Position numbers and translations under genes: made by a program. From NCBI GenBank assembly GCA_965248195.1, contig CBDFIQ010000001.1, positions 800,001 to 864,000 on the forward strand: 64,000 bases of DNA, given 5' to 3'. Positions 1 to 64,000 of the stretch are shown one piece after another. Each line of letters opens with the position of its first letter. Position 1 is the first letter of the stretch. This stretch comes from Longimicrobiales bacterium (GTDB lineage: Bacteria > Gemmatimonadota > Gemmatimonadetes > Longimicrobiales > Gaopeijiaceae). The notes under the pieces are model-generated. The model was given only the letters and a program-made list of their open reading frames with translations. It did no database searches and was not told the DNA's origin.

Positions 1-61
1 GCTCCCGGAAACCGTGCTTGTTCAAGCGCTTCCGATTCCGTGGCCTATATGTGGGCTTCAT
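1..61 (-). CDS. rpmH: 50S ribosomal protein L34 (5' part, runs off window)
   Basis: Minus strand from 61 reads MKPTYRPRNRKRLNKHGFRE; divergent from dnaA as usual. Confidence 0.93.
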   Translation of the reverse strand, partial: MKPTYRPRNRKRLNKHGFRE

Positions 62-292
62 AACGTTTTGGTGCCTGGAGTCGTCGTCCCACGGCCACAT
101 GGATAGGCCGGGCAGCAGATGTATAGCACAGTAACATATCCGAGTGTGCGAGCACCGGTCAAGGTCGGCGACACCGCCCGAGACCTAGCGCGTCGGGAGG
201 GGAAATTGACTTTTCCACAAACGGAATCTAGCGTCCTGAGCCGCCGTCATTCCCTTCACGCGAGCGAGCGTCACCGTTCACCTTAGGAGCGC

Positions 293-1672
293 ATGGAGTT
301 CACGGCCGACGAGCTCTGGTCCCGGGTTCTCGAGGCGACCCGCGACAGACTTCAGGGACAGACCTACCGTACGTGGCTCGCCGGCACCACCGCGGTGGGA
401 GTCACCGATTCGGAGATTCTGGTCGAGGTGCCGAGCCAATTCCATGTCGAATGGATCCTCGATCGGTACGGACCACTCCTGATGGACGTCATTCAGCAGA
501 TCCTGGGTCGCCCTCTGACCGTTACTTTCCGCTGCGCCGACCCGGCAACGGCGGCGCCGATTCCCACCGTCGAGGTCACGCCGCAAGCACTCGAAACACG
601 CTCGCCGGCGATGGCGGCGGACCGGACCGGACCTCCCCCGTCCCTGAACGAGCGTTACGCGTTCGAGCGATTCGTTGTAGGAAACAACAATCAACTCGCC
701 ACGGCGGCGTGCCACGCGGTCGCGGACCATCCGGCGCTCACCTACAACCCGCTCTTCCTCTATGGCGGTGTGGGTCTCGGAAAGACCCACCTCATGCACG
801 CCATCGGGAACGCGGTGCTTCAGGCCGACCCCACTAGGCGGGTCGCCTACGTCCCCAGCGAGCAGTTCACGAACGACCTCGTCACGGCCATCCAGCGGGG
901 AACCACCGCCGAGTTCCGCAGATGGTACCGGCAGATGGACCTTCTGCTCGTCGACGACATTCAGTTCCTCAAGGGCAAGGAGCGTACCCAGGAGGAGTTC
1001 TTCCATACCTTCAACGCCCTCCATGACGCCCGGAAGCAGATCGTCCTCACGAGTGATCGGCCGCCGAAGGAGATTCCCGGCCTCGAGGAAAGGCTCATCT
1101 CGAGGTTCGAATGGGGATTGGTCGCAGACATCAAGTCGCCCGACTACGAAACCCGGGTCGCGATCCTGCGGAAGAAGGCCGACGACGACGGACTCATGGT
1201 CTCTCACGACGTCATGGACTTTATCGCACAGTTCTGTACGTCCTCGGTGCGGGAACTCGAAGGCGCGATCATCAAGTTGTTAGCGTATTCGTCCATCACG
1301 AATCAGGAAATCTCCGTAGATCTTGCGCGCAAAGCGCTTCATGGAAGCTTCGGGAGCGCGCCGGGAATCGCCGGTTCCGCGTTAGGTGCCGAGCACATCC
1401 GGAGGGCGGTCGCGACACGCTGGCAGGTCCGCGAAGAGGCGCTCAGCTCAAAGCGGAGGACCAAAGACTTGACGGTCCCTCGCCAGGTCGCCATGTACCT
1501 GATCAGAGATTTATTGGACTACTCTCTGGTACATATCGGTCAGCTGTTTGGAGACCGTGATCACTCGACGGTGATCCACTCGATTCGTAAGGTCGAAGAC
1601 GCGATAAGCGTGGACGCGGAGTTCCGCCAAACGGTCGAGGGGGTACGTGCCGAGATTGGAAGAGGACCCTGA
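293..1672 (+). CDS. dnaA: Chromosomal replication initiator DnaA
   Basis: YNPLFLYGGVGLGKTHL Walker A, LLVDDIQF, C-terminal RDHSTVIH domain IV. Confidence 0.99.
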   Translation: MEFTADELWSRVLEATRDRLQGQTYRTWLAGTTAVGVTDSEILVEVPSQFHVEWILDRYGPLLMDVIQQILGRPLTVTFRCADPATAAPIPTVEVTPQALETRSPAMAADRTGPPPSLNERYAFERFVVGNNNQLATAACHAVADHPALTYNPLFLYGGVGLGKTHLMHAIGNAVLQADPTRRVAYVPSEQFTNDLVTAIQRGTTAEFRRWYRQMDLLLVDDIQFLKGKERTQEEFFHTFNALHDARKQIVLTSDRPPKEIPGLEERLISRFEWGLVADIKSPDYETRVAILRKKADDDGLMVSHDVMDFIAQFCTSSVRELEGAIIKLLAYSSITNQEISVDLARKALHGSFGSAPGIAGSALGAEHIRRAVATRWQVREEALSSKRRTKDLTVPRQVAMYLIRDLLDYSLVHIGQLFGDRDHSTVIHSIRKVEDAISVDAEFRQTVEGVRAEIGRGP

Positions 1673-1680
1673 ATAGGGTA

Positions 1681-1895
1681 TGTGGAAAGAGCGTGCATAA
1701 CCCGCGGAGTTTTTACCTCTTTTCCACATCCTTAAGTGGAAATCTCTGTATTCCCGGTTTTCCACAAATGGAAAAAAGATCAAAGTCCGTTATGGCCATT
1801 GGTGAACATCGATTTCTCAACATTTTTACACTCTCTACTACTACTAAGATTTTTATATAGGGTACTGTCTTTATATCTAGACACTGTTTATAACC
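1681..1895. promoter_or_regulatory. oriC: DnaA boxes, DnaA-trios and AT-rich unwinding element
   Basis: TTTTCCACA at 1720 and 1758, reverse-strand variants at 1681 and 1735, (TAG)4 run on minus strand near 1835, AT-rich 1810-1890, dnaA-dnaN spacer. Confidence 0.85.
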
Positions 1896-1923
1896 GGGCG
1901 TGTACGGACGCCTTGGAGGCTCG

Positions 1924-3039
1924 ATGAATTGTTTGATCACTCGGCAGAACCTGCATACAGGCCTCGCTGCCGTTTCCGCGAGCATCCCCACGAAGACGAC
2001 GCTTCCTGTTCTCTCGAATATCCTTTTCGAGGCGGGACAGGACGGGATCTCGATGAGTGGTACCGACCTGGATGTAGCGGTTCGTGTGTGGGTTCCTGCC
2101 GAGGTGAAGGAGCAAGGAAGTATTACCGCTCCTGGAAAGAAGCTCCAGGAAATCGTGAGGGAATTAGCGGAGCAACCGGTGGAGTTGAGTACTCGGGGTG
2201 AACAGATCGAGTTGAGGTGCGGCAAGAGCCATTTTAAACTCAATGGTCTTCCCAGTGATTCGTTTCCCACTCTACCAGAGGTGGACTTCGAGCAGGGTTG
2301 GAGCGTAAAGGGTGGAGACCTCCATGGCTTGATCAAGCACACCGCATTTGCTGTTTCCTCTGAGGAGAGCCGGCCGATCCTCAACGGTGTGTTGTGGGAG
2401 TTGAGGGACGGGCGTATGCGAATGGTTGCGACCAACGGGCACCGTCTCGCGAGGAAAGGTGTGGCCGCGGGCTCTTCCAGCGCTCCCAGCGAAGATTTTA
2501 TCGTCCCCCCCATCGCGCTCCAGCAGGTTCAGCGTCTCTTCGAGAGCAAGGAGACCCTCGAGGTCGCCAAGAGTGACAATCATCTTGGATTCAGGGCAGA
2601 TGGTACCGAGGTCTATACGAGGCTCATCGAAGGCACCTATCCCAACTACGAACAAGTGATTCCGAAGGACAACGATAAATTTGCGATCGTCGCCAAGGAT
2701 ACGTTGGCCTCGGCGGTCCGTCGCATGGCGGTGGTCGCGAGTGACCAAACGCACCGGATCCGCATGGCTTTCGAGTCGGATCGAGTCCATCTGACCGTTC
2801 TCACACCCGACCTCGGCGAGGGCGAGGACGAGTTGGAGTTGACGTACGAAGGCGAGGGAATCGAGATCGGCTTCAACGCGGCATATTTGCTCGAGGTGCT
2901 GAAGTACATGTCCACCGACGAGGTGAAGATCACGTTGAAGGCTCCTGAGCGGGCCGCAACCATCGAGCCGGTCCCAGCCGAGGGCGAAGAGGCGGAGGAC
3001 TACCTTTGCCTGGTGATGCCGCTGCGGTTGCTCGACTGA
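1924..3039 (+). CDS. dnaN: DNA polymerase III beta sliding clamp
   Basis: LPVLSNILF, RPILNGV, VATNGHRL, YPNYEQVIP, CLVMPLRL; GGAGG upstream of ATG 1924. Confidence 0.98.
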   Translation: MNCLITRQNLHTGLAAVSASIPTKTTLPVLSNILFEAGQDGISMSGTDLDVAVRVWVPAEVKEQGSITAPGKKLQEIVRELAEQPVELSTRGEQIELRCGKSHFKLNGLPSDSFPTLPEVDFEQGWSVKGGDLHGLIKHTAFAVSSEESRPILNGVLWELRDGRMRMVATNGHRLARKGVAAGSSSAPSEDFIVPPIALQQVQRLFESKETLEVAKSDNHLGFRADGTEVYTRLIEGTYPNYEQVIPKDNDKFAIVAKDTLASAVRRMAVVASDQTHRIRMAFESDRVHLTVLTPDLGEGEDELELTYEGEGIEIGFNAAYLLEVLKYMSTDEVKITLKAPERAATIEPVPAEGEEAEDYLCLVMPLRLLD

Positions 3040-3130
3040 GTTCCCACCCGTCGGTTGGCAGGCGGTAATATCCACCGTATTCTTTACGGCCTGTTTCCGG
3101 AAAACTCCCTTTTGAACTGGTGACGAAAAA

Positions 3131-4375
3131 ATGAGCCGATCCCAGAGTTGGATTCGCGCGGTCTTGGTAACATCGATGGTGGTCCTCGCTACGTCGGCTT
3201 GCGGGATGGACGACGCCGGCATTGGCGAGGCCGGGATGGGCGACGCCGGGATGGCGTCTGCCATGGCCAGAGTGCCGGCGGACGCGTCGGGACCCGGGGT
3301 ACCGGAAGGCGTGGCGCAATTTGCCGTCGACCCGTTCTGGCCCAAGCCCCTCCCCAACAACTGGATCATGGGGCAGATCGCCGGCACCTCAGTCGACAGC
3401 GACGACAACCTCTGGATCATCCATAGGCCGTTCACCGTGCAGGGTACGAACGCCGGCTCGACCCCGTCGCAGACCACGCGGGACCAGTCGTGGGGCCACG
3501 CCACGCTTCAATCGCTCTGCTGCACCACGGCGCCGCCCGTGCTGGCGTTCAACCCGGAAGGGGAGGTGATCCAAGCCTGGGGCGGCGATAGTCCCACCGG
3601 GGAATACCAGTGGTTCAACAGCGAGCACGGAATCCACGTGGACTACCAGGGTTTCGTGTGGGTCGCCGGGAACGGCGGCGACGACCATCACCTGATGAAG
3701 TTCACGCAGGACGGCGAGCTCGTGTTCAAGATCGGGGACGTCGGTGTGAGCCAGGGCAGCAACGACACGAACTCCGTCAACCGAGCCGCTACGATGGAAG
3801 TGGACCCCACGACCGACGAGCTCTATGTGGCGGATGGGTACGGCAATCGGAGGTTGATCGTCTTCGATGCCCAGACCGGCGAGTACCTGCGACACTGGGG
3901 AGCCTATGGTGAGCCTCCGGTCGATGAGAATCCGGGCCCATGGGACCCGGACGCTCCGGCGAGCCGGACGTGGCGTACACCAGTCCACGGACTGGCCATC
4001 TCCAATGACGGGCGAGTCTACGTGAGCGACCGTCCCAGCAACCGGTTTCAGGTCTTTGAGAAGGACGGGACCTACATCATGGAAAATGTTCTCGCTCCGC
4101 AGACGTACGGGCCCGGATCGACGTGGGGCGCCGAGTTCGACCCGCTCGACACCGAGCAACGGTTCCTTTACGTGCCCGACGGCACCAACAACGTGGTGTG
4201 GACGCTGGATAGGGAAACGCTCGAGCCCGTCTACTCCTGGGGCACAGGCGGGAAGCAGCCGGGCAACTTCGACTGGCTCCACTACATGGATTTCGATTCG
4301 CAGGGGAATCTCTACACCGGCGAGGTGCAGACCGGGCACCGGGTCCAGAAATTCGTGCGCCTGAACGGCAATTAG
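3131..4375 (+). CDS. NHL-repeat beta-propeller lipoprotein
   Basis: Lipobox-like TSAC; VDPFWPKPLPNNW, LYVADGYGNRR, VYVSDRPSNRFQVF repeats. Confidence 0.85.
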   Translation: MSRSQSWIRAVLVTSMVVLATSACGMDDAGIGEAGMGDAGMASAMARVPADASGPGVPEGVAQFAVDPFWPKPLPNNWIMGQIAGTSVDSDDNLWIIHRPFTVQGTNAGSTPSQTTRDQSWGHATLQSLCCTTAPPVLAFNPEGEVIQAWGGDSPTGEYQWFNSEHGIHVDYQGFVWVAGNGGDDHHLMKFTQDGELVFKIGDVGVSQGSNDTNSVNRAATMEVDPTTDELYVADGYGNRRLIVFDAQTGEYLRHWGAYGEPPVDENPGPWDPDAPASRTWRTPVHGLAISNDGRVYVSDRPSNRFQVFEKDGTYIMENVLAPQTYGPGSTWGAEFDPLDTEQRFLYVPDGTNNVVWTLDRETLEPVYSWGTGGKQPGNFDWLHYMDFDSQGNLYTGEVQTGHRVQKFVRLNGN

Positions 4376-4434
4376 GCGCCGAGCAGCTAACAGGAGCCAA
4401 ACTGCTAACGGGAGCCGCTAACAGGAGCCGAGTA

Positions 4435-5253
4435 ATGGAGATCGGCAAAGGGAAACCGCTTTCAAGACGGACCGCTCTGGGTGGCATGGGCGCCGCTATG
4501 GCGTTGCCGCTGGTCCGTCCCACGCTTTCCCCCTCCGCTAGGCCAGTCGAGGGGAAGGTCGCCCTGGTGACGGGCTCCGGCCGGAATCTTGGCCGTGCGG
4601 CGGCACTCGAGCTGGCGAGGCGTGGTGCGGACGTCGTGGTCAACGCACGGTCCAATAGGGCGGAGGCCGAGGCCGTTGCACGTGAGGCCGAATCTCTCGG
4701 CGTAAGGGCGATCGCGCTTCTAGCCGACGTGGGTGATGAGCAACAAGTGAATCAGATGGTGGCCGAGGCGCTGGAGCGCCTCGGCCGCATCGACATTCTG
4801 ATCAACAACGCCGGCTTCCGGGCGTCGAGCCCTCTCACGGAGATGAGCACGGACGAGTGGCGGGCAGCTGCCGCCGTCAACTTCGACGGTCCCTTCTTCT
4901 GCACCCGGGCCGTCGTTCCCGGCATGATCTCCAACGGCTACGGGCGCATCATCACGGTGTCGGGCCTCAATGCCTTCCACGGAAGACCCAACTGGTCGCA
5001 CATATGCGGTTCGAAGATGGGAGCCATAGGCATGACCCGGGCGCTCGCGATAGAGCTGGGACGCTACAACATTCTCGTGAACCACGTCGTCCCCGGAGCC
5101 TACAACGCGCACCCGAACCTGGACCGGATCCCCCTCGGGCGTCTGGGACTCGCGCAGGAGCTAGCCAACACTTACGCATTCCTGGCGTCCGAAGATGCGA
5201 GCTACATCACAGGTCAGACGTTCCACGTCAACGGCGGGGAGAACCGGTACTAG
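4435..5253 (+). CDS. Short-chain dehydrogenase/reductase (FabG-like), Tat-like leader
   Basis: ALVTGSGRNLG, INNAG, YITGQTFHVNGG. Confidence 0.9.
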   Translation: MEIGKGKPLSRRTALGGMGAAMALPLVRPTLSPSARPVEGKVALVTGSGRNLGRAAALELARRGADVVVNARSNRAEAEAVAREAESLGVRAIALLADVGDEQQVNQMVAEALERLGRIDILINNAGFRASSPLTEMSTDEWRAAAAVNFDGPFFCTRAVVPGMISNGYGRIITVSGLNAFHGRPNWSHICGSKMGAIGMTRALAIELGRYNILVNHVVPGAYNAHPNLDRIPLGRLGLAQELANTYAFLASEDASYITGQTFHVNGGENRY

Positions 5254-5280
5254 GGTCGAGTGAGGCCCTGGCGAGTAGCC

Positions 5281-5731
5281 CTACCGAGGAAGAAGCCCCG
5301 ACAGTCCGAACGTCAGCCCGAAATCCAAGGCCTGGCCCGTGACTCCCACCGCCGCCGCCGCGTCCAACTGCCATTGCGGGTTCAGCAGAAACGTGCCTCC
5401 GAAGTCGACGTAACCGACGTTGCCGCCGTGCCGGTCCCCCGCGATCTGTTCGAAGGCGATTTCAACGAAGGCGCGAAGCGAGTCGCTTAGCCCCTTCCCA
5501 ACCACGGCACCGAAAATGCCCGAGGTGAAGCGCTCACCGTCGTCTCGATCGTAGAGGATTCCAGGCATGACTCCGATCCCCCAATCGCCCAGGGCCCATT
5601 CCGCCACGACCCGTAACGAGGGCCGCGTCCCGCTGCCCCGGAAGGCGTCAGACCCCGTGGGGAGGTCGGCGTGAACCAGGGCGGCCATGGCCGGCGCGTT
5701 GCCCGTCTCGGGAGCGAAGAACGTCCACTTC
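5281..5731 (-). pseudogene. 3' half of outer-membrane transporter (MetA/phenol-degradation-like beta-barrel) gene split by the prophage
   Basis: KWTFFAPETGNAPAMAALVHADLPTGS...QWQLDAAAAVG...FGLS; joins in frame to the 53249-53599 half. Confidence 0.88.
5725..5731 (+). other. att core, left junction (CCACTTC)
   Basis: Identical 7-mer at 53249-53255 exactly at the host-gene breakpoint. Confidence 0.88.
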
Positions 5732-5794
5732 TACTATAATCTAGCAAATACAACACTCTGTGGCCTGGCTTATGGCAAACCGTTGTTTTCGCTG

Positions 5795-7063
5795 TCACCC
5801 CTGAATCCTCCTTTCGATGTACTGAACGGCGGCCCGGTAGGTGTCAGGAATAAGGTGGGCGTAGGTCTCCTCGACGACCTTGGTCGTGTCACCTAGCAGG
5901 GTGGCGATCACATTGAGCGGAACGCCGTCCTGTGCCAGCCACGAGGCGTAAGTGTGACGACCCGAATGCAGCGTGAGCCCGTCGCCCTCCCTTCCGTACT
6001 TGATCCCGGCCAGCTCGAAGGCGTCCTGGGCCCAGCGAGCCGAGGTGCCGGCCGTCACAGGCTGGTCCCCGCGATGAGGGCTCACAATCAAGTACCGCTC
6101 CCCGGCATAGCCTCTGCGGAGGTGGTCTTCGATGATCGTGACGAGGCTCTCGGTGATTGGAACGTCCCTTTCACCGCGCCGCGTCTTCGGCCTCCAGGGA
6201 TAGGCATCCTTTCGGGACTGGACGCGGATGAGCGGTTCGGGGCTCTCCAGGAGCACATCCACGTCGGTGCGCAGATGTAGGATCTCGCCTTGGCGCAGTC
6301 CGGCGAGGAACGCAATCACGATCATCGCCCGGCTGGGGATCCCAAGCATACCGCGGTCCAGGTCCACCCACTCCGGTGGAGTCAGGAACACAGCCCGTGT
6401 GGGCCGGATCTCGGGCATCTCGACGCCCTTCCAGGGGTTGCTACGGATCGCAGGCTGTACGTTGCGGCGAGCGAGCAAGTCGGCCTCCTCGTCCATGACC
6501 ATGCTCCAGAGTGCCCCGCACACGACCTGGCAAGCCCCTTGGCTGGCAGGTGCCCACGGACGCCCCGCTGTGCTGGCTTTCGGGCCGTGCAGGTACGCGC
6601 GCGCCTCGTCGACCGTCAGCTCTTCCATAGGGAAGTCCGAGCCGACGTCTCTCTCAAGGTGCCCGAGAACCGTACGATACTTCTTGATGGTGGACCGACT
6701 GCGTGTCGCCTCTTTGAGCCTCAGGAACCTCTCGACGGCCGGCCCGAGCCGTGGCGAGTCGGAGCCCATGCGCCGCAGCTTGGTGGCGTCGCCGTTACGT
6801 AGCGCGGCCTGAGCGTCGGTGATGTGCATGTCGCCACGGCGGATCGCCTCGAGCACGTTCCAGTCGCCACGATCCATGAGCTGAGTCAGGACGGTATGGC
6901 GCTCGGTGGCCACATCCTGATCGCCGGTCCTGAGCGAGATCGCCAGGCGGCCGCCCTTGAACCGCGAGTGCCTACGGTCGAAGTAGGCGCGGCCAGCTCG
7001 CCATACGAGGCCCTTGGGGGCACGTGAGCGCTTTCTAGGGCCCACTGCCCACGAGCTCCTCAC
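5795..7063 (-). CDS. int: Tyrosine integrase
   Basis: AGLRQGE, PKT, LHSGRHTYAS, LLGD, ETYAH motifs; adjacent to att; exact start uncertain. Confidence 0.95.
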   Translation of the reverse strand: MRSSWAVGPRKRSRAPKGLVWRAGRAYFDRRHSRFKGGRLAISLRTGDQDVATERHTVLTQLMDRGDWNVLEAIRRGDMHITDAQAALRNGDATKLRRMGSDSPRLGPAVERFLRLKEATRSRSTIKKYRTVLGHLERDVGSDFPMEELTVDEARAYLHGPKASTAGRPWAPASQGACQVVCGALWSMVMDEEADLLARRNVQPAIRSNPWKGVEMPEIRPTRAVFLTPPEWVDLDRGMLGIPSRAMIVIAFLAGLRQGEILHLRTDVDVLLESPEPLIRVQSRKDAYPWRPKTRRGERDVPITESLVTIIEDHLRRGYAGERYLIVSPHRGDQPVTAGTSARWAQDAFELAGIKYGREGDGLTLHSGRHTYASWLAQDGVPLNVIATLLGDTTKVVEETYAHLIPDTYRAAVQYIERRIQG

Positions 7064-7277
7064 ACTCTTGGACGAAGCGATCGACAGCCTTCGGCGAGAT
7101 TCGGTAGTGCGCCTTGCCAGAGCGCGACACGTTTAGGACCCCGGGGGGCTTCAGGTGGCCTTCGTGGATCATCTTGAGTACGAAACCGGCGGACATCCCG
7201 CCGATGCGCTCGCCCGCCTGTTCCGTGCTGAGCCAGTTGTACTCCGCATCGTACTGCTCCAGGGTCTTCGTTCTCAT
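7035..7277 (-). CDS. Excisionase-like HTH protein
   Basis: WLSTEQAGERIGG...YRISPKAVDRF, directly upstream of int. Confidence 0.75.
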   Translation of the reverse strand: MRTKTLEQYDAEYNWLSTEQAGERIGGMSAGFVLKMIHEGHLKPPGVLNVSRSGKAHYRISPKAVDRFVQECEELVGSGP

Positions 7278-8227
7278 CTCACCACGCCCCTTACGGCTTC
7301 AGTAGCCCAGGGAGCCGGGCGCACGATCCGCTCCTCCGCGCCCAGCTCCATCATCCGCCGGAACAGAAGGACCGCGCTGTCTTGCAACGCGAGCTTGGTG
7401 CGCTCCAGCATGTCCCTGGCAGCGTCCCAGGCAGAGTCCCTGGCAGCGGTCCAGGCAGCGTCCCAGGCAGCGTCCCAGGCACCGGCAGCGTCCCAGGCAC
7501 CGGCCCTGGCAGCGCCCCAGGCAGCGCCCACGGCAGCGGCCCTGGCAGCGTCCCCGGCAGCGGCCCTGGCAGCGGCAGCGTCCCAGGCAGCGGCCCTGGC
7601 AGCGCCCCAGGCAGCGCCCACGGCAGCGGCCCTGGCAGCGTCCCAGGCAGCGGCCCTGGCAGCGGCCCAGGCAGCGGCCCCGGCAGAGTCCCTGGCAGCG
7701 GTCCAGGCAGCGGCCCAGGCACCGGCAGCGTCCCCGGCAGCGGCCCTGGCAGCGTCCCCGGCAGCGGCCGCCGACTTGCGGGCGGTATCCAACACCTCCT
7801 GCGCACCCCAGAGCGTAGCGGCGTCCGCGATCTCGGGGAGCGCCTGCAGGCCGTCGGCCTCCGTGTCCAGCCGAGCCAGCCGCAGCCATGCAGGCGTATA
7901 GGTACGGACGATCCAATCCATCGCCATGAAGCCGCGAGCCTCGGCGTGGCCATCGCTCGCCGTGCCGACGAGCGCCGGAATGAGTGGCTTCAGCCGTTGC
8001 CGCCGCTCGACGTCCAGACGGTCGTTGAGGCCGCGCCCGAACGCACCGAGCACCGGGCATACGCAATTCGGTCCATCGCTGTGCGGCTCGCGCGCCAGCC
8101 ATGCGACGGCCTCCATGAGGCACACCCCTTCGTCCGGGCTCTGGTGCGATCCATTTTCCAGCCTCAAGCGCCCGAAGTCTTCCGCGCTCCGCCAGAACCA
8201 CGGTTCGTTACGTGTCTCTCTCATCAT
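7274..8227 (-). CDS. Phage protein with AAWDAA/AARAA low-complexity repeats
   Basis: GSH..CLMEAVAWLAREPHSD N-terminus then tetrapeptide repeats. Confidence 0.8.
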   Translation of the reverse strand: MMRETRNEPWFWRSAEDFGRLRLENGSHQSPDEGVCLMEAVAWLAREPHSDGPNCVCPVLGAFGRGLNDRLDVERRQRLKPLIPALVGTASDGHAEARGFMAMDWIVRTYTPAWLRLARLDTEADGLQALPEIADAATLWGAQEVLDTARKSAAAAGDAARAAAGDAAGAWAAAWTAARDSAGAAAWAAARAAAWDAARAAAVGAAWGAARAAAWDAAAARAAAGDAARAAAVGAAWGAARAGAWDAAGAWDAAWDAAWTAARDSAWDAARDMLERTKLALQDSAVLLFRRMMELGAEERIVRPAPWATEAVRGVVR

Positions 8228-8467
8228 TACACTCCTTTGTGTACAGTTCGCCCCCACCCGCGAGCCCGAGCCCATTCATGGGTCTATGTTCTCCGCCACG
8301 GCCCTAGAGCCGCCCACGCCGCGTCGACGGCGTGGCGGTGAGCACCCGGTCCGGGTTGTCGGCACTGAACGCCTCACGCATCTCGCCGACGGTCAACTCG
8401 CCGGATCCGACTGTGACGGCCACGTGGGTGTCGTCGGGGAGACCGGACAGCATCTCGGCGATCGTCA

Positions 8468-8974
8468 TCAGAACTCCAAGCCCACCAACGTGGGCGCGTG
8501 AACCTTCCACCCCCAGATCGCTGTCCACGCGGCGTCGACCGCGTGGCTGCCGATACCGTCCGGCCACAATCGATCCAGGTTCTCCGTCCACCAGCTATGC
8601 AGTGCCGCCTTCATTTCCCATTTCTCGCAGCGGCCGCGGTCGGTTGCGAACTTCTTGAGCGTGCTCACGTTGACGCCGGCGTACTCAAGCCCGAGCTGCT
8701 CGCATCGCATCTGCACGATCGCGCCCATCCGGACCTGTACGAGTGAGCCTCGCATCTTCGGAACAACGAAGCGGACGTCCTCGAACGTGACCAGGTCGGG
8801 GCGATCGGCGAGCACTTCATCCAAGCGATTCTGGAGGCGCTTGAACATGGCGCCCTCCGTATCGCCCGTGCCCTTACGGGCCTCGAACGTGCCCCACTCG
8901 ACGGCCTCGAGCAGATCGGTGTCGAGCTTGAAGAACCCCCCGACCTGGCCCAGATCGATTCCGGTGATTCGCAA
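8468..8974 (-). CDS. RuvC-like Holliday junction resolvase
   Basis: ITGIDLG, PDLVTFE, STLKKFAT.RG...K..M, HAVDA. Confidence 0.8.
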   Translation of the reverse strand: MRITGIDLGQVGGFFKLDTDLLEAVEWGTFEARKGTGDTEGAMFKRLQNRLDEVLADRPDLVTFEDVRFVVPKMRGSLVQVRMGAIVQMRCEQLGLEYAGVNVSTLKKFATDRGRCEKWEMKAALHSWWTENLDRLWPDGIGSHAVDAAWTAIWGWKVHAPTLVGLEF

Positions 8975-8977
8975 GGC

Positions 8978-9802
8978 TCAGTCCGCCTCGTTCTCGAAGA
9001 TGTCAGCGAACGGCAGTTCGCGTTGCTGTGCCGACACGACCGCGGTCGCGAGACGGTGATCCTCAGGCGACGTACCGGTTCCGAAGAGCTCGAGCTCGTC
9101 GTAGAAGCCCTCGAAGTGGTTCGGGATCACGGTGCCGTTCTCGTCGAGGCAGCGGAGCGCCTTATAAATCGCGCGCACCTTCTGCCGGGTGTTCAGCGTC
9201 CGGAAGATCTGGAAGTTGACGATCACCGCCGCGTTGGATCCGCCGGAGTGATACGTGAGCAGCGCGCCGTAAGACTTGCCGAGGGCGTGCACGGCCGCGC
9301 CACGCTTGGTCCACGTCTTCTTGTTGCGCCACAGGAACCCGACCTTGCGCCCGCTGATCTCGATGTTCGGGCAACCGCGGCAGAGTAGCAGCCCTATGCG
9401 CTCGACGATCGGGGCGTGCCGGTACTCCTCGCTGGCCTCACCCGGCCACTGCGCCGGGATCGTGAGCTCGGGCAAGACATCGACGACCGCGATCAGGGCA
9501 TCGATCACCGCCTCCGGCTTCATGTCGTGGACGTCGCTGTCGAGCTTCTTGAACACCTGCTCGGCATTGCTCAGGTCCTTCTTCGACACGTCGGGCCGCG
9601 TCCAGATCGGAGGCGGCTTGTCGTCCGGTCGCTCCTGCGTGGCGACGCCCTGCTCTCCGGGCTTGGACGTCACCGCAGCGTCGCCGTTCGGCTCGGCCTT
9701 GCCGTGGGGCTTGGCCTTCTTCCCCTTCTGCAGGCTCTTGAACTCGGCAAAGGCTTGGGGGGCCTCCTCCTTGGCCGCTCCCTTCAGTGTTTGTTGTTCC
9801 AT
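8978..9802 (-). CDS. Phage protein, C-terminal domain resembling putative phage metallopeptidase without HExxH
   Basis: VGFLWR...LGK...VIVN...LNTRQK pattern. Confidence 0.55.
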   Translation of the reverse strand: MEQQTLKGAAKEEAPQAFAEFKSLQKGKKAKPHGKAEPNGDAAVTSKPGEQGVATQERPDDKPPPIWTRPDVSKKDLSNAEQVFKKLDSDVHDMKPEAVIDALIAVVDVLPELTIPAQWPGEASEEYRHAPIVERIGLLLCRGCPNIEISGRKVGFLWRNKKTWTKRGAAVHALGKSYGALLTYHSGGSNAAVIVNFQIFRTLNTRQKVRAIYKALRCLDENGTVIPNHFEGFYDELELFGTGTSPEDHRLATAVVSAQQRELPFADIFENEAD

Positions 9803-9836
9803 GGACCTGCACTCCTTGGGGTTGTGGTCGTGGTCT

Positions 9837-10166
9837 TCAAGCCGACTCCGCCTTGCGCGCAGCCAAATCCAGCACGCCCTCGTCGTCGTCATCCCCTTCG
9901 ACAATGGGGTCGTCCGTGTGCTGCTCGATCATCTTCCGGACTGCTCCCCAACGCAGGTTCGGACGCTCTATTTCGTCGCCGTTACTGTCGTCGGCGGGCC
10001 ACGCGATGACCTCCACCCGGAACGTGTAGTCGCCGGACTTTAGGATCATCGGGCCCTCGCCGGCATCGACGCCGGTAATCAAGAAATTGCTCGCGTCGCA
10101 ACGTTTTTCAGAGGCCATCGTCTGGGTCTCCTTCTTCGTGGGTTCGGCGTGCGCGTCAGCCTTCAT
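9837..10166 (-). CDS. Hypothetical phage protein
   Basis: ORF in early operon, phage-like codon use. Confidence 0.55.
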   Translation of the reverse strand: MKADAHAEPTKKETQTMASEKRCDASNFLITGVDAGEGPMILKSGDYTFRVEVIAWPADDSNGDEIERPNLRWGAVRKMIEQHTDDPIVEGDDDDEGVLDLAARKAESA

Positions 10167-10391
10167 GGGTCTTCTTATCGGTCCAGAGCACCGCCGCGAT
10201 CAGCGCCAACACGCCGCCGAGGACCAGGGCTCCGGAAAGAAATTTCAGGTAGAGCATTCAGTGCACCGTGTTCGGGTTCGGGTTGGGCGTCCGAACCCAC
10301 TCCAAGGCCCACAACCACTTCCTCCATTTCTGGAGCCTCGATAGACTGGGGGGGATTCTTGTGCCTGAGAATTCGACTGGCTGTAGCTGAA

Positions 10392-10463
10392 TAGCGGGGG
10401 GCGGACTCGAACCGCCGACCTTCGGGTTATGGGCCCGACGAGCTACCGCTGCTCTACCCCGCA
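10392..10463 (-). tRNA. tRNA-Met(CAT), initiator type
   Basis: TGCGGGGTAGAGCAGCGGTAGCTCGTCGGGCCCATAACCCGAAGGTCGGCGGTTCGAGTCCGCCCCCCGCTA; three G-C pairs in anticodon stem, unpaired 1:72, no encoded CCA. Confidence 0.93.
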
Positions 10464-10476
10464 TATATTTCACCGC

Positions 10477-11349
10477 TTAGGCCCCGATGGCCTTCTTCTG
10501 CAGGTCCTTGATTGCGGCACGGACGCCGGGGCCGTCCTCGTCCTTGATCAGCTGCTCGAAGCGCTCCGCATCCTCGAGCTCGACGTCGTACTTATCCATG
10601 AGTTTGCGGAGCTTCTCGATCTCCTTCGACGTTGGGGGGGAGGCACCCTCTTCCTCTGCCGGCACCTCCTTCTCTTCAACGACGGTGGCCAAGGGGACAT
10701 CCTCGCCGTCGAGCGCGGCAGCCAGGTCCTTCACTCGGTCCTGCGCGCTAGGCCCGATGTCTTCGACCTCATCGGCCGTGTACATCCCGAGCCCGATCTC
10801 AGGGCAGTAGACGCGCGTCCAGAAGCCGCCGGCCCGGTACATGAGCATCTGCTCGGGCATTGTCTTCCACTTGCTGCCGCCCTTCTCATACCAGCCCTCG
10901 GCCTTCGCCAGTGCGATCGTGATGAGAGCACCTACACACTCATCTCCGCCGTCCTTGTCGACGGCCACCGCTCGGCACCCCCAGTCGTCCGAGCCCTCCG
11001 TGCCCTCGAACCGGAAGCGCAGCGGCGAGAACCGGCCCGAAGCGTTCACCGTGGCAATCAAGAACTTCGACCTCCAGGCCGGGCGGCCGTGGATGATGTC
11101 TAGGTTCTGCATCACCATGAACACCGACGCGCCGGTGCGGTTGGCCAGCTCCATGGCGATGAGGCAGTTCGGGAGGTTGTCCTGGTACTCCTTGGGGACC
11201 AACGAGCTTTTTGTGAGCGCCATCCCCATCCGCTGTGCAGCCTCGAAGTTGCCCTCGCTGGCGAAAGCTCCAATCGCTCCGCCCTCGTCGGCTAGGGTTT
11301 GGAATTCGTACCCGTCCGCTCTTGTGGCCACTGCTGTTGCGTCATCCAT
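10477..11349 (-). CDS. RecT-like single-strand annealing protein
   Basis: SSLVPKEYQ..NCLIAMELA..VMQNL..HGRP, WKTMPEQMLMYRA; paired with RecE-like gene. Confidence 0.8.
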   Translation of the reverse strand: MDDATAVATRADGYEFQTLADEGGAIGAFASEGNFEAAQRMGMALTKSSLVPKEYQDNLPNCLIAMELANRTGASVFMVMQNLDIIHGRPAWRSKFLIATVNASGRFSPLRFRFEGTEGSDDWGCRAVAVDKDGGDECVGALITIALAKAEGWYEKGGSKWKTMPEQMLMYRAGGFWTRVYCPEIGLGMYTADEVEDIGPSAQDRVKDLAAALDGEDVPLATVVEEKEVPAEEEGASPPTSKEIEKLRKLMDKYDVELEDAERFEQLIKDEDGPGVRAAIKDLQKKAIGA

Positions 11350-11364
11350 CGTTCAACTCCCGGT

Positions 11365-11892
11365 CTAAAGATTCAGGCTCGCGAACTCGCCGAAGAGTTC
11401 TTTTGCCGCGACGTCCCGCGCCCTAGCCGCCTCTTCTTCGCTCACGAAATATCCGAGTTCTATCACTTTGCCTTCATGCTCGATCTTGGCTCGCCACCGC
11501 CTACGCAACTCGGGCCGGCTCTTCTGGAAAGAGACCCCCAAATACCTGGACGACCCTCCCTTGCTGACCTTGTTTCGTTGGTTCTCCACCTGCGAACACA
11601 CGCGGAGGTTGCCTCTCCTATTATCCAGGCCATCGTGGTTGATGTGGTCCACATAGACCCTTGGGTGGGTCACTCCGACGATGATCCGGTGCATGGACAC
11701 CATTTTCGCGCCGAAGGCTAGTGGGGTCCTGCCAACGGCGTATTGATGCCCGCACTTGATGATCCGACACCAGCGGATCGCAGAAATGAGCGGGAGATCG
11801 ATTAAGTCGAAGACGGCTACGTAATCACGTCCGATGTCCATCTGGATGACGTCGGCAACTACCTCGTAGCTATTGCGGGCGATCAGATTCAC
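11365..11892 (-). CDS. HNH endonuclease with AP2 domain
   Basis: VDHINHDGLDNRRGNLR and YLGVS...WRAKI...LGYF..EEEAARARD. Confidence 0.92.
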   Translation of the reverse strand: MNLIARNSYEVVADVIQMDIGRDYVAVFDLIDLPLISAIRWCRIIKCGHQYAVGRTPLAFGAKMVSMHRIIVGVTHPRVYVDHINHDGLDNRRGNLRVCSQVENQRNKVSKGGSSRYLGVSFQKSRPELRRRWRAKIEHEGKVIELGYFVSEEEAARARDVAAKELFGEFASLNL

Positions 11893-12806
11893 TCGTCCTC
11901 CTGCCGCTCATCGAACGCCCAGGGAGGCATCTTCAAGGAGATCATCTCATCTGAGAACCCGGGCCAGTGATCGTCGCCCAGGCACATGGCGTATCTATTC
12001 AGGTGTCTCGTGATCTCTCGGTTGCTCGCCGCCAGGTCGTCCTCGTCGAGCAGATAGACGGCGACGGGGTAGGGAGGCTCATTCTCGGGCACGATGAGGA
12101 CACTGGAGTTGCGTTCCCGGCCGAGCGCATCACAGCCCCGACGATAGAACGCAGCCTTGCGGTGATAACCCATCTTGGCGGCGTCCCGTCGGAACCCGTG
12201 TGGGCTCGCATCGCGAGCGGACTTGAGATCTGCGATGAGCAGTGAGCGCTCGACGTCCCGGTCGATCCGCATCTTGCAGAGCACTCCGGTCTCTTCGTCG
12301 CGCCAGATGCCGGTCAACTCGTAATCGCCCCGACCCTGGAAGAACGTGCGAGCACGGGGATGCGCCTGGATCGCGGCAGTCATACCTTGCAGGTCCGCCA
12401 TCGCGTCCTGGGACAGTACATGGACGCCCGGATCCATCGGCTCGCCGTCGAGGGGGTCGTGGCCCCTCACACCGCAGTACGATGATCCGTCACGGTAAAC
12501 GCTGCCCTGGTTCTCGCATGGGAACCCGGACCTCTTCTGCGCCTCGCACTGGCCGAGCGTGACGTACTGGCCCTCGAACAACAGCGGCTCAAGGAGCGCC
12601 ATGTGCAGCGCCGTGCCGAGCTCCATCGCCGGTGTTGACGGCTTCGGGTTGTCCCGGTAGTACCGGAAGTGGAGCGGGCTCTTGCGCAACTGCTCGATCC
12701 CCGACGCGCTCATCGCGTCGATGGCGAGGTACTCCTCCATCGTGAGCCCCTCGTGCCAACCCACTTCGATCGCGGTGGTCGGCTCTTCCATCGTCGCCGT
12801 GCTCAT
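11889..12806 (-). CDS. RecE/ExoVIII-like PD-(D/E)XK exonuclease
   Basis: GTALHMALLEP, CKMRID, IADLKS, GYHRKAAFY. Confidence 0.88.
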   Translation of the reverse strand: MSTATMEEPTTAIEVGWHEGLTMEEYLAIDAMSASGIEQLRKSPLHFRYYRDNPKPSTPAMELGTALHMALLEPLLFEGQYVTLGQCEAQKRSGFPCENQGSVYRDGSSYCGVRGHDPLDGEPMDPGVHVLSQDAMADLQGMTAAIQAHPRARTFFQGRGDYELTGIWRDEETGVLCKMRIDRDVERSLLIADLKSARDASPHGFRRDAAKMGYHRKAAFYRRGCDALGRERNSSVLIVPENEPPYPVAVYLLDEDDLAASNREITRHLNRYAMCLGDDHWPGFSDEMISLKMPPWAFDERQEDE

Positions 12807-13207
12807 CGGATCACCGTCACGCGGTCGACGCCAGCGCCTGGGATTTCATACGCGATCAGCCGATGGACGATCATGCCGACCGTATGCAGGTCCGCGACCC
12901 CGTCCTCGACGAGTACTCGAACACGACCGTCGAAGTCGCAGAGGTAGCAGAAGTGGACCGGCGTCCCACCGTGCTTGCCTGGGTCCTCAATTAGAACCGG
13001 CTCACACCATTTCACGCAGTCGTGGCAGACGCGAAGGCCCTGCTCGTCGGAGAACTCCGCGTTCGTCTGGTCGTCGTAGCGAGCGACGGACTGGTCATTG
13101 CCCCGTCGATCGACGTAGACCACCGGAGTGTATCCCGGGTCGCCGTCGGCTTGCGCCTGCGCGCAGCAGTTGCCTCCGTCTCGTTCGACTAGCTTGACCT
13201 CATTCAT
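12803..13207 (-). CDS. Hypothetical Cys-rich phage protein
   Basis: Translationally coupled ORF with CxxC motifs. Confidence 0.55.
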   Translation of the reverse strand: MNEVKLVERDGGNCCAQAQADGDPGYTPVVYVDRRGNDQSVARYDDQTNAEFSDEQGLRVCHDCVKWCEPVLIEDPGKHGGTPVHFCYLCDFDGRVRVLVEDGVADLHTVGMIVHRLIAYEIPGAGVDRVTVIR

Positions 13208-13237
13208 TCAGGCCTCCAGCTCGGCCGCGGCGCACCA

Positions 13238-13541
13238 TCAAGTCACCGCCTCAAGCACACGAACCACCGTCTCGAGCCTCTCGCCTCCGGTGGCCGCTCG
13301 AACAAATTCGAGTGCGAGGGAGAACGCTTCTTCGTTTCGGCTCGACTCAAGGAACTCACATCCCGACTGGGTAAGCCGAAAGGCAGGATCGCCGACGGCG
13401 TTATCCTGCGTGAGCAGTCCGGCATCGAAGGGCGAGGTTGAGGTGAAGGGGCCCCTTCCCGAGCCCGCGTACCCCGGCCCGCCACCCACCCTCCTCAACC
13501 TTCATCAGGAGTTCACGCAGGTATGGCAGATCGCGCTTCAC
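13238..13541 (-). pseudogene. DUF2513-like gene, frameshifted
   Basis: MKRDLPYLRELLMKVE in one frame, DAGLL...RLTQSGCEFLESSRN in another; one extra base near 13430. Confidence 0.7.
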
Positions 13542-13551
13542 GTTGTCGTGC

Positions 13552-13800
13552 TCATCGATCCCACCCTCGCCCTGCGCTCTCGATACGCCTAGCTTCGGCG
13601 CGCAACGATTCCACGCTCCGCCTGGTGATGACGTCACCGGCCCAGAATTGCACGGCGATTATCAGCCAGCAGCACACGAGTCCGAAAAAGAAGATCGGGA
13701 GAACCATTATCCAGTCGTCCAGGTCGGACGTCACGGTCGCCACGAAGCCTGCGGCCGCGAGGACGAAGACGACCACGATCCACTTGGGGAATCCGGCCAT
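13552..13800 (-). CDS. Small two-TM membrane protein
   Basis: Two hydrophobic stretches. Confidence 0.5.
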   Translation of the reverse strand: MAGFPKWIVVVFVLAAAGFVATVTSDLDDWIMVLPIFFFGLVCCWLIIAVQFWAGDVITRRSVESLRAEARRIESAGRGWDR

Positions 13801-14363
13801 GTCAGACCAACTCATATCGACGCTCCTCACGCTCGTTGGGATGTTCGGGGTGGCTGCGCTCGGCGCCTTGGTACAGGTGCTCGTCACGCGCAAGGTCATG
13901 CTGGCTCATGGCGTTGACCCGCTGGAAATCGACAGGGAGTTCTTGCGCGATCTCTTTGGCGACGAGAGATAGGCGGAAATCAGCGCACGGACCCACGCGG
14001 CCTCAATCTCAGCCACCGTCAGAAAGTCGCCCCGCTCTCGGGCCCTCAGCAGCGTCACAAGTAGTTCCGGATAGTGCTCGGCTAGCCAGGAGTCGAGGCG
14101 CAGGTCGGCGGACATCGAGCCGGCTCCGTCTCTCCCGTGTGCGCGTACCGGATGGTCGCAGTTCGATCTTCGGTCGCTCGGGCCGGGCCCCCTCACGGCG
14201 CCGCCTCCGTCTCCGCCAGCACGCGCTCGCTCATGGACGAGAAGGCTCCCCCGCTGATACGATCAGCGTCGCCAAACAACCGATCAGCCATCAACGGAGG
14301 AGCCTCCTGTGAGCGTTCTGAGCACCGGCGAGAAACCGATGGACCGCGAATACCAACGCGCAC

Positions 14364-14615
14364 TCATCCCTCACCCCCCGCCAGCACCACGCGGGCGAGT
14401 TCGGCGAGCCTCCAATGCTCCCAGTCGCCGCCCCATCGCTCGGCACGCTCCGTGTCACCGCCCCAGGAGTCGTACTCCGGTTCCATCTCGGGCGCGTCCC
14501 GGACGATCTCGCGCAGACACGCCAACATCTCCGGCGCGGCGGCGATCAGCCGGGCGTTCGCCCTGCAACGCTCCAGTGACAGGGCTTCGGGGGTCAGAGT
14601 GTGCGCCGCATTCAC
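14364..14615 (-). CDS. ANARLIAAAPE-motif phage protein, diverged copy
   Basis: Common phage motif; repeat unit gene A. Confidence 0.7.
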   Translation of the reverse strand: MNAAHTLTPEALSLERCRANARLIAAAPEMLACLREIVRDAPEMEPEYDSWGGDTERAERWGGDWEHWRLAELARVVLAGGEG

Positions 14616-14616
14616 G

Positions 14617-14919
14617 CTATTCGTTCCTTTTCCGCTTCCGCGTCGGTGCTGCGGGACGCGACGGTCCGCTGGGCAACTGAAGCACTGGTCCGTCTGCCGG
14701 ACGCAGTTCAGCTATTTCAAACAGGTGCCGGGCCGTCGTGAGCGCGACATCCTGCAGGGGTCGCATCCGCAAGTAGCCGATCGGGCGGTGTGTGGCCTCG
14801 ATGCTCGCGAGCGTCAGCCAGTGCTCGCCCTCTCGGTTCACGTTCTCCACGATCACCGTCGCCGTGCCAAACTCCGCGTCCTTGACGATCTGAATCCGGC
14901 CATGCTCGCCCGCACTCAT
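14617..14919 (-). CDS. Hypothetical protein, repeat unit gene B
   Basis: Coupled ORF, duplicate of 15169-15465. Confidence 0.6.
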   Translation of the reverse strand: MSAGEHGRIQIVKDAEFGTATVIVENVNREGEHWLTLASIEATHRPIGYLRMRPLQDVALTTARHLFEIAELRPADGPVLQLPSGPSRPAAPTRKRKRNE

Positions 14920-15167
14920 CCCTCACCCCCCGCCAGCACCGCGCGGGCGAGTTCGGCGAGCCTCCAGTGCTCCTGAGCGCTGCCCCACCGCTCGGCGCGC
15001 TCTGTGTCACCGCCCCAGTCCCCGTACTCCGGTTCCGTCTCGGGCGCGTCCCGGACGATCTCGCGCAGACACGCCAACATCTCCGGCGCGGCGGCGATCA
15101 GCCGGGCGTTCGCCCTGCAACGCTCCAGTGACAGGGCTTCGGGGGTCAGAGTGTGCGCCGCATTCAC
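14916..15167 (-). CDS. ANARLIAAAPE-motif phage protein
   Basis: Repeat unit gene A. Confidence 0.7.
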   Translation of the reverse strand: MNAAHTLTPEALSLERCRANARLIAAAPEMLACLREIVRDAPETEPEYGDWGGDTERAERWGSAQEHWRLAELARAVLAGGEG

Positions 15168-15168
15168 G

Positions 15169-15465
15169 CTATTCGTTCCTTTTCCGCGTCGGTGCTGCGG
15201 GACGCGACGGTCCGCTGGGCAACTGAAGCACTGGTCCGTCTGCCGGACGCAGTTCAGCTATTTCAAACAGGTGCCGGGCCGTCGTGAGCGCGACATCCTG
15301 CAGGGGTCGCATCCGCAAGTAGCCGATCGGGCGGTGTGTGGCCTCGATGCTCGCGAGCGTCAGCCAGTGCTCGCCCTCTCGGTTCACGTTCTCCACGATC
15401 ACCGTCGCCGTGCCAAACTCCGCGTCCTTGACGATCTGAATCCGGCCATGCTCGCCCGCACTCAT
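15169..15465 (-). CDS. Hypothetical protein, repeat unit gene B
   Basis: Coupled ORF. Confidence 0.6.
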   Translation of the reverse strand: MSAGEHGRIQIVKDAEFGTATVIVENVNREGEHWLTLASIEATHRPIGYLRMRPLQDVALTTARHLFEIAELRPADGPVLQLPSGPSRPAAPTRKRNE

Positions 15466-15665
15466 CCCTCACCCCCCGCCAGCACCGCGCGGGCGAGTTC
15501 GGCGAGCCTCCAGTGCTCCTGAGCGCTGCCCCACCGCTCGGCGCGCTCTGTGTCACCGCCCCAGTCCCCGTACTCCGGTTCCGTCTCGGGCGCGTCCCGG
15601 ACGATCTCGCGCAGACACGCCAACATCTCCGGCGCGGCGGCGATCAGCCGGGCGTTCGCCGTCAC
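15462..15665 (-). CDS. ANARLIAAAPE-motif phage protein, short copy
   Basis: Repeat unit gene A lacking the first residues. Confidence 0.6.
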   Translation of the reverse strand: MTANARLIAAAPEMLACLREIVRDAPETEPEYGDWGGDTERAERWGSAQEHWRLAELARAVLAGGEG

Positions 15666-15714
15666 GATGCCACCTCCTCGACTCCCTCAGCGACCCGGCG
15701 CTCGGGTAGCTCTC

Positions 15715-16044
15715 TCATCGTGAGTTCACCTGGACGACGGTGCCCCGAGCCAACGTGGTCGGCTTGTGCGGAGCGGTGAACGCCCGCCCCCTGATAACCC
15801 GCTTGGCGCCGCCGCTGTAGCGAACCGTGACCGAACCCATGCCCCTTGCGAGTACCTTGAGCTTGGTGCCCCGGTGGTCGTAGCAGACGCGACCCCGACG
15901 CAGGTTGCCGAGGTAGACGCACCCAGGAGCGAACGCCGGTGTGTCGTTGCCGTCGTAGTCGACGAAGGGCTCCACCGTCTCAGGCCCCCTCCTCTGTGAG
16001 GCCAGCGCATCCCGCAACGAGTGCGCGTCCTGGGTGCGCCTCAC
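15715..16044 (-). CDS. Hypothetical phage protein
   Basis: Coupled to cro stop. Confidence 0.55.
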   Translation of the reverse strand: MRRTQDAHSLRDALASQRRGPETVEPFVDYDGNDTPAFAPGCVYLGNLRRGRVCYDHRGTKLKVLARGMGSVTVRYSGGAKRVIRGRAFTAPHKPTTLARGTVVQVNSR

Positions 16045-16310
16045 CCCGCCACCTCCTCGACTCCCTCACCCGCCAGCACCCGCTCGCGGGCCTCGGTCAA
16101 GACGCGCCCCTTGGCCTCTTCACCCGCACGGTTCGCGCGCGCCACCAGGTCTAGAGCTTCGTCGGCATCAGACATAAACCCTTCATACGGCGGGCGGCGG
16201 CCCTTGAGGATGTGATTCAGCTGGGTCGCGTTGATCCCCAACGTGTCCGCGAGGTCCTGCTGGGTGATGCCTAGCTCGGCCATCCGCCCCCGGAATTTTT
16301 TTATGTCCAT
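16041..16310 (-). CDS. Cro-like XRE HTH regulator
   Basis: ITQQDLADTLGINATQLNHILKGRR; divergent from repressor. Confidence 0.9.
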   Translation of the reverse strand: MDIKKFRGRMAELGITQQDLADTLGINATQLNHILKGRRPPYEGFMSDADEALDLVARANRAGEEAKGRVLTEARERVLAGEGVEEVAG

Positions 16311-16320
16311 AAAGTTCTTC

Positions 16321-16380
16321 CTTCAAGCCAGTTGGAGTGCCCAACGGCATAATACTTCAACTGAGTTGAAGTGTCAAGAG
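16321..16380 (-). promoter_or_regulatory. Lytic promoter with operators
   Basis: Minus strand TTGACA-17nt-TATTAT with palindrome ACTTCAAC-TGA-GTTGAAGT (16354-16372) spanning the spacer; second imperfect operator 16321-16337. Confidence 0.85.
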
Positions 16381-16405
16381 GGGATTTCTTGTATTCTTCA
16401 GCACT

Positions 16406-17161
16406 ATGATTGGCGAGCGTTTGGTTGAGTTACGGAGGCGGGCCGGGTTGACCCAGACCCAACTTGCGGTTGCCCTCGGCGATCGGTATACGGGCTCGAT
16501 GATCTCGATGGTGGAGCACAACCACTCGGGACTTCTCCTCGATGGCGCGACGAAGGCAGCCGAGGTGCTGAACGTCTCGCTCGACTACCTCACAGGCCTC
16601 ACCGATGACCCGGCCCCGGTCGACGACCGGGTGGAGGAGGAGAGGCGGAGCCGTGCGAAGCTGGAAGCCGCGCTACGGAGCGCCGAGGAGGAGCGCGACC
16701 GCCTGCGGGCACGGGTGGGCCAGGTGGCGACTGACGGCCTTACGGACGAGACCGAGCCCGACGCGAAGCCCATTCCGGTCCATCGACTCCAGACTGCGGC
16801 GGGCAGCGGCGCTTTCGACCTGGACGAGACGGTCAAGACCTACGCCTACTTTCGCAGCGAGTGGCTGTTCAGGAAGGGGCTCGCCGCCGACCGCTGTAAC
16901 ATCATCGGCGTCGCGGGAGAGTCGATGGAGCCCACGCTGCCCGACGGCTGCGTCATCCTTGTCGACCGCAACCGAACCAAGCGGTACCGGGGACACATCT
17001 TCGTGGTACGCACGGAGGACGGCCTGGTGGTCAAGCGCGCGGGCAAGGACGAGGGCGGCGGCTGGCAGCTGGTTAGCGATCACCCTGAGTGGAAACCGCA
17101 GCCGTGGCCGGACGGAGCGGAGGTGATTGGAGAAGTGAAATGGATGGCGAGGGAGTTGTGA
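16406..17161 (+). CDS. CI-like repressor (XRE HTH + S24 peptidase)
   Basis: HTH, AAG cleavage region, GESMEPTL serine, VVKR lysine, EVIGEVKW end. Confidence 0.96.
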   Translation: MIGERLVELRRRAGLTQTQLAVALGDRYTGSMISMVEHNHSGLLLDGATKAAEVLNVSLDYLTGLTDDPAPVDDRVEEERRSRAKLEAALRSAEEERDRLRARVGQVATDGLTDETEPDAKPIPVHRLQTAAGSGAFDLDETVKTYAYFRSEWLFRKGLAADRCNIIGVAGESMEPTLPDGCVILVDRNRTKRYRGHIFVVRTEDGLVVKRAGKDEGGGWQLVSDHPEWKPQPWPDGAEVIGEVKWMAREL

Positions 17162-17212
17162 GGGGGCGCACCGAGGGTTTGGTTGAGCCTAACTTCTCTT
17201 GGGGTTACCCTT

Positions 17213-17296
17213 CCGGCGTACGAGCCACAGCCGCTCGACGATCGAGCCCGAATCATGGGCCGCGTCGTCTGGTGGGCCCACACGGAGCTAGCGTGA
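17213..17296 (+). repeat. Orphan S24 repressor 3' end, copy 1
   Basis: PAYEPQPLDDRARIMGRVVWWAHTELA-stop. Confidence 0.85.
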
Positions 17297-17339
17297 GGTG
17301 ATGGTGACACCGAAACATTGAGAGGGGAGCTGTAGGCCA

Positions 17340-17516
17340 ATGAACGGAGAAGATCGCTACGTCATCGTCACAGATGTCCAGATGAAGTTCTGGAGCATGG
17401 TCACGTTCATGGTGAAGTGGGCCGTCGCTTCGATTCCTGCGGTGATCATCCTGATGATTCTGGGCTTTGTGTTGTCAGTTGTGTTCGCCGGATTCTTCGC
17501 CGGACTCTCCGGATAA
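17340..17516 (+). CDS. Small membrane protein (58 aa)
   Basis: MNGEDRYVIVTDVQMKFWSMVTFMVKWAVASIPA...; RBS upstream; below ORF-track cutoff. Confidence 0.8.
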   Translation: MNGEDRYVIVTDVQMKFWSMVTFMVKWAVASIPAVIILMILGFVLSVVFAGFFAGLSG

Positions 17517-17548
17517 GATGCGAGAGGCTTCCCCCGCGGCTGGAGAGG

Positions 17549-17638
17549 GATGCCTACCGGCCTGTGCCATGGCCCGAGGAGGCTGAGGTCGTCGGGGAAG
17601 TGAAGTGGCACGGCGAGACGCTGCGAGGATCGAGGTGA
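17549..17638 (+). repeat. Orphan S24 repressor 3' end, copy 2 (resident-cI type)
   Basis: DAYRPVPWPEEAEVVGEVKWHGETL versus cI WKPQPWPDGAEVIGEVKWMAREL. Confidence 0.85.
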
Positions 17639-17641
17639 GGA

Positions 17642-17695
17642 GGGGATCGCCAGGGAATCCTAGGCCGCGTCGTCTGGTTGGCCCACACGGATTGA
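17642..17695 (+). repeat. Orphan S24 repressor 3' end, copy 3
   Basis: GDRQGILGRVVWLAHTD-stop. Confidence 0.82.
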
Positions 17696-17776
17696 TGGTG
17701 GGAGATCGCCCTTGACCATCGGCATTCTTGCTGTTTCAGCAGCCGCTATCCCCCCCCTAATGGCGAAGGAGGGGGC

Positions 17777-18580
17777 GTGTTTCCCGTGACAACTCGTATT
17801 GGGGCGCTGGTACTGGTGTTGCTTATGGGCTGCTCTCAGGAGCTGAGCCGGCCCGTGGCCGAGGACCTCATAGCGGCCCATTTGGTGGGCCTCACCCCAA
17901 ACCTACCGGACAGCCTGAGATCGACCGTAGTAGTTGGATCAGTGATCCAAGTGGACGATTTCACCCGCGAAACCCGAATCAATATCATCTTTCGAGCGGA
18001 CACGGTTCCCGCCAGCGCCTTTTTTCGCGAGAGCGATGACGGTTGGGCGTTGGTTGAGTACGGGCCCAATTTCAAAAACACGGTGGCGAGCCTGGTGACC
18101 TCGGATGTCCGTGGCTTGTACATTGACCTGCTCGATGTTCTGGACCGCGTGAACGTACCGCTCCAGGCGTGGGTAGCTGACTTCCTAGACCGCAGCGATG
18201 TTGCCCGAAGAGCACAAGGAGTATCCGGCGATGAGTGGGTACGCCTGTTCGACTTGGCACGCGATGGGCCATCCGAAGAGGTGTCGAGGACTCTTGTGAG
18301 CGATGCTGGAGTTGTGGTCCCAGAAGGGGTTTACTGGAGTCTTGAGCAAAGTGAATACTTTGCTCCCATTCTTTGGGTCGCATCGGATCCAGATCGAGGG
18401 GTTTGGTGTGGGCAGGTATTCAACTACTCCAGCAAAGATGTCCCGCCAGAATTTTTCGGGATCGACGACATGTCTGGCTCATACTGTACGGGCCGTCGGA
18501 GAGCTTACTCCTTGTTGAGTACCTACGAGAGAACCCTCGCCCTGATTGAGGAAGGCGGAGGAATCCTTCTTAACCCGTGA
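17777..18580 (+). CDS. Hypothetical lipoprotein (moron)
   Basis: Lipobox LMGC after hydrophobic stretch; lower GC. Confidence 0.75.
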   Translation: MFPVTTRIGALVLVLLMGCSQELSRPVAEDLIAAHLVGLTPNLPDSLRSTVVVGSVIQVDDFTRETRINIIFRADTVPASAFFRESDDGWALVEYGPNFKNTVASLVTSDVRGLYIDLLDVLDRVNVPLQAWVADFLDRSDVARRAQGVSGDEWVRLFDLARDGPSEEVSRTLVSDAGVVVPEGVYWSLEQSEYFAPILWVASDPDRGVWCGQVFNYSSKDVPPEFFGIDDMSGSYCTGRRRAYSLLSTYERTLALIEEGGGILLNP

Positions 18581-19116
18581 CCCTCCGCGACTGGACCGAC
18601 CCCGGCGACAGCAAGAAGAGACTTATATTTCTCGTGATCGTTTGGTTGGGTCACGCAGGCATCGGGACGGCCCAGGTGAGCGACGCGGCTCAAGGCGCGG
18701 CCGATGGCGAGGCCGCCGCCGCCAGTCTACGCGGGCCAGGGGGGTACATCGCGATAATGGGTGCGGGCGGCCTCCTATCCGGCGCAGTTAATAGAAGCCG
18801 CGTGAGCAGTGGGAGGGATCTCGCGACCGAAGCTGGGATCTACGGGGCCATTGGGATAGCCGGTGGGATCGTGATAGGCTTGCTCTCCAGTGACTTGCCA
18901 GACGAGCTCTCGGAAAGCATAGCTGACCGACCCGATGATTATCGAATGTCCTTCGAGCAGGAGTACCGGCAGAGGTATAGATCCGATGCGCTTATACGGG
19001 GAATCTTAGGTGGCCTGGTCGCGGGCGTGGCCTACGCGCTCACCGCGGGAGCAGGCAACGACCGACTCGACGACGGACCATCCTATACCCTCATTTCTGC
19101 TCGTGTCCGATTCTGA
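18577..19116 (+). CDS. Hypothetical membrane protein (moron)
   Basis: Signal-like N-terminus and Gly-rich TM segments. Confidence 0.7.
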   Translation: MTLRDWTDPGDSKKRLIFLVIVWLGHAGIGTAQVSDAAQGAADGEAAAASLRGPGGYIAIMGAGGLLSGAVNRSRVSSGRDLATEAGIYGAIGIAGGIVIGLLSSDLPDELSESIADRPDDYRMSFEQEYRQRYRSDALIRGILGGLVAGVAYALTAGAGNDRLDDGPSYTLISARVRF

Positions 19117-19299
19117 TGTCGGTCCACGAAGTAACCCATGACTCTTCGCGACTGGACCGACCCCCGGTGAGATCACCTCAACAAGGGGAGCTGAAGAGCA
19201 ATGGCAAATGATGATCACCCTGGCACTGCGCAAGGAACTCGATGTATTCATGGACCTCGGAAAGCAACTCAATCAACAGGTGGTCGAGAAGAGGTGGGA

Positions 19300-19374
19300 G
19301 AGCCCCAGCCGCTCGATGATCGAGCCCGAATCATGGGCCGCGTCGTCTGGTGGGCGCACACGGAGGAGGGGTAA
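19300..19374 (+). repeat. Orphan S24 repressor 3' end, copy 4
   Basis: EPQPLDDRARIMGRVVWWAHTEEG-stop; nearly identical to copy 1. Confidence 0.87.
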
Positions 19375-19387
19375 TCCTTGCTATACT

Positions 19388-19430
19388 CCATGACATGTAC
19401 TATACTACATTATCAGTATGATACATGGGG
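19388..19430 (+). promoter_or_regulatory. Putative higBA promoter/operator
   Basis: AT-rich imperfect palindrome CATGTACTATACT...AGTATGATACATG upstream of higB. Confidence 0.55.
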
Positions 19431-19438
19431 TGTAGCTT

Positions 19439-19729
19439 ATGATCGGTGCGTTTCGCAACCGGCAGACCGAGGAGATCTACCACGATGAGGGGCGTCGGTC
19501 CAAGGCTGCACTCCGGACTCTGCCGGCCGACTTGTGGGGCGGCGCCTATCGGAAGATGGCGGCGCTGGGTGCAGCGACGACACTGAACGACCTCTCACGG
19601 TTCGGCTTGGAGAAGCTGACGAAAGACAGAAAGGGGCAACACTCGATACGGATCAACGACCAGTACCGGATTTGCTTTGAATGGACCGAAGCCGGTCCCC
19701 GTGAAGTCGAGATAACCGACTACCACTAG
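19439..19729 (+). CDS. higB: HigB (RelE-family) toxin
   Basis: LEKLTKDRKGQHSIRINDQYRICFEW...VEITDYH. Confidence 0.93.
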   Translation: MIGAFRNRQTEEIYHDEGRRSKAALRTLPADLWGGAYRKMAALGAATTLNDLSRFGLEKLTKDRKGQHSIRINDQYRICFEWTEAGPREVEITDYH

Positions 19730-19804
19730 AGGCAGACACCCACGAAGTCCACGAAAGCAAAAAGCACGGGGCGACCACGCTCGCCCCAGGAGGGTCGCCA
19801 CAAC

Positions 19805-20116
19805 ATGCTTCTACCCAAGGGGAGGGTCCCGGTCCATCCGGGAGAGATGTTGCTCGAGGAGTTTCTAAAGCCTGCGTGCATAAGCCAGTACAAGCTGTCC
19901 AAGGACACGGGGATGACGTATCGCCGCGTGAACGAGATCGTGAACGGTCGCCGTCCGGTCACGCTCGACACCGCGTTCCGGTTCGCTCGCTATTTCGACA
20001 TGAGTGCCGGGTTCTGGATCAACCTACAGGCTGCGTGGGACACCTGGTATTTCCAGAATTCGGAGGACTACAAGGCCATCGAGAAGGACGTCGAGCCGAT
20101 GGAGGCCGTGGGCTAG
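19805..20116 (+). CDS. higA: HigA antitoxin
   Basis: PVHPGEMLLEEFLKP, RVNEIVNGRR, FWINLQ. Confidence 0.94.
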   Translation: MLLPKGRVPVHPGEMLLEEFLKPACISQYKLSKDTGMTYRRVNEIVNGRRPVTLDTAFRFARYFDMSAGFWINLQAAWDTWYFQNSEDYKAIEKDVEPMEAVG

Positions 20117-20231
20117 GCCGGGTGTGCCTCGTAACCCATCGCGCCGACCGACCTGCCGCCACTCACCGACTCGCCAGCGCATATGCAGCCGCGAACACGC
20201 CAGCATGGGGTGATCCATCGGAGGTCTGTCA

Positions 20232-20288
20232 GACGACGATCGAGCCCGAATCCTAGGCTGCGTAGTCTGGTGGGCGCATACGGATTAG
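20232..20288 (+). repeat. Orphan S24 repressor 3' end, copy 5
   Basis: DDDRARILGCVVWWAHTD-stop. Confidence 0.85.
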
Positions 20289-20529
20289 GGGTGAGGGGGT
20301 GGGGAGTCAGGTCATGTGGAGGACGCTGTGAGCCGGACGCGACACCTGGTGCAGCCGTACCGTGAGGTTGAAGAAGCGTTACTTGCAGGGCGGTCACCCG
20401 CGGGGTGGTCGTTCTCGTGTTCAGCGATGATCTGTCCACGGCTACGGCACCCTGGCTTCCCCAGCCAAGAAACCAAGTCCCGCCTCTCGCTGTGCCTCGG
20501 CTGCTTGCTCGATTCCGAGGCAAGCGCGA

Positions 20530-21117
20530 TTGTTGACTATGGTACCTTGGGTCGATTTTGCAGACGTGGACGACAGCGAAGACTTCTTGCCCTTTAGGGA
20601 AGACAAGGCGACACAGGTTGCATCCCGCTTCATCGAGAAAGAGGGCGGGAGCATTCGCATCCTCAAGCTCGTCAAGCTGGTGTACCTCACGGACCGCACG
20701 AGTCTGCTGCGATTCGGCAGGCCAGTGACTTTTGACGAATTCTACTCCTTGCCCTACGGCCCCATTCCGAGTTCGACGCTCGACCGCATCAACTCTTATG
20801 GGTTCGAGGACTCTGTCTGGAAGCGGTTCATCAGCCTACGCGAGGGGAACACGGTAAGGCTCGTCGCTCCGGCTAAACCTTCGGATCTGTCGAAGGCGGA
20901 GGTAGACCTTATCGACGAGGTCTGGGACGAGTATGGGCGCATTGATGTTGTCGAATACAGCCACCAACTGCCGGAGTGGGAACATCCCCAGGAGAAAGGA
21001 AGGCTTAGGATCAGATACGCAGACATCCTGAAAGCGGAAGGGTGGCCTGCAGATGAAATATCCGAACTCTTAGGGGTGCTGAAGGCAGAGAAGGTAGCAA
21101 CCGACCTCCTGGGATGA
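20530..21117 (+). CDS. SocA/Panacea (DUF4065) antitoxin-like protein
   Basis: LKLVKLVYLTDR...LPYGPIPS...YSHQLPEW. Confidence 0.85.
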   Translation: MLTMVPWVDFADVDDSEDFLPFREDKATQVASRFIEKEGGSIRILKLVKLVYLTDRTSLLRFGRPVTFDEFYSLPYGPIPSSTLDRINSYGFEDSVWKRFISLREGNTVRLVAPAKPSDLSKAEVDLIDEVWDEYGRIDVVEYSHQLPEWEHPQEKGRLRIRYADILKAEGWPADEISELLGVLKAEKVATDLLG

Positions 21118-21424
21118 ATGAACAGGGGCCCGTTGCGTTGCGTATGTGTAGGTACAATATTGCAGGTGCGGCCCCACCAGGTACCGAACCCCCTAACCAT
21201 CTTAGGGTGAGCGCCGCCACGAAACGGCGAATAGGGCCTGGGGGGCCATGCCCGGCTCATTGATTGTGGATTTGCTAGAGGCGCAGGCCGGTGCGAGCTA
21301 GGACACCCGTAGCCTAAAGGGGCGTCCTTAGGAAACCGATGGCCTGTCAGGGGGGTTTAACACTTGTGTACGGACTGTCCCAACGTATTTTCTCGGTGCA
21401 TGGACCCAATATGGGAGGCTGAGT

Positions 21425-21616
21425 ATGAGTGATGCGCCGGATCGGGCTAAGGTCACGGTGAGGGATTCGGGTGTCCGTACAGTATCTGTAGCTGACATCC
21501 TGAGGAGCAGAGCAGGTCAAGAAGCAATCCGCGAGACGGCCAAGCTCGGGCTCGGCTCCGAGGCCAGTGCAAGAACAGAGAAGAGCGATCCCGAGGTGAG
21601 CCCGCCAGACAGTTAG
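21425..21616 (+). CDS. Small hypothetical protein
   Basis: GGAGG RBS, immediately upstream of membrane gene. Confidence 0.5.
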   Translation: MSDAPDRAKVTVRDSGVRTVSVADILRSRAGQEAIRETAKLGLGSEASARTEKSDPEVSPPDS

Positions 21617-21619
21617 CAC

Positions 21620-22345
21620 GTGCCGTTCAACGTACTCCTCCTTCCCCTCCTCGGGGGATACGTCTTTATTTCACACTGGAACAAGACGCGGTTCGGTGCC
21701 CGGAGGTACACGGGCCAACGGCTGATCCTCCACTCGGCCCTCGCAGGTGTCTGTTTGTTCCTGGTCTCTTTCTTGATTACAAAGTTCGGTGCTATCTGCT
21801 TTCCTGAACTTCTCTCTTGGTGGCGTGCGTATGTTTCCCGTGAATCGTTTGCGGGGACGTCGTTTCTCGCATTTCTAATAGGGTCGGTGGGATGGAAGCC
21901 GATAAACTGGTTCTTTGACAGAAATATCGAGTCTTTGCGGGCAGTTAAGGAGTCGGGGGATTTTCTTGAGGAACTCCTAGAGCACTCCAAAACAGAGGCC
22001 AAGCAGGTGTCCGTCACGCTGAGGTCCGGCAAGATCTATGTGGGGTTCGTGACGGGTTCCTTTGACCCCGCCTTCGATCGAAAATATGTGAGCCTCTTTA
22101 CCACGCTGAGTGGCTACCGTGAGTCGACGACCCAGCAGATGAAGATCTCTCACAACTATGCTATCACGTGGGCGGAGGAGCTGGAGGCGGAGGAGCTGGA
22201 GGCGGAGGAGCTGAAGGAGAGGTTTCAGTTGGTCATCCCGGTATCCGAGATCGTTTCCGCTAGCCTCTTTGAGCCAGAGGTCTACATGCGATTCCAGAGA
22301 TCCACGCTCGACCAGTCAAGAACCGATACACCCATTATCGACTAG
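21620..22345 (+). CDS. Membrane protein with Sm-like C-terminal motif (moron)
   Basis: Three TM stretches then VSVTLRSGKIYVGFV...LVIPVSEIVSA. Confidence 0.75.
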   Translation: MPFNVLLLPLLGGYVFISHWNKTRFGARRYTGQRLILHSALAGVCLFLVSFLITKFGAICFPELLSWWRAYVSRESFAGTSFLAFLIGSVGWKPINWFFDRNIESLRAVKESGDFLEELLEHSKTEAKQVSVTLRSGKIYVGFVTGSFDPAFDRKYVSLFTTLSGYRESTTQQMKISHNYAITWAEELEAEELEAEELKERFQLVIPVSEIVSASLFEPEVYMRFQRSTLDQSRTDTPIID

Positions 22346-22590
22346 CGATCACATACCCAGCGGCGAACACGCCAGCGTACTTGAGGGCACCGACCACCGG
22401 GCCAGTCCACCTCGTGTCGTTCCGCTGTACCTCGATCCGTAGGCGAGCCTCGTAGTCCTGGATCACCTGGTCTTGGGTGGCGCTCACCCTTTCGGCGGCG
22501 GCGTAGCGAGTCTGCCAGAGCCGGGCAGTGGAATCAGCGACCGCGAGTTGTGAGCGCAGCGACCGGACAAGTGTCCGGTGCCGTGTCCGT
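22335..22590 (-). pseudogene. Orphan 3' fragment of a coiled-coil/TM lysis-region gene
   Basis: Coiled coil plus C-terminal TM like 22703-23377, no plausible start. Confidence 0.45.
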
Positions 22591-22702
22591 TTGCCATTCT
22601 GACGCTCCGTCTGAAAAAAAGGGGGGGGATATGGCCACACCCAGGGTGGTCCTCTAATTTTTTGAAAAGTAGGGACCACCCACGGGGATTCGCTGGTGGG
22701 CG

Positions 22703-23377
22703 CTAGAAGATCCAGTCGATCAGCTTCGAGCCACCCTGCGTGACCAGAAACGTCGTGCCGCCGACGATGAGCGCTTCGATGGTGGAGCCTCCGAGCAGCT
22801 CAGTCGTGACGAGGTAGCCGCCGGCTCCGAGCGCCGCGGACTCAAGCGTACTGAAGCCGTCATGTCGCAGGTCTTCGAGTAGCGCGACCTGTTCGGTGGC
22901 GATGCCGATTTCGGATTCCAGCCCGGATATGAGCGCGTCGCGTGTGGTGATCTGGCCGCGCAGTACGTCGGCGGCATCGCGTTCGGCGTAGATGACGATG
23001 TTCAATACCGCGACCTCGGTCTCGTGCATGCGTTCTCGGCGTTCGACGAGCGCTCGGATTTCTGGCATCGAGTCGGGCACGGATTCGATGATCCGGACGT
23101 AAGTCTGACGCCCTTCGGCGGATACTTCACTCGCTCGGTGTTCCGCGTCTTCGACTACCGCGTTGAGCTGGGCGATCGAGTCGGCTGCGATGCGGTCTAT
23201 CTGGTCCTTCGCGGCGCGGAGAGCGTCGTTCTCGCGTTGGGCCGCTTCGCGTTCAGAGCGCACGAATTCGAGCTCGGCTTCCTTCGCGGCTACCGAGTCG
23301 ACCCCGGCTCGCCACAGTCCAAAAGCGGACAGCGCGAGTATGGCCAGGAGCAACTCGGGGCGCGTTGGGGCCCTCAT
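22703..23377 (-). CDS. Spanin-like coiled-coil membrane protein
   Basis: N-terminal TM, long coiled coil, C-terminal hydrophobic segments, after endolysin. Confidence 0.6.
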   Translation of the reverse strand: MRAPTRPELLLAILALSAFGLWRAGVDSVAAKEAELEFVRSEREAAQRENDALRAAKDQIDRIAADSIAQLNAVVEDAEHRASEVSAEGRQTYVRIIESVPDSMPEIRALVERRERMHETEVAVLNIVIYAERDAADVLRGQITTRDALISGLESEIGIATEQVALLEDLRHDGFSTLESAALGAGGYLVTTELLGGSTIEALIVGGTTFLVTQGGSKLIDWIF

Positions 23378-23925
23378 GCCGCCCTCGACACCTTGGGCAG
23401 CAGCTGGCGGATGTCGTCGACCGACAGGATCGGGTTGTTCGGGTCGGCGCCTTCGGGGTCGGTCTTGCGACTGCGGGGCCAGGCTTCGCTGGAGTGGCCG
23501 ACGATGCGCCACGTGTCACTGAGGTTCCAGCCGTGTTTCTTGTAGTAGATGCGGCAGAGCAGGGCCATGGTGAGCATCTGTAGCGGCGTGACGTCGTGCT
23601 TCCCACTGGAAGCGATCGCGATGCCGTAGAACGCCGAGTTGGAGTCGCCGTAATGGAGCCTGTCGGGGTCTGCGGGCCTGCACCGGCCTGCATGCCACGC
23701 ACGGGCCGTGTCGGGCGCGATACGAACATAGGAGCCGTCGTCGAGGACGAGCAGGTTGTAGCTGACCTTACATCGCTCGTCGGCAAACCACTGGACGGCT
23801 CCGCGGTCCGATCCGCTCCCATCGTAGTGGAGCATGATCCCGATCCGTTCCTCACGCAGCGTTCCGTATTGCTGGTTCAGGATCTCGGCCGTGAGCGTCG
23901 GCGTCCAGACGAGTTGGCCGGTCAT
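23374..23925 (-). CDS. Endolysin, N-acetylmuramoyl-L-alanine amidase
   Basis: IMLHYD, RAWHAG, NS..YGI, IVGHS, RKTDP. Confidence 0.9.
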   Translation of the reverse strand: MTGQLVWTPTLTAEILNQQYGTLREERIGIMLHYDGSGSDRGAVQWFADERCKVSYNLLVLDDGSYVRIAPDTARAWHAGRCRPADPDRLHYGDSNSAFYGIAIASSGKHDVTPLQMLTMALLCRIYYKKHGWNLSDTWRIVGHSSEAWPRSRKTDPEGADPNNPILSVDDIRQLLPKVSRAA

Positions 23926-24224
23926 CGCTCGTCGTCCTTGTAGCGGTCGTCGGTGCCGGCGTTGCGGCGTGCGGCGGCGGCGACGGCCGCTGCGACACCG
24001 CCGAGCTGCGGGCCGACATACTGGGCGATCCGCGGCCCGGCGGCCCAAGCCAGCAGCCCCGTGCAGACCGTTCCCATGAGCACGTATGCGGGGCCGGGCA
24101 CGTTCCAGGCCAGCGAGTCCAGCACGATCAGTGCACCGGCGAAGAGCAGCGCACCGATCAGCAGCAACCGTGCCGAGGATCTGGAGCCGCGCTCATCGTG
24201 GAGGAACCCCGGTTCCTTGCTCAT
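23922..24224 (-). CDS. Holin-like two-TM protein
   Basis: Two TM helices, coupled to endolysin. Confidence 0.65.
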   Translation of the reverse strand: MSKEPGFLHDERGSRSSARLLLIGALLFAGALIVLDSLAWNVPGPAYVLMGTVCTGLLAWAAGPRIAQYVGPQLGGVAAAVAAAARRNAGTDDRYKDDER

Positions 24225-24748
24225 GACCCATTCCCCCCGCCCAACCACGGCACTGACTTCATCCTGAGTTTCGCCGACTTGACGAAGAACTGCGCGTTGC
24301 CCTGAAACGAGATCGCCTCCTCCCAGAACATCCCGACGGTGGCCGTCATCACCAGCTTCCCCGCCGGATCCCATCCGATGATCTCGAAGGTCATGCCCTC
24401 GATGAATGCCGCCATGATCACGACCAAGAAGATCACCAGGAGCTTCAGGACCCCGTTGCGCGCCTTGTCGGCACGGAGCTTGACCTTCGGATCCGCGATC
24501 GCGCGCAGCACGCCGGCAGCCCAATCCACGCTCCAAGCACCCAGCAGGAACCAGAACGGAACGCCGAACGCGGCCTGTGTCTGAGTAAGCACAGCCACGA
24601 GGGCGCCCATGCCTACTTTTGGGACCGGCGAGTGCGTGACCGTGTCCTGGAGGTAGTGGCCGAAGTAGGCGAAGAACGACTGGGCCGTGTGGGGCTCCAA
24701 GCTCCCATCCACTGGCCCGACCCAGGTGCCTTCGTCAATGATGCACAT
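24221..24748 (-). CDS. Phage holin family protein
   Basis: DWAAGVLRAI...KARNGVLK...EAISFQGN pattern. Confidence 0.72.
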   Translation of the reverse strand: MCIIDEGTWVGPVDGSLEPHTAQSFFAYFGHYLQDTVTHSPVPKVGMGALVAVLTQTQAAFGVPFWFLLGAWSVDWAAGVLRAIADPKVKLRADKARNGVLKLLVIFLVVIMAAFIEGMTFEIIGWDPAGKLVMTATVGMFWEEAISFQGNAQFFVKSAKLRMKSVPWLGGGNGS

Positions 24749-24972
24749 ATCACAGACCAGCGTGCGAGAGTGAAGTGACGTACGGACCCTTGGAACCCAG
24801 CCTTGTCTTCCTCTTGACCCAGCCAACAAAGGTCTTCCAGGGAGCCATTAGGACCCCCTCTCGGCCTTCGGCTGCCCCTTTGGTACGTGGGCAACCCAGT
24901 CTCTCCGGTTTCCACTGAGACGCCTTCTAAACTGTTTTGGTGCGTCAGCCCACCGATAGATGCACAGCGTCT

Positions 24973-25317
24973 TCATTCCTCTTCACCGATTATGCGCAAT
25001 ATGTCCGCCGACTCCGTTACCCAGTTCCGCAGGACCACCGAGAGCTTGTGTTGGTAGTCGTCGACGTTCGCGACGTGCCTCCGGATCGCGACCATCGTCT
25101 GGCGCGCCGACTCGTATTTCCCGTGGACCGCCAGGTTCGTCTCGTCCTCGATCGCATCGAAGAGGAGCGCCTCGATCGCGGCGACTTGCTCGAGAAGCGG
25201 ATGGACGCAGGAGCGTTGCTTCTTGATCCCCGCGGCGATCGAAGCTCGATCGCCTCTGGGCACGGTCGGCGCGAGGAGCTTGGCTTTGAGGAGCGTGGTA
25301 GATGGAGAGACTGGCAT
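24973..25317 (-). CDS. Hypothetical protein after tail gene
   Basis: Starts right after tail-gene stop. Confidence 0.55.
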   Translation of the reverse strand: MPVSPSTTLLKAKLLAPTVPRGDRASIAAGIKKQRSCVHPLLEQVAAIEALLFDAIEDETNLAVHGKYESARQTMVAIRRHVANVDDYQHKLSVVLRNWVTESADILRIIGEEE

Positions 25318-25319
25318 AG

Positions 25320-27980
25320 TTAGTAGGCCTGTTGTTGTTGGAAACGACAATATTTGATCTTCACCCACGCGGCGGCGGCGTCGCCAACAGCGGAAACCCC
25401 CTTTAGCGCCCATACCGCGTTGTATTGATTCGGATTTGAGACTGTCTCAGCGAGCGAGGTGGCCGTTTGTGTGTTGTATCCGGCCCCCGTCGAGGAGGTC
25501 AACGTCGCCAGCGGCTGGCCCGCGGCTGCGTCATTATCCCCTCGTATCAACTTACATGTGCAGATGTCCCCGGTGTTTTGACGATGCATCCGCGCCTCGA
25601 ACTCCTCGATCCGTACACCCTCCGGAATTGGGATCGGCACGATAAAGACTATGAGCGAGTTAGCGGTTAGCGGTTCTACGAGGCCCCCGTTGCCGAGAAG
25701 GTAGCTCCCCGAGTTGGCGTTCGGCCCGCCTCCGGACATCGGCAAGAGCAACTCGGTGAGATGCTCGTCGATCATGGTCGCGTAGTACGAATTACCGTGG
25801 ACTTGATTGTTCCCTATCTCGTCCTTCCAGGTATACTGAAAGCGGATCCCGGCCTCCTCACCGTCCGGTATGGTTATATCTTCGGACCACAACCCGTCAT
25901 ACGGAGGGCCCCCGCTACTTGGCTCGGTGTCCCACACGGCCGAGAACGCGCCCCAGTTGTCGCCCGCCTGCGAGCCGGCACGCTTCGAGAACTGTGGTCC
26001 TGGCGCGATGATCGCTTTGGACGGGTCGGTGATGGTGAGCTTCAAGCTGGCCGTGTTTGACTGAGCGTCCCGGTCGAACTCGACTTCCCAGCGCGGCGGA
26101 ACGAACTCGGTGTCTCCGCGCCGACGCTTGAACGGACCGACGACGGTCCCGCCGGTTTCCGTTAGGACCTTGACCTCGACCTCTTCGCCGATCGACGCCG
26201 TTACGAGGTTCGTCGAGCCCGTGCCGTCGAGGACGATCGCGCCGTGTTGTCCCACGAGGTCGCCGTCGTTCACGCTCGGAGTCGGGTCCGCCGGCGTCCC
26301 GCCACCTAGCGCCGTCACGTACGCGGTCGAGAAGTCTTCGTCCATCTTCCAGTTAATACGGATCTTCCCGTCGGTGTCGAAGCCGATCCCTAGGCCGGTG
26401 AGCTCCGCGATGTCGTCGGCATCGAAGGTATGCACAAATTGCCAAGTCCGACTGACATCGTTGGGGTCCTTAAAGATCACCCGTACCTTGATCGAGGCGT
26501 TATGCTTACCGATCAGGCTGATGCTCTCGCCCCTCGTCAACGTGGTGCTCACGCCGATGGTGCCCGTAGAACGGTCCCAGGAGGTCACCCATGTGCCACC
26601 GTACCCGCCCGAGTCCGATTTCTGCTGATGCTCTATGGCGGTGACCTTCAACTCCGGGTCCTCGATCGTTATGTCGAGCGATCCCGTCGACCCGCTCTGA
26701 TCTGGGTCGGCCCGGACGAACGGTCCCTGGGCCGCGTCCGTGAGGGCCTGGCCAATGTCGCCATCCTGGGGATCGGTGACCGCTCGCTGGATCCAGGGCT
26801 TGACGAATCCGGCGGGTACTCCCCGCGTCCGGATGAAGGTGTCGACCTGACCGCCGCCGAATTCATGCCGGAAGCCCGTGACGCCGAACGATCGATCCTC
26901 CGTATAGTGCACGTCGTTGGCGCCGAAGAGGTAGTAATCGTTCAGTTGGACGGGCCAGAAGCAGAGCGTCTTGATCTCTTGGTTCGCGACCGGGTCTTTC
27001 AGATCGAGAAGCGCCTTGTCTAGCATGTTCTGCGCTTCCGTGGACGTGTCGATCGGTGAGTCTTTGGGTTCCTCGATCTCCATCCACTGCCGGCCATATT
27101 TCGTGATCGAAGTGGCGTCGGAGGCTGTTACCTGGGCCCGCACATCGCTTGTGTTCGTGTACCACAAAGACAGGGCGTTCCGGATGTCGAGGCGCGATAG
27201 GGTGAAGTCAGGCACCGCCTCGTAGCGGTCGGGCTCCCAGGTCCAAGTGGTCGAGGTCGGCGCACGATCGGGATCGTAGAGCGTCAGCCGGAACGAACTC
27301 GTGCCGTCGTCCCAACGCGGTTGCACCACCCACCCGGTCAGAGCGGCGAGTTGCTGAAGCGCATCCATCACGGTTGACCGCTGCTGGATGTAGGTCGTGA
27401 TCAAGAAACTGGGCGAGGTGGGCGTGAAGAGCGTGAGCCCTGTCCACTCCGTGAGGATGTCCTGGATGACATCCTGCATCGCTCTGCCGGGGCCGGTCCC
27501 GAGCGTGCGCTCCGCTTCGATCCAACGGTCCGCGATCTCAGCGCCTATCGCGTCGCGTGCCATGACCTGCACGAAATCGTCTTCTACCGTCCACTGGTCG
27601 ATCACGCCCTGAAAGACGCGCTGCCAGTCACCGCCGGACGGACTCGAGCCGATGGCGACGGTAGCGAACTCGCACCGGATGCCACGGCCTACGTCGATGA
27701 GCGGAGCGTAGGCGGATACGGAATTACGGTTCAGCGTCGAGTCCTCATCGAGCGGCGCCAGCGAGTTGCCGCCTTCCTGCTTACGCCAGAAGGTGAACGA
27801 GCCCGTGGCCACGATCTGGTCGATCGTCTGGGCTATGCGGCCCGAATGCACCCAATCGATCGAGTCCTGGTTCGTAAGGTCCTGGTAGGTGCCATCCGCG
27901 TCTTCGACGAGCACACGAGCGAAGGTGGCAAAGTGGGCGCCCTGCAGGAGCGTCGTCTCGGAACCCGTGACGGTGCGCAC
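25320..27980 (-). CDS. Tail hub/tip protein with probable receptor-binding C-terminus
   Basis: 886 aa, DATSITKYG hub motif, position after tape measure. Confidence 0.8.
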   Translation of the reverse strand: MRTVTGSETTLLQGAHFATFARVLVEDADGTYQDLTNQDSIDWVHSGRIAQTIDQIVATGSFTFWRKQEGGNSLAPLDEDSTLNRNSVSAYAPLIDVGRGIRCEFATVAIGSSPSGGDWQRVFQGVIDQWTVEDDFVQVMARDAIGAEIADRWIEAERTLGTGPGRAMQDVIQDILTEWTGLTLFTPTSPSFLITTYIQQRSTVMDALQQLAALTGWVVQPRWDDGTSSFRLTLYDPDRAPTSTTWTWEPDRYEAVPDFTLSRLDIRNALSLWYTNTSDVRAQVTASDATSITKYGRQWMEIEEPKDSPIDTSTEAQNMLDKALLDLKDPVANQEIKTLCFWPVQLNDYYLFGANDVHYTEDRSFGVTGFRHEFGGGQVDTFIRTRGVPAGFVKPWIQRAVTDPQDGDIGQALTDAAQGPFVRADPDQSGSTGSLDITIEDPELKVTAIEHQQKSDSGGYGGTWVTSWDRSTGTIGVSTTLTRGESISLIGKHNASIKVRVIFKDPNDVSRTWQFVHTFDADDIAELTGLGIGFDTDGKIRINWKMDEDFSTAYVTALGGGTPADPTPSVNDGDLVGQHGAIVLDGTGSTNLVTASIGEEVEVKVLTETGGTVVGPFKRRRGDTEFVPPRWEVEFDRDAQSNTASLKLTITDPSKAIIAPGPQFSKRAGSQAGDNWGAFSAVWDTEPSSGGPPYDGLWSEDITIPDGEEAGIRFQYTWKDEIGNNQVHGNSYYATMIDEHLTELLLPMSGGGPNANSGSYLLGNGGLVEPLTANSLIVFIVPIPIPEGVRIEEFEARMHRQNTGDICTCKLIRGDNDAAAGQPLATLTSSTGAGYNTQTATSLAETVSNPNQYNAVWALKGVSAVGDAAAAWVKIKYCRFQQQQAY

Positions 27981-27981
27981 G

Positions 27982-28308
27982 TCAGGCCTCCTGCACGAGG
28001 AAGCTCAACCGGACGATGCCAACGCCTTTGTGCTCCCTCTGGATATTGCCCACGAGCACGTTGATAGAGCCCGTTAGATCGCCCGAAGCCGCTAGCGGAG
28101 GCGTGCCCTCGAGCGCGGAGACGATGGTATCCGCCGCCGCGGTCGCCATATACGCCGTCATGATCGACCAATTCCCTATGCGTGCCCTCACGGTCGACCG
28201 CGCGGAGCCATCGAACGCCCGCCCCCGCCGCCCAATCTCAACGCGAGGGCCCACCGGTCCACTGACCTCTACCGGAATCGTTTGGCCGGCGATGACCAGA
28301 AACGCCAC
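27982..28308 (-). CDS. Distal tail-like protein
   Basis: Position directly after tape measure. Confidence 0.6.
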   Translation of the reverse strand: MAFLVIAGQTIPVEVSGPVGPRVEIGRRGRAFDGSARSTVRARIGNWSIMTAYMATAAADTIVSALEGTPPLAASGDLTGSINVLVGNIQREHKGVGIVRLSFLVQEA

Positions 28309-28311
28309 GGA

Positions 28312-31300
28312 TCAAATCCTCCGTGCCGTGCGTGTCGTGGTGGCGATCGTCGACGCACCTGTCCGGGCGCGCCATTCGACCTCCTGCTCGAGCCCGTCCA
28401 TCAGCTCGCGTGGATTCTGTACGCCCTGCAGAACGATGTCGCCTTCGACGGTGATTTGGGGCCTCGCCAAGTCGCCGGCGTCCGAAGCGATTCGAGGCTG
28501 GAGTGGACGGCCACCACCATCTCGATCCGTCACCACGGTCGGATCGAGAGCCGTGGTCGCCTGGAACCGACCGAGCGCGACCTTGAAGCCGGCCGGCGCA
28601 TTGCGTAGGGCTGCCGTCGACCTCTCGACTTCCGTAGCCAACCCGTCCAACGCGCTTTCAGCGAACCCTATGGCGGTCAGGAACTGCCCGAAGTCGAGCT
28701 TGCCGAGCAGATCCCGGTCGAACTCACCGAAGCCGGCACGGAACATCTCGAGGAAAGCGTCGAAGTTCTCGGGCGTGAGTCCCTGGAGTACCCGCCCGAA
28801 TTCGTCGCTGACCTGGCTGGCCAAGAGGTCCATCACGCTCGCAAACTTCTCGCCCGGAGCCTCGATGTCGAAAAGCGCGAACTGCTTCTGCAGCAGCCCG
28901 AAGTCGCGGTTGAAGGTGTTGACGTTCCCGAGCGCCGTGATCAGGGTGCCGGAGTCCCGCGAGAGGCTCTGGAAATCCTGTTTCAGGGCTTTGGCGATAT
29001 CCGCAATATCGTCCAGCGTCAGCCCAAACTTGGCGAGGATCGCCTCAGGAAAGAACTCGGGCAAACCACCCGGCCCGAACACACCCAGATCGTCTATGTC
29101 CTCGTCCTCGTCGGCGACACCGTCATCACGAGGCGGGGGGTTCATGATGAGCTCCGCGTGTCTGGCCTGCGCTTCGGTTATCGCATTGAGAGCTTGTAGG
29201 GCAGCGTCGAACGGCAGGGTGACTGATACGTCACTCAGGGCATTCAGATCGTCCCCGAGCCGGTCCGCTGCCTCGATGTTCTTCTGGATGGTCGCGGTGT
29301 TTATCCGCATCGCCTCGGCGGCCGCCTGGGCCGCCTCCTCGGCAGCCGCCTGGGCCGCGATCTCCTTGTCGCTCGGGCCGAAGAGCCCGCCGATCACCGA
29401 ACCGAGGCCACTGACCACGCCGGACAGCGCAGTCGAGATGCCACCGCTCAACAGGGTCCCGAGAGCCGTAGAGACGATGGCTTGGGGATCTAGCAGTCCT
29501 TTCGCCTGATCCTTTAGGCCCCCGAAGAACGACGTCCCTTTCTCGCCAAACGACGTCCCTTTCTCGCCAAACTCGCCGGCTGCTGCTGTCGCTTCCTCCT
29601 GGAGGACGGTGAATCGACGGAGCTTGTCGAGCACCTCCTGGAATTTTTCGTTGGTCGGACCCAGGCCCAAGTCGATCATTTCTTCAAGTGCCGACCGGTA
29701 GATGTTCACCTTCGCGCTGACGAGATCGAACTGGCGCCCGAGCGCCGCTTCGAGTTGGTCGGCTTTCGCGAGCGCGGCGTCCAGGCTGTCGACGACGGCT
29801 AGCTCGGGAAATTGCTCGGCCAGACTGACGGCGGCGATGTCGCCCTGCATCCCATCGAGCATCTTCTGCCAGCTCGCGGAGATCGCGCCGTCCACTTCGA
29901 TGATATGAGCCTCGAGCCGATCGTAGTCGAGTTGCATGTCGTCGACGGCGGTTTTCGTCGCGGCGACCATCTCGTCTTGCAGCCGCTTCCCGAGCACCGC
30001 CTGCTTGTCTAGGGACGCCTGCTTGGCTAGGAGCGCCTCCTGCTCGTCGAATGTGGATACCGTAGGAGCACCCCTCGGGGATTGCGAATTATTGAGAGCG
30101 TCGGTTAGACGTTGAGCATCATCAGCGGCCTGCCTGACCTCGTTATGAAGCTCCCTGATTTCAGCAAGTCGTTGGTTTCGGCTTCGGCTGCTCCCGCTCG
30201 AACCGATCCTATCATGTTCACGCTCCGCGTCAGCCAGCTTTCGCCTTGCTTCCGCTTCCTGTTCAATCGCTTCGGCTTCCGTGAGGTCTCCCGTCGCGGC
30301 CGTGAACGAGCGCTGACTTGCGGCTGTACCGTCGATGCTCTTTTTCAGAGCCAGGAACAGGCTGGTGACTGTAATGAGCCCCACCAGAATTGCCCCGCCA
30401 GGCAGCAGCAGTGAACCAAGCCCACCGAGTGCTGCGGCCCCAAGCAACACGCCCACCGCGATCGTCAGGTTGCCGATAACAACCAGCAGCGGCCCGAGCG
30501 CAGCCGTGAGCGCCACCATGCCGATCGCCGTCGTCTGGATGCTCTTCGGCAGCTCGCCGAAGCCCTTGATCATGTCGCGCAGGAATTCGAGCACCGGCTT
30601 CGCGGCGTCGGCGATCGCGAGCAGAGCAGGTTTCAGTTGGTCGCCGAGCTCGCCCGCGATGTTGACGATCTTATTGGCTAGAGCCTTGAGCTGGTTGCCC
30701 GTCGTCGCATTGAATTTCTCGGCCTCGATCGTGAGCGCGGTGTTCTCGCGCCAAGCCGTGCTCCCGAGATCCAAGCTCTTGCGCATCAGCTCGCCTGCGC
30801 CTGAAGCGCGGAGCAGCGCATCGCGCACCCTGATGTTGCCGAATTCGACGGACTTGAGCACCTGGAAGACGTTGACCCCTTCGTCTGACAAACGTCCGAG
30901 CCCTTCGATGAACGTGACGAGCGCGTAGGCCGCGTCCGTCTCGAATGACTCGGCGAACTCCGCGCCGCTCATGCCCGCGATCCGGCCGAACTGCTCTAGC
31001 TTGTCGCCGCCGTCGCCGACGGCGATCGCCATCTCGGCCATCACCTTGCTCAGAGCCGTACCGCCGGACTCCGCCTCGATGCCTACCGAGGACAGGCTTG
31101 CTGCCAGTGCGAGGATTTGATCTTCGGTGAGCCCGATCTGGGTGCCTGCGCCGGCGAGTCGCAGACCCATCGCCACGATTTCTTGTTCTGTCGTGGCGAG
31201 ATTGTTGCCCAACGCGACGACGGTAGAGCCCAGACGATCGAACGCGTCCTGTGGCATGCCAGTGATGTTCGCGAGGCGTGCCAGGTCGGTGGCCGCTTCG

Positions 31301-31716
31301 GTGCTCGTGAGGTTGGTCGCCACCCCGAGGTCCGCCATGACGCGCGTGAAGCTGAGGATGTTGCTCGTTTCGATCCCAAGCTGACCTGCCGCCTCGCCGA
31401 TGTTCGCGAGCTCAGTCGCGGCGACCGGGATCTGCTCGGACAGAGTTTTGAATTCATCGCCGAGCGCGATGATCGTTTGAGCGCTCGCGTCGACCGTCTT
31501 CGCGACACCGGCCATTGCGTCCTCGAATTTGATCGAGGAAGCGACGGCACCCGCGCCGAGCGCGACGAGCGGCGCCGTCACGTTGAGCGACAGGCTGCGT
31601 CCCATCCGATCCAGGCGTTTGCCGACCTGCTCGAGCTTACGCGAGGACTCGATGACCGCCTTGTCGAGCTCGCTGTTGTCGGCCCGGATCCGGACGAGGA
31701 GGTCTTTCAGTCCCAT
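28312..31716 (-). CDS. Tail tape measure protein (TP901-type core)
   Basis: FEDAMAGVAKTV, IGEAAGQLG, LGNNLATTE, EAESGGTALS. Confidence 0.95.
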   Translation of the reverse strand: MGLKDLLVRIRADNSELDKAVIESSRKLEQVGKRLDRMGRSLSLNVTAPLVALGAGAVASSIKFEDAMAGVAKTVDASAQTIIALGDEFKTLSEQIPVAATELANIGEAAGQLGIETSNILSFTRVMADLGVATNLTSTEAATDLARLANITGMPQDAFDRLGSTVVALGNNLATTEQEIVAMGLRLAGAGTQIGLTEDQILALAASLSSVGIEAESGGTALSKVMAEMAIAVGDGGDKLEQFGRIAGMSGAEFAESFETDAAYALVTFIEGLGRLSDEGVNVFQVLKSVEFGNIRVRDALLRASGAGELMRKSLDLGSTAWRENTALTIEAEKFNATTGNQLKALANKIVNIAGELGDQLKPALLAIADAAKPVLEFLRDMIKGFGELPKSIQTTAIGMVALTAALGPLLVVIGNLTIAVGVLLGAAALGGLGSLLLPGGAILVGLITVTSLFLALKKSIDGTAASQRSFTAATGDLTEAEAIEQEAEARRKLADAEREHDRIGSSGSSRSRNQRLAEIRELHNEVRQAADDAQRLTDALNNSQSPRGAPTVSTFDEQEALLAKQASLDKQAVLGKRLQDEMVAATKTAVDDMQLDYDRLEAHIIEVDGAISASWQKMLDGMQGDIAAVSLAEQFPELAVVDSLDAALAKADQLEAALGRQFDLVSAKVNIYRSALEEMIDLGLGPTNEKFQEVLDKLRRFTVLQEEATAAAGEFGEKGTSFGEKGTSFFGGLKDQAKGLLDPQAIVSTALGTLLSGGISTALSGVVSGLGSVIGGLFGPSDKEIAAQAAAEEAAQAAAEAMRINTATIQKNIEAADRLGDDLNALSDVSVTLPFDAALQALNAITEAQARHAELIMNPPPRDDGVADEDEDIDDLGVFGPGGLPEFFPEAILAKFGLTLDDIADIAKALKQDFQSLSRDSGTLITALGNVNTFNRDFGLLQKQFALFDIEAPGEKFASVMDLLASQVSDEFGRVLQGLTPENFDAFLEMFRAGFGEFDRDLLGKLDFGQFLTAIGFAESALDGLATEVERSTAALRNAPAGFKVALGRFQATTALDPTVVTDRDGGGRPLQPRIASDAGDLARPQITVEGDIVLQGVQNPRELMDGLEQEVEWRARTGASTIATTTRTARRI

Positions 31717-31720
31717 GCCG

Positions 31721-32041
31721 TTATCGCAACCTTCTCAGAATGGCGCTGTTCGCTTTCATCACCCTGAGCATCTCCTCCGGCGTCTGTTCACGTTTCTTGC
31801 CCGCTGGAAGATTTGAGAAGAAATCCTGGGGCTCGTACGCTTTGGCGCCCGTCGCTCGTTTCGCGAAGAGGTTGGCGATTAGCGCGAGCACCTTCCCGAA
31901 ACGCAGATCGTCTAGCGTACGTTCGGACTCGGCGAGTTCCCGCTTGCGCTCGAGGAGGCGCAGCATCCCGCGTGGCGAAGACCGCCAGAAGTCCTGCTCG
32001 CCGAGTCCGAGGTCGACGCGTGCAACGACCCAAAGCCCCAT
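31721..32041 (-). CDS. Tail assembly chaperone, -1 frame portion
   Basis: FWRSSPR motif; reached by -1 slip at CCCTTTG. Confidence 0.75.
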   Translation of the reverse strand: MGLWVVARVDLGLGEQDFWRSSPRGMLRLLERKRELAESERTLDDLRFGKVLALIANLFAKRATGAKAYEPQDFFSNLPAGKKREQTPEEMLRVMKANSAILRRLR

Positions 32042-32055
32042 CTCGTCGAGAGGCT

Positions 32056-32430
32056 CTAGCTCGTCGCCGCCAAAGGGTCGTCATCGTGCCCAGTCCCCTC
32101 CTCTTGGTCCTCTTGCGTGATCGTCGGTTGCTCGGGCAGAGAATCGACGATCAAAGCGAATACTTGGCTCAGGATGTCCACCAGATTGCCCGGGTGCAGC
32201 AACTTCGCGACCGCGTCGATCGTCAGCTCCTCGTCTTCGTGAACCAGAAACGCCCACACCAACTCGGCGACGTTGTCCTCGGCCACATTGTCCTGCAGTT
32301 CGCCCCTCAGCAGGCTGATCCCCGTTGCGTTCTTGAACAGACGCATCGCATGCATGTCGCAGCGCAGCGTCCTCTCGCGGTCGAGCACGATCTTCGCCTC
32401 GGGAGCAGGCGGCCGAATTGCCTCGGTCAT
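32056..32430 (-). CDS. Tail assembly chaperone
   Basis: Between major tail and tape measure; slippery heptamer near end. Confidence 0.8.
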   Translation of the reverse strand: MTEAIRPPAPEAKIVLDRERTLRCDMHAMRLFKNATGISLLRGELQDNVAEDNVAELVWAFLVHEDEELTIDAVAKLLHPGNLVDILSQVFALIVDSLPEQPTITQEDQEEGTGHDDDPLAATS

Positions 32431-32443
32431 TCTCTTGTGACTC

Positions 32444-32881
32444 CTATGTCCAGGTGACGTCGCCGGAAATTTTCAGCGTGCCAGAAATGGGAAGTACGCC
32501 GTCGATCGGCGCATCGCCGACCTTCACGTTGATGAGTGAAGCGACGAACGAAGCGACCGTCGTGCCCGCGTCGGGCCAGATGATCTTGAAGTTGTGCGGC
32601 CCACCCGTGCCTTCGCCCTTCGAACGCAGACCGGTCGCATCGTCGTGCGTCGCGTTGGCCTCGTCCCAGAAACCTTCGAACGCGATCTCGCCGTAGGCCT
32701 TGACGCCCGTCTCGATGTGCTCGCGGAAGCCGCCGGTCGAGTCGTGCACGGTCGTGTCCTCGGTCTCCGTCAGAAGCTCGATGCCTCCGATGCTCGACAA
32801 CTGCACTACCGACGTGAACACCTCGGTCTCCGCGCCGTCGCCGAGTTGAAGCTGGGTTCTTAATGATTTGCTCTTTGCCAT
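32444..32881 (-). CDS. Major tail tube protein
   Basis: EDTTVHDSTGGFREHI, FKIIWPD, TLKISG. Confidence 0.88.
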   Translation of the reverse strand: MAKSKSLRTQLQLGDGAETEVFTSVVQLSSIGGIELLTETEDTTVHDSTGGFREHIETGVKAYGEIAFEGFWDEANATHDDATGLRSKGEGTGGPHNFKIIWPDAGTTVASFVASLINVKVGDAPIDGVLPISGTLKISGDVTWT

Positions 32882-32894
32882 GAGTCCCTATCTC

Positions 32895-33257
32895 CTATGG
32901 GTGAATAGCCCGATGCCTGATGACCTTGGATTCGTCCAGGTGCTTGAACGGGCAGTCGAGGCATTCGTAGTTCGGATGCCCGGCCCATTGGGTGATGCGG
33001 TAACCGCGCGCTCGATCCTCATCGGTGTCCCGAGACGCCTCGGGTTCCGGATCCTCGGGCTCCGGATTAGCAGCAGCGTCCGGGTCCTGCGCTTCCCTGA
33101 GCGCATCGATCCGTCGCTCGTAGACGGCCGCAGCCCCTTTCCGAGCGTCCTCGCGTTGGAGGGCGTGAGCCGTCTCCTCGTCCACGTCATCTTCCTCGAG
33201 GCGCCCAGGGAGATCCTGTATCGTCACGGTCTCCGGATCGAAAGGCAGATTCGTCAT
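32895..33257 (-). CDS. Hypothetical protein with C2H2-like end
   Basis: YECLDCPF...H...H. Confidence 0.6.
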   Translation of the reverse strand: MTNLPFDPETVTIQDLPGRLEEDDVDEETAHALQREDARKGAAAVYERRIDALREAQDPDAAANPEPEDPEPEASRDTDEDRARGYRITQWAGHPNYECLDCPFKHLDESKVIRHRAIHP

Positions 33258-33275
33258 TTCTCGTTGTCCCTTTCT

Positions 33276-33728
33276 CTAAGCCGCCGTTTCCTGGTCGTCC
33301 CAGATGGTGGCGAACTCGATTCTGAAGTCTTGGGCTGCTCCACCGTACAGGCTGTCCGCCTCGAAAGTCGCCCACTCGATGCTCACTTCCTCGATGCTGA
33401 CGATCAGCGCGTCCAAAGCCGCGTTCGTCAGGAGCGCCTTCGTGCCCCACGCGACCAGCGGATCGAGCGTCTTGTCCGGCGGATCCGTCGACGTGACGAG
33501 CGTCTTGACCCGATGCTCCACGCGGATCGTGAGCGTGCGTAGCACACTCTCGTCGTGCGTTTCCAGCGCCACGGTCTCGCCCAAGTGGTAGACCGCCATG
33601 GCTGGCATGTCGTCGCGGTCGAGCGGACGGGTTCTCGACCGATGCACCGTGAGCCCCGTTGGTTTGCCGACGGCCTCCAGCGCTCTAACGGCCGCGGCCA
33701 TGATCGTCTCGCGGATCGTGTCGGCCAT
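33276..33728 (-). CDS. Tail terminator-like protein
   Basis: TIRETIMAA start, position before major tail. Confidence 0.7.
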   Translation of the reverse strand: MADTIRETIMAAAVRALEAVGKPTGLTVHRSRTRPLDRDDMPAMAVYHLGETVALETHDESVLRTLTIRVEHRVKTLVTSTDPPDKTLDPLVAWGTKALLTNAALDALIVSIEEVSIEWATFEADSLYGGAAQDFRIEFATIWDDQETAA

Positions 33729-34030
33729 CAGGCGTTATCTCCCAGCCAGAGCCGCGTCTCGGCGCCGTCATTCTCGACGCGGTGGTCGGTGATCACGTAC
33801 GTCGTGCCACCCACCACGATCGTCGCGTCTCTATCGAGGTTCGGCAGTATCCCGGTCGCGACGAGAACCGTGCGCACCCGCACCACGGTTGCGAGTTCGC
33901 CACCCTCGAAGCCTTCTTCGTCGCCGTATTTGACCTGGCCGTACGTGGTCACGGCACCCGAGACCACCGTAGTGGCCCCAGGTGTCCGCTTGAGCATGAG
34001 CTCCACGCCTGCGGGGGAGGTGATGTCCAT
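33728..34030 (-). CDS. Head-tail joining protein (FII-like)
   Basis: Size, IVVGGTTYVI motif and position. Confidence 0.65.
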   Translation of the reverse strand: MDITSPAGVELMLKRTPGATTVVSGAVTTYGQVKYGDEEGFEGGELATVVRVRTVLVATGILPNLDRDATIVVGGTTYVITDHRVENDGAETRLWLGDNA

Positions 34031-34390
34031 CTACGCCTCGGGCTCGTCCTCGAGATAGGTTTCGATCCGACTCGCGATGCCTTTTCCCACGCCGTCGATC
34101 GACGGCAGGTCTGGGATGTCGAGCAATTGCTCGATCGAGGTGATCCCTGCGGCCACCAGCTTGGCACGCCCTGGAATGTCAGCGGGAAGTTCGCCGCCCT
34201 CTTCTTCTTCGACCCCTCCGTCGAGGTCCGGGGCCGCGCCCTCTTCGACGTCTTGACCTCGGGCCCATTGCGCTGCGCCAACATCGACGAGCCGCTGCGC
34301 CTCCTCCTCGCTCTCGATGGGTACAACCTCACCGGCGGAGTAGTTGACCCCGCCGGCTTTGATCAGGTGCTGTGCGATCACGTCATACAT
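34031..34390 (-). CDS. Capsid-adjacent protein (FI-like position) with C-terminal helix-hairpin-helix
   Basis: EAQRLVDVGAA; LPSIDGVGKGIASRI. Confidence 0.65.
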   Translation of the reverse strand: MYDVIAQHLIKAGGVNYSAGEVVPIESEEEAQRLVDVGAAQWARGQDVEEGAAPDLDGGVEEEEGGELPADIPGRAKLVAAGITSIEQLLDIPDLPSIDGVGKGIASRIETYLEDEPEA

Positions 34391-34402
34391 CTCGGCACCC
34401 CC

Positions 34403-35425
34403 CTACAGCACGGTCGCGGCGACGCTTCCGTTCGGCCTGAGCGGCACAACGAGCGGCGCGGACTGCGTCATGAGGAACCGTCGGGGCGGATCGTCTTCAA
34501 TCCACGACTTCGGGTAGAAGGGAACGGCAATGTACCCAGCCGCCGGATCTTGAATGGCTCCGAATGCCTGCACGCCTTCGATGTCCGGGCTGGCCATGAC
34601 CACAGTGCCGCTCGCCAGGAACGGCGTCACGACACCCGCGTCGGTCTCATACCAGTCCTGGTACACGAAGATGTTGAACCCATCGATCGTGCCCTTGAAC
34701 GAGAGCCCGCGCTCGCGCATGGCGCCGAGGTTGATCTCGTCGCCGCGTGCCGACCGGTAATCGAGCTTACCGACGACCGCCGCATGCGCGCGAAACTCCT
34801 TCCACGCGCTAGGCTCCATGACCACGTCGATTCCCTCGCCACCCCCGTTCTTGGCGATGTTCGTCGCCCAGTCCTGGAGGTCGTCCAACGGCACAGCTGT
34901 TTGTGCGGACCAGAGGGCCGCGCCCGAAAGAGTGACGGTGTGGTCTACGTGCCGCCCGTAATTCACGACGACGGTCTGGTAGTCGTCACCGGAAATCGTG
35001 ACAGATCCAGTGACCAGTATTTGCGCGGCCATCCATTCGAGGCGGTTGCGGATCAACTGAACGTGCGCCTCCTGTTCCATCACGAGGATCGCCGCTTCAC
35101 GGTCTGCGGCGGACATCTCACCCCCGCCGATGCGTTCGCCCATGAACCTTTTCAGGGGCCTGTTGGGATCGAGGGGCGTTTTCGGCTTCACATACGCCGG
35201 CTTGAACGTCTTGGTCGTGTAGCCGCGCTGCTGCATTACTTTGCCCGCGACCACGGGACTGACGAACGGTGCGAGCTTCTTGGCGCCGTCGATCAGGTCG
35301 AAATGGATCTCCTCAGCCTGGTCCATTTGGACCGTCGGGAAATACCGATCGAGGAGAGCGCTCTTGGGGACAGCAAGGTCCGCCAGAACCCCCAGGAGCA
35401 CGTCGGTGGAATACAAATCAGGCAT
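34403..35425 (-). CDS. Major capsid protein (lambda E family)
   Basis: LAPFVSPVVAG, FKPAYVKPK, RLEWMAAQ, MTQSAPL. Confidence 0.96.
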   Translation of the reverse strand: MPDLYSTDVLLGVLADLAVPKSALLDRYFPTVQMDQAEEIHFDLIDGAKKLAPFVSPVVAGKVMQQRGYTTKTFKPAYVKPKTPLDPNRPLKRFMGERIGGGEMSAADREAAILVMEQEAHVQLIRNRLEWMAAQILVTGSVTISGDDYQTVVVNYGRHVDHTVTLSGAALWSAQTAVPLDDLQDWATNIAKNGGGEGIDVVMEPSAWKEFRAHAAVVGKLDYRSARGDEINLGAMRERGLSFKGTIDGFNIFVYQDWYETDAGVVTPFLASGTVVMASPDIEGVQAFGAIQDPAAGYIAVPFYPKSWIEDDPPRRFLMTQSAPLVVPLRPNGSVAATVL

Positions 35426-35442
35426 GGTTCAAGTCTCCAGGG

Positions 35443-35814
35443 TTATGGCGTGACGGAAGGAACGAGCTGGATGCCCTTGGCGCGCAGATCCTCGCGGACG
35501 CTCGCCGCGGTATGTCCAGTCCCGAACGTGATCTCGTTTTCGTCGAAGTCGCCGCGTACGTACGCCATGGTGCTGACGTCGGCCGCGCTTGCGTCGGTGT
35601 CCTCAGCCAGAACACCCACTGGGACCTCGGAACCATCAACGGCGGCGGAGAGGGACAAGATGTATTTGCCGGACGCCGTTACTTTGCCGAGCAGTGCCCC
35701 GCGAACCTGATTCTGGCCACTGAGTAGGGTGATTTGCTCGGAGAGGAGTCCGACCCCGTCGCTGGCGACGAGCCGGTCCGGATTGCTGGTCTGGCTTGCA
35801 AAGCTGGCTGGCAT
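35443..35814 (-). CDS. Head decoration protein (lambda D family)
   Basis: RGALLGK..ASGKY..DGSEVPVGVLAED. Confidence 0.92.
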   Translation of the reverse strand: MPASFASQTSNPDRLVASDGVGLLSEQITLLSGQNQVRGALLGKVTASGKYILSLSAAVDGSEVPVGVLAEDTDASAADVSTMAYVRGDFDENEITFGTGHTAASVREDLRAKGIQLVPSVTP

Positions 35815-35823
35815 GGTATCCTC

Positions 35824-37149
35824 CTATGCCGTGATGGCGGGCGCGTCGCCCTTGAGGGATCGGTGCACGGCCAGGATTCGCTGGACCGTCTTCTGGGTGT
35901 CGTTCGACTCCACGTCGGCGGACGGGGCCGGCGCGTCGAGTTCGGCTTCGGCGCCGGCTCGTTCTGCGAGGTGAGCGGCCGACCGCGCTTCCTCGGTTGC
36001 TTTCTGCGCGGCGAGCACCCGGATCGCGGCCTCACCTGCCGTGATTCCGTCTGCGATACACGCGGTTTTCACGTCGGCCGATCCGGGAAGCGCTTGGATG
36101 GTCGCGATCCTCTCGCGCTCGTTGGTCGCACCCTCCGCCCGTATCGCGGCTACGAGGTCCGCGTGGTTCGCGTCGAGATTTGCGCGGTCGATGACCGGCT
36201 GCTGTTCGGCGGCCGGCTCTTGAGCTTTGTCGCTCATGGGTTGCTCCTGTTGGAGTGGTTCGTCTAGGGCGAGAGCATTTCCGACGGCCGGCCGGAGACC
36301 GGCGGTGCCCCGAGGGCGCCGGTCCTGCATTTGAGAAATCACGTCTTCGAGGGTGCCCACCGAGTGGGCCATGCCCACCTCGACGGCACGCTGGCCGACG
36401 AGTACGCCACCCTGACCGAATTCAGCGAGCACGTGATCGACGCTGACGCCCATGTTGCGGGCGGCGCTCTCTACGAAGACTTGAGCTATGTCGTCGACGA
36501 CCATCTGGATCTCCGAGTGTGCCTCGGCGCGCTCGGATCGATCCTCAGAGAACGGGTCGAGGCGCTTCTTGGGGCTCTGCGATGACACGAACTCGATCGA
36601 GCGAATGCCTTGAGCCGCGTCTCTGGCGGAGTCGTCTGTGACGCCTATGACCGTGCCGACCGAGCCGAGTATGGCGGTCGGCGACACAATCACACGCTCC
36701 GCGGATGTGGCCAGCCAGTAGGCCGCGGACGCGCCGAGGCCGGAGACGAAGGCGGCAGTCGGCTTCAGGGCGCGTGCCTGATAAATCATTTCCGAGATTT
36801 CGGCGTTTCCGTTCACCACGCCTCCGGGAGAATCGACATCGAACACGATCCCCCTCACCTCCGAAGAACGGAGCGCCTCACCTAGATCCGTGGCGAGAGC
36901 CTCGTAGGATGTCGCGCCGCTGATCCGGGTAAATAGGTTCGCGTAGCGGAACAGGGGCCCAGAAACAGGGATCACCGCGACGCCTTCACGGACACGCACG
37001 GTGCGTGTGTTGTCGAGTGGCCGGCCGAGTTCACGCTCGATCGCCTCGACGGACCGGGTTTCTCTGGCCGCGATCTCGAAGATGGCATCGAGCGCGGCCT
37101 CGGTGATGCCCCACGGCTGACTGGCGATGTAGTCCAGTACCCGGCTCAT
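35824..37149 (-). CDS. S49 prohead protease/scaffold
   Basis: DVDSPGG, ASAAYWLA, GSVG; scaffold-like C-terminus. Confidence 0.93.
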   Translation of the reverse strand: MSRVLDYIASQPWGITEAALDAIFEIAARETRSVEAIERELGRPLDNTRTVRVREGVAVIPVSGPLFRYANLFTRISGATSYEALATDLGEALRSSEVRGIVFDVDSPGGVVNGNAEISEMIYQARALKPTAAFVSGLGASAAYWLATSAERVIVSPTAILGSVGTVIGVTDDSARDAAQGIRSIEFVSSQSPKKRLDPFSEDRSERAEAHSEIQMVVDDIAQVFVESAARNMGVSVDHVLAEFGQGGVLVGQRAVEVGMAHSVGTLEDVISQMQDRRPRGTAGLRPAVGNALALDEPLQQEQPMSDKAQEPAAEQQPVIDRANLDANHADLVAAIRAEGATNERERIATIQALPGSADVKTACIADGITAGEAAIRVLAAQKATEEARSAAHLAERAGAEAELDAPAPSADVESNDTQKTVQRILAVHRSLKGDAPAITA

Positions 37150-38792
37150 GGTGCGCTGCCCGCTGTGAGGAGTAGGGCGTCGGCATCGTCCCCTTCCTTG
37201 GGGCCCGCCAGTGCGGCCACGGGCGCACTCCCGATTCCGGCCTCAGCACGCAGCGCTTCCTCGCGCCGGAGCTGGCGGTGGTTTTCGAGGAACGTCGAGC
37301 CGTTCGTCTCGCGAGCCTCCCGGTCGCGCGTCGAGATGCCGAGTTCGACGCGCTTGTCGGCTGCATTCGCTTCCTTGAGCGGATCGATTTGCGGCATCGC
37401 GTCGCCGGTCCACTGCGACCCGAGCCATGCGCGGCGGATCACGGGAGACTCGAAGAAGCCGGGCGCTTCGATGAGTCCGCGCGCGACGAGTTCGGCGATC
37501 ACGTCCTCGTAGGCGGGCTGACAGAGACGATTCACGAGCCAACGGCGCTGTCTGACGAAGAACTTCCACGCCTCTAGCAACGCGCCACGCGATGCCGAGT
37601 AGCTCGACTGGAAGTGCTTAATCAGAATTTCGAACGGAAGCTCTAGCGCAACACCGACCTGGCGAAGAATCGCCATCACGAACGGATCGAATGCCGCGTT
37701 CGGGCGACCGGGGTTGGCCGTCTCCACGTCTTCGCCGGGAGCGAGATCGACGACTAAGCCGTTGCCGAGGAATACGTCGCCCGCGTTCGCTGGTGTGGCG
37801 TCAGCGTCTTCGATGCCCATGAGCGGCGAAGCATCCGCACCGAGCTCGGATTTTACGAACACCGTGAACATCGAGGAAATGACAGCGGCCATCAGCTCCG
37901 ACTCGCTGTATCGCTCCAGTTGCTTGAGAGCCTGGATCACGGGCGCGAGATAGGGGACGCCGCGACGCTGGCCGGGCCGCTGCTTGTGAAACAGAAGTTG
38001 TGCTAGGCGTTGGCCCGTTTTCGGATCGCGGGTCGGGACGGGGTTCCACCTTGAGAGCGGCCTAAATCCAAGTGTGTCGCCAGGATGTGCGGTTTGAACC
38101 CAGTAACTGATCGGGCGTCCGTCCGCGTCTATCTCGACGCCGCCGGATACGCGCTCCGTGTCCGGCTTGTAATCGGGATTTGAGACCCGGTCTGCCTCGA
38201 CCAATTGGAGCTTGGTGCCGAACGCATCGCCACGGCTCGGTCGAGTCGTGGCCGGGTCCCAAAGAAAGCGCCGGATTCGCAGCACGTCGCCCGACTCCAG
38301 CACCGCCCGGAACGCGAGGGATTGGAGTTGCCCGAAGGTCAACTCGGATTCTATGTCGCACTCGGTGGTCTCCGACCACAGGTTCCACCACCGGAGTGCT
38401 TGCTTCTCCCATGCGTCGGCCTGCTCATCGCTGAGCCCCAAAACGTCCTGATCGATGTGTGGCTGACAGGTGAGCCCAGCGCCGACGGTCGATGTCACGG
38501 TCGTGTTCAGCGCACCGGCCGCTAACGGGTTGTTGCGGACCTGATCCCGTGACCGGGCACGCATCTTGTCTAGGCCGGGATTGACATCGCCTCGCGCCGA
38601 TCGCACCAGGGGGTTGTAGCGCTGGAGCGCCTTCTTGTCCGATTTGCCTGCGTCGTATCCACCCCCGTCGAGGCCGAACAGGAAACCGAGTCCGGCCCGC
38701 GCCCGCAGTCGGTCCATCGCTCTCGCTGGGCTCACATAGCCGACCACGCGGTCGAGAAGATTCAGCTTCAGTGGGGGCACGCGGATCTCCAT
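37146..38792 (-). CDS. Portal protein, lambda family
   Basis: RARSRDQVRNNP, RPGQRRGVPYLAPV, SYSASRGALLE, IDPLKE. Confidence 0.96.
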   Translation of the reverse strand: MEIRVPPLKLNLLDRVVGYVSPARAMDRLRARAGLGFLFGLDGGGYDAGKSDKKALQRYNPLVRSARGDVNPGLDKMRARSRDQVRNNPLAAGALNTTVTSTVGAGLTCQPHIDQDVLGLSDEQADAWEKQALRWWNLWSETTECDIESELTFGQLQSLAFRAVLESGDVLRIRRFLWDPATTRPSRGDAFGTKLQLVEADRVSNPDYKPDTERVSGGVEIDADGRPISYWVQTAHPGDTLGFRPLSRWNPVPTRDPKTGQRLAQLLFHKQRPGQRRGVPYLAPVIQALKQLERYSESELMAAVISSMFTVFVKSELGADASPLMGIEDADATPANAGDVFLGNGLVVDLAPGEDVETANPGRPNAAFDPFVMAILRQVGVALELPFEILIKHFQSSYSASRGALLEAWKFFVRQRRWLVNRLCQPAYEDVIAELVARGLIEAPGFFESPVIRRAWLGSQWTGDAMPQIDPLKEANAADKRVELGISTRDREARETNGSTFLENHRQLRREEALRAEAGIGSAPVAALAGPKEGDDADALLLTAGSAP

Positions 38793-39007
38793 TAGCGCGG
38801 CACCACCTGGCGCGGACCTCGGCCCGAGAGCCTACGCACCCTATTGCGTGCCCGGGAAATCGCCTTCTCGAGGCTATCGAGCGACGAATAGCGTGTCATG
38901 CGACTGTCGATCCGGACCTCTTCTCCGCTCGCGATCACGTCCGCACGTGCAGCGATCAGCGCGTCCAGTTCCGCCTGCGCAGTGTCGATCTCGGCTTGCG
39001 TAGCCAT
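38792..39007 (-). CDS. gpW-like head completion protein
   Basis: 71 aa directly before portal. Confidence 0.7.
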   Translation of the reverse strand: MATQAEIDTAQAELDALIAARADVIASGEEVRIDSRMTRYSSLDSLEKAISRARNRVRRLSGRGPRQVVPR

Positions 39008-39134
39008 CGGTCTCCGTAGCTACAACGCGAAAAAGCCCCCTCCCCAGCGTCTGCTGGCAAAGGGGGCCTCACGTATTTGGGCCCAAAGTTTCTGTATGAC
39101 TCCGAGTTTCCCCGGCTACCACATCCTACGGTGT

Positions 39135-39377
39135 TTACGTGGGTGCGTCAACACTACATACGGTGGCACGCTGGAAAGCACCCGCCGTGAGCGCATAAAT
39201 CGCATTGCATTGACGGCCGCGGCCCATCTCCCACGAGCACTGATAGGTCTGGACGAGTTCGTGGGGAGCGTCTAGGCCCCACTTCTCGATCTGCTTTGCC
39301 GTGGCCCGTACTCGAGGTGGCGACCCGCAGCGTGGGCAATATGTGTCTAGTCGGTAAAGTTTCGGCGCCGAGTTCAC
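39135..39377 (-). CDS. Small zinc-finger protein
   Basis: CPRC...C...C, coupled to terminase. Confidence 0.55.
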   Translation of the reverse strand: MNSAPKLYRLDTYCPRCGSPPRVRATAKQIEKWGLDAPHELVQTYQCSWEMGRGRQCNAIYALTAGAFQRATVCSVDAPT

Positions 39378-41248
39378 GAAACCCCCCTGGAGCGGATGCG
39401 ACGACCCTTGGCCACAACCACCGCCGGATTGCTACCTCCGCTCACGATCGCCGCCATCTCCCCGAGCCGCTTCACGACCACGTCTCCCATCGTGTAGAGT
39501 GCCGCAATATTGCCCGCCTCGAGGTCGATACTCTCGTTCCTGGCGCGTACCTGCTTGAACACCTTCCGGAATCGGCGGCCTTGACGGACAAGCCTTAGCT
39601 GCTCGGCCGCGAATTGAGCGAAGTACTCCGCGTCGGCCCCAGTGCGGGTGGGCACACAGAAATGCATGTATCCCGGCCCGCCCGGCTCGGCGGAGCCAGC
39701 GGTCAGACGCAAACGCCTGAAGAGGATCGCCTTGAAATGGTGCGAATCGACCCTCCAGGGCTTGACCTGGTCGCGGGTCTTTCGGGTGGCGCGCGACAGC
39801 GTCTCTCTCAGACGTGAGTCCGAACCTTTCGCCGAGTACACGCCACGCAGCTCCCTACCGCGAACGAACCGGTGCACCCGATGCGGCAGATACCCAGAGT
39901 CGATCATCGCCACGCGGATACGCAGCTTCGCGCCCGACTCGTGGTTGTAAGCTCGAGCAAGGTGATGTTCTAGTTCCGACCATAACTCGTCCTGTTCAGG
40001 ATCACCGTAAATCCTGTGATGGCCGATCAGCCACGACTCCTCACGCTCGCCCCAGCCGCGAATCGAGAGTTCGAGGCGATCCGCTTGGACATCGACGAAA
40101 GCCGTCAATACGCCCACACCATGAGGGATCTCCTCCGGGTACTTCTCGGCCCTGCTAGCGAGATCCCCAGGCTCGAACGCTTGGTCGCGCTCCTCCCACG
40201 GTTCGCCGAGCTGGAGGTTGATGAACGTCTTGAGTTCTTCAGGACTGCGCTTCTTCTCGAGCCATAGCGCCGCGAGCTCCGCCCACGTGACCCACGGCGA
40301 GTAGAGCGCAGAGAGATGGAAGCCGGGAAAGCGCCCCGCCGGGTTCGTGGGGCACCACTCACCGAGCTCGAGCATCCGGCGCTTGTCCACTTCCTCGATG
40401 ATGGCGCCACAGTTCGCACAGACGTAGACCGCCGTCCCCGGTCGATGGAGCGCCTCACCCTCCACCTCCTCGGTCTCCCATTTGACGTTCTTCCACTCGA
40501 GGACCTGGCGATGCTCGCAATGAGGACACGGGACGAAGTAGCGGCGCCGATCCGATGCGAGCCATTCCGGCCAGATGCGGCTCGTCTCGAGGTCGCCAGG
40601 CGAAGAGACGAGCAAGACTTTGCGGTTCCAAAAATTGCGCGTGCGCTGCTCGCCGAGTGCGATCGGGTCGCCCTCCGAACCGACCGAGGAGGGGTATCGG
40701 TCCACCTCGTCGAAGAGCGCGTCGCGTATCGGCCTCGAGGCTAGACCAGACGGAGAATTGGCGCCGACGATCGAGAGACGCCCACCGGTGAACGTCTTGT
40801 GGAGCATCGTATTCCCCGAATCACGGGCTCGAGGATCGGCGATCTTCGCTCGCAGCCGAGCGGTGTCACGGATCATTGGAGTAAATCGGTCCTTGGACCA
40901 AATTTCAGCCATGTTCAACGTCGGCTGCACCACAAGGATCGGTCCGGGATTCTGATCGATGCTTCGACCGACGTAGTTGTTGACGACCTCGGTCTTGCCG
41001 ACCTGAGAAGCGGCGACCCAGCACACGCGCCGCACCAAGGGATCGCCGAGCGTGTCCATGATTTCGCGGAGGTAGGGCACACGGCTCGTGCGCCACGGCC
41101 CCGGCTCGGGAGATGATTCAGGCGACAGTATCCGGTATCGGTCCGCCCATTGCGAAATGGTCATACGCACCGGCGGACGCAGCCTGGCGCGCATCTCGGC
41201 GGCCGCGATCCCATACGCTCGAGCCCTCGACTCCGCAGCGGCGATCAC
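39374..41248 (-). CDS. Terminase large subunit (gpA family)
   Basis: SQVGKTE, LFDEVDRYP, YFVPCPHC, VDVQADRLE, RNESID. Confidence 0.97.
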   Translation of the reverse strand: MIAAAESRARAYGIAAAEMRARLRPPVRMTISQWADRYRILSPESSPEPGPWRTSRVPYLREIMDTLGDPLVRRVCWVAASQVGKTEVVNNYVGRSIDQNPGPILVVQPTLNMAEIWSKDRFTPMIRDTARLRAKIADPRARDSGNTMLHKTFTGGRLSIVGANSPSGLASRPIRDALFDEVDRYPSSVGSEGDPIALGEQRTRNFWNRKVLLVSSPGDLETSRIWPEWLASDRRRYFVPCPHCEHRQVLEWKNVKWETEEVEGEALHRPGTAVYVCANCGAIIEEVDKRRMLELGEWCPTNPAGRFPGFHLSALYSPWVTWAELAALWLEKKRSPEELKTFINLQLGEPWEERDQAFEPGDLASRAEKYPEEIPHGVGVLTAFVDVQADRLELSIRGWGEREESWLIGHHRIYGDPEQDELWSELEHHLARAYNHESGAKLRIRVAMIDSGYLPHRVHRFVRGRELRGVYSAKGSDSRLRETLSRATRKTRDQVKPWRVDSHHFKAILFRRLRLTAGSAEPGGPGYMHFCVPTRTGADAEYFAQFAAEQLRLVRQGRRFRKVFKQVRARNESIDLEAGNIAALYTMGDVVVKRLGEMAAIVSGGSNPAVVVAKGRRIRSRGVS

Positions 41249-41880
41249 GCGGCAGATTCCCCGATCCGTCGGGCCAGCTTGGGACCGATCCCTTTGATCT
41301 CGCTTACGTCCTCCAGCGAGCGTAGATCTGAGAACGTCTCGATCCCAGCGGCCGTCAAAGCTCGCAAGCCCGGAAACTCCGGAGGCAGCCGATCCGCGGG
41401 AGCGAGACCCGCCGCCTCGAGCTCATCGGCAACTGCGGCCAGGTCGCGCAGTAGCTCTTCGCTGCACACGACCATGGTTTCGGTTGCTTCAGCCGGTGAC
41501 ATGATTCCGACGACCCGCGGACCCCACGAGCCAGGGATCGCGAGCAAAGCGGCGCGTGTCGCATCAAGCACCTTCGCCAAGACCGACCGGTGGTCGTCGA
41601 GGTTTACGACGAGACCCTCAGCCTTCGCCACCTCGATTCGACGACGCCGGATCTCGAGACGTTCCTTCTCAAGCCGGGCTTGGCCCAAGTCGCTTGGGCC
41701 CGACCGCGCCGCCTCCGCTCGCAAAATATCCGCGTGCGCCTGGACACACTCCATCACAGGATAGCGCCCACGACTCGCTTTCGGGAAAATGCCCTCACTC
41801 GCGAGTTGCTGGATCCGTCGAGGGGTCACCTTGAACAGGTCCGCAAGCTCTTGGGCACTCGCGTTTCCTAGATCGAGAAT
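41245..41880 (-). CDS. Terminase small subunit (Nu1-like) with C-terminal HhH; start appears to be ATT
   Basis: SAQELADLFKVTPRRIQQL winged helix begins upstream of GTG 41829; GGAGG 8 nt before ATT 41880. Confidence 0.8.
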   Translation of the reverse strand: MLDLGNASAQELADLFKVTPRRIQQLASEGIFPKASRGRYPVMECVQAHADILRAEAARSGPSDLGQARLEKERLEIRRRRIEVAKAEGLVVNLDDHRSVLAKVLDATRAALLAIPGSWGPRVVGIMSPAEATETMVVCSEELLRDLAAVADELEAAGLAPADRLPPEFPGLRALTAAGIETFSDLRSLEDVSEIKGIGPKLARRIGESAA

Positions 41881-41936
41881 CCGAAGGCCCTCCCAACCAA
41901 AACGAAACCGAAACCGACTTTTTCAAGGTCTGTGGC

Positions 41937-41991
41937 TAGCGAAATTCGGCACTCTTGCGTGACCCGTCGGGGGAAGTGACGAGAAGGACCC
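41937..41991 (-). other. Putative cos site
   Basis: Minus strand GGGTCCT...CGACG-GGTCACGCAAGAGTGCCGAATTTCGCTA parallels lambda cosQ GGGTCCT...TTACG-GGGCGGCGACCTCGCGGGTTTTCGCTA; upstream of terS. Confidence 0.7.
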
Positions 41992-42169
41992 CGCAGCTTC
42001 TTACGTCCGCCACGAGGCCCAACAGCTCGCTCCGAGTGGGTAAAAACAGCGGGGTGTGACGGGTGTGACGGGCCTGTAGTATTGTTTTGAATACGCGCGC
42101 GCGTGGAGGGGAACCTCTAGACCCTGTCACACCTGTCACACTTGGGGTAGGTAAGCCATTCTTGACCGG
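41965..42169 (+). repeat. 205-bp inverted repeat, copy 1
   Basis: Reverse complement of 45804-46008, one mismatch seen. Confidence 0.96.
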
Positions 42170-42173
42170 GCTC

Positions 42174-42464
42174 TCAGAGCGCATCAGTCTGCTCCTGGAC
42201 GTGATTTCCGTCCTCAATACCGACCCCGAGCCAAAAACGGCGCTGTCTCCGTTTCCCCGAATCATCGGTGTAACGTTTGCGCTTCTGGCGGCAACCGTTT
42301 TCGTGGAGCCAGTCGCCCATGTCTTTGGACGGCGGATCGATTCCCTCTGCGGCTGCCCATTCGGTGAGTCTGCCTTTGGGGTTGAATATTCGGACCCCAG
42401 GCACGTCGCCCTCCCGCATCTCGATCAGCATGTCCATCTCGGAGCCGATCGCAGTCCCGCTCAC
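42174..42464 (-). CDS. Small protein resembling a primase/helicase C-terminal winged helix
   Basis: EWAAAEGIDPPS..GDWLHENG..RRFWLGVGI. Confidence 0.45.
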   Translation of the reverse strand: MSGTAIGSEMDMLIEMREGDVPGVRIFNPKGRLTEWAAAEGIDPPSKDMGDWLHENGCRQKRKRYTDDSGKRRQRRFWLGVGIEDGNHVQEQTDAL

Positions 42465-43138
42465 CGCGCTGTCCTCACCGCCCGATCGAAGCTCGCCTCG
42501 AAGTTGCTCTCGAAGCTCTGCTCGAACACGGTCTGGGCCGTGACCTCGAACTCGAGCGAGGGCTCGATTTCGGCTTTCGGCGTGAACGAGAAGAGCATCC
42601 TGAGCTTTCCGACGCGACGCTGACCCCGTGGCTTACGCTTTCCCCCACGCCGTCCAAGCCGCTGCAATATCGCCCCGGTGCCGTCAGCCCTGCGGATCAT
42701 GAACGTGCGCTTCTTGCCCCTGTCGACCTCCGCCCTCGGGCCGCTGCCCCAGCGTTCGAACTCCAGACGCCGGGGTCGCATGACCCGCGACACCACACCG
42801 GTCTTGCCCCGTCGCACTTCATCGGGCACGGCCAGGCGTGTGCCACGAGGCCGCACTGTCCCACCCTCCTCGAACTTGAACAGGAACTCGCGCGTCCGAT
42901 CGATCTCGACGATCGCCTCGAGGTCCCGCTTCGTGCTGAACTTGCTGAACTTCACACCCTGCAGCACGTAGGCCCGGCGGATCGTGAAGCGTTTGCGCAT
43001 GCCCGCACGCTGCTCCGTCTGGATGCCCCTCGCGGTCTGGTTGATCGCGAGCGACGTCGCGAACGGCACCTGGTCGCGGAACAGGAAGCGGAGCGAGCGC
43101 GCAACCTCGCCCGCGTTGCTGTCCACGTCGATTCTCAT
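42461..43138 (-). CDS. Minor tail protein Z-like protein
   Basis: QVPFATSLAINQTA, basic; position before cos/terminase. Confidence 0.7.
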   Translation of the reverse strand: MRIDVDSNAGEVARSLRFLFRDQVPFATSLAINQTARGIQTEQRAGMRKRFTIRRAYVLQGVKFSKFSTKRDLEAIVEIDRTREFLFKFEEGGTVRPRGTRLAVPDEVRRGKTGVVSRVMRPRRLEFERWGSGPRAEVDRGKKRTFMIRRADGTGAILQRLGRRGGKRKPRGQRRVGKLRMLFSFTPKAEIEPSLEFEVTAQTVFEQSFESNFEASFDRAVRTAR

Positions 43139-43380
43139 GCCACAGCCCTTGAATGAAAAAACCCGACACCTCGATCCCTTGCGCGCTCTGGGGGTCGTGG
43201 TGCCGGGGTCCCGGTATGGGGTGCCCGACGTCGCTTTTACTGTCTACAAAGCTAGGGCTTCTGGTCCTGCCGGGTCAACAGGAGCAGGTCGTCTCGTGCA
43301 TCACGTGTTGTTATCGTGTTCCGTAACGCGATAATGCACGATCAAAATGATGGGTAGTGTACTAATTACCCTCGAAGGGC

Positions 43381-43563
43381 CTATTCGCCATCCTCGGATG
43401 CGACCGGCTGCCGTGTGATCCGTCCCTTGTACATCTCAAGATTCGTCGCGATGGCCTTTTTCAGTAGTTCGTAATCGGCCTCGCTCATGGGGATTGGCAT
43501 CCGCAAAGTAGCAGTTCCGCCATCCAGTAGAACCGGGAGATCAAACGGTTCACTAGCTCTCAT
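43381..43563 (-). CDS. Small hypothetical protein
   Basis: Overlaps end of TYW3-like ORF. Confidence 0.45.
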   Translation of the reverse strand: MRASEPFDLPVLLDGGTATLRMPIPMSEADYELLKKAIATNLEMYKGRITRQPVASEDGE

Positions 43564-43975
43564 GCGGTACCCCCTTTGTGGACCCATGAGCCAACGTTCT
43601 GAGAAACGCTAGGATCAACCGAAGGGACGGGGGTAGGCGGTCGCGTTCGTTGCCCGCAAAGGTGATGACCGTGACCTCCTGCCCCCAACTCGTATACCGA
43701 CGAGTCACGTCCTCAATGTACCGGACGTGACGGGCGAGACGATGGGCATGTGAGTCAAATGCTCCAGCCATCGGGCGGTTCAACCATAGCCACAGGTGGC
43801 CAGCGTCCCGCTCCCCGCCCTGTCTTACATGGCCCGCGCAGGACTGAAGGGTGCAGACGCCCGGTAGCGCGTTGATGCGGTCGCACCACGGTACAATATC
43901 GGGATCAGGGTAACCGACACCGCCGGAATCTCCCTCTGGGACGAGCTGTACCTTCGCCTCACCCCACGACGCCAA
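43553..43975 (-). CDS. Protein with TYW3/Taw3-like N-terminal motif (5' end possibly frameshifted)
   Basis: DPDIVPWCDRINALPGVCTLQSCAGH. Confidence 0.55.
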   Translation of the reverse strand: MASWGEAKVQLVPEGDSGGVGYPDPDIVPWCDRINALPGVCTLQSCAGHVRQGGERDAGHLWLWLNRPMAGAFDSHAHRLARHVRYIEDVTRRYTSWGQEVTVITFAGNERDRLPPSLRLILAFLRTLAHGSTKGVPHES

Positions 43976-44307
43976 ACAAATTCCTTGTCGGCGTTAGTCA
44001 GCCATCGATTCTCTGAAAACAGATTTTCGCGTGTCAACCCCTTCGGCCCCTTCTCAAGATTCAAACTGACCCACTACCAGGTCGTCGGTAGTGTCCTAGT
44101 TTGAAGTGGTCGGCTTGATCCGCTTCCGCTGTTCAGCACTACGGACACGCGGGTTTTCGTCAGTTCAGCCGCCGCCGGGCTCGCCTTCAGACTACTGGAG
44201 ACGACATCGGGAAGCGGTGATTTGGCCTTGAAGGTGTTGGTGATGGCCAGTCACGCCCCCCGTTGAGGTGGTGGTAGGAACTGCTGGTAGACGAACCTCC
44301 CGCCTTT

Positions 44308-44601
44308 CTAGCTCTTTATCAGGAAGAAGAGCTGTGCGCAGGCGACGAAGAGGGTCAGGAAGGTGAGAACGACGACGACCCGGGTCAGGACGGTCGTGGT
44401 CCGGTTCAATCGCTCCACAAAACGCTTGGTGAGGACCGCGTTCAGCGTGATGCATCGATTACTCGCCTTGAGCCAGACCTGGCCGCTACGGAGAGGGGTA
44501 GAGCACAGTACATCCAGGTAGGCCAAGAGCCGGTCGTCATCTTCCTGCCGGTAGCTCCTGTCCTCGAATGCGACGTTCACGTCGTCATGTGTGACAGTCA
44601 T
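44308..44601 (-). CDS. Small C-terminal TM protein
   Basis: LNRTTTVLTRVVVVLTFLTL. Confidence 0.6.
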   Translation of the reverse strand: MTVTHDDVNVAFEDRSYRQEDDDRLLAYLDVLCSTPLRSGQVWLKASNRCITLNAVLTKRFVERLNRTTTVLTRVVVVLTFLTLFVACAQLFFLIKS

Positions 44602-44653
44602 TGACTTGTTTCCTCTGCGGGCCAGGCGGAACGGTTCGCGGAGTACAACCCCG

Positions 44654-44866
44654 TCATGAGCCGGCGGGTCCTGCGACCACGGTTTCCCGCTCCGTGTCCC
44701 CTCGCTCGTCCGTGCTGTCCAGTGTCCGCCATTCCACCGTCCGGATGCGGCCCGCTTTGAAGTGCACGTATAGGTGGCCCGTGTGCTCGTTCTCCGGCAG
44801 TAGACCTAGCCGTGCATCCACGATCTCCTGGAGCACCCTGCGGACCTCGGTGTCGCTGCTCACCAC
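44654..44866 (-). CDS. Small hypothetical protein
   Basis: TGHLYVHFKAGRIRTVE, coupled ORF. Confidence 0.5.
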   Translation of the reverse strand: MVSSDTEVRRVLQEIVDARLGLLPENEHTGHLYVHFKAGRIRTVEWRTLDSTDERGDTERETVVAGPAGS

Positions 44867-45093
44867 CCCATGTCCACGATCCAGCGCCAGGCCCAGACGT
44901 TCAGCGCGATCACCGATAGCAGCAGCCCGCTCAGAAGGCCGACCAGGATGAGCGTCGTCACGAGACCGTAGAACGTCTTTCGGATGCGGGGGCCCAAAGG
45001 AAGCTCTGGCTTCATCGTGGTCTTGCCGTTGCTCCTCATGCCACCGCCCTCACGTCTCTGGAGAGACCTCTTCGATGCTCCGCTCGTCGGCAT
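44860..45093 (-). CDS. Small TM protein
   Basis: Single hydrophobic helix. Confidence 0.5.
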   Translation of the reverse strand: MPTSGASKRSLQRREGGGMRSNGKTTMKPELPLGPRIRKTFYGLVTTLILVGLLSGLLLSVIALNVWAWRWIVDMGW

Positions 45094-45361
45094 ACGGCTC
45101 GATCTCGTTGTAGTAGGCTGTCACGCCGCTTCATGCCTCACCACCCGCCTTCCTGCCTTCCCAGTCGTGCCTTCTCGGGAGTCCATCATCCGCCCTCTGC
45201 GGCCATCGCAATATCTTCGCGAATCTCGGACTCGCCACTCACGCCACGCTTCTCCGGTCATGCCCTTCGACCGTGATGTGCCGGAAATTCTGGGGCCCGA
45301 GCCAGACCAGCGAGCCAGATTTGAAGCTCGGCGAGCGTCACGATCTGGTCCCACCAGAATG

Positions 45362-45484
45362 CACATGGGACACATCAACCACATAGTTCCGGCCGGTCGG
45401 ACCAGTTTTTGCATAGACCGCAGCATAACATCTGCCAAAAGTGGTCGCGTGGGGGGTAACTATGTGGTCCATGTGTCTCATGTG
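45362..45484. repeat. Inverted iteron arms (CACAT x3), ori-like
   Basis: 45362-45388 and 45458-45484 are inverted, 24/27 identical. Confidence 0.7.
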
Positions 45485-45803
45485 TCGCTCTCAACTCCCG
45501 ATCGATCGATGCTCCATGTGCGACGATGACGACGAAGTACGAGTCCTCCGATGGGCCGGTCTTTAGCCTCACGGAAGGTGGCCCCAAGACTGGCTCCCGT
45601 GGCCCCGACCACCACCACGTCGTGGGGCCAAGGACGCGCGAAAAGCTCTCCGCTGATGATCGCTTCATATCGAAATTCGTCGTACGTGGTCATCAGGAGA
45701 CACCGCCTGAAGTCCTGTACCGCAGACTCAACCCTCGGGTGTGGCCTCGAGAAGTCTGCAAGCTCCGGGATCCGTGAGATCACAGCATTCGCCAACTGTC
45801 CAA

Positions 45804-46008
45804 CCGGTCAAGAATGGCTTACCTACCCCAAGTGTGACAGGTGTGACAGGGTCTAGAGGTTCCCCTCCACGCGCGCGCGTATTCAAAACAATACTACAGG
45901 CCCGTCACACCCGTCACACCCCGCTGTTTTTACCCACTCGGAGCGAGCTGTTGGGCCTCGTGGCGGACGTAAGAAGCTGCGGGGTCCTTCTCGTCACTTC
46001 CCTCGACG
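45804..46008 (-). repeat. 205-bp inverted repeat, copy 2
   Basis: Reverse complement of 41965-42169. Confidence 0.96.
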
Positions 46009-46162
46009 CAGGCTGAAGATGCGTTCTCGCGGTTCGCAGCTCGGTCTCAGCGTCACCGCATTTTTGACACGTGAAATCGTCGCGTTGCAAGACCTCGAGT
46101 CTCTTCTTCTGCCACTTCGGGTGTCTATAATCGCTCACAAATCCCTCTGGTTTCCTGGCCAA
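46009..46162 (-). pseudogene. HNH endonuclease, truncated
   Basis: YRHPKWQKKRLEVLQRDDFTCQKCG then runs into repeat copy 2 without the HNH motif. Confidence 0.75.
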
Positions 46163-47055
46163 TTCCCGACCTCGTCAGCCATCGCTTCACGAATCTGCAG
46201 ATTCCGGTAACTAAGCCACACCGGAATCGAGCCCTTGTCACCATGGCGGTTCTTACCCACGATGGCCCACGTCATAGCTCCCTTGCCCTTCTCGACTTCG
46301 TAGCGTGAGTGATCGAGCATGACGATCTGGTCAGCTTCGTTTTCCATAGCAGCGCCGCCGTGCAAGCCCTGAATCGTGGGGCTGTCGTGGTAGTTCTTAC
46401 TCGTTTCGCGGTTGAATTGGCTAAGCCCGACGGTGAGCACCCGATGCTCTTTCGCGAAGTTGCTGACCGAGCGCGAGACATGAGCGACCTCCTCCGGACC
46501 TGTGACGCCCGGTGATCCCAAGAGCTGCATGTAGTCAATGATGAACAGGCTGACGCCGAGCGAGCGCCACCAATTCATTAGGCCCAAAATCTCGGCGACA
46601 TCGTAGAATCGTTGGTCGTTCACCTGGAACGGCGCATCATCCTCGTGCTCTTGGATTTTCTCAATCGCCACGTTCGTCTCGTCGTAGTCGAAGTGCCTAC
46701 CTCTCTCTAGTTTTCGGATGTCGGCGCCCGTCCGGATCGCGAGGTTCCTGATCGCAAGTTGCTTGTGGCTCATCTCGAGACTCACGTAGCCGACAGCAAC
46801 ACCTTGCGTTGTGGCCTGAGCTCCTAAGTTGATAGCGAAGAGGCTTTTCCCGTGACCCGGGTTACCAGCGATGATCACGTGCCATCCCATCGCCATGCCC
46901 TCAGCTCCACCCTCGTCACCGCAGAACCTGCTCCACGTTGGCAGTATCGTCGGCACGTAATCCATGCCCGGCCTCAGTGGCCGGTTTTGGAAATCTGCGA
47001 GCCCGTCGAGATAGTCCGGCTTGTTGATTCGGTGGTCTTCGAAGTGGTCGCTCAC
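46135..47055 (-). CDS. DnaB-like replicative helicase (C-terminal domain only)
   Basis: GNPGHGKS, SLEM, IIDYMQL, LSQFNRE, ENEAD, KNRHG. Confidence 0.92.
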   Translation of the reverse strand: MSDHFEDHRINKPDYLDGLADFQNRPLRPGMDYVPTILPTWSRFCGDEGGAEGMAMGWHVIIAGNPGHGKSLFAINLGAQATTQGVAVGYVSLEMSHKQLAIRNLAIRTGADIRKLERGRHFDYDETNVAIEKIQEHEDDAPFQVNDQRFYDVAEILGLMNWWRSLGVSLFIIDYMQLLGSPGVTGPEEVAHVSRSVSNFAKEHRVLTVGLSQFNRETSKNYHDSPTIQGLHGGAAMENEADQIVMLDHSRYEVEKGKGAMTWAIVGKNRHGDKGSIPVWLSYRNLQIREAMADEVGNWPGNQRDL

Positions 47056-47334
47056 TGAGCGCTCCTACGAAGCCCGGCGTTCGAAGAGGTGTCTCGGTGC
47101 TTGCTGTCGGGACTGAGGGCTATCGTCACCCAACGGTCCCGCCTCTCCTCGTTTCGAAAAATGCTTTCGGGGTACTGGTATTCTCGTTTGCCCATGTGGT
47201 GCTCGGATTGCGTCACCGCCTTCAAAACTCGCCTGAATGTTTCGATCGGTTCGTTCTCGCCCCTCAGTTGTTCGTTGTAGAGCTTTCGTAAAGCTAAACT
47301 TCGGGCCTTCGTTAACTTCGGTTTCCTTCCTTCC

Positions 47335-48710
47335 GGTAGTGTCCCTAGATTTGTGTAAAAGCGGATAAGCTGGACAGGAGGGAAAGAAAAACGGAAGCTC
47401 CTCTGTTGTTGTTCACTGTCACATGAACCCGGGAGTCCGGGTCTGCAGAGCAGGCTCGGAACCGGAGAGGAGCTTCCGATGCAAGAGATTGTGGAGATCG
47501 GTCGGGCCACGCAAGACGAGCTACGCGATGATTTGCGCGAGCTGTTTCAAGGCGCGATCCGGCTGACGCTCGAGATGGTGCTGGAAGAGGAGCTGAAGGC
47601 CATGGTAGGTGCACGCCGCTTCGAGCGGGTGGGAAGCCGGAAGGACCATAGGAACGGCACATACCTGAGGCGGCTGCTGACGAGCCTGGGGCAGATCGAG
47701 GTCGCCATGCCCCGGAGCCGGGACAACGGTTCGCCGGCCGACGTGATCGGCCGCTACCAGCGCAGGAGCCCCGAGCTCGACGAGATGATGGTCGAGGCGT
47801 ATGTGAGCGGCGTGTCACAGCGCAAGATGGGCGACGTCACCGAGGCGCTGATGGGCGAGCGTGTTGGGCGCTCGACGGTGAGTCGTGTGGCAAAACGGCT
47901 CGACGAGGCCGTGGAAGGGCTGCGCCGTGCGCCGATCGAGGGGCCTCACCCCTATCTGTACCTGGACGCCACGTTCTTGGACGCCCGCTGGGCCCGCAAA
48001 GTCGAGAACGTGAGTGCGCTCGTGGCGTATGCAGTGGGCCCTGAGGGTCACCGACGGCTCCTGGCCGTCACGCTGGGCGCTGAGGAGTCGCAGCAGAGCT
48101 GGTCGGAGCTCCTCGAGCAACTCCAGGACCGCGGCCTCGGCGGTGTCGAGCTCGTGATCGCCGATGAGCACGCAGGCCTGGCAGCTGCGGTCCGCCGCTT
48201 CCTGCCCGAGGCACGCCGTCAGAGGTGTACGGTCCATCTGCAGCGTAATGTGGGGGCGAGGGTCCCCCACCGCCTACGCAAGCGCGTGGCGCGTGAGGTC
48301 TCGGTGATCTTCCAGACATCCGGACTCGCCGAGGCGAAGAAGCTCCTGGGCGAGTTCGGCGCACGCTGGAAGAAGGAGCTGCCCGAGGCCGTGGAGGTCC
48401 TGGAGCGGGGCTTCGGGGCAGCGACGCAGTTCTACGCGTTCCCCGAGGCGCACTGGCCCCGGCTGCGTACCACCAACAGCCTCGAGCGGCTGCACGGCGA
48501 GATCAAACGCAGGATCAAGGCCGCCGGCGCCTTCCCGGACCGGGCCAGCGCCCTCAGGCTCATCACGGCCGTCGCACTCAGGACCACACACGTCTGGGGC
48601 GACCGGCGTTACCTCGACCTCTCACTCCTCCAGAAACAGGAGGTCGCCCAAGCAGCCTAGCCGAAGGCGAGGAGCTTCCTCCGCTTTTACACACAAATCG
48701 GGACTTGACC
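47335..48710 (+). mobile_element. IS256-family element (1376 bp)
   Basis: Imperfect 31-bp IRs GGT...GTGTAAAAGCGGA; 8-bp TSD TTCCTTCC at 47327 and 48711. Confidence 0.95.
47479..48660 (+). CDS. IS256 transposase
   Basis: RNG, YLYLDA, QRCTVH, RTTNSLERLHGEIKRR. Confidence 0.97.
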   Translation: MQEIVEIGRATQDELRDDLRELFQGAIRLTLEMVLEEELKAMVGARRFERVGSRKDHRNGTYLRRLLTSLGQIEVAMPRSRDNGSPADVIGRYQRRSPELDEMMVEAYVSGVSQRKMGDVTEALMGERVGRSTVSRVAKRLDEAVEGLRRAPIEGPHPYLYLDATFLDARWARKVENVSALVAYAVGPEGHRRLLAVTLGAEESQQSWSELLEQLQDRGLGGVELVIADEHAGLAAAVRRFLPEARRQRCTVHLQRNVGARVPHRLRKRVAREVSVIFQTSGLAEAKKLLGEFGARWKKELPEAVEVLERGFGAATQFYAFPEAHWPRLRTTNSLERLHGEIKRRIKAAGAFPDRASALRLITAVALRTTHVWGDRRYLDLSLLQKQEVAQAA

Positions 48711-49258
48711 TTCCTTCCCCGCAAAAAACCTCAAGCCAAATCGCCCACATCTCGGAAACGGGTTCTTTTTCCGTTTCCGGGTAGTTGTTGTTTGTCTTTG
48801 TCTCTGTCTCTGTAGGCGTAACAGCCGTAACGTTACGCGTAACGCCATTTTCGGCTCTTGTAATTTCTCGTTCTCCAGATTCCTTAAGTTCTTGTTGGCG
48901 CTGGCGATAGCGCCTCATACGTTCGGCTGCCGTGGGGTCCATTTGCCGCTCGGCCCAGCCGGTCACTACCCATTCCTCACCGTCAACAACGAGCGCCCCA
49001 TCCTTTTTTGCGGCGTCCTCCATCTTCGTTACGGCGTTACGCGTAACGCACCATGTCTGGGCCGCGACGGTTGTCGATAGACGCTTGACCGCGCCCGAAC
49101 TACCGTGGGCCTTCACGTAGCAGAGCAGTTCTACCCATGCGAGACGAGCAATCGGTTCAAGTCCTAATAGCCACTCAGACCGTGACCATGTGGTGTCGAG
49201 ACGTATCCATCGGCCAGGCATTACGAGCGATGCCCCCCCCACTGGAACGACGGTCGCT

Positions 49259-49480
49259 TCATGGCCTCCCCCTCCAGCGGCCCGGCTCCTGCCACTCGCC
49301 ACTCTCCAGCAGATCCAGCGCCCGCCCCGCGATCGCTTCGAAATGCCCTGCACGGTGCCTCAGATCCCGCATCGTCTCTAGCCGCTCCATCAGTTCGTCA
49401 TGCGTCCCGTGCGGACAGCCCGTCAGCGTCTGCCGCGCTATACGCTCCAGCTCGCGTGGCACCAAGGCCGGTTGCCTCAT
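49259..49480 (-). CDS. Hypothetical phage protein
   Basis: ORF in operon order. Confidence 0.45.
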   Translation of the reverse strand: MRQPALVPRELERIARQTLTGCPHGTHDELMERLETMRDLRHRAGHFEAIAGRALDLLESGEWQEPGRWRGRP

Positions 49481-49504
49481 TCACTCGCTCCCCTTCGGTT
49501 CATA

Positions 49505-50128
49505 TCACAGCGCCCCCAGGAGCCTTGCAGCGTCAGCGACCATCGAGAACTCCTCGTCGGTCCCCCCATAGTCCGGATGCGTGCGCTTCGCTGCCTTGCG
49601 GTACGCGGCTTTCGGATCGGCCTGCACGTCCTTAACCGAAAGCCCTGAAAAACGAGCCAATACCGACTCCGGACTCTCCGCGGACGTCTTCGCCGGGATC
49701 TGTAGCCAGCCCGTGTACTGCTCGCCCGTCGTGGTGATGCCGTAGCGATCGAGCCGGCGGAGATCCTCGAGGCCCTTGGCGATGGCCCTGAGGTTCCCCT
49801 TCCACTCTGTGAAAGTGTCGCACGGGTACGAAAGCGGGCCGTGCTTTGAATCGAACGAGAGGATGATGCCCGGATGCTCCGGCGAGGCCGTCGCCTTGAT
49901 CCAGCCATCTTTGCGGATGTGGCGACGCTCGACGGCCATCTGCAGCACGACGCTCTCGGCGTCGAGTTGCCAGAGCTCGTGATCCAGCAGAGACATTGTG
50001 GCGTCCCAGTCTACGCCCTGGACGGTGCTGCCCCTCCATCGGTCGCTCTGCTTCCGAAACGGATGCTTCCGGCGCTCCCCCGTCATCGGGCCCGGCTACC
50101 GCTCGATCGGTACAACTTTCCAGTCCAT
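49505..50128 (-). pseudogene. Phage protein with C-terminal J-like domain; in-frame TAG at codon 11
   Basis: RBS+ATG 50128 MDWKVVPIER-TAG-PGPMTGE; NLRAIAKGLE..RYG; AYRKAAKRTHPDYGG. Confidence 0.7.
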
Positions 50129-50237
50129 TAGACTCCCTTTTGTTTAGTTGGGTCGACGCTTCCCGCGGCGCTCCCCCATCCGACCGGGTGCCGTCGCTTC
50201 TCGTCTCGAGCCACCTTCTCTCTCTCAACTGGCCGAC

Positions 50238-50400
50238 TCATGGAAAGCGCCTCCCGATCCACTCAATCACGGGCACCGTCACCGCATTGCCCATCATCCT
50301 GTAGCGTGGGCCGTCCGCGAGTCCTTCCGTCCAACCGTCAGGGAAGCCTTGTAGTCGTTCGCATTCGGTTGGGGTCAGCCGGCGGGGTACGGCAGCCAGG
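50238..50400 (-). pseudogene. C-terminal fragment of DNA cytosine-5 methyltransferase
   Basis: PRRLTPTECERLQGFPDGWT...MGNAVTVPVIEWIG with no catalytic part upstream. Confidence 0.85.
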
Positions 50401-50461
50401 ACGGCACCAGCACCTATGCCAGCCCTACCACCATTGGGCGTGAGTAGCGCGTTCGCGACCT

Positions 50462-50812
50462 TCACGGCATGCACCCCCGGATCGCGAGCGTCCACAACAC
50501 GGCGAACATTAAGAGCCCGAGGAGGGCCGCTCGCTTCAGGCGGGGTGGGGAAGGGGTCGGGGCCTTCCGTTTCGGTGCAGCGGCCTGCTCCGCTCGATAG
50601 GCCTGGGAGAGCACGTCCTTCGCCTTGTTTTGCCTCTCGATCTCCTTCACCACGCGCTGCACGATCTCCGGGTTCTTGACCCTCTGGAGCCCGGCTCGCG
50701 TGCGCTGGTAGACGGTGACCCGGTTGAACGTCCCGGCGGGGAGGACCTCGAAGATCACGCCCTTCCGGGAGGGGAGCTCGACAGCGATCGGTAGGTATGC
50801 GCGGCGACTCAT
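50462..50812 (-). CDS. Hypothetical protein with C-terminal TM
   Basis: Coupled to Fic stop. Confidence 0.55.
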   Translation of the reverse strand: MSRRAYLPIAVELPSRKGVIFEVLPAGTFNRVTVYQRTRAGLQRVKNPEIVQRVVKEIERQNKAKDVLSQAYRAEQAAAPKRKAPTPSPPRLKRAALLGLLMFAVLWTLAIRGCMP

Positions 50813-51258
50813 GACCTCGACTCGCCGAGCGTCTGATAGTAGAAAGCCTGGAGGAACGAAAGCGGAGGGAGCTGGTTGCCTTGTCGCATCCATAGCCAGA
50901 TGGTGCGGCCGCTCCGTCCGTTGCCGTCCATGAAGGGGTGAAGCGTTTCGTATTCGAGGTGAGCTCGCCAAGAATCCACTTCGCTGTCACTGATTCTGGC
51001 GAGCAGGGATTCCAGTGCGTCCCTGATTGCTGGCCCACCACGAGGAGCGATGTGGTTTCCGACGCGAACGTCTAGGCCTTCTTCGAACCGCGGCTTGGCT
51101 GCCGCCACTTTCCACACGAACGTCTGGACGTCGAGCACGGTGATCCGCGGCAGCGCCAGCAATTCTTCATGGGCGGCGATCTCGTCCGAGTAAGGTGTAC
51201 GGAATATCCCCTCGATGGCGTTCGACTGCCGGACGAATTCTTCCAGGCCGGTCATCAC
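50809..51258 (-). CDS. Fic-domain protein
   Basis: SNAIEG, HPFMDGNGRSGR. Confidence 0.92.
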   Translation of the reverse strand: MMTGLEEFVRQSNAIEGIFRTPYSDEIAAHEELLALPRITVLDVQTFVWKVAAAKPRFEEGLDVRVGNHIAPRGGPAIRDALESLLARISDSEVDSWRAHLEYETLHPFMDGNGRSGRTIWLWMRQGNQLPPLSFLQAFYYQTLGESRS

Positions 51259-51989
51259 GGCTCGACCCTCCGAAATTCAACGATCCACACCCAGGGTTTC
51301 GAATTCCACGAGTAGCCCCGCTTGGCGTTCAACGACTCCCATAGTTCGGCGAAGTAGGCCCGGGCCAATTCGTCTTCCGTCAACGGAGGCTGACCAGGAA
51401 AGAGTCGTCCCTTCGTGAAGAACGCCGCCGCCCCCGGGGAGCCATCATGTCGAGCGAGCCTGACGAGTGGCTTCCCATCCTCAGTCGAAGGGATCTGTAC
51501 ACCCTCAGACCACACGTCCTCGGTCGTGATGTCCTGCACCCGCTCGGCCCGGATGTCCGTGACCTCGAGCCAGATGCGGGCGTACCTCTTTGGCATGTGA
51601 ATCGAGGGGGACCAACGCACGTCCGACTCGGTCGGGATATTCTCTAGGCCGCGCGCTTCTGCGTTGCCTGGGTAGTCCGCCCGGTAGATCGAGATTCCGG
51701 TGTTTGTGACGAAGTGTGCCTCCCTCACGTACAGATGGTCTCCGATCTGGCCGTAGGGGCAGCGACGAATCCAGAGCGGGTCTCCGTGGCCGGTGCCGTC
51801 GTCCACAATGCCCACTTCCCACGTCCCATCTTTCCTTGGATGTAGCGCGTAAGACTTGCCAGGCTTGAGGACCGGGAGGTGCTGCACCACTCTACGGGTC
51901 TGGCTCTTCCGCCCGTCGAGGACCGCCCGGACCATCTCGGCGGACATCAGGATCGGGCGCTCACGCACTTCGACGGCACTCGCCATCAC
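51255..51989 (-). CDS. Phage ASCH/PUA-like protein
   Basis: ERPILMSAEMVRAVLDGRKSQTRR, WSPSIHMP, PWVWIVEF. Confidence 0.8.
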   Translation of the reverse strand: MMASAVEVRERPILMSAEMVRAVLDGRKSQTRRVVQHLPVLKPGKSYALHPRKDGTWEVGIVDDGTGHGDPLWIRRCPYGQIGDHLYVREAHFVTNTGISIYRADYPGNAEARGLENIPTESDVRWSPSIHMPKRYARIWLEVTDIRAERVQDITTEDVWSEGVQIPSTEDGKPLVRLARHDGSPGAAAFFTKGRLFPGQPPLTEDELARAYFAELWESLNAKRGYSWNSKPWVWIVEFRRVEP

Positions 51990-52183
51990 TCACCCCCCAA
52001 ATCAAGAGACAGCATCCAAAGGGGCTCCAGCCCGATAGCACCCTGCACGCCGTAGTCACGAAGCCCCCAGTACGGCGGGCTCGTCACGACGCAGTGCACG
52101 GACTCTTCCGGGAGGGTTCGCAGCAGGTCCAGGCAGTCGCCCACGAGGATCCGCACCCTCATCCGCTCGCTCTCCTCAGACAC
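51986..52183 (-). pseudogene. N-terminal fragment of N4/N6 DNA methyltransferase
   Basis: GDCLDLL...VVTSPPYWGLRDYG then early stop. Confidence 0.85.
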
Positions 52184-52973
52184 CGCACATTCCTTCGCAC
52201 TCGTTGCTCCAGAGCGTCATCTGGCCGCGCTCCTCAGCCGTCGAAAGGTCCACTTCGTCGAGCGGGACACGGGACACGTGGACGAAGCAGCTACCGGAGC
52301 TGCCCTTCCGTATCGCGCGGTCGAACTCGACGGCCTCCCGCCAAGACTCAGGCTCGTTGTCTCTCAGGTCGCGCCACTCGACGTCCGAACGGTAAGGGCA
52401 CGCCACGCACGCGGACCTGGCGAGCTCGCGGCCGGGATAGGCGCGCACGAACCAGGAGAGGCAATCGGAGCGCGACATGCCGAGCTCGATCAGCGGATAG
52501 CGGTTGATCCACCAGGCATCGCGCGACGGCTTCATGCGCGTCACCTCGTCCACCGTAATGCCCATCCACTGCGTGACGGTCTGGCCCTTGGGCACTCTGT
52601 GGCGTGGGGCCACGCCCAGGATCTCGCGCACCTTCTTCTTGATCGGCGCGATCTTGTACTGGCGTGTGCATTGTCTCCGGCCCATGCCGCCGGACGCGGT
52701 GAAGAGTGGCATTGACGTGAAACGCCGCTTTGCGCTGAGCACGCCGCTCCGGATGTCGCCCGCCGTGACGCGGTAGATGGGCAGCTTGCCGTCCGTCAGG
52801 CGCCCGACCTCAGACTCCAGCCAGGCCAGGTGGCCGTAGACGCGGCGTGGCTCCCACTGCGTGTCCGCGAAGATGGCTGCGGCAGGGAGTGGCTCGAGCT
52901 CGCCTGTTGCGGCCATGAGGAGCATGACCGAGGACTGCACGCCTGCCCCAAGCGAGATCACGTGGAGGCTCAT
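52176..52973 (-). CDS. PAPS-reductase-like (PP-loop) phage protein
   Basis: SLGAGVQSS, FADT, RQCT..YKI.P, SACVACPY. Confidence 0.85.
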   Translation of the reverse strand: MSLHVISLGAGVQSSVMLLMAATGELEPLPAAAIFADTQWEPRRVYGHLAWLESEVGRLTDGKLPIYRVTAGDIRSGVLSAKRRFTSMPLFTASGGMGRRQCTRQYKIAPIKKKVREILGVAPRHRVPKGQTVTQWMGITVDEVTRMKPSRDAWWINRYPLIELGMSRSDCLSWFVRAYPGRELARSACVACPYRSDVEWRDLRDNEPESWREAVEFDRAIRKGSSGSCFVHVSRVPLDEVDLSTAEERGQMTLWSNECEGMCGV

Positions 52974-53248
52974 TTCTCGCGCACGTCGCCCACGTGAATC
53001 CGCACGCTCATCCGGGCCCCCTGAGCCACTTGGCGCCGGCGTCGTCGAAGATCCGGTCTATGAGCTCGCGGAAGCGGTCCGGGGCGGACCTACGCCAATG
53101 TGGGGCGTTGTGAAAACCGTTGACAAAGGTACCGACTTTCGGGCGCGCTTCGGGCCTGCAACGACGCGATCCGATACCCCCGCTACCGTGCGTATTAGGC
53201 GTATCTGTGCGGTTTAACGGGTTCTGTGAGGGTTCTGGGGTTGATCGC

Positions 53249-53255
53249 CCACTTC
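53249..53255 (+). other. att core, right junction (CCACTTC)
   Basis: Matches 5725-5731; GGGTTCTG direct pair just inside may be arm sites. Confidence 0.88.
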
Positions 53256-53599
53256 ATACCCACCGCGAAGTCGGAGACTCCCTGGGTCGTGACCTCGGGT
53301 GCCGCCCCGCCCTCCTGGAGCGTGCTGCGGATGAACCAGTCCGACTCCAGGCGGAGCTCCCAGCCGTCGGCGATGCCCACCCGCAAGAGGAACGGAGTGG
53401 TGAAGTTTTCGACCTCCATACCGAGGGTCTCCGTTTCGTCGAACGCGACGGATCCTTCGATCTGGACGCTGCCCTTCCCCACCGTCGAGCTGGATTCGAC
53501 GAAGTCGGGCCGGTCGGTCCCGATGGACTGGGCGGCGGCCGCTCCCGGGATGACGGCTGTTGTCAGTGCGATGAGAAGGACTACCTGAAAACGATACAT
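53249..53599 (-). pseudogene. 5' half of the split outer-membrane transporter gene
   Basis: Signal peptide, IGTDRPDFVES..TVGKGSVQIE, LLRVG..WELRL, GVSDFAVGMKW. Confidence 0.9.
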
Positions 53600-53820
53600 T
53601 GAAACCCCGAGTCGGCGGTAAATTTAGGCAAGCCTAAAAATAAACAGGAACGCCGGCTTGCCAAGGGGCCAGTGGGGGACTTGCCAGGGGGCCCGCGGAC
53701 GACCGGAGAGGCCCCGCCGCCTGCCCATCGACTTGTCCATCCCACCGCCGATGGATACGGTGCTTCGTGTTGGAGGGTCTAGCGGTAGGAATCGGCGCAC
53801 GAATAGCGTAGGAGGTAGAC

Positions 53821-54630
53821 ATGACGCGACCGGACGCGAAGGGCGAGAGCAAGCAGTCACGTCGTGACTTTCTTGTGAGGGCGGGGGCGACGGCGACCGG
53901 GTTGGTCTTCGCGCCCGCACTTCTACCGGGGAGGCTCGGCGCAGCCGGGCCCCTGCCTGCCGCAGTCCGCCCCCTGCCCGCCGCAGCCGGGGCGCGGCAA
54001 GCGGTCACGAGGATCGGGATCATCGGATCAGGAAACATCGGAGGGGCGGTCGGCCTGAAGTGGGCAGAGGCCGGACACGAGATCCTGTTCTCCTCCCGCC
54101 ATCCCGAAGAGCTCACGGAGCTGGTCGAGCGGGCCGGCCCCAGAACCCGCGCCGGCCTTCCGGCAGAGGCCGCCGCTTTCGGGGAGATCGTTCTCATCGC
54201 GGTGCCATATGCCGCGCTCCCCCAGGTGGGCCAGGACTACGCGCCCTTGATGCGAGGCAAGGTGGTCATCGACTGCGGCAATCCTTACCCGCGGCGCGAC
54301 GGACCCATGGCGGAGGACGCGTTGGCCAAAGGGACCGGGGTCGCCTCGGCCGAATTCCTGCCGGGTGTCCGCCTCGTGCGCGCGTTCAATGCGATCAGCT
54401 ACAGGTCGGTGGAAAGGGAGGCTCACCGTGCGGGAGAGCAGGTCGGGATTCCGATCGCCGGCGACGACGAGGATGCGCTCCGAATCGTGTCGGATCTCGT
54501 GGTGGACGCCGGCTTCGATCCGGTCGTGGTCGGGCCGCTCGCTCGGGCGCGAGAATTCGATCAGGGCTCAGCTGTGTACGTGACCGACATGACGGCGGCC
54601 CAGCTCCGGGAGGCCTTGGGCCTCAGGTAG
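53821..54630 (+). CDS. NADPH-dependent F420-reductase-family oxidoreductase, Tat signal
   Basis: SRRDFL, IGIIGSGNIG, VIDCGNP, VRAFN. Confidence 0.9.
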   Translation: MTRPDAKGESKQSRRDFLVRAGATATGLVFAPALLPGRLGAAGPLPAAVRPLPAAAGARQAVTRIGIIGSGNIGGAVGLKWAEAGHEILFSSRHPEELTELVERAGPRTRAGLPAEAAAFGEIVLIAVPYAALPQVGQDYAPLMRGKVVIDCGNPYPRRDGPMAEDALAKGTGVASAEFLPGVRLVRAFNAISYRSVEREAHRAGEQVGIPIAGDDEDALRIVSDLVVDAGFDPVVVGPLARAREFDQGSAVYVTDMTAAQLREALGLR

Positions 54631-55210
54631 CTCCCGTCACCGCCTCCTTCGCCGCAGCGAGAAGCTCCGGGCCCGTAAACGCCGCGAGGAGCGGTACCCC
54701 TAGCTCGTCCAGCTTGGCCCGCCCACCCTCGTCCCGATCGACCAGGCAGATCACGCCGGCGACGGTCGCTCCGTGCTCGCGCACCGCTTCGATCGCCCGG
54801 ATCGCGCTCGCCCCACTGGTCACTGCGTCCTCGACGATGACCACACGGGCATCCGGCGGAAGGCCCCCCTCGATCCGTTGTCCAGTGCCATGGCCCTTGG
54901 CTTCCTTACGCACCGTGAAGCCATCGAGCACACGCTCCCGTGACGTGCTGTGGTGCGCAATCGCGTAGGCCACGGGGTCGGCGCCGAGGGTCAGGCCCCC
55001 AACGTGCGTCACGTCCCAGCCCGCCTCATCGATCAGATCGTATGCGATCTTGCCCGTGAGCCGTTGCCCCTCGGCGGTCATGGTCGTTTGCCTGGCGTCG
55101 ACGTAATAGGGTGATTTGGCTCCGCTCGAAAGCGTAAAGTCACCGAGGCGCACGGAGCGCTTCACAAGGAGGTGCTTCAGGCTCTCGCGATCATCCGTCG
55201 GCTGTTTCAT
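54623..55210 (-). CDS. pyrE: Orotate phosphoribosyltransferase
   Basis: FTLSSG..SPYYVD, VRKEAKGHG, IVEDAVTSG. Confidence 0.96.
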   Translation of the reverse strand: MKQPTDDRESLKHLLVKRSVRLGDFTLSSGAKSPYYVDARQTTMTAEGQRLTGKIAYDLIDEAGWDVTHVGGLTLGADPVAYAIAHHSTSRERVLDGFTVRKEAKGHGTGQRIEGGLPPDARVVIVEDAVTSGASAIRAIEAVREHGATVAGVICLVDRDEGGRAKLDELGVPLLAAFTGPELLAAAKEAVTGAT

Positions 55211-55260
55211 CGGGCCGCGTCCGTGGCGAATTTGGCTACGTCAATCGTGAAATCGATACT

Positions 55261-55692
55261 TCAGGCTTTGGGCGCCTCGAGGTCCGCGAACCCCTCCCGG
55301 ATCTCCGGCGGTACCCGCATCGCACGACGGCCCTCCCCGATCCACACGGCCACCACGCGAGCTCGCGCCACGGGCGTCGATTCGGCCTCCCCCTCTCGGG
55401 GGTCTCGGCGGGCCTCTTGGAGCATGACCATGCTCGCGCGCCGGAACTCCCCCGCCCAGGTTCGGATCCGCAGCCGGTCTCCGAGAAGCACCTCGCTCAG
55501 GTAGTCCACCTCGATGCGCACAACATGGATCGCCCAACCCCGTTGCGCGAGTACGTCATACGTAAAGCCGCAGCGAGCCAGAGCCTCGAAGCGGGCTTGT
55601 TCGAAATAGTTGAGATGGACCGCATGATTGACGTGACCGAAGGAATCCAACTCGTAAGCGCGGGCCTCGATAACGGCTTCGGCGACGCTCAG
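55261..55692 (-). CDS. Acyl-CoA thioesterase (4HBT family); start uncertain
   Basis: ELDSFGHVNHAVHLNYFE. Confidence 0.88.
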   Translation of the reverse strand: MSVAEAVIEARAYELDSFGHVNHAVHLNYFEQARFEALARCGFTYDVLAQRGWAIHVVRIEVDYLSEVLLGDRLRIRTWAGEFRRASMVMLQEARRDPREGEAESTPVARARVVAVWIGEGRRAMRVPPEIREGFADLEAPKA

Positions 55693-55704
55693 TTTCTTTC
55701 GCCC

Positions 55705-57501
55705 TCAGGTCGCGAGAGACGCGGTATGCGATCCCTCTTGGTTCCCCAGGGCAGTGATCGCGTCGACGACCCCCGTCACGGCGCCGTCTGCGTTCCGGAG
55801 GGGGGTCGAGATCACTTCGACCGGAAGAACGTTGCCGTCCTTGTCGAGCAGAGGTGCGTCGTATCGAGTGCGTTTCCGCTCCCGCCGGGCCGTCATCCGT
55901 GAATCGCCATCCTTCCAGTTCTCGGTGTCGAACAGCAGATCCTGGGCCTGCTTCCCGTCCAGATCCTCGGCGCGGTGCCCTGTCAGGTCGGTGATGCGCG
56001 AGTTCACGTACACGATGCGGTCGTTGAGGTCGGTGATGATCAGACCCTCACGAAGCGACTCGACCACCGACCGGAAGCGAGTCTCCGAATCGAGCAGGGA
56101 ACGCTCGGCTTCCCGGTCCTTCTGGCGGGCCGTGTTTTGGAGCGTGACGGATACACCCGTGGCTGAGGGATTGATATATAGGTCGAGCCACGGTCCGTCT
56201 TGTTCCAGCTGGCGGCGGAGCCGAGCGGGCCCCCCGCCACGGATCGCCTTGCGAACCTCTGCGACGATCGACGTGTCCTTGATGCCCTTCATGGCTTCCG
56301 CGAGGCCACGGCCTACAAGGGCGTTGCCCTCTACTCCGCGTTCATCGAGCCACCGAAGGGCGGCCGGATTGAGGAACGTGAAGCGAAGCTTCTCATCAAG
56401 ATGGATGAAACCATCGACGTTACTGGTCGCCGCGGGTGGCAGCCCCACGGGCACCTCCACCTCCACAGCGCTCGCGGCCGCCTCCGCTCGGCAGGTCTCC
56501 ACGATGAGCGACATGCGGTCTCCGATCGAGGCGGCAAAGATCCTCTCGCCTTGCGTCCAGGGGCGAGCCGAGTGATGGGCGATGACCAGCGCGCCGACCA
56601 CTTTCCCGCGGACCCGGATGGGGACGTCCAAGCGACTCGCGGCGTCGGGGCCTATCCTACCCTGGCCCAACAGGATATGGCCATCAGGGTCCATCTTGAC
56701 GTCCGAGCTCACCAACACGCGGACTTGGTCGAGCGTCTGGAGATACGGCCCTGTCTGCGGGACCGAGATCGAGGGTGCCGCCTCTTCCCTCCGTCTCGTT
56801 GTCGCGTAGTGCAAATGGTCGAGCCTCCACAGGGCGCGGTCCTCACTCAGAAACCAAAGCTCCCACCGGTCGCGCTTCCACGCGCCGCCTGCGAGTTCTG
56901 CGACCTCGCGCAGCACTGCCGCTTCATCCGCCTCGGCGCTGCCGCTCCTGCGAGCTAGCGTGAGTAGGATCTGGTCGAGTTCGTGGAGGTGGATCTCCTG
57001 GATTTGGTCAGTGAGGGCCACCTCCTTCTTGGGCGTAACCTCGACGAAATAAGCGACACGCCCACCCTTGAACGGTTTCTGCTGGATCACCTGACACGTG
57101 TGCTTGAGCCAGCGCTCCTCCCGCCCGTCCCTTGCGCGAACGAAGAACTCGAAGGGCACGGCCGTTGCGGCGGCCTCATACCCTGCCATTAGGCCGGCCT
57201 CAACCACCTCCGGCTCCTCGACCAGGTCCTTCAGCTCCTTGTGTACGAACTCCGAAATTTTGCGTCCGATCAACTTGCTGCGGGTCAGGCCGAAGAGATC
57301 ACAAAACGTGTTGTTGGCCCAGGTGATGCGAAGTGCGGGATCGAGGAGGAGCGTGCCGACCGGTGAATGGTCCAGGAGGACGTGGTCTCCGCCCCTAGGT
57401 GCGGCCCCTGTGGCGGCTCTCTTTGAGGTGCGAAGCAGGACCCACCCAGCGGTCAGAATCAAGGCGAACCCTGCAACAACAAAAACTGGTGTCATACTCA
57501 A
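55705..57501 (-). CDS. Membrane-anchored PAS/GAF sensor without evident output domain
   Basis: N-terminal TM, three PAS-like segments, one GAF (LDVPIRVRGKVVG). Confidence 0.82.
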   Translation of the reverse strand: MSMTPVFVVAGFALILTAGWVLLRTSKRAATGAAPRGGDHVLLDHSPVGTLLLDPALRITWANNTFCDLFGLTRSKLIGRKISEFVHKELKDLVEEPEVVEAGLMAGYEAAATAVPFEFFVRARDGREERWLKHTCQVIQQKPFKGGRVAYFVEVTPKKEVALTDQIQEIHLHELDQILLTLARRSGSAEADEAAVLREVAELAGGAWKRDRWELWFLSEDRALWRLDHLHYATTRRREEAAPSISVPQTGPYLQTLDQVRVLVSSDVKMDPDGHILLGQGRIGPDAASRLDVPIRVRGKVVGALVIAHHSARPWTQGERIFAASIGDRMSLIVETCRAEAAASAVEVEVPVGLPPAATSNVDGFIHLDEKLRFTFLNPAALRWLDERGVEGNALVGRGLAEAMKGIKDTSIVAEVRKAIRGGGPARLRRQLEQDGPWLDLYINPSATGVSVTLQNTARQKDREAERSLLDSETRFRSVVESLREGLIITDLNDRIVYVNSRITDLTGHRAEDLDGKQAQDLLFDTENWKDGDSRMTARRERKRTRYDAPLLDKDGNVLPVEVISTPLRNADGAVTGVVDAITALGNQEGSHTASLAT

Positions 57502-57682
57502 CCGGGTCGGCTCTGCCTCGAGCCGGCTTCCATTATTGGTATTCTCTTGTATGCACGCCCGGCCGACCTCCTTGCCGGTATTCGGGCAGGTACCTAACCT
57601 GGGCGACTTCCACGGATCAAATACTCCCCTTGCGCGGGCCCGTTACACTGGCCCCGCCGGGGACCTGAGAGCGGGTTGTCGC

Positions 57683-59266
57683 TTGCCAGTCCTCCTATCT
57701 AAAGAATGGCTCATCTGGGTAGCCGGTGTCCAGTTGTTCATGGTACAGTCGGCAACCGCAAAGGGCATGCCAGGGACCGGTCCTGCCGTCCCAGCCGCGC
57801 GGACCGAGCTGGGGCTGGGACAGGCGCCCCAGCAAACGCCCGAGGCGTTGGTGGTGCTGGCGGCATCGAGCCTCCAGGACGTGTTGCCCGATGTGGCCCG
57901 AGCCTGGCGTACCGCGGGAGGCGTACCCGTGCGCTTCAGCTTCGACGCGACCTCCCGGCTGGCGCCGCAGATTCTCAGGGGTGCTCCGGCGGATGTCTTC
58001 ATATCGGCCGACGACGTATGGATGCAGTGGCTCGATGAGCGGGGTGGCGTGGAGCGTGCGTCCATCCGACCTGTGGCGACGAATCAGCTCGTCTTCGTGG
58101 TGCCTAGAGGTGCGTCTGATCCGCCCGGAGACCCCGGTTCGGTGGCGGGCGCCGATCTCGCTCGGATCGCACTGGCCGGAGAGAATGTCCCGGCGGGCCG
58201 CTACGCGAGGGCGGCCCTCGAGAGCGTAGGGGCCTGGAGCTCGGTCGAGCCGCGCGTAATTCGTGGCGGCAGTGTGCGCGGGACCCTCGAATGGGTGGCC
58301 AGGGCCGAGGCGGACGGCGGCATCGTGTACCGGACTGATGCGTTGGCGGAGGACCGTGTGAGCCTGGCGTTCGCGTTCGAGGGGGAGGACTATCCCGCGC
58401 CGACGTACCCGGGGGCCGTAACCACTTGGACCGAGCACCGTGAAGCCGCGGAGGCCTTCCTCGACTTCATGAGTGGCGCGGAGGCCGTGGCCGTGCTTTC
58501 CGCGGCGGGTTTTGGGCCAGCCACCGACGGAGCGGAGAGGACGCAGGTGGCTTCGTCCACTTTGGAGACGTCGGCTGTGTTGGATCCGTGGTCGGCGGTC
58601 CGACTGTCACTCATTGTCGCGTTCAGCGCTGTTCTCTTGGGCTTGGTTCCGGCGGTCGCCATGGGGTGGGTTCTGGCCCGCCGTGACTTCCTGGGGAAGA
58701 GCTTCGTCTCGATGATCGTCATGGCCCCGTTGGTGGTGCCGCCCGTGGTAACCGGCTTCCTGCTCCTGAGCTTGCTGGGCCGGGAGTCCGCCCTCGGCGG
58801 GTTGCTCGCTGCGATGGGCCTACCGATTCCGTTCACGCTCTTGGGGGCGACGTTGGCTGCGCTGGTCGTGGGTTTTCCTCTTTACGTGATGGCGATCCGG
58901 GCAGTGTTCGATACCGTGGACCGGCGTTTCGAGGAGGTCTCCTGGACGCTTGGAGTCCCGAAGGCACCTACGTTCCGGCGTATTTCCCTGCCGTTGGCTC
59001 TTCCCGGCATCGCGGCGGGGGCCGTTCTCGCCTTCGCCCGGTCGTTGGGGGAGTTCGGTGCGACCGTGGTGCTCGCTGGAAACATGGAGGGCGAAACCCG
59101 CACCATCGCCCTCGCGGTCTACTCATTATTAGAGTCGCCCTCGGGCCAGGGTGCCACCTGGATTCTGGTGATCGCCAGCGTGATGCTTTCCCTCGGGGCC
59201 CTCCTCGGGTTCGAGGGGCTGTCGAGATGGCAGCGCCGCCGAATGGAAGACCACCATGGCCACTGA
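57683..59266 (+). CDS. modB: Fused molybdate-binding protein/permease (ModA-ModB); start uncertain
   Basis: AASSL, ADVFISAD, VPAGRYA then PLVVPPVVTG, FARSLGEFGAT in one frame. Confidence 0.88.
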   Translation: MPVLLSKEWLIWVAGVQLFMVQSATAKGMPGTGPAVPAARTELGLGQAPQQTPEALVVLAASSLQDVLPDVARAWRTAGGVPVRFSFDATSRLAPQILRGAPADVFISADDVWMQWLDERGGVERASIRPVATNQLVFVVPRGASDPPGDPGSVAGADLARIALAGENVPAGRYARAALESVGAWSSVEPRVIRGGSVRGTLEWVARAEADGGIVYRTDALAEDRVSLAFAFEGEDYPAPTYPGAVTTWTEHREAAEAFLDFMSGAEAVAVLSAAGFGPATDGAERTQVASSTLETSAVLDPWSAVRLSLIVAFSAVLLGLVPAVAMGWVLARRDFLGKSFVSMIVMAPLVVPPVVTGFLLLSLLGRESALGGLLAAMGLPIPFTLLGATLAALVVGFPLYVMAIRAVFDTVDRRFEEVSWTLGVPKAPTFRRISLPLALPGIAAGAVLAFARSLGEFGATVVLAGNMEGETRTIALAVYSLLESPSGQGATWILVIASVMLSLGALLGFEGLSRWQRRRMEDHHGH

Positions 59267-59951
59267 GGGGGGCATCCACGCCACCGAAGGGAGCGCGATG
59301 GGCGCTGAAGGGTGGGGGCTTCATGTTCGGGTGCGTGTTCCGCTGGACGCCATCGACCTCGACGTCGACTGGCGGCCCGAGCGGGATCGCGTCGCGATCC
59401 TAGGTCCGTCGGGGTCGGGAAAGAGTACCCTCCTGCGGGCGTTGGCCGGACTCGAACCCAGCGCGGAGGGCCGCGTGGGCTTCGGTGACGAGGTCTGGCT
59501 AGACTCCGACTCCGGGGTCAACATGCCCGCATGGGAGCGGAGGGTCGGGTGGGTGCCGCAGGACGCCCTGCTTTTTCCCCACCTCTCACTCAGAGAAAAT
59601 CTCGCCTACGCCGGGGCCGGTGAGTCCGAGGTCGAGAGAATGGCCGAATCATTGTTTCTCTCCGACTTGCTCGACCGGCGTCCCCGGTTTCTCTCCGGAG
59701 GCGAACGCCAGAGGGTGGCCTTGGGCCGGGCTCTTCTCTCGGCCCCAAGGATGTTGCTTCTCGACGAGCCATTCTCGGCGCTCGACCGACCCCTCCGCGG
59801 GGAGATCGCCGCCATGGTACGAGCATTCGCCCGTGACAGCGGGACACCCATCGTTCTCGTGAGCCACGACGAGCATGACGCCACGCTCCTGGCCGACGAG
59901 CGTTGGGTGCTCGTCGCGGGCAGCCTTACCGCGGACGGAGCCTCGCTGTAG
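59256..59951 (+). CDS. modC: Molybdate ABC transporter ATPase
   Basis: GPSGSGKS, LSGGERQRVALGRA, LLLDEP. Confidence 0.9.
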   Translation: MATEGGIHATEGSAMGAEGWGLHVRVRVPLDAIDLDVDWRPERDRVAILGPSGSGKSTLLRALAGLEPSAEGRVGFGDEVWLDSDSGVNMPAWERRVGWVPQDALLFPHLSLRENLAYAGAGESEVERMAESLFLSDLLDRRPRFLSGGERQRVALGRALLSAPRMLLLDEPFSALDRPLRGEIAAMVRAFARDSGTPIVLVSHDEHDATLLADERWVLVAGSLTADGASL

Positions 59952-60078
59952 CCCGACGGTTCGTGGAAAGTCATGATGGACTTGGGGAATCCCACGGGGT
60001 AGCGACCCGGGCCGGTGCAAGCGTCAGACCGTGCCTTGGCGGTGGAGCGGGTTGGAGGCCGGCTTTGAAACCCGTGGA

Positions 60079-60862
60079 TTATTCGGGATTGTCACTGGGG
60101 CCGGAGGCACGGGAGTCGGGATCACCCGAGTCGGGGTCACCGGACTCGTCCGACTTCACCGTAGCGTCCTCGACGCTCTCCAACATCTCGTTCATCAACG
60201 ATCTCATCGCCTCATCCACAAACCCCTGCAAATCTTCATCTGACAGATCCCAGAGCCCGTCGTCGCAGTCCACCAAGAACGTATCCGTGTCCCCCTCGGC
60301 CCCGAAGGCCAAGACCGGCTTGCCGCCTTCCGCCTCGAGCCACAGCGTCCAACGCACAGCGTTCCGAGGGTCGGTCCAGTGGCGATCGCTCTCATTCCCG
60401 AACTTCTTCCTCATCCGATCCCGCCACGAGATTTTTCGCCGCTTCCCGCGCCTTGGTGGACGCCGGTAGTGCGCAAGCTTCGACTTGGAATACGAACGGA
60501 TCGGGCTATCCGAGGCTGCTTTTTCGATGGCCTCGAGGAGCTCCTGGGGGTCAATGGGCTTGCTGAGCGCCGCGCAGGCACCCTTGTTCTCCGCCGTAGC
60601 GAGCAGCGCAGGGCCTTTGGCGGAAACGGCAATGATCGGCGCGTCCGGGAACAACGCTTTCAACGCCACGATGAATTCAATACCACCGACGTGAGGCATG
60701 AGAAGATCTGTGACGACGACGTCGATGCTCTTTTCTCATGTAGATCTTGAAGGCTTGTTCGCCATTCGAGGCGAAATAGGCCACGTGACCCTTTCCCTGG
60801 ACGATGGTTGCCAAGGCCAACCGATCCGTCTGTTCGTCTTCGACGATGAGCACACGTGCCAT
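60079..60862 (-). pseudogene. Response-regulator receiver gene with frameshift
   Basis: MARVLIVEDE...YMRK then SIDVVVTDLLMP...SKPID in another frame (extra A near 60733). Confidence 0.75.
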
Positions 60863-61404
60863 GATACCAAATCCCTACTCCGGCCGCTGGGGGGGAGCGG
60901 ATTGGTGAGTGTGCTGCCGTAGGACATGTGCCAGGGATTATAAACCGCGGGCAAGCTTTTCGTTCGTCGGCTATCTCGGGCCTATAGCCCCCCGACCTTT
61001 CCAGCTCGTCCGCCAGCTCCGGCGCCAAGGGGGGGTGCGGCGCCGAAGGGGGGGTGTCCGGATTTTCCCGCAAGCAAGAAGGCTAAGGGTTAGAAGGGTT
61101 AGGAGGAGGCACGAGGGGCTGAGGTCGTGCTTCTTCTGCGGGAGGCCCAATCCGAGCGTCGAGGGGCTCGCCTCTGGTTCGGTGGAGCGATAGCCGTCTA
61201 TCTCGTCGCGGCGGGTGTCGTCGGCTTCCTGGTATGGCGCAGCTTCCACGGGGCAGCCCGCGCCTAACGAAGCCCCATCCATCATCCGGGCAACGCGGTC
61301 CACGGATAAGGTCAACATCCTGGTAGGCCGGGAGGGCGTGGCAGGGGCGGGTGTCCGGACAACCTGTGGGCGTCGGGCTTTACGTCAGCATATGGCGCAA
61401 ACAG

Positions 61405-61480
61405 CCCGACGGTACCTTCGGCCTAGCCTGACGGTACCCTTCGGCCTAACCCGACGGTGCCCTTCGGTTTAGCCCGACCG
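61405..61480. repeat. Short tandem repeat, ~22-23 bp x3
   Basis: CCGACGGTACC(C)TTCGGCCTA variants. Confidence 0.7.
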
Positions 61481-62446
61481 AGGCCCTGAGACCTCCGGGA
61501 CCACCACCAGGAGTGCCTGAGGCACCGCCTCGATGATCACCTCGGCACCCTCGGCCTGCCAGAGCTCCCCGTCGACCTCGTATTTCGGTGGCGTGGAAAA
61601 GCGCACCGAGAAGCGGGCGCTTTGGCGCATCTGGACATGCGGAGATTGCACGTGCCGCCCCTTGGGGGCCGCGTTGAAGAGACGCCACCGTTTGAATGCC
61701 GGCGTGTTACCGATAACACACGCGTCCAACCGCCCGTCGTCGAGTTGGGCCTCCGGAGCGATCAGGAAGCCGCCACCGAAAAAAGGCGCGTTCGAGATGG
61801 TGAGCATGAGCTGCTCACCGTCCACCGTAGGTCCATCACCCTCGAGCACCAACGGGACGCCGGAATAGGAAAAGAGGTTCTTCAGGGCGGTCACCTTGTA
61901 CAGCAGCTCACCCCGCAGGAATCGGGCGCCTAATGTGTCTTCGATGACGGCTACATCGAATCCGAATCCTACCAAATTGAGAAAGTTGCGACCCCTCGAT
62001 GTCCGATGTGGGCCCGCCTGTGCCCTCAGCGGGGTCCCTCCGGTGATGACCCTGCCCACGTCGACGCAGCGGACGACTCCCCTCGCCAGGGTCCGGACGG
62101 CGATCTCGGGATTACGCATCGACACGCCGAAATTGCGTCCGAAATCGTTGCCCGTGCCGGAAGCGAGAAGGCCCAGCGCCACGTTCGCCTTGCCCGAATC
62201 CACGATCCGGTCGGCGATGTTACTCCACGTCCCGTCCCCGCCCACCGCGACGATGAGGTTGAACCCCTCGGCGATCGCCCGCTCCGCGAGGACAATTTCT
62301 TCGCCGGCCCGTGAAGTGGCCGCGTGCATGAAGCCCGGAATGTGTTTCTCGAGCAACGAGAGGAATCGCTTGATTCTTCGCGCACCACGGCCGCGCCCCG
62401 AGGCCGGATTGAAGATTACGAAGACACGACGCCCATTACTGTGCAC
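61469..62446 (-). CDS. Diacylglycerol/sphingosine kinase family lipid kinase
   Basis: NPASG, GGDGT, GTGNDF, VDGE. Confidence 0.93.
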   Translation of the reverse strand: MHSNGRRVFVIFNPASGRGRGARRIKRFLSLLEKHIPGFMHAATSRAGEEIVLAERAIAEGFNLIVAVGGDGTWSNIADRIVDSGKANVALGLLASGTGNDFGRNFGVSMRNPEIAVRTLARGVVRCVDVGRVITGGTPLRAQAGPHRTSRGRNFLNLVGFGFDVAVIEDTLGARFLRGELLYKVTALKNLFSYSGVPLVLEGDGPTVDGEQLMLTISNAPFFGGGFLIAPEAQLDDGRLDACVIGNTPAFKRWRLFNAAPKGRHVQSPHVQMRQSARFSVRFSTPPKYEVDGELWQAEGAEVIIEAVPQALLVVVPEVSGPRSG

Positions 62447-62453
62447 GGTCTTT

Positions 62454-63125
62454 TTAGAGTGCTTCGAGCGGAGCGAAGACCTCCACGCCCTTCTTCATCC
62501 ACTGCTCCCGAAAGGGCGCGTCCGCGATCTCGTCTATGGTCAGCCCGTCTGTCATCTCGTGGGGATGGATGACGAGTGAGCCTCTCTCGAACTCGTGTTC
62601 ACTGTAGCTTTCGCCCCTCATGGTGATGTCCGACTTATAGAGCCTTCCGGCGTCGGACACGAAGGTGTGAAAGAGCAATTCCGCTGGCTCGAAACGGTGG
62701 CTCGTGCCCGTGAGCTCGAGGATCGGCTCCCCATCGGCGCTCGCCGCAGCGCAAATCTGACCCTGGGCCTCGGCGAAGGTGACCACGACGTCCCGCTTGA
62801 GGTGCGGCAGCTTCCAGCGCGCGACCCCTTCCCTGCGGCCCTTCTCCGTACTCGTGGCTATGACGAAGGGGAAAAGGGCGGCCTTCGGTAGCGGGTCCCC
62901 GGGCTTCACGAGTGGCGGCACGAGGACAGCGAGCACCAGCTCTTGGTATACGCCTCCGTCACCCTCGTAGAAATCGAAGACAGTGACGGAGAGAACGCTG
63001 CGCTCGTGCTGGACCTCGAGGGGTTGGAGGCACGATGGGACCAGCCGCCGCGCGTCGGACGTCGGCATCTCGAAGAGACAACTCAGCCCGTGGTTGAAGT
63101 AATAGTGCCCTCGGTCGTCGGGCAT
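62454..63125 (-). CDS. Acetoacetate decarboxylase-like protein
   Basis: YQELVLAV, GRREGVARWKLP. Confidence 0.65.
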   Translation of the reverse strand: MPDDRGHYYFNHGLSCLFEMPTSDARRLVPSCLQPLEVQHERSVLSVTVFDFYEGDGGVYQELVLAVLVPPLVKPGDPLPKAALFPFVIATSTEKGRREGVARWKLPHLKRDVVVTFAEAQGQICAAASADGEPILELTGTSHRFEPAELLFHTFVSDAGRLYKSDITMRGESYSEHEFERGSLVIHPHEMTDGLTIDEIADAPFREQWMKKGVEVFAPLEAL

Positions 63126-64000
63126 ATGCCATACCTTTGCAGTACGCTTGTGATGATCCCAACTCCCTCCTCCAGCTCCTCCCGGGAGTGGGCGGCGGAG
63201 ATCGACATCCGGAAGCGGGACCGGTGCTTCGGCACGGCGGGATACTTAACTGGGTTCAGATAGATCCCTTCATTCATGAGCGCCTCGCCGATCTCGAAGA
63301 TTCGCGCGTCGTCCCGTATCATGATCGGAATCACTTGCGACTCGGAGTCTCCTACTGAGACGCCGGCCTCGCGAAGGCGCTTCTGCATGAACTCGACGTT
63401 GTCCCAGAGCTTGGTCCTCAACTCGGGCTCGGCCAAGAAGATCTCGAGGGCCCTCAGGATCCCTGCGGTCACCACCGGAGATATCCCGCAAGAGAAGGTT
63501 CGGGACCGGGAGAATCCGCGGAGGTAATTGATCAACTTGTGAGACCCGGCGACGAATCCGCCCTGGCCACCGAGGCTCTTGGAGAAGGTACCGACGTGCA
63601 TGTCGATCTCGTCCTCATACCCGAAGTGCTCGGCCACGCCACGACCGTTCTCTCCGTAAATGAAGGTCGAGTGAGCCTCGTCGATCAGGATCCGCGCTCC
63701 ATAGCGTTGACAGACCTCCACGATGTCGGGTACGAGCGCAACGTCGCCGTCCATCGAGTAGACGCCCTCGATGAGGACCAGCTTCTTGCCCTCGTAACGC
63801 TTCAGCTTGCGCTCGAGGTCATCGACCTTGTTGTGCCTGAAGAAGCGGCTGTTCGCCTTCGAAAGGATCATGCCGTCGACCAGGCTGGCGTGCGCGTACT
63901 GGTCGGCGACAATGAGATCGCCCGAGCGCATGAGCCCGGCGATGACCCCTACGTTCACACTGTAGCCCGTAGGGAAGAGCAGGACGGCCTCCTTGCCCTT
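63083..64000 (-). CDS. PLP-dependent alpha-oxoamine synthase (BioF/Kbl/SPT family), 5' end off window
   Basis: HASLVDG, EGVYSMDGD, DEAHS, GTFSKSLG. Confidence 0.92.
   Translation of the reverse strand, partial: KGKEAVLLFPTGYSVNVGVIAGLMRSGDLIVADQYAHASLVDGMILSKANSRFFRHNKVDDLERKLKRYEGKKLVLIEGVYSMDGDVALVPDIVEVCQRYGARILIDEAHSTFIYGENGRGVAEHFGYEDEIDMHVGTFSKSLGGQGGFVAGSHKLINYLRGFSRSRTFSCGISPVVTAGILRALEIFLAEPELRTKLWDNVEFMQKRLREAGVSVGDSESQVIPIMIRDDARIFEIGEALMNEGIYLNPVKYPAVPKHRSRFRMSISAAHSREELEEGVGIITSVLQRYGICPTTEGTITSTTG

Follow-up and report, generated by a model that had tools for sequence, protein, structure and literature searches.

Orphan repressor-gene ends border changeable cargo in the prophages of a Longimicrobiales bacterium

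Downstream of the repressor gene cI, a prophage in the 64,000-nt stretch of Longimicrobiales DNA analyzed here (the window) carries a row of cargo genes separated by short, start-less copies of cI 3′ ends. These tails vary at their 5′ side, are confined to prophage cargo regions, are mirrored by orphan ends of a lysis-side gene, and mark places where cargo changes. With moderate confidence, we attribute them to an accidental, self-spreading array, in which illegitimate joins would leave tails behind and the tails would then act as short homology linkers. The features of the region are collected in Table 1.

Table 1. Features of the repressor region, tails, spacers and cargo in the window
Feature	Position	Strand	Basis or remark
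Prophage tyrosine integrase	5795..7063	-	phrog_1, E 2e-39; outside array
RecT-like single-strand annealase, candidate shuffling enzyme	10477..11349	-	phrog_561, E 3.5e-70
RecE-like exonuclease VIII	11889..12806	-	phrog_412, E 6e-72
Cro-like HTH gene	16041..16310	-	Pfam HTH_3
Resident cI, X-type C-terminus (...GEVKWMAREL)	16406..17161	+	Pfam HTH_3 and Peptidase_S24, E 2.9e-17
T1, orphan Y-type cI 3′ end	17218..17296	+	homology over ~70 nt
Cargo: 58-aa membrane protein	17340..17516	+	ORF
T2, orphan X-type cI 3′ end	~17550..17638	+	75% to resident cI
T3, degenerate orphan Y-type end	17655..17695	+	tail profile
Z, conserved post-cI spacer motif	17732..17755	+	precedes ribosome-binding site of lipoprotein cargo
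Cargo: 267-aa lipoprotein-like protein	17777..18580	+	ORF, signal/lipobox-like start
J1, repeated spacer element, no tail	18571..18603	+	sequence repeat
Cargo: 179-aa membrane protein	18577..19116	+	ORF
J2, second J copy, 91%	19132..19164	+	sequence repeat
T4, orphan Y-type end	19300..19374	+	38-nt exact match to T1
Sigma70-like promoter match for higBA	19378..19406	+	9/12; weak: 3 sites found vs 1.9 expected
Cargo: HigB-like toxin	19439..19729	+	PF05015, E 1.3e-8
Cargo: HigA-like HTH antitoxin	19805..20116	+	PF01381
K1, orphan 3′ end (45 nt) of lysis-side terminal gene	20162..20206	-	84% to intact gene end, L054
T5, degenerate orphan Y-type end	20234..20288	+	27 nt beyond K1
Cargo: SocA/Panacea-domain antitoxin-like protein	20530..21117	+	PF13274, E 1.2e-17
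M, non-coding spacer	21127..21287	.	recurs in four further prophage stretches of this genome
Cargo: 63-aa ORF and 241-aa membrane protein (DUF6338-like, phrog_3630)	21425..22345	+	
K2, orphan 3′ end (240 nt) of K-type lysis-side gene	22339..22578	-	91% to intact C2:3022326-3022970
Resident terminal late gene, 224 aa, type differs from K	22703..23377	-	after Amidase_2 gene

An earlier, sequence-only reading had reported five co-oriented start-less fragments, each with a stop codon, and all five (T1 to T5) are indeed present. It was also right that copies 1 and 4 are nearly identical (95% over 66 nt) and that four of the tails are unlike the resident cI; these come from another repressor type, Y, and comprise its last 38 to 79 nt. 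The remaining one, T2, is of the resident type X as proposed, but matches the resident cI end at just 75% identity across 52 nt. Both T3 and T5 are degenerate, reading ...ILGRVVWLAHTD and ...ILGCVVWWAHTD, respectively. The suggested S24 origin is borne out by T1, which shares 97% identity across 69 nt with the 3′ end of an intact gene (C1:369029-369868) encoding HTH_3 and Peptidase_S24 domains (E 6.5e-21); a Pfam search of two tail frames returned no family, such fragments being too short for Pfam. Full repressors ending in GRVVWWAHT, anticipated from the tails, exist as intact genes, and intact Y-type cI genes reside in two further prophages of this genome and also in two relatives; more than 60 close Y-type repressors were listed. 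The cargo is likewise as described, Pfam recognizing the HigB-like toxin, the HTH antitoxin and the SocA/Panacea protein. No Pfam, PADLOC or PHROG family was found for the 58-aa and 179-aa membrane proteins and the 267-aa lipoprotein, and Atlas searches with the latter gave matches below 0.9 only and no name.

The 23 orphans measured range from 14 to 133 nt in length, with 20 distinct left junctions, and encode only the last 5 to 45 residues, nearly the same as in intact genes. Compared with the consensus of 8 intact genes, the tails show 70 differences, 47 of which are alleles seen in those genes; among the other 23, 17 fall at third codon positions (P 8e-5 versus 1/3, in copies that are not independent). 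This pattern of alleles and third codon positions argues that the tails were drawn from working cI genes and are not decayed copies of one repeat.

Toward the 3′ end, most tails have a core of 15 invariant nt, then four variable bases and then a conserved GGGTGA. The core encodes W-A-H-T, and the variable bases correspond to a wobble position and the free last codon, for which reason we rejected the idea that they form a recombinase spacer. We also considered whether TGGTGG might act as a Chi-like site and set the idea aside, as these bases are two Trp codons and are mostly missing from the shortest tails. The tails are not palindromic, and 8 strands from 4 tails showed no excess of folding over shuffled sequences (z -0.99 to -0.01). 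A promoter and terminator scan produced no match inside any tail, and an Rfam scan gave no sign of structured tails, its one sub-threshold match lying inside higB.

A nucleotide profile of the tails (8 copies) detected 17 Y copies in the 4.86-Mb genome, all in six prophage stretches. The expected clustering downstream of cI was evident as well: arrays are present in 8 of 9 related prophages from three genomes, the ninth having no tail, and together these prophages hold 28 tails downstream of cI and none upstream or reversed. The T2+T3 composite recurs in another genome (G126, L054; 75% over 139 nt), similar arrays were found in other phyla, and single tails occur sporadically beyond the family (2 to 4 of 81). 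None of 12 cultured phages, hand-picked among 60 listed of 265 tblastn matches, carried a tail or an array. Similarly, 16 S24 genes of three genomes (G016, G219 and G090) yielded no convincing tail, one internal match of 32.8 bits being at control level; an exact-pattern scan for the Y tail had no match in viral_contigs or metagenome_contigs, and no viral relatives emerged from a search with one Y-type protein.

On either side of the cargo region lies a conserved gene, cI on the left and the last gene of the lysis module on the right, the two being convergent; the right-hand boundary in the window is the resident terminal late gene. There are 11 orphan K ends, 45 to 240 nt long, two of which lie in the window on the minus strand and were overlooked in the sequence-only reading, as was the repeated spacer element J. 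Because the lysis-side gene leaves orphan ends of the same kind, the repressor end does not appear to be a special site; tails belong to no fewer than three unrelated types (Y, X and K). In Atlas searches, the lysis-side gene matched only unnamed phage clusters. As for the spacers, J probably stems from the DNA that follows cI, since Z and J adjoin each other in contigs of other samples, and M matches no Rfam family. The last cargo block, with the 63-aa ORF, has copies of 96 to 97% identity in prophages B and E.

Cargo changes bounded by tails, as the sequence-only reading had supposed, were seen among related prophages and in contigs of public runs. One example is given by three prophages with the orders cI-Q (L028 of genome G005), cI-P-tail-Q (prophage D of genome G000) and cI-P-tail-R (L030 of G005), cargo Q standing behind an intact cI in L028 and behind an orphan tail in prophage D. 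Between these two, Q differs at 2 positions in 1,458 nt and the 137-nt tail at 11; they also have 242 nt in common up to a 31-nt tail, and diverge afterwards. Up to T1, prophages A and C show 1 difference in 345 nt, and they carry unrelated cargo beyond it, the left junction of T1 being the same in sibling prophage C. The cargo beyond T5 recurs in prophage C at 100%/99% identity, there behind a different tail. Of four public runs covered as contigs, two from one study (X5 and X7) contain the J1-to-T4 unit (18574-19357) without the lipoprotein and without higBA. Both pairs whose downstream cargo is near-identical have their last mismatch within the four bases ending the tail, and in two pairs with common upstream DNA, mismatches start near the 5′ start of the tail. 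Exchange points lie at either end of the tail, none of them fixed. Their position at the ends of homology would fit annealing across the whole homology; seen in four pairs only, this pattern could instead reflect repeated crossovers.

The prophage encodes both RecT and RecE, in keeping with the RecT-like annealase noted earlier, the RecT-like ORF scoring slightly short of the cut-off against Pfam RecT (E 5.6e-5). The host genome encodes Ku. An excerpt of a study of recombination in temperate phages puts the need for exact matches at 23 to 27 bp for Red-beta and 31 to 34 for RecA (PMC3945230). Some pairs reach these figures: T1 and T4 share an exact match of 38 nt, and T1 and T4 match the cI of prophage B over 50 and 47 nt, respectively. 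In cis, T1 with T4 is the only usable exact match; for T3 and T5, the longest identical stretch with any partner tested is 19 nt, which is under the published minimum. As cI and T2 have no identical stretch longer than 8 nt, the proposed swapping of the CI C-terminal tip is unlikely in the window prophage. The linkers are probably used by phage RecET. We also considered retro-copied, reverse transcriptase-dependent cassettes, and dismissed them after G000 (91.8% complete) gave no match to RVT_1.

The origin of the arrays can be pictured in two steps. Tails would be born, rarely, through non-homologous joining of two related phage genomes that places one cargo ahead of the other's, either between co-resident prophages or by end-joining of fragments. 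Surviving joins would be those that keep both cargos whole and carry in little extra DNA, as loss of toxin-antitoxin, methylase or defense genes would be punished. For this reason, incoming pieces would often start near the end of their own cI, in its last 15 to 140 nt, the overshoot becoming a tail; the left piece would at times end 45 to 240 nt inside the lysis-side gene, its overshoot becoming a K end. We infer this joining reaction, as we do the selection on cargo and the enzyme. In a second, frequent and homologous step, phage RecET, or RecA, would swap or add DNA beyond a tail, and exchange between T1 and T4 could delete the DNA between them. Being near-identical to every Y-type cI end and to other tails, a Y tail would offer an entry point for such exchange, and with tails as homologous entry points the arrays could grow and turn over without a dedicated site or enzyme. 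Joins without a tail are also seen, at J and as a deletion in prophage D. Among the 15 orphans of G000, three, in stretches E and F, run opposite to the cI axis of their own prophage; these count against the model, because exchange between co-oriented tails cannot make inversions. Selection by itself may also fail to account for 20 or more joins within 140 nt.

So many joins in a narrow zone suggest a mechanism, and this speaks for polar accretion by target duplication, in which new cargo would enter at the cI end, cI would be rebuilt from the donor and the old end displaced, through RecT-driven template switching or integration of tail-plus-cargo circles, so that order would equal age, integron-style. 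The pair cI-P-tail-Q and cI-Q is the exact product it predicts, and a Mu-like prophage (L037) carries cI, an insert and a 50-nt copy of its own cI end behind the insert. We nevertheless think this route unlikely. In the window, prophage C and L054, the first orphan is of type Y and cI of type X, a combination that copying the resident end could not produce; tails do not become shorter with distance from cI; and illegitimate joining followed by linker exchange yields the same products. Also doubtful, in our view, is an evolved recombinase-light system, in which an annealase would insert cargo at the ends of flanking genes and each old end would become the new joint, so that arrays of defense and surface genes would grow in order, be traded among several phyla and be released as circles; if true, the repressor coding end would be the first known gene terminus to serve as an array repeat.

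The tails might instead be kept for an expression signal, such as a ribosome-binding site or part of a promoter, at their end and in the spacer, with recombination as a side effect. Even the shortest retain the last 14 to 19 nt with GGGTGA behind, and every match to the Z spacer is preceded by a Y tail or a cI end. This reading is improbable, given that tails shorter still would go undetected, that a promoter-like site lies between T4 and higBA, that window cargo begins 44 to 242 nt after the stop of the preceding tail, and that X-type and lysis-side ends, which have other sequences, behave alike. The shared core, four variable bases and GGGTGA also recall a site for a site-specific recombinase acting in trans, close to the integron-like joint put forward in the sequence-only reading, and in two recent pairs the exchange point adjoins the four variable bases. 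Such a dedicated system is already largely refuted, and we give it very little credence: 5′ ends are ragged, no hairpin forms, core and variable bases are accounted for by codons, the unrelated X and lysis-side ends form orphans as well, and none of the 21 tyrosine-recombinase matches (PF00589) in the genome lies inside an array. The one match near the array is the prophage integrase, 10 kb off, copies of which (95 to 99.9% identical) stand at the head of five prophages of the same genome. Finally, the abundance of IS copies and of near-identical prophages in the genome, together with an overlap of two contig ends within prophage C, could point to an assembly artefact or a host-wide interspersed repeat, for instance of the REP type. 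We regard this as refuted, as the same junctions appear in independently assembled genomes and the Y copies, besides lacking palindromes, are in prophages without exception (17/17); copies also differ at coding-like positions, and public contigs contain pieces of the window.

Whether temperate phages gain "moron" and defense genes via linker exchange or via illegitimate joins is an old open question. The arrays appear to record both steps in one place, a tail marking a join and then acting as a linker. T1 with T4, or T4 with a co-resident cI, provides a small and defined substrate for measuring RecT-driven exchange. Array cargo includes HigBA, HicAB, RelE, AbiU2, DarTG, RelA/SpoT, methylases and PADLOC candidate systems, and orphan repressor ends may serve as a cheap marker for cassette borders and unstudied defense genes.

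Genomic islands that restore the 3′ end of their target gene leave displaced gene ends downstream, by means of a site-specific recombinase with a fixed crossover. Integrons and the tandem cassettes of SCC elements (PMC11470126) resemble our arrays in having tandem cargo between related sites and displaced gene ends downstream, but use a site-specific recombinase and a fixed crossover, neither of which is seen here. The hotspot for defense genes downstream of lambdoid cI (rexAB, bstA; PMC8585504) likewise places variable cargo beside a conserved recombination flank, and the paratox-flanked toxin locus (PMC6224593) places defense or fitness cargo next to a conserved flank gene; these loci exchange cargo between two flanks, each of them single, and the excerpts of these two accounts mention no internal array of flank remnants. 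Our literature search found no earlier description of repressor-end cargo arrays. Closer parallels exist in mosaic temperate phages, for which excerpted work describes short conserved boundary or linker sequences between modules swapped by homologous recombination (PMC3029335) and exchange by Rad52-like recombinases (PMC3945230). As there, short conserved sequences sit at the borders of otherwise unrelated DNA, different modules are exchanged there among relatives and a phage annealase is encoded. In contrast, the linkers here are the coding 3′ ends of both genes that flank the cargo; they form an internal array of many copies, and each tail would also record an illegitimate join. The PeSL cassettes of the T4-type phages RB49 and phi1 (PMC2839356) are similar in that recombination between short elements repeated in a variable region shuffles accessory genes, and circles may form; PeSLs, however, are promoters plus stem-loop terminators of a lytic phage, whereas our tails are unfolded, lack a promoter consensus and have ragged 5′ ends. 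In the rhs/cdi/maf orphan modules (PMC3967940), a full gene is also followed by start-less fragments, each with different downstream genes, and recombination between the main gene and an orphan alters what is attached. An rhs orphan fuses another toxic C-terminal domain, new to the protein, onto it, while our tails are the extreme end of a repressor, and a swap alters the downstream genes and hardly the protein. Taken together, tail arrays are best read as linker-mediated phage mosaicism in a new form, akin to PeSLs and rhs orphan modules.

The resident prophage adjoins dnaA/dnaN (both named from translations rather than by family search), and its repressor gene cI is convergent with the late genes, with a 5.5-kb cargo region between them. 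Translating back from stop codons, we recovered all five start-less repressor ends, here called tails T1 to T5, that the sequence-only reading had placed after cI; its division into four ends of a type unlike the resident cI (Y) and one of the resident type (X) also held. T1 and T4 are 95% identical over 66 nt, and T2 matches the resident cI end at 75% over 52 nt. Among the cargo proteins, Pfam recognized a HigB-like toxin, an HTH antitoxin, and SocA/Panacea; one further protein gave a weak DUF6338 match, and three had no family match. The SocA/Panacea antitoxin-like gene (20530-21117) has no evident toxin gene alongside, and its copy in prophage C of the same genome is broken by IS copies.

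Repressor gene and orphan gene ends of the resident prophage; tails were delimited by back-translation from the stop
Feature	Position	Description
Resident cI	16406-17161	HTH_3 + Peptidase_S24
T1	17218-17296	Y-type start-less repressor end
T2	17550-17638	X-type start-less repressor end
T3	17655-17695	Y-type start-less repressor end, degenerate
T4	19300-19374	Y-type start-less repressor end
T5	20234-20288	Y-type start-less repressor end, degenerate
K1	20162-20206	orphan 3' end, lysis-side gene type
K2	22339-22578	orphan 3' end, lysis-side gene type

The source genome (4.86 Mb; contigs C1 and C2) encodes two intact Y-ending genes, C1:369029-369868 and C2:539575-540498. Over 69 nt, the end of the former, whose product carries HTH_3 and S24 domains, matches T1 at 97%. 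Full repressors ending in GRVVWWAHT do exist: 47 fetched homologous proteins end in GRVVWWAHTD preceded by IM or IL, some others end in close variants, and these repressors pair a common C-terminal domain with differing HTH domains. A DNA profile of eight copies (E up to 1) found 17 copies in the genome, two gene ends and 15 orphans, all within six prophage stretches (A, the window prophage, to F); the motif is thus not a genome-wide REP-like repeat. C and F are one prophage, given a 1,117-nt overlap between the two contig ends. Blastn against 60 relatives detected five copies in the congener G005 and otherwise three weak single matches, and a repressor profile run on 200 family genomes found close genes in G005 and G126 only.

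In related prophages, cargo indeed changes at the tails. In G005 locus L028, intact cI is followed by cargo block Q; in prophage D of the source genome, by block P, a 140-nt orphan, and the same Q; and in G005 locus L030, by P, the orphan junction seen in D, and block R. Between D and L028, Q differs at 2 of 1,458 nt and the tail at 11 of 137; the two also have 242 nt (98%) in common that end in a 31-nt tail, with divergence after it. Likewise, a single difference in 345 nt separates the window from prophage C as far as T1, and the genes beyond it are unrelated. The SocA cargo behind T5 recurs in C (100%/99% identity) behind a different tail and junction. In contigs from sequencing runs X5 and X7 (one study), depth over 18574-19357 is 29 and 9.6; it is under 2 at 19555-19771, and 17819-18469 has no coverage. 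In run X1, X-type cI stops abut other Y-like ends, and depth, summed over all organisms, is 2,326 at a tail position versus 21-33 in cargo; X1 is probably the source sample and therefore not independent. At a junction in L028 (12082-12939), a 285-aa cargo gene beside a DNA methylase is fused to an orphan tail: its frame continues into the tail and terminates with the final residues of the repressor.

With the 3'-terminal 120 nt of each intact repressor gene as blastn query (32 bits or more), we obtained 28 same-strand matches downstream of cI in eight of nine prophages from the source genome, G005, and G126, and none upstream or on the opposite strand. Two mid-gene control libraries gave one downstream match, to the longest tail, and none. 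The tails thus cluster downstream of cI with variable cargo, which in these arrays includes AbiU2, RelE/HTH, RelA_SpoT, DarT/Macro, HicB, methylases, and lipoproteins, plus the PADLOC candidates PDC-S16, M19B, and S34. Outside the family, 19 loci whose repressors are related were compared, and five gave matches of 50 bits or more: Terriglobia (L073), Alphaproteobacteria (L084), Bryobacterales (L085, five tails; L086), and Acidobacteriota (L092, three tails). Two more were weak, at control level (0-2 scattered matches per locus). This count leaves out L094 and L099-L101, where the filter found no full gene; at the protein level, two tails and a repressor end are visible in L094. Among nine viral loci with at least 2.7 kb of downstream sequence, the sole case was an unrelated Mu-like prophage (L036/L037) with one 50-nt, 92% copy of its own cI end 305 nt downstream; in L037 (10405-10763), a 300-bp insert separates the two, and secreted-protein cargo follows. 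A wider self-copy screen (160 loci; usable gene in 157; 81 distinct loci having at least 1.5 kb downstream) found tails in four of the 81, convincing in two (L119, L202), against no reversed, no upstream, and one control match. Tails were also absent from 12 cultured phages and, in three further genomes of the family, from 16 S24 genes. Single tails are hence sporadic and long arrays a mark of this group. Separately, each of the genomes G016, G219, and G090 (L055-L070) has 3-8 S24 C-terminal domains that are nearly identical to one another and sit in open frames ranging from 186 to 606 aa, with no orphan tails.

The sequence-only reading took the tails for the joint of an integron-like accretion system. 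The arrays lack the integron features that were checked. Their 5' ends are ragged: measured to the anchor against eight intact genes, 23 orphans (a set without T3 and C1:1479468, which the anchor pattern missed) range from 14 to 133 nt in length and have 20 different left junctions. We found no folding, Rfam family match, or internal promoter or terminator match in the tails; none of the genome's 21 tyrosine-recombinase matches lies inside an array, and no RT was found. Of 70 differences from the consensus of the eight intact genes, 47 are alleles of intact genes and 17 of the other 23 are third-position changes (P 8e-5, with copies not independent), so the tails look freshly taken from coding genes. 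Most telling against a dedicated site is a mirror image at the far side, where one type of the lysis-side gene closing the cargo region has left 11 orphan 3' ends (K; 45-240 nt). The resident terminal gene, ending at 22703, is of a different type and left none. T4-higBA-K1 reads as the whole cargo region of another phage, with T5 27 nt further, and J, a repeated tail-less spacer element (18571, 19132), looks like a join within spacer that took no tail. Non-coding spacer blocks at 21127-21287 and 21329-21436, 92-100% identical in several prophage stretches and without Rfam match, could represent a small RNA or additional linkers. An IS256-family element (47333-48710) is present in roughly 100 near-identical copies genome-wide, and one IS256 is inserted at a tail end with an 8-bp duplication; IS3- and IS5-family copies heavily interrupt the cargo regions of prophages B, C, and D.

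Rather than a dedicated site, we infer for each junction a single illegitimate join of related phage DNAs. Because addictive cargo would be retained by selection and long repeats are unstable, what remains would be short overshoots, and later exchange would probably run through RecT/RecE. Join partners are at hand, since five prophages have integrases 95-99.9% identical and long 98-100% blocks in common; the host also encodes Ku, which has been linked to hosts of mosaic phages (PMC8136500). Red-beta requires 23-27 bp and RecA 31-34 bp of exact pairing (PMC3945230). The longest exact match is 38 nt between T1 and T4, and 50 nt (T1) and 47 nt (T4) with cI of prophage B, compared with at most 19 nt for T3 and T5 and 8 nt between cI and T2. 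By these lengths, T1 and T4 alone currently qualify as good substrates, and the suggested swapping of the CI C-terminal tip is unlikely in the window prophage; in Y-type phages, it would alter the final one to three residues plus a handful of conservative positions. Where downstream cargo is near-identical (two pairs), the last mismatch falls at the extreme tail end, and in two pairs with common upstream DNA, mismatches begin ~10 and 25 nt into the tail, a placement that, judged from these four pairs, would fit annealing across the entire homology. Two points count against the simple picture: no exchange event was caught in reads, and 3 of the 15 source-genome orphans are inverted relative to the prophage axis (E, F), with inverted tail-cargo units at C2:2552554-2553238 and C2:3349387-3350461. 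Lying between replication genes and terminase, F makes up a second accessory site in prophage C.

The five integrases (5795-7063, C1:358100, C1:1454300, C2:530700, C2:285000) occupy five different chromosomal places, with nothing in common left of ~120 nt from the gene; site choice is possibly relaxed. An HNH_3 + AP2 homing-endonuclease-like gene (11365-11892) between recT and recE is absent in the G005 sibling. In the left arm (14359-15736), a 550-bp unit of two small genes stands in ~2.5 tandem copies (94-99% identical); sibling prophages have fewer, suggesting recent amplification or another shuffling repeat.

That the tail arrays are real and recurrent cargo-exchange arrays is well supported; an ordered, annealase-driven accretion at gene ends seems improbable to us. 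A hotspot survey (10.1101/2024.10.15.618418) has neither "repressor" nor "repeat" in its main text, and we found no account of orphan-repressor-end arrays in a literature search that covered mainly openly accessible papers. The position downstream of cI is an already known hotspot (PMC8585504). The arrays work like boundary-sequence mosaicism (PMC3029335) and PeSL shuffling (PMC2839356) and resemble rhs orphan modules in layout (PMC3967940); paratox is comparable as a single flank (PMC6224593), and SCC cassettes rely on a site-specific recombinase (PMC11470126). We class the arrays as a new form of phage mosaicism mediated by linkers, and not as an integron.
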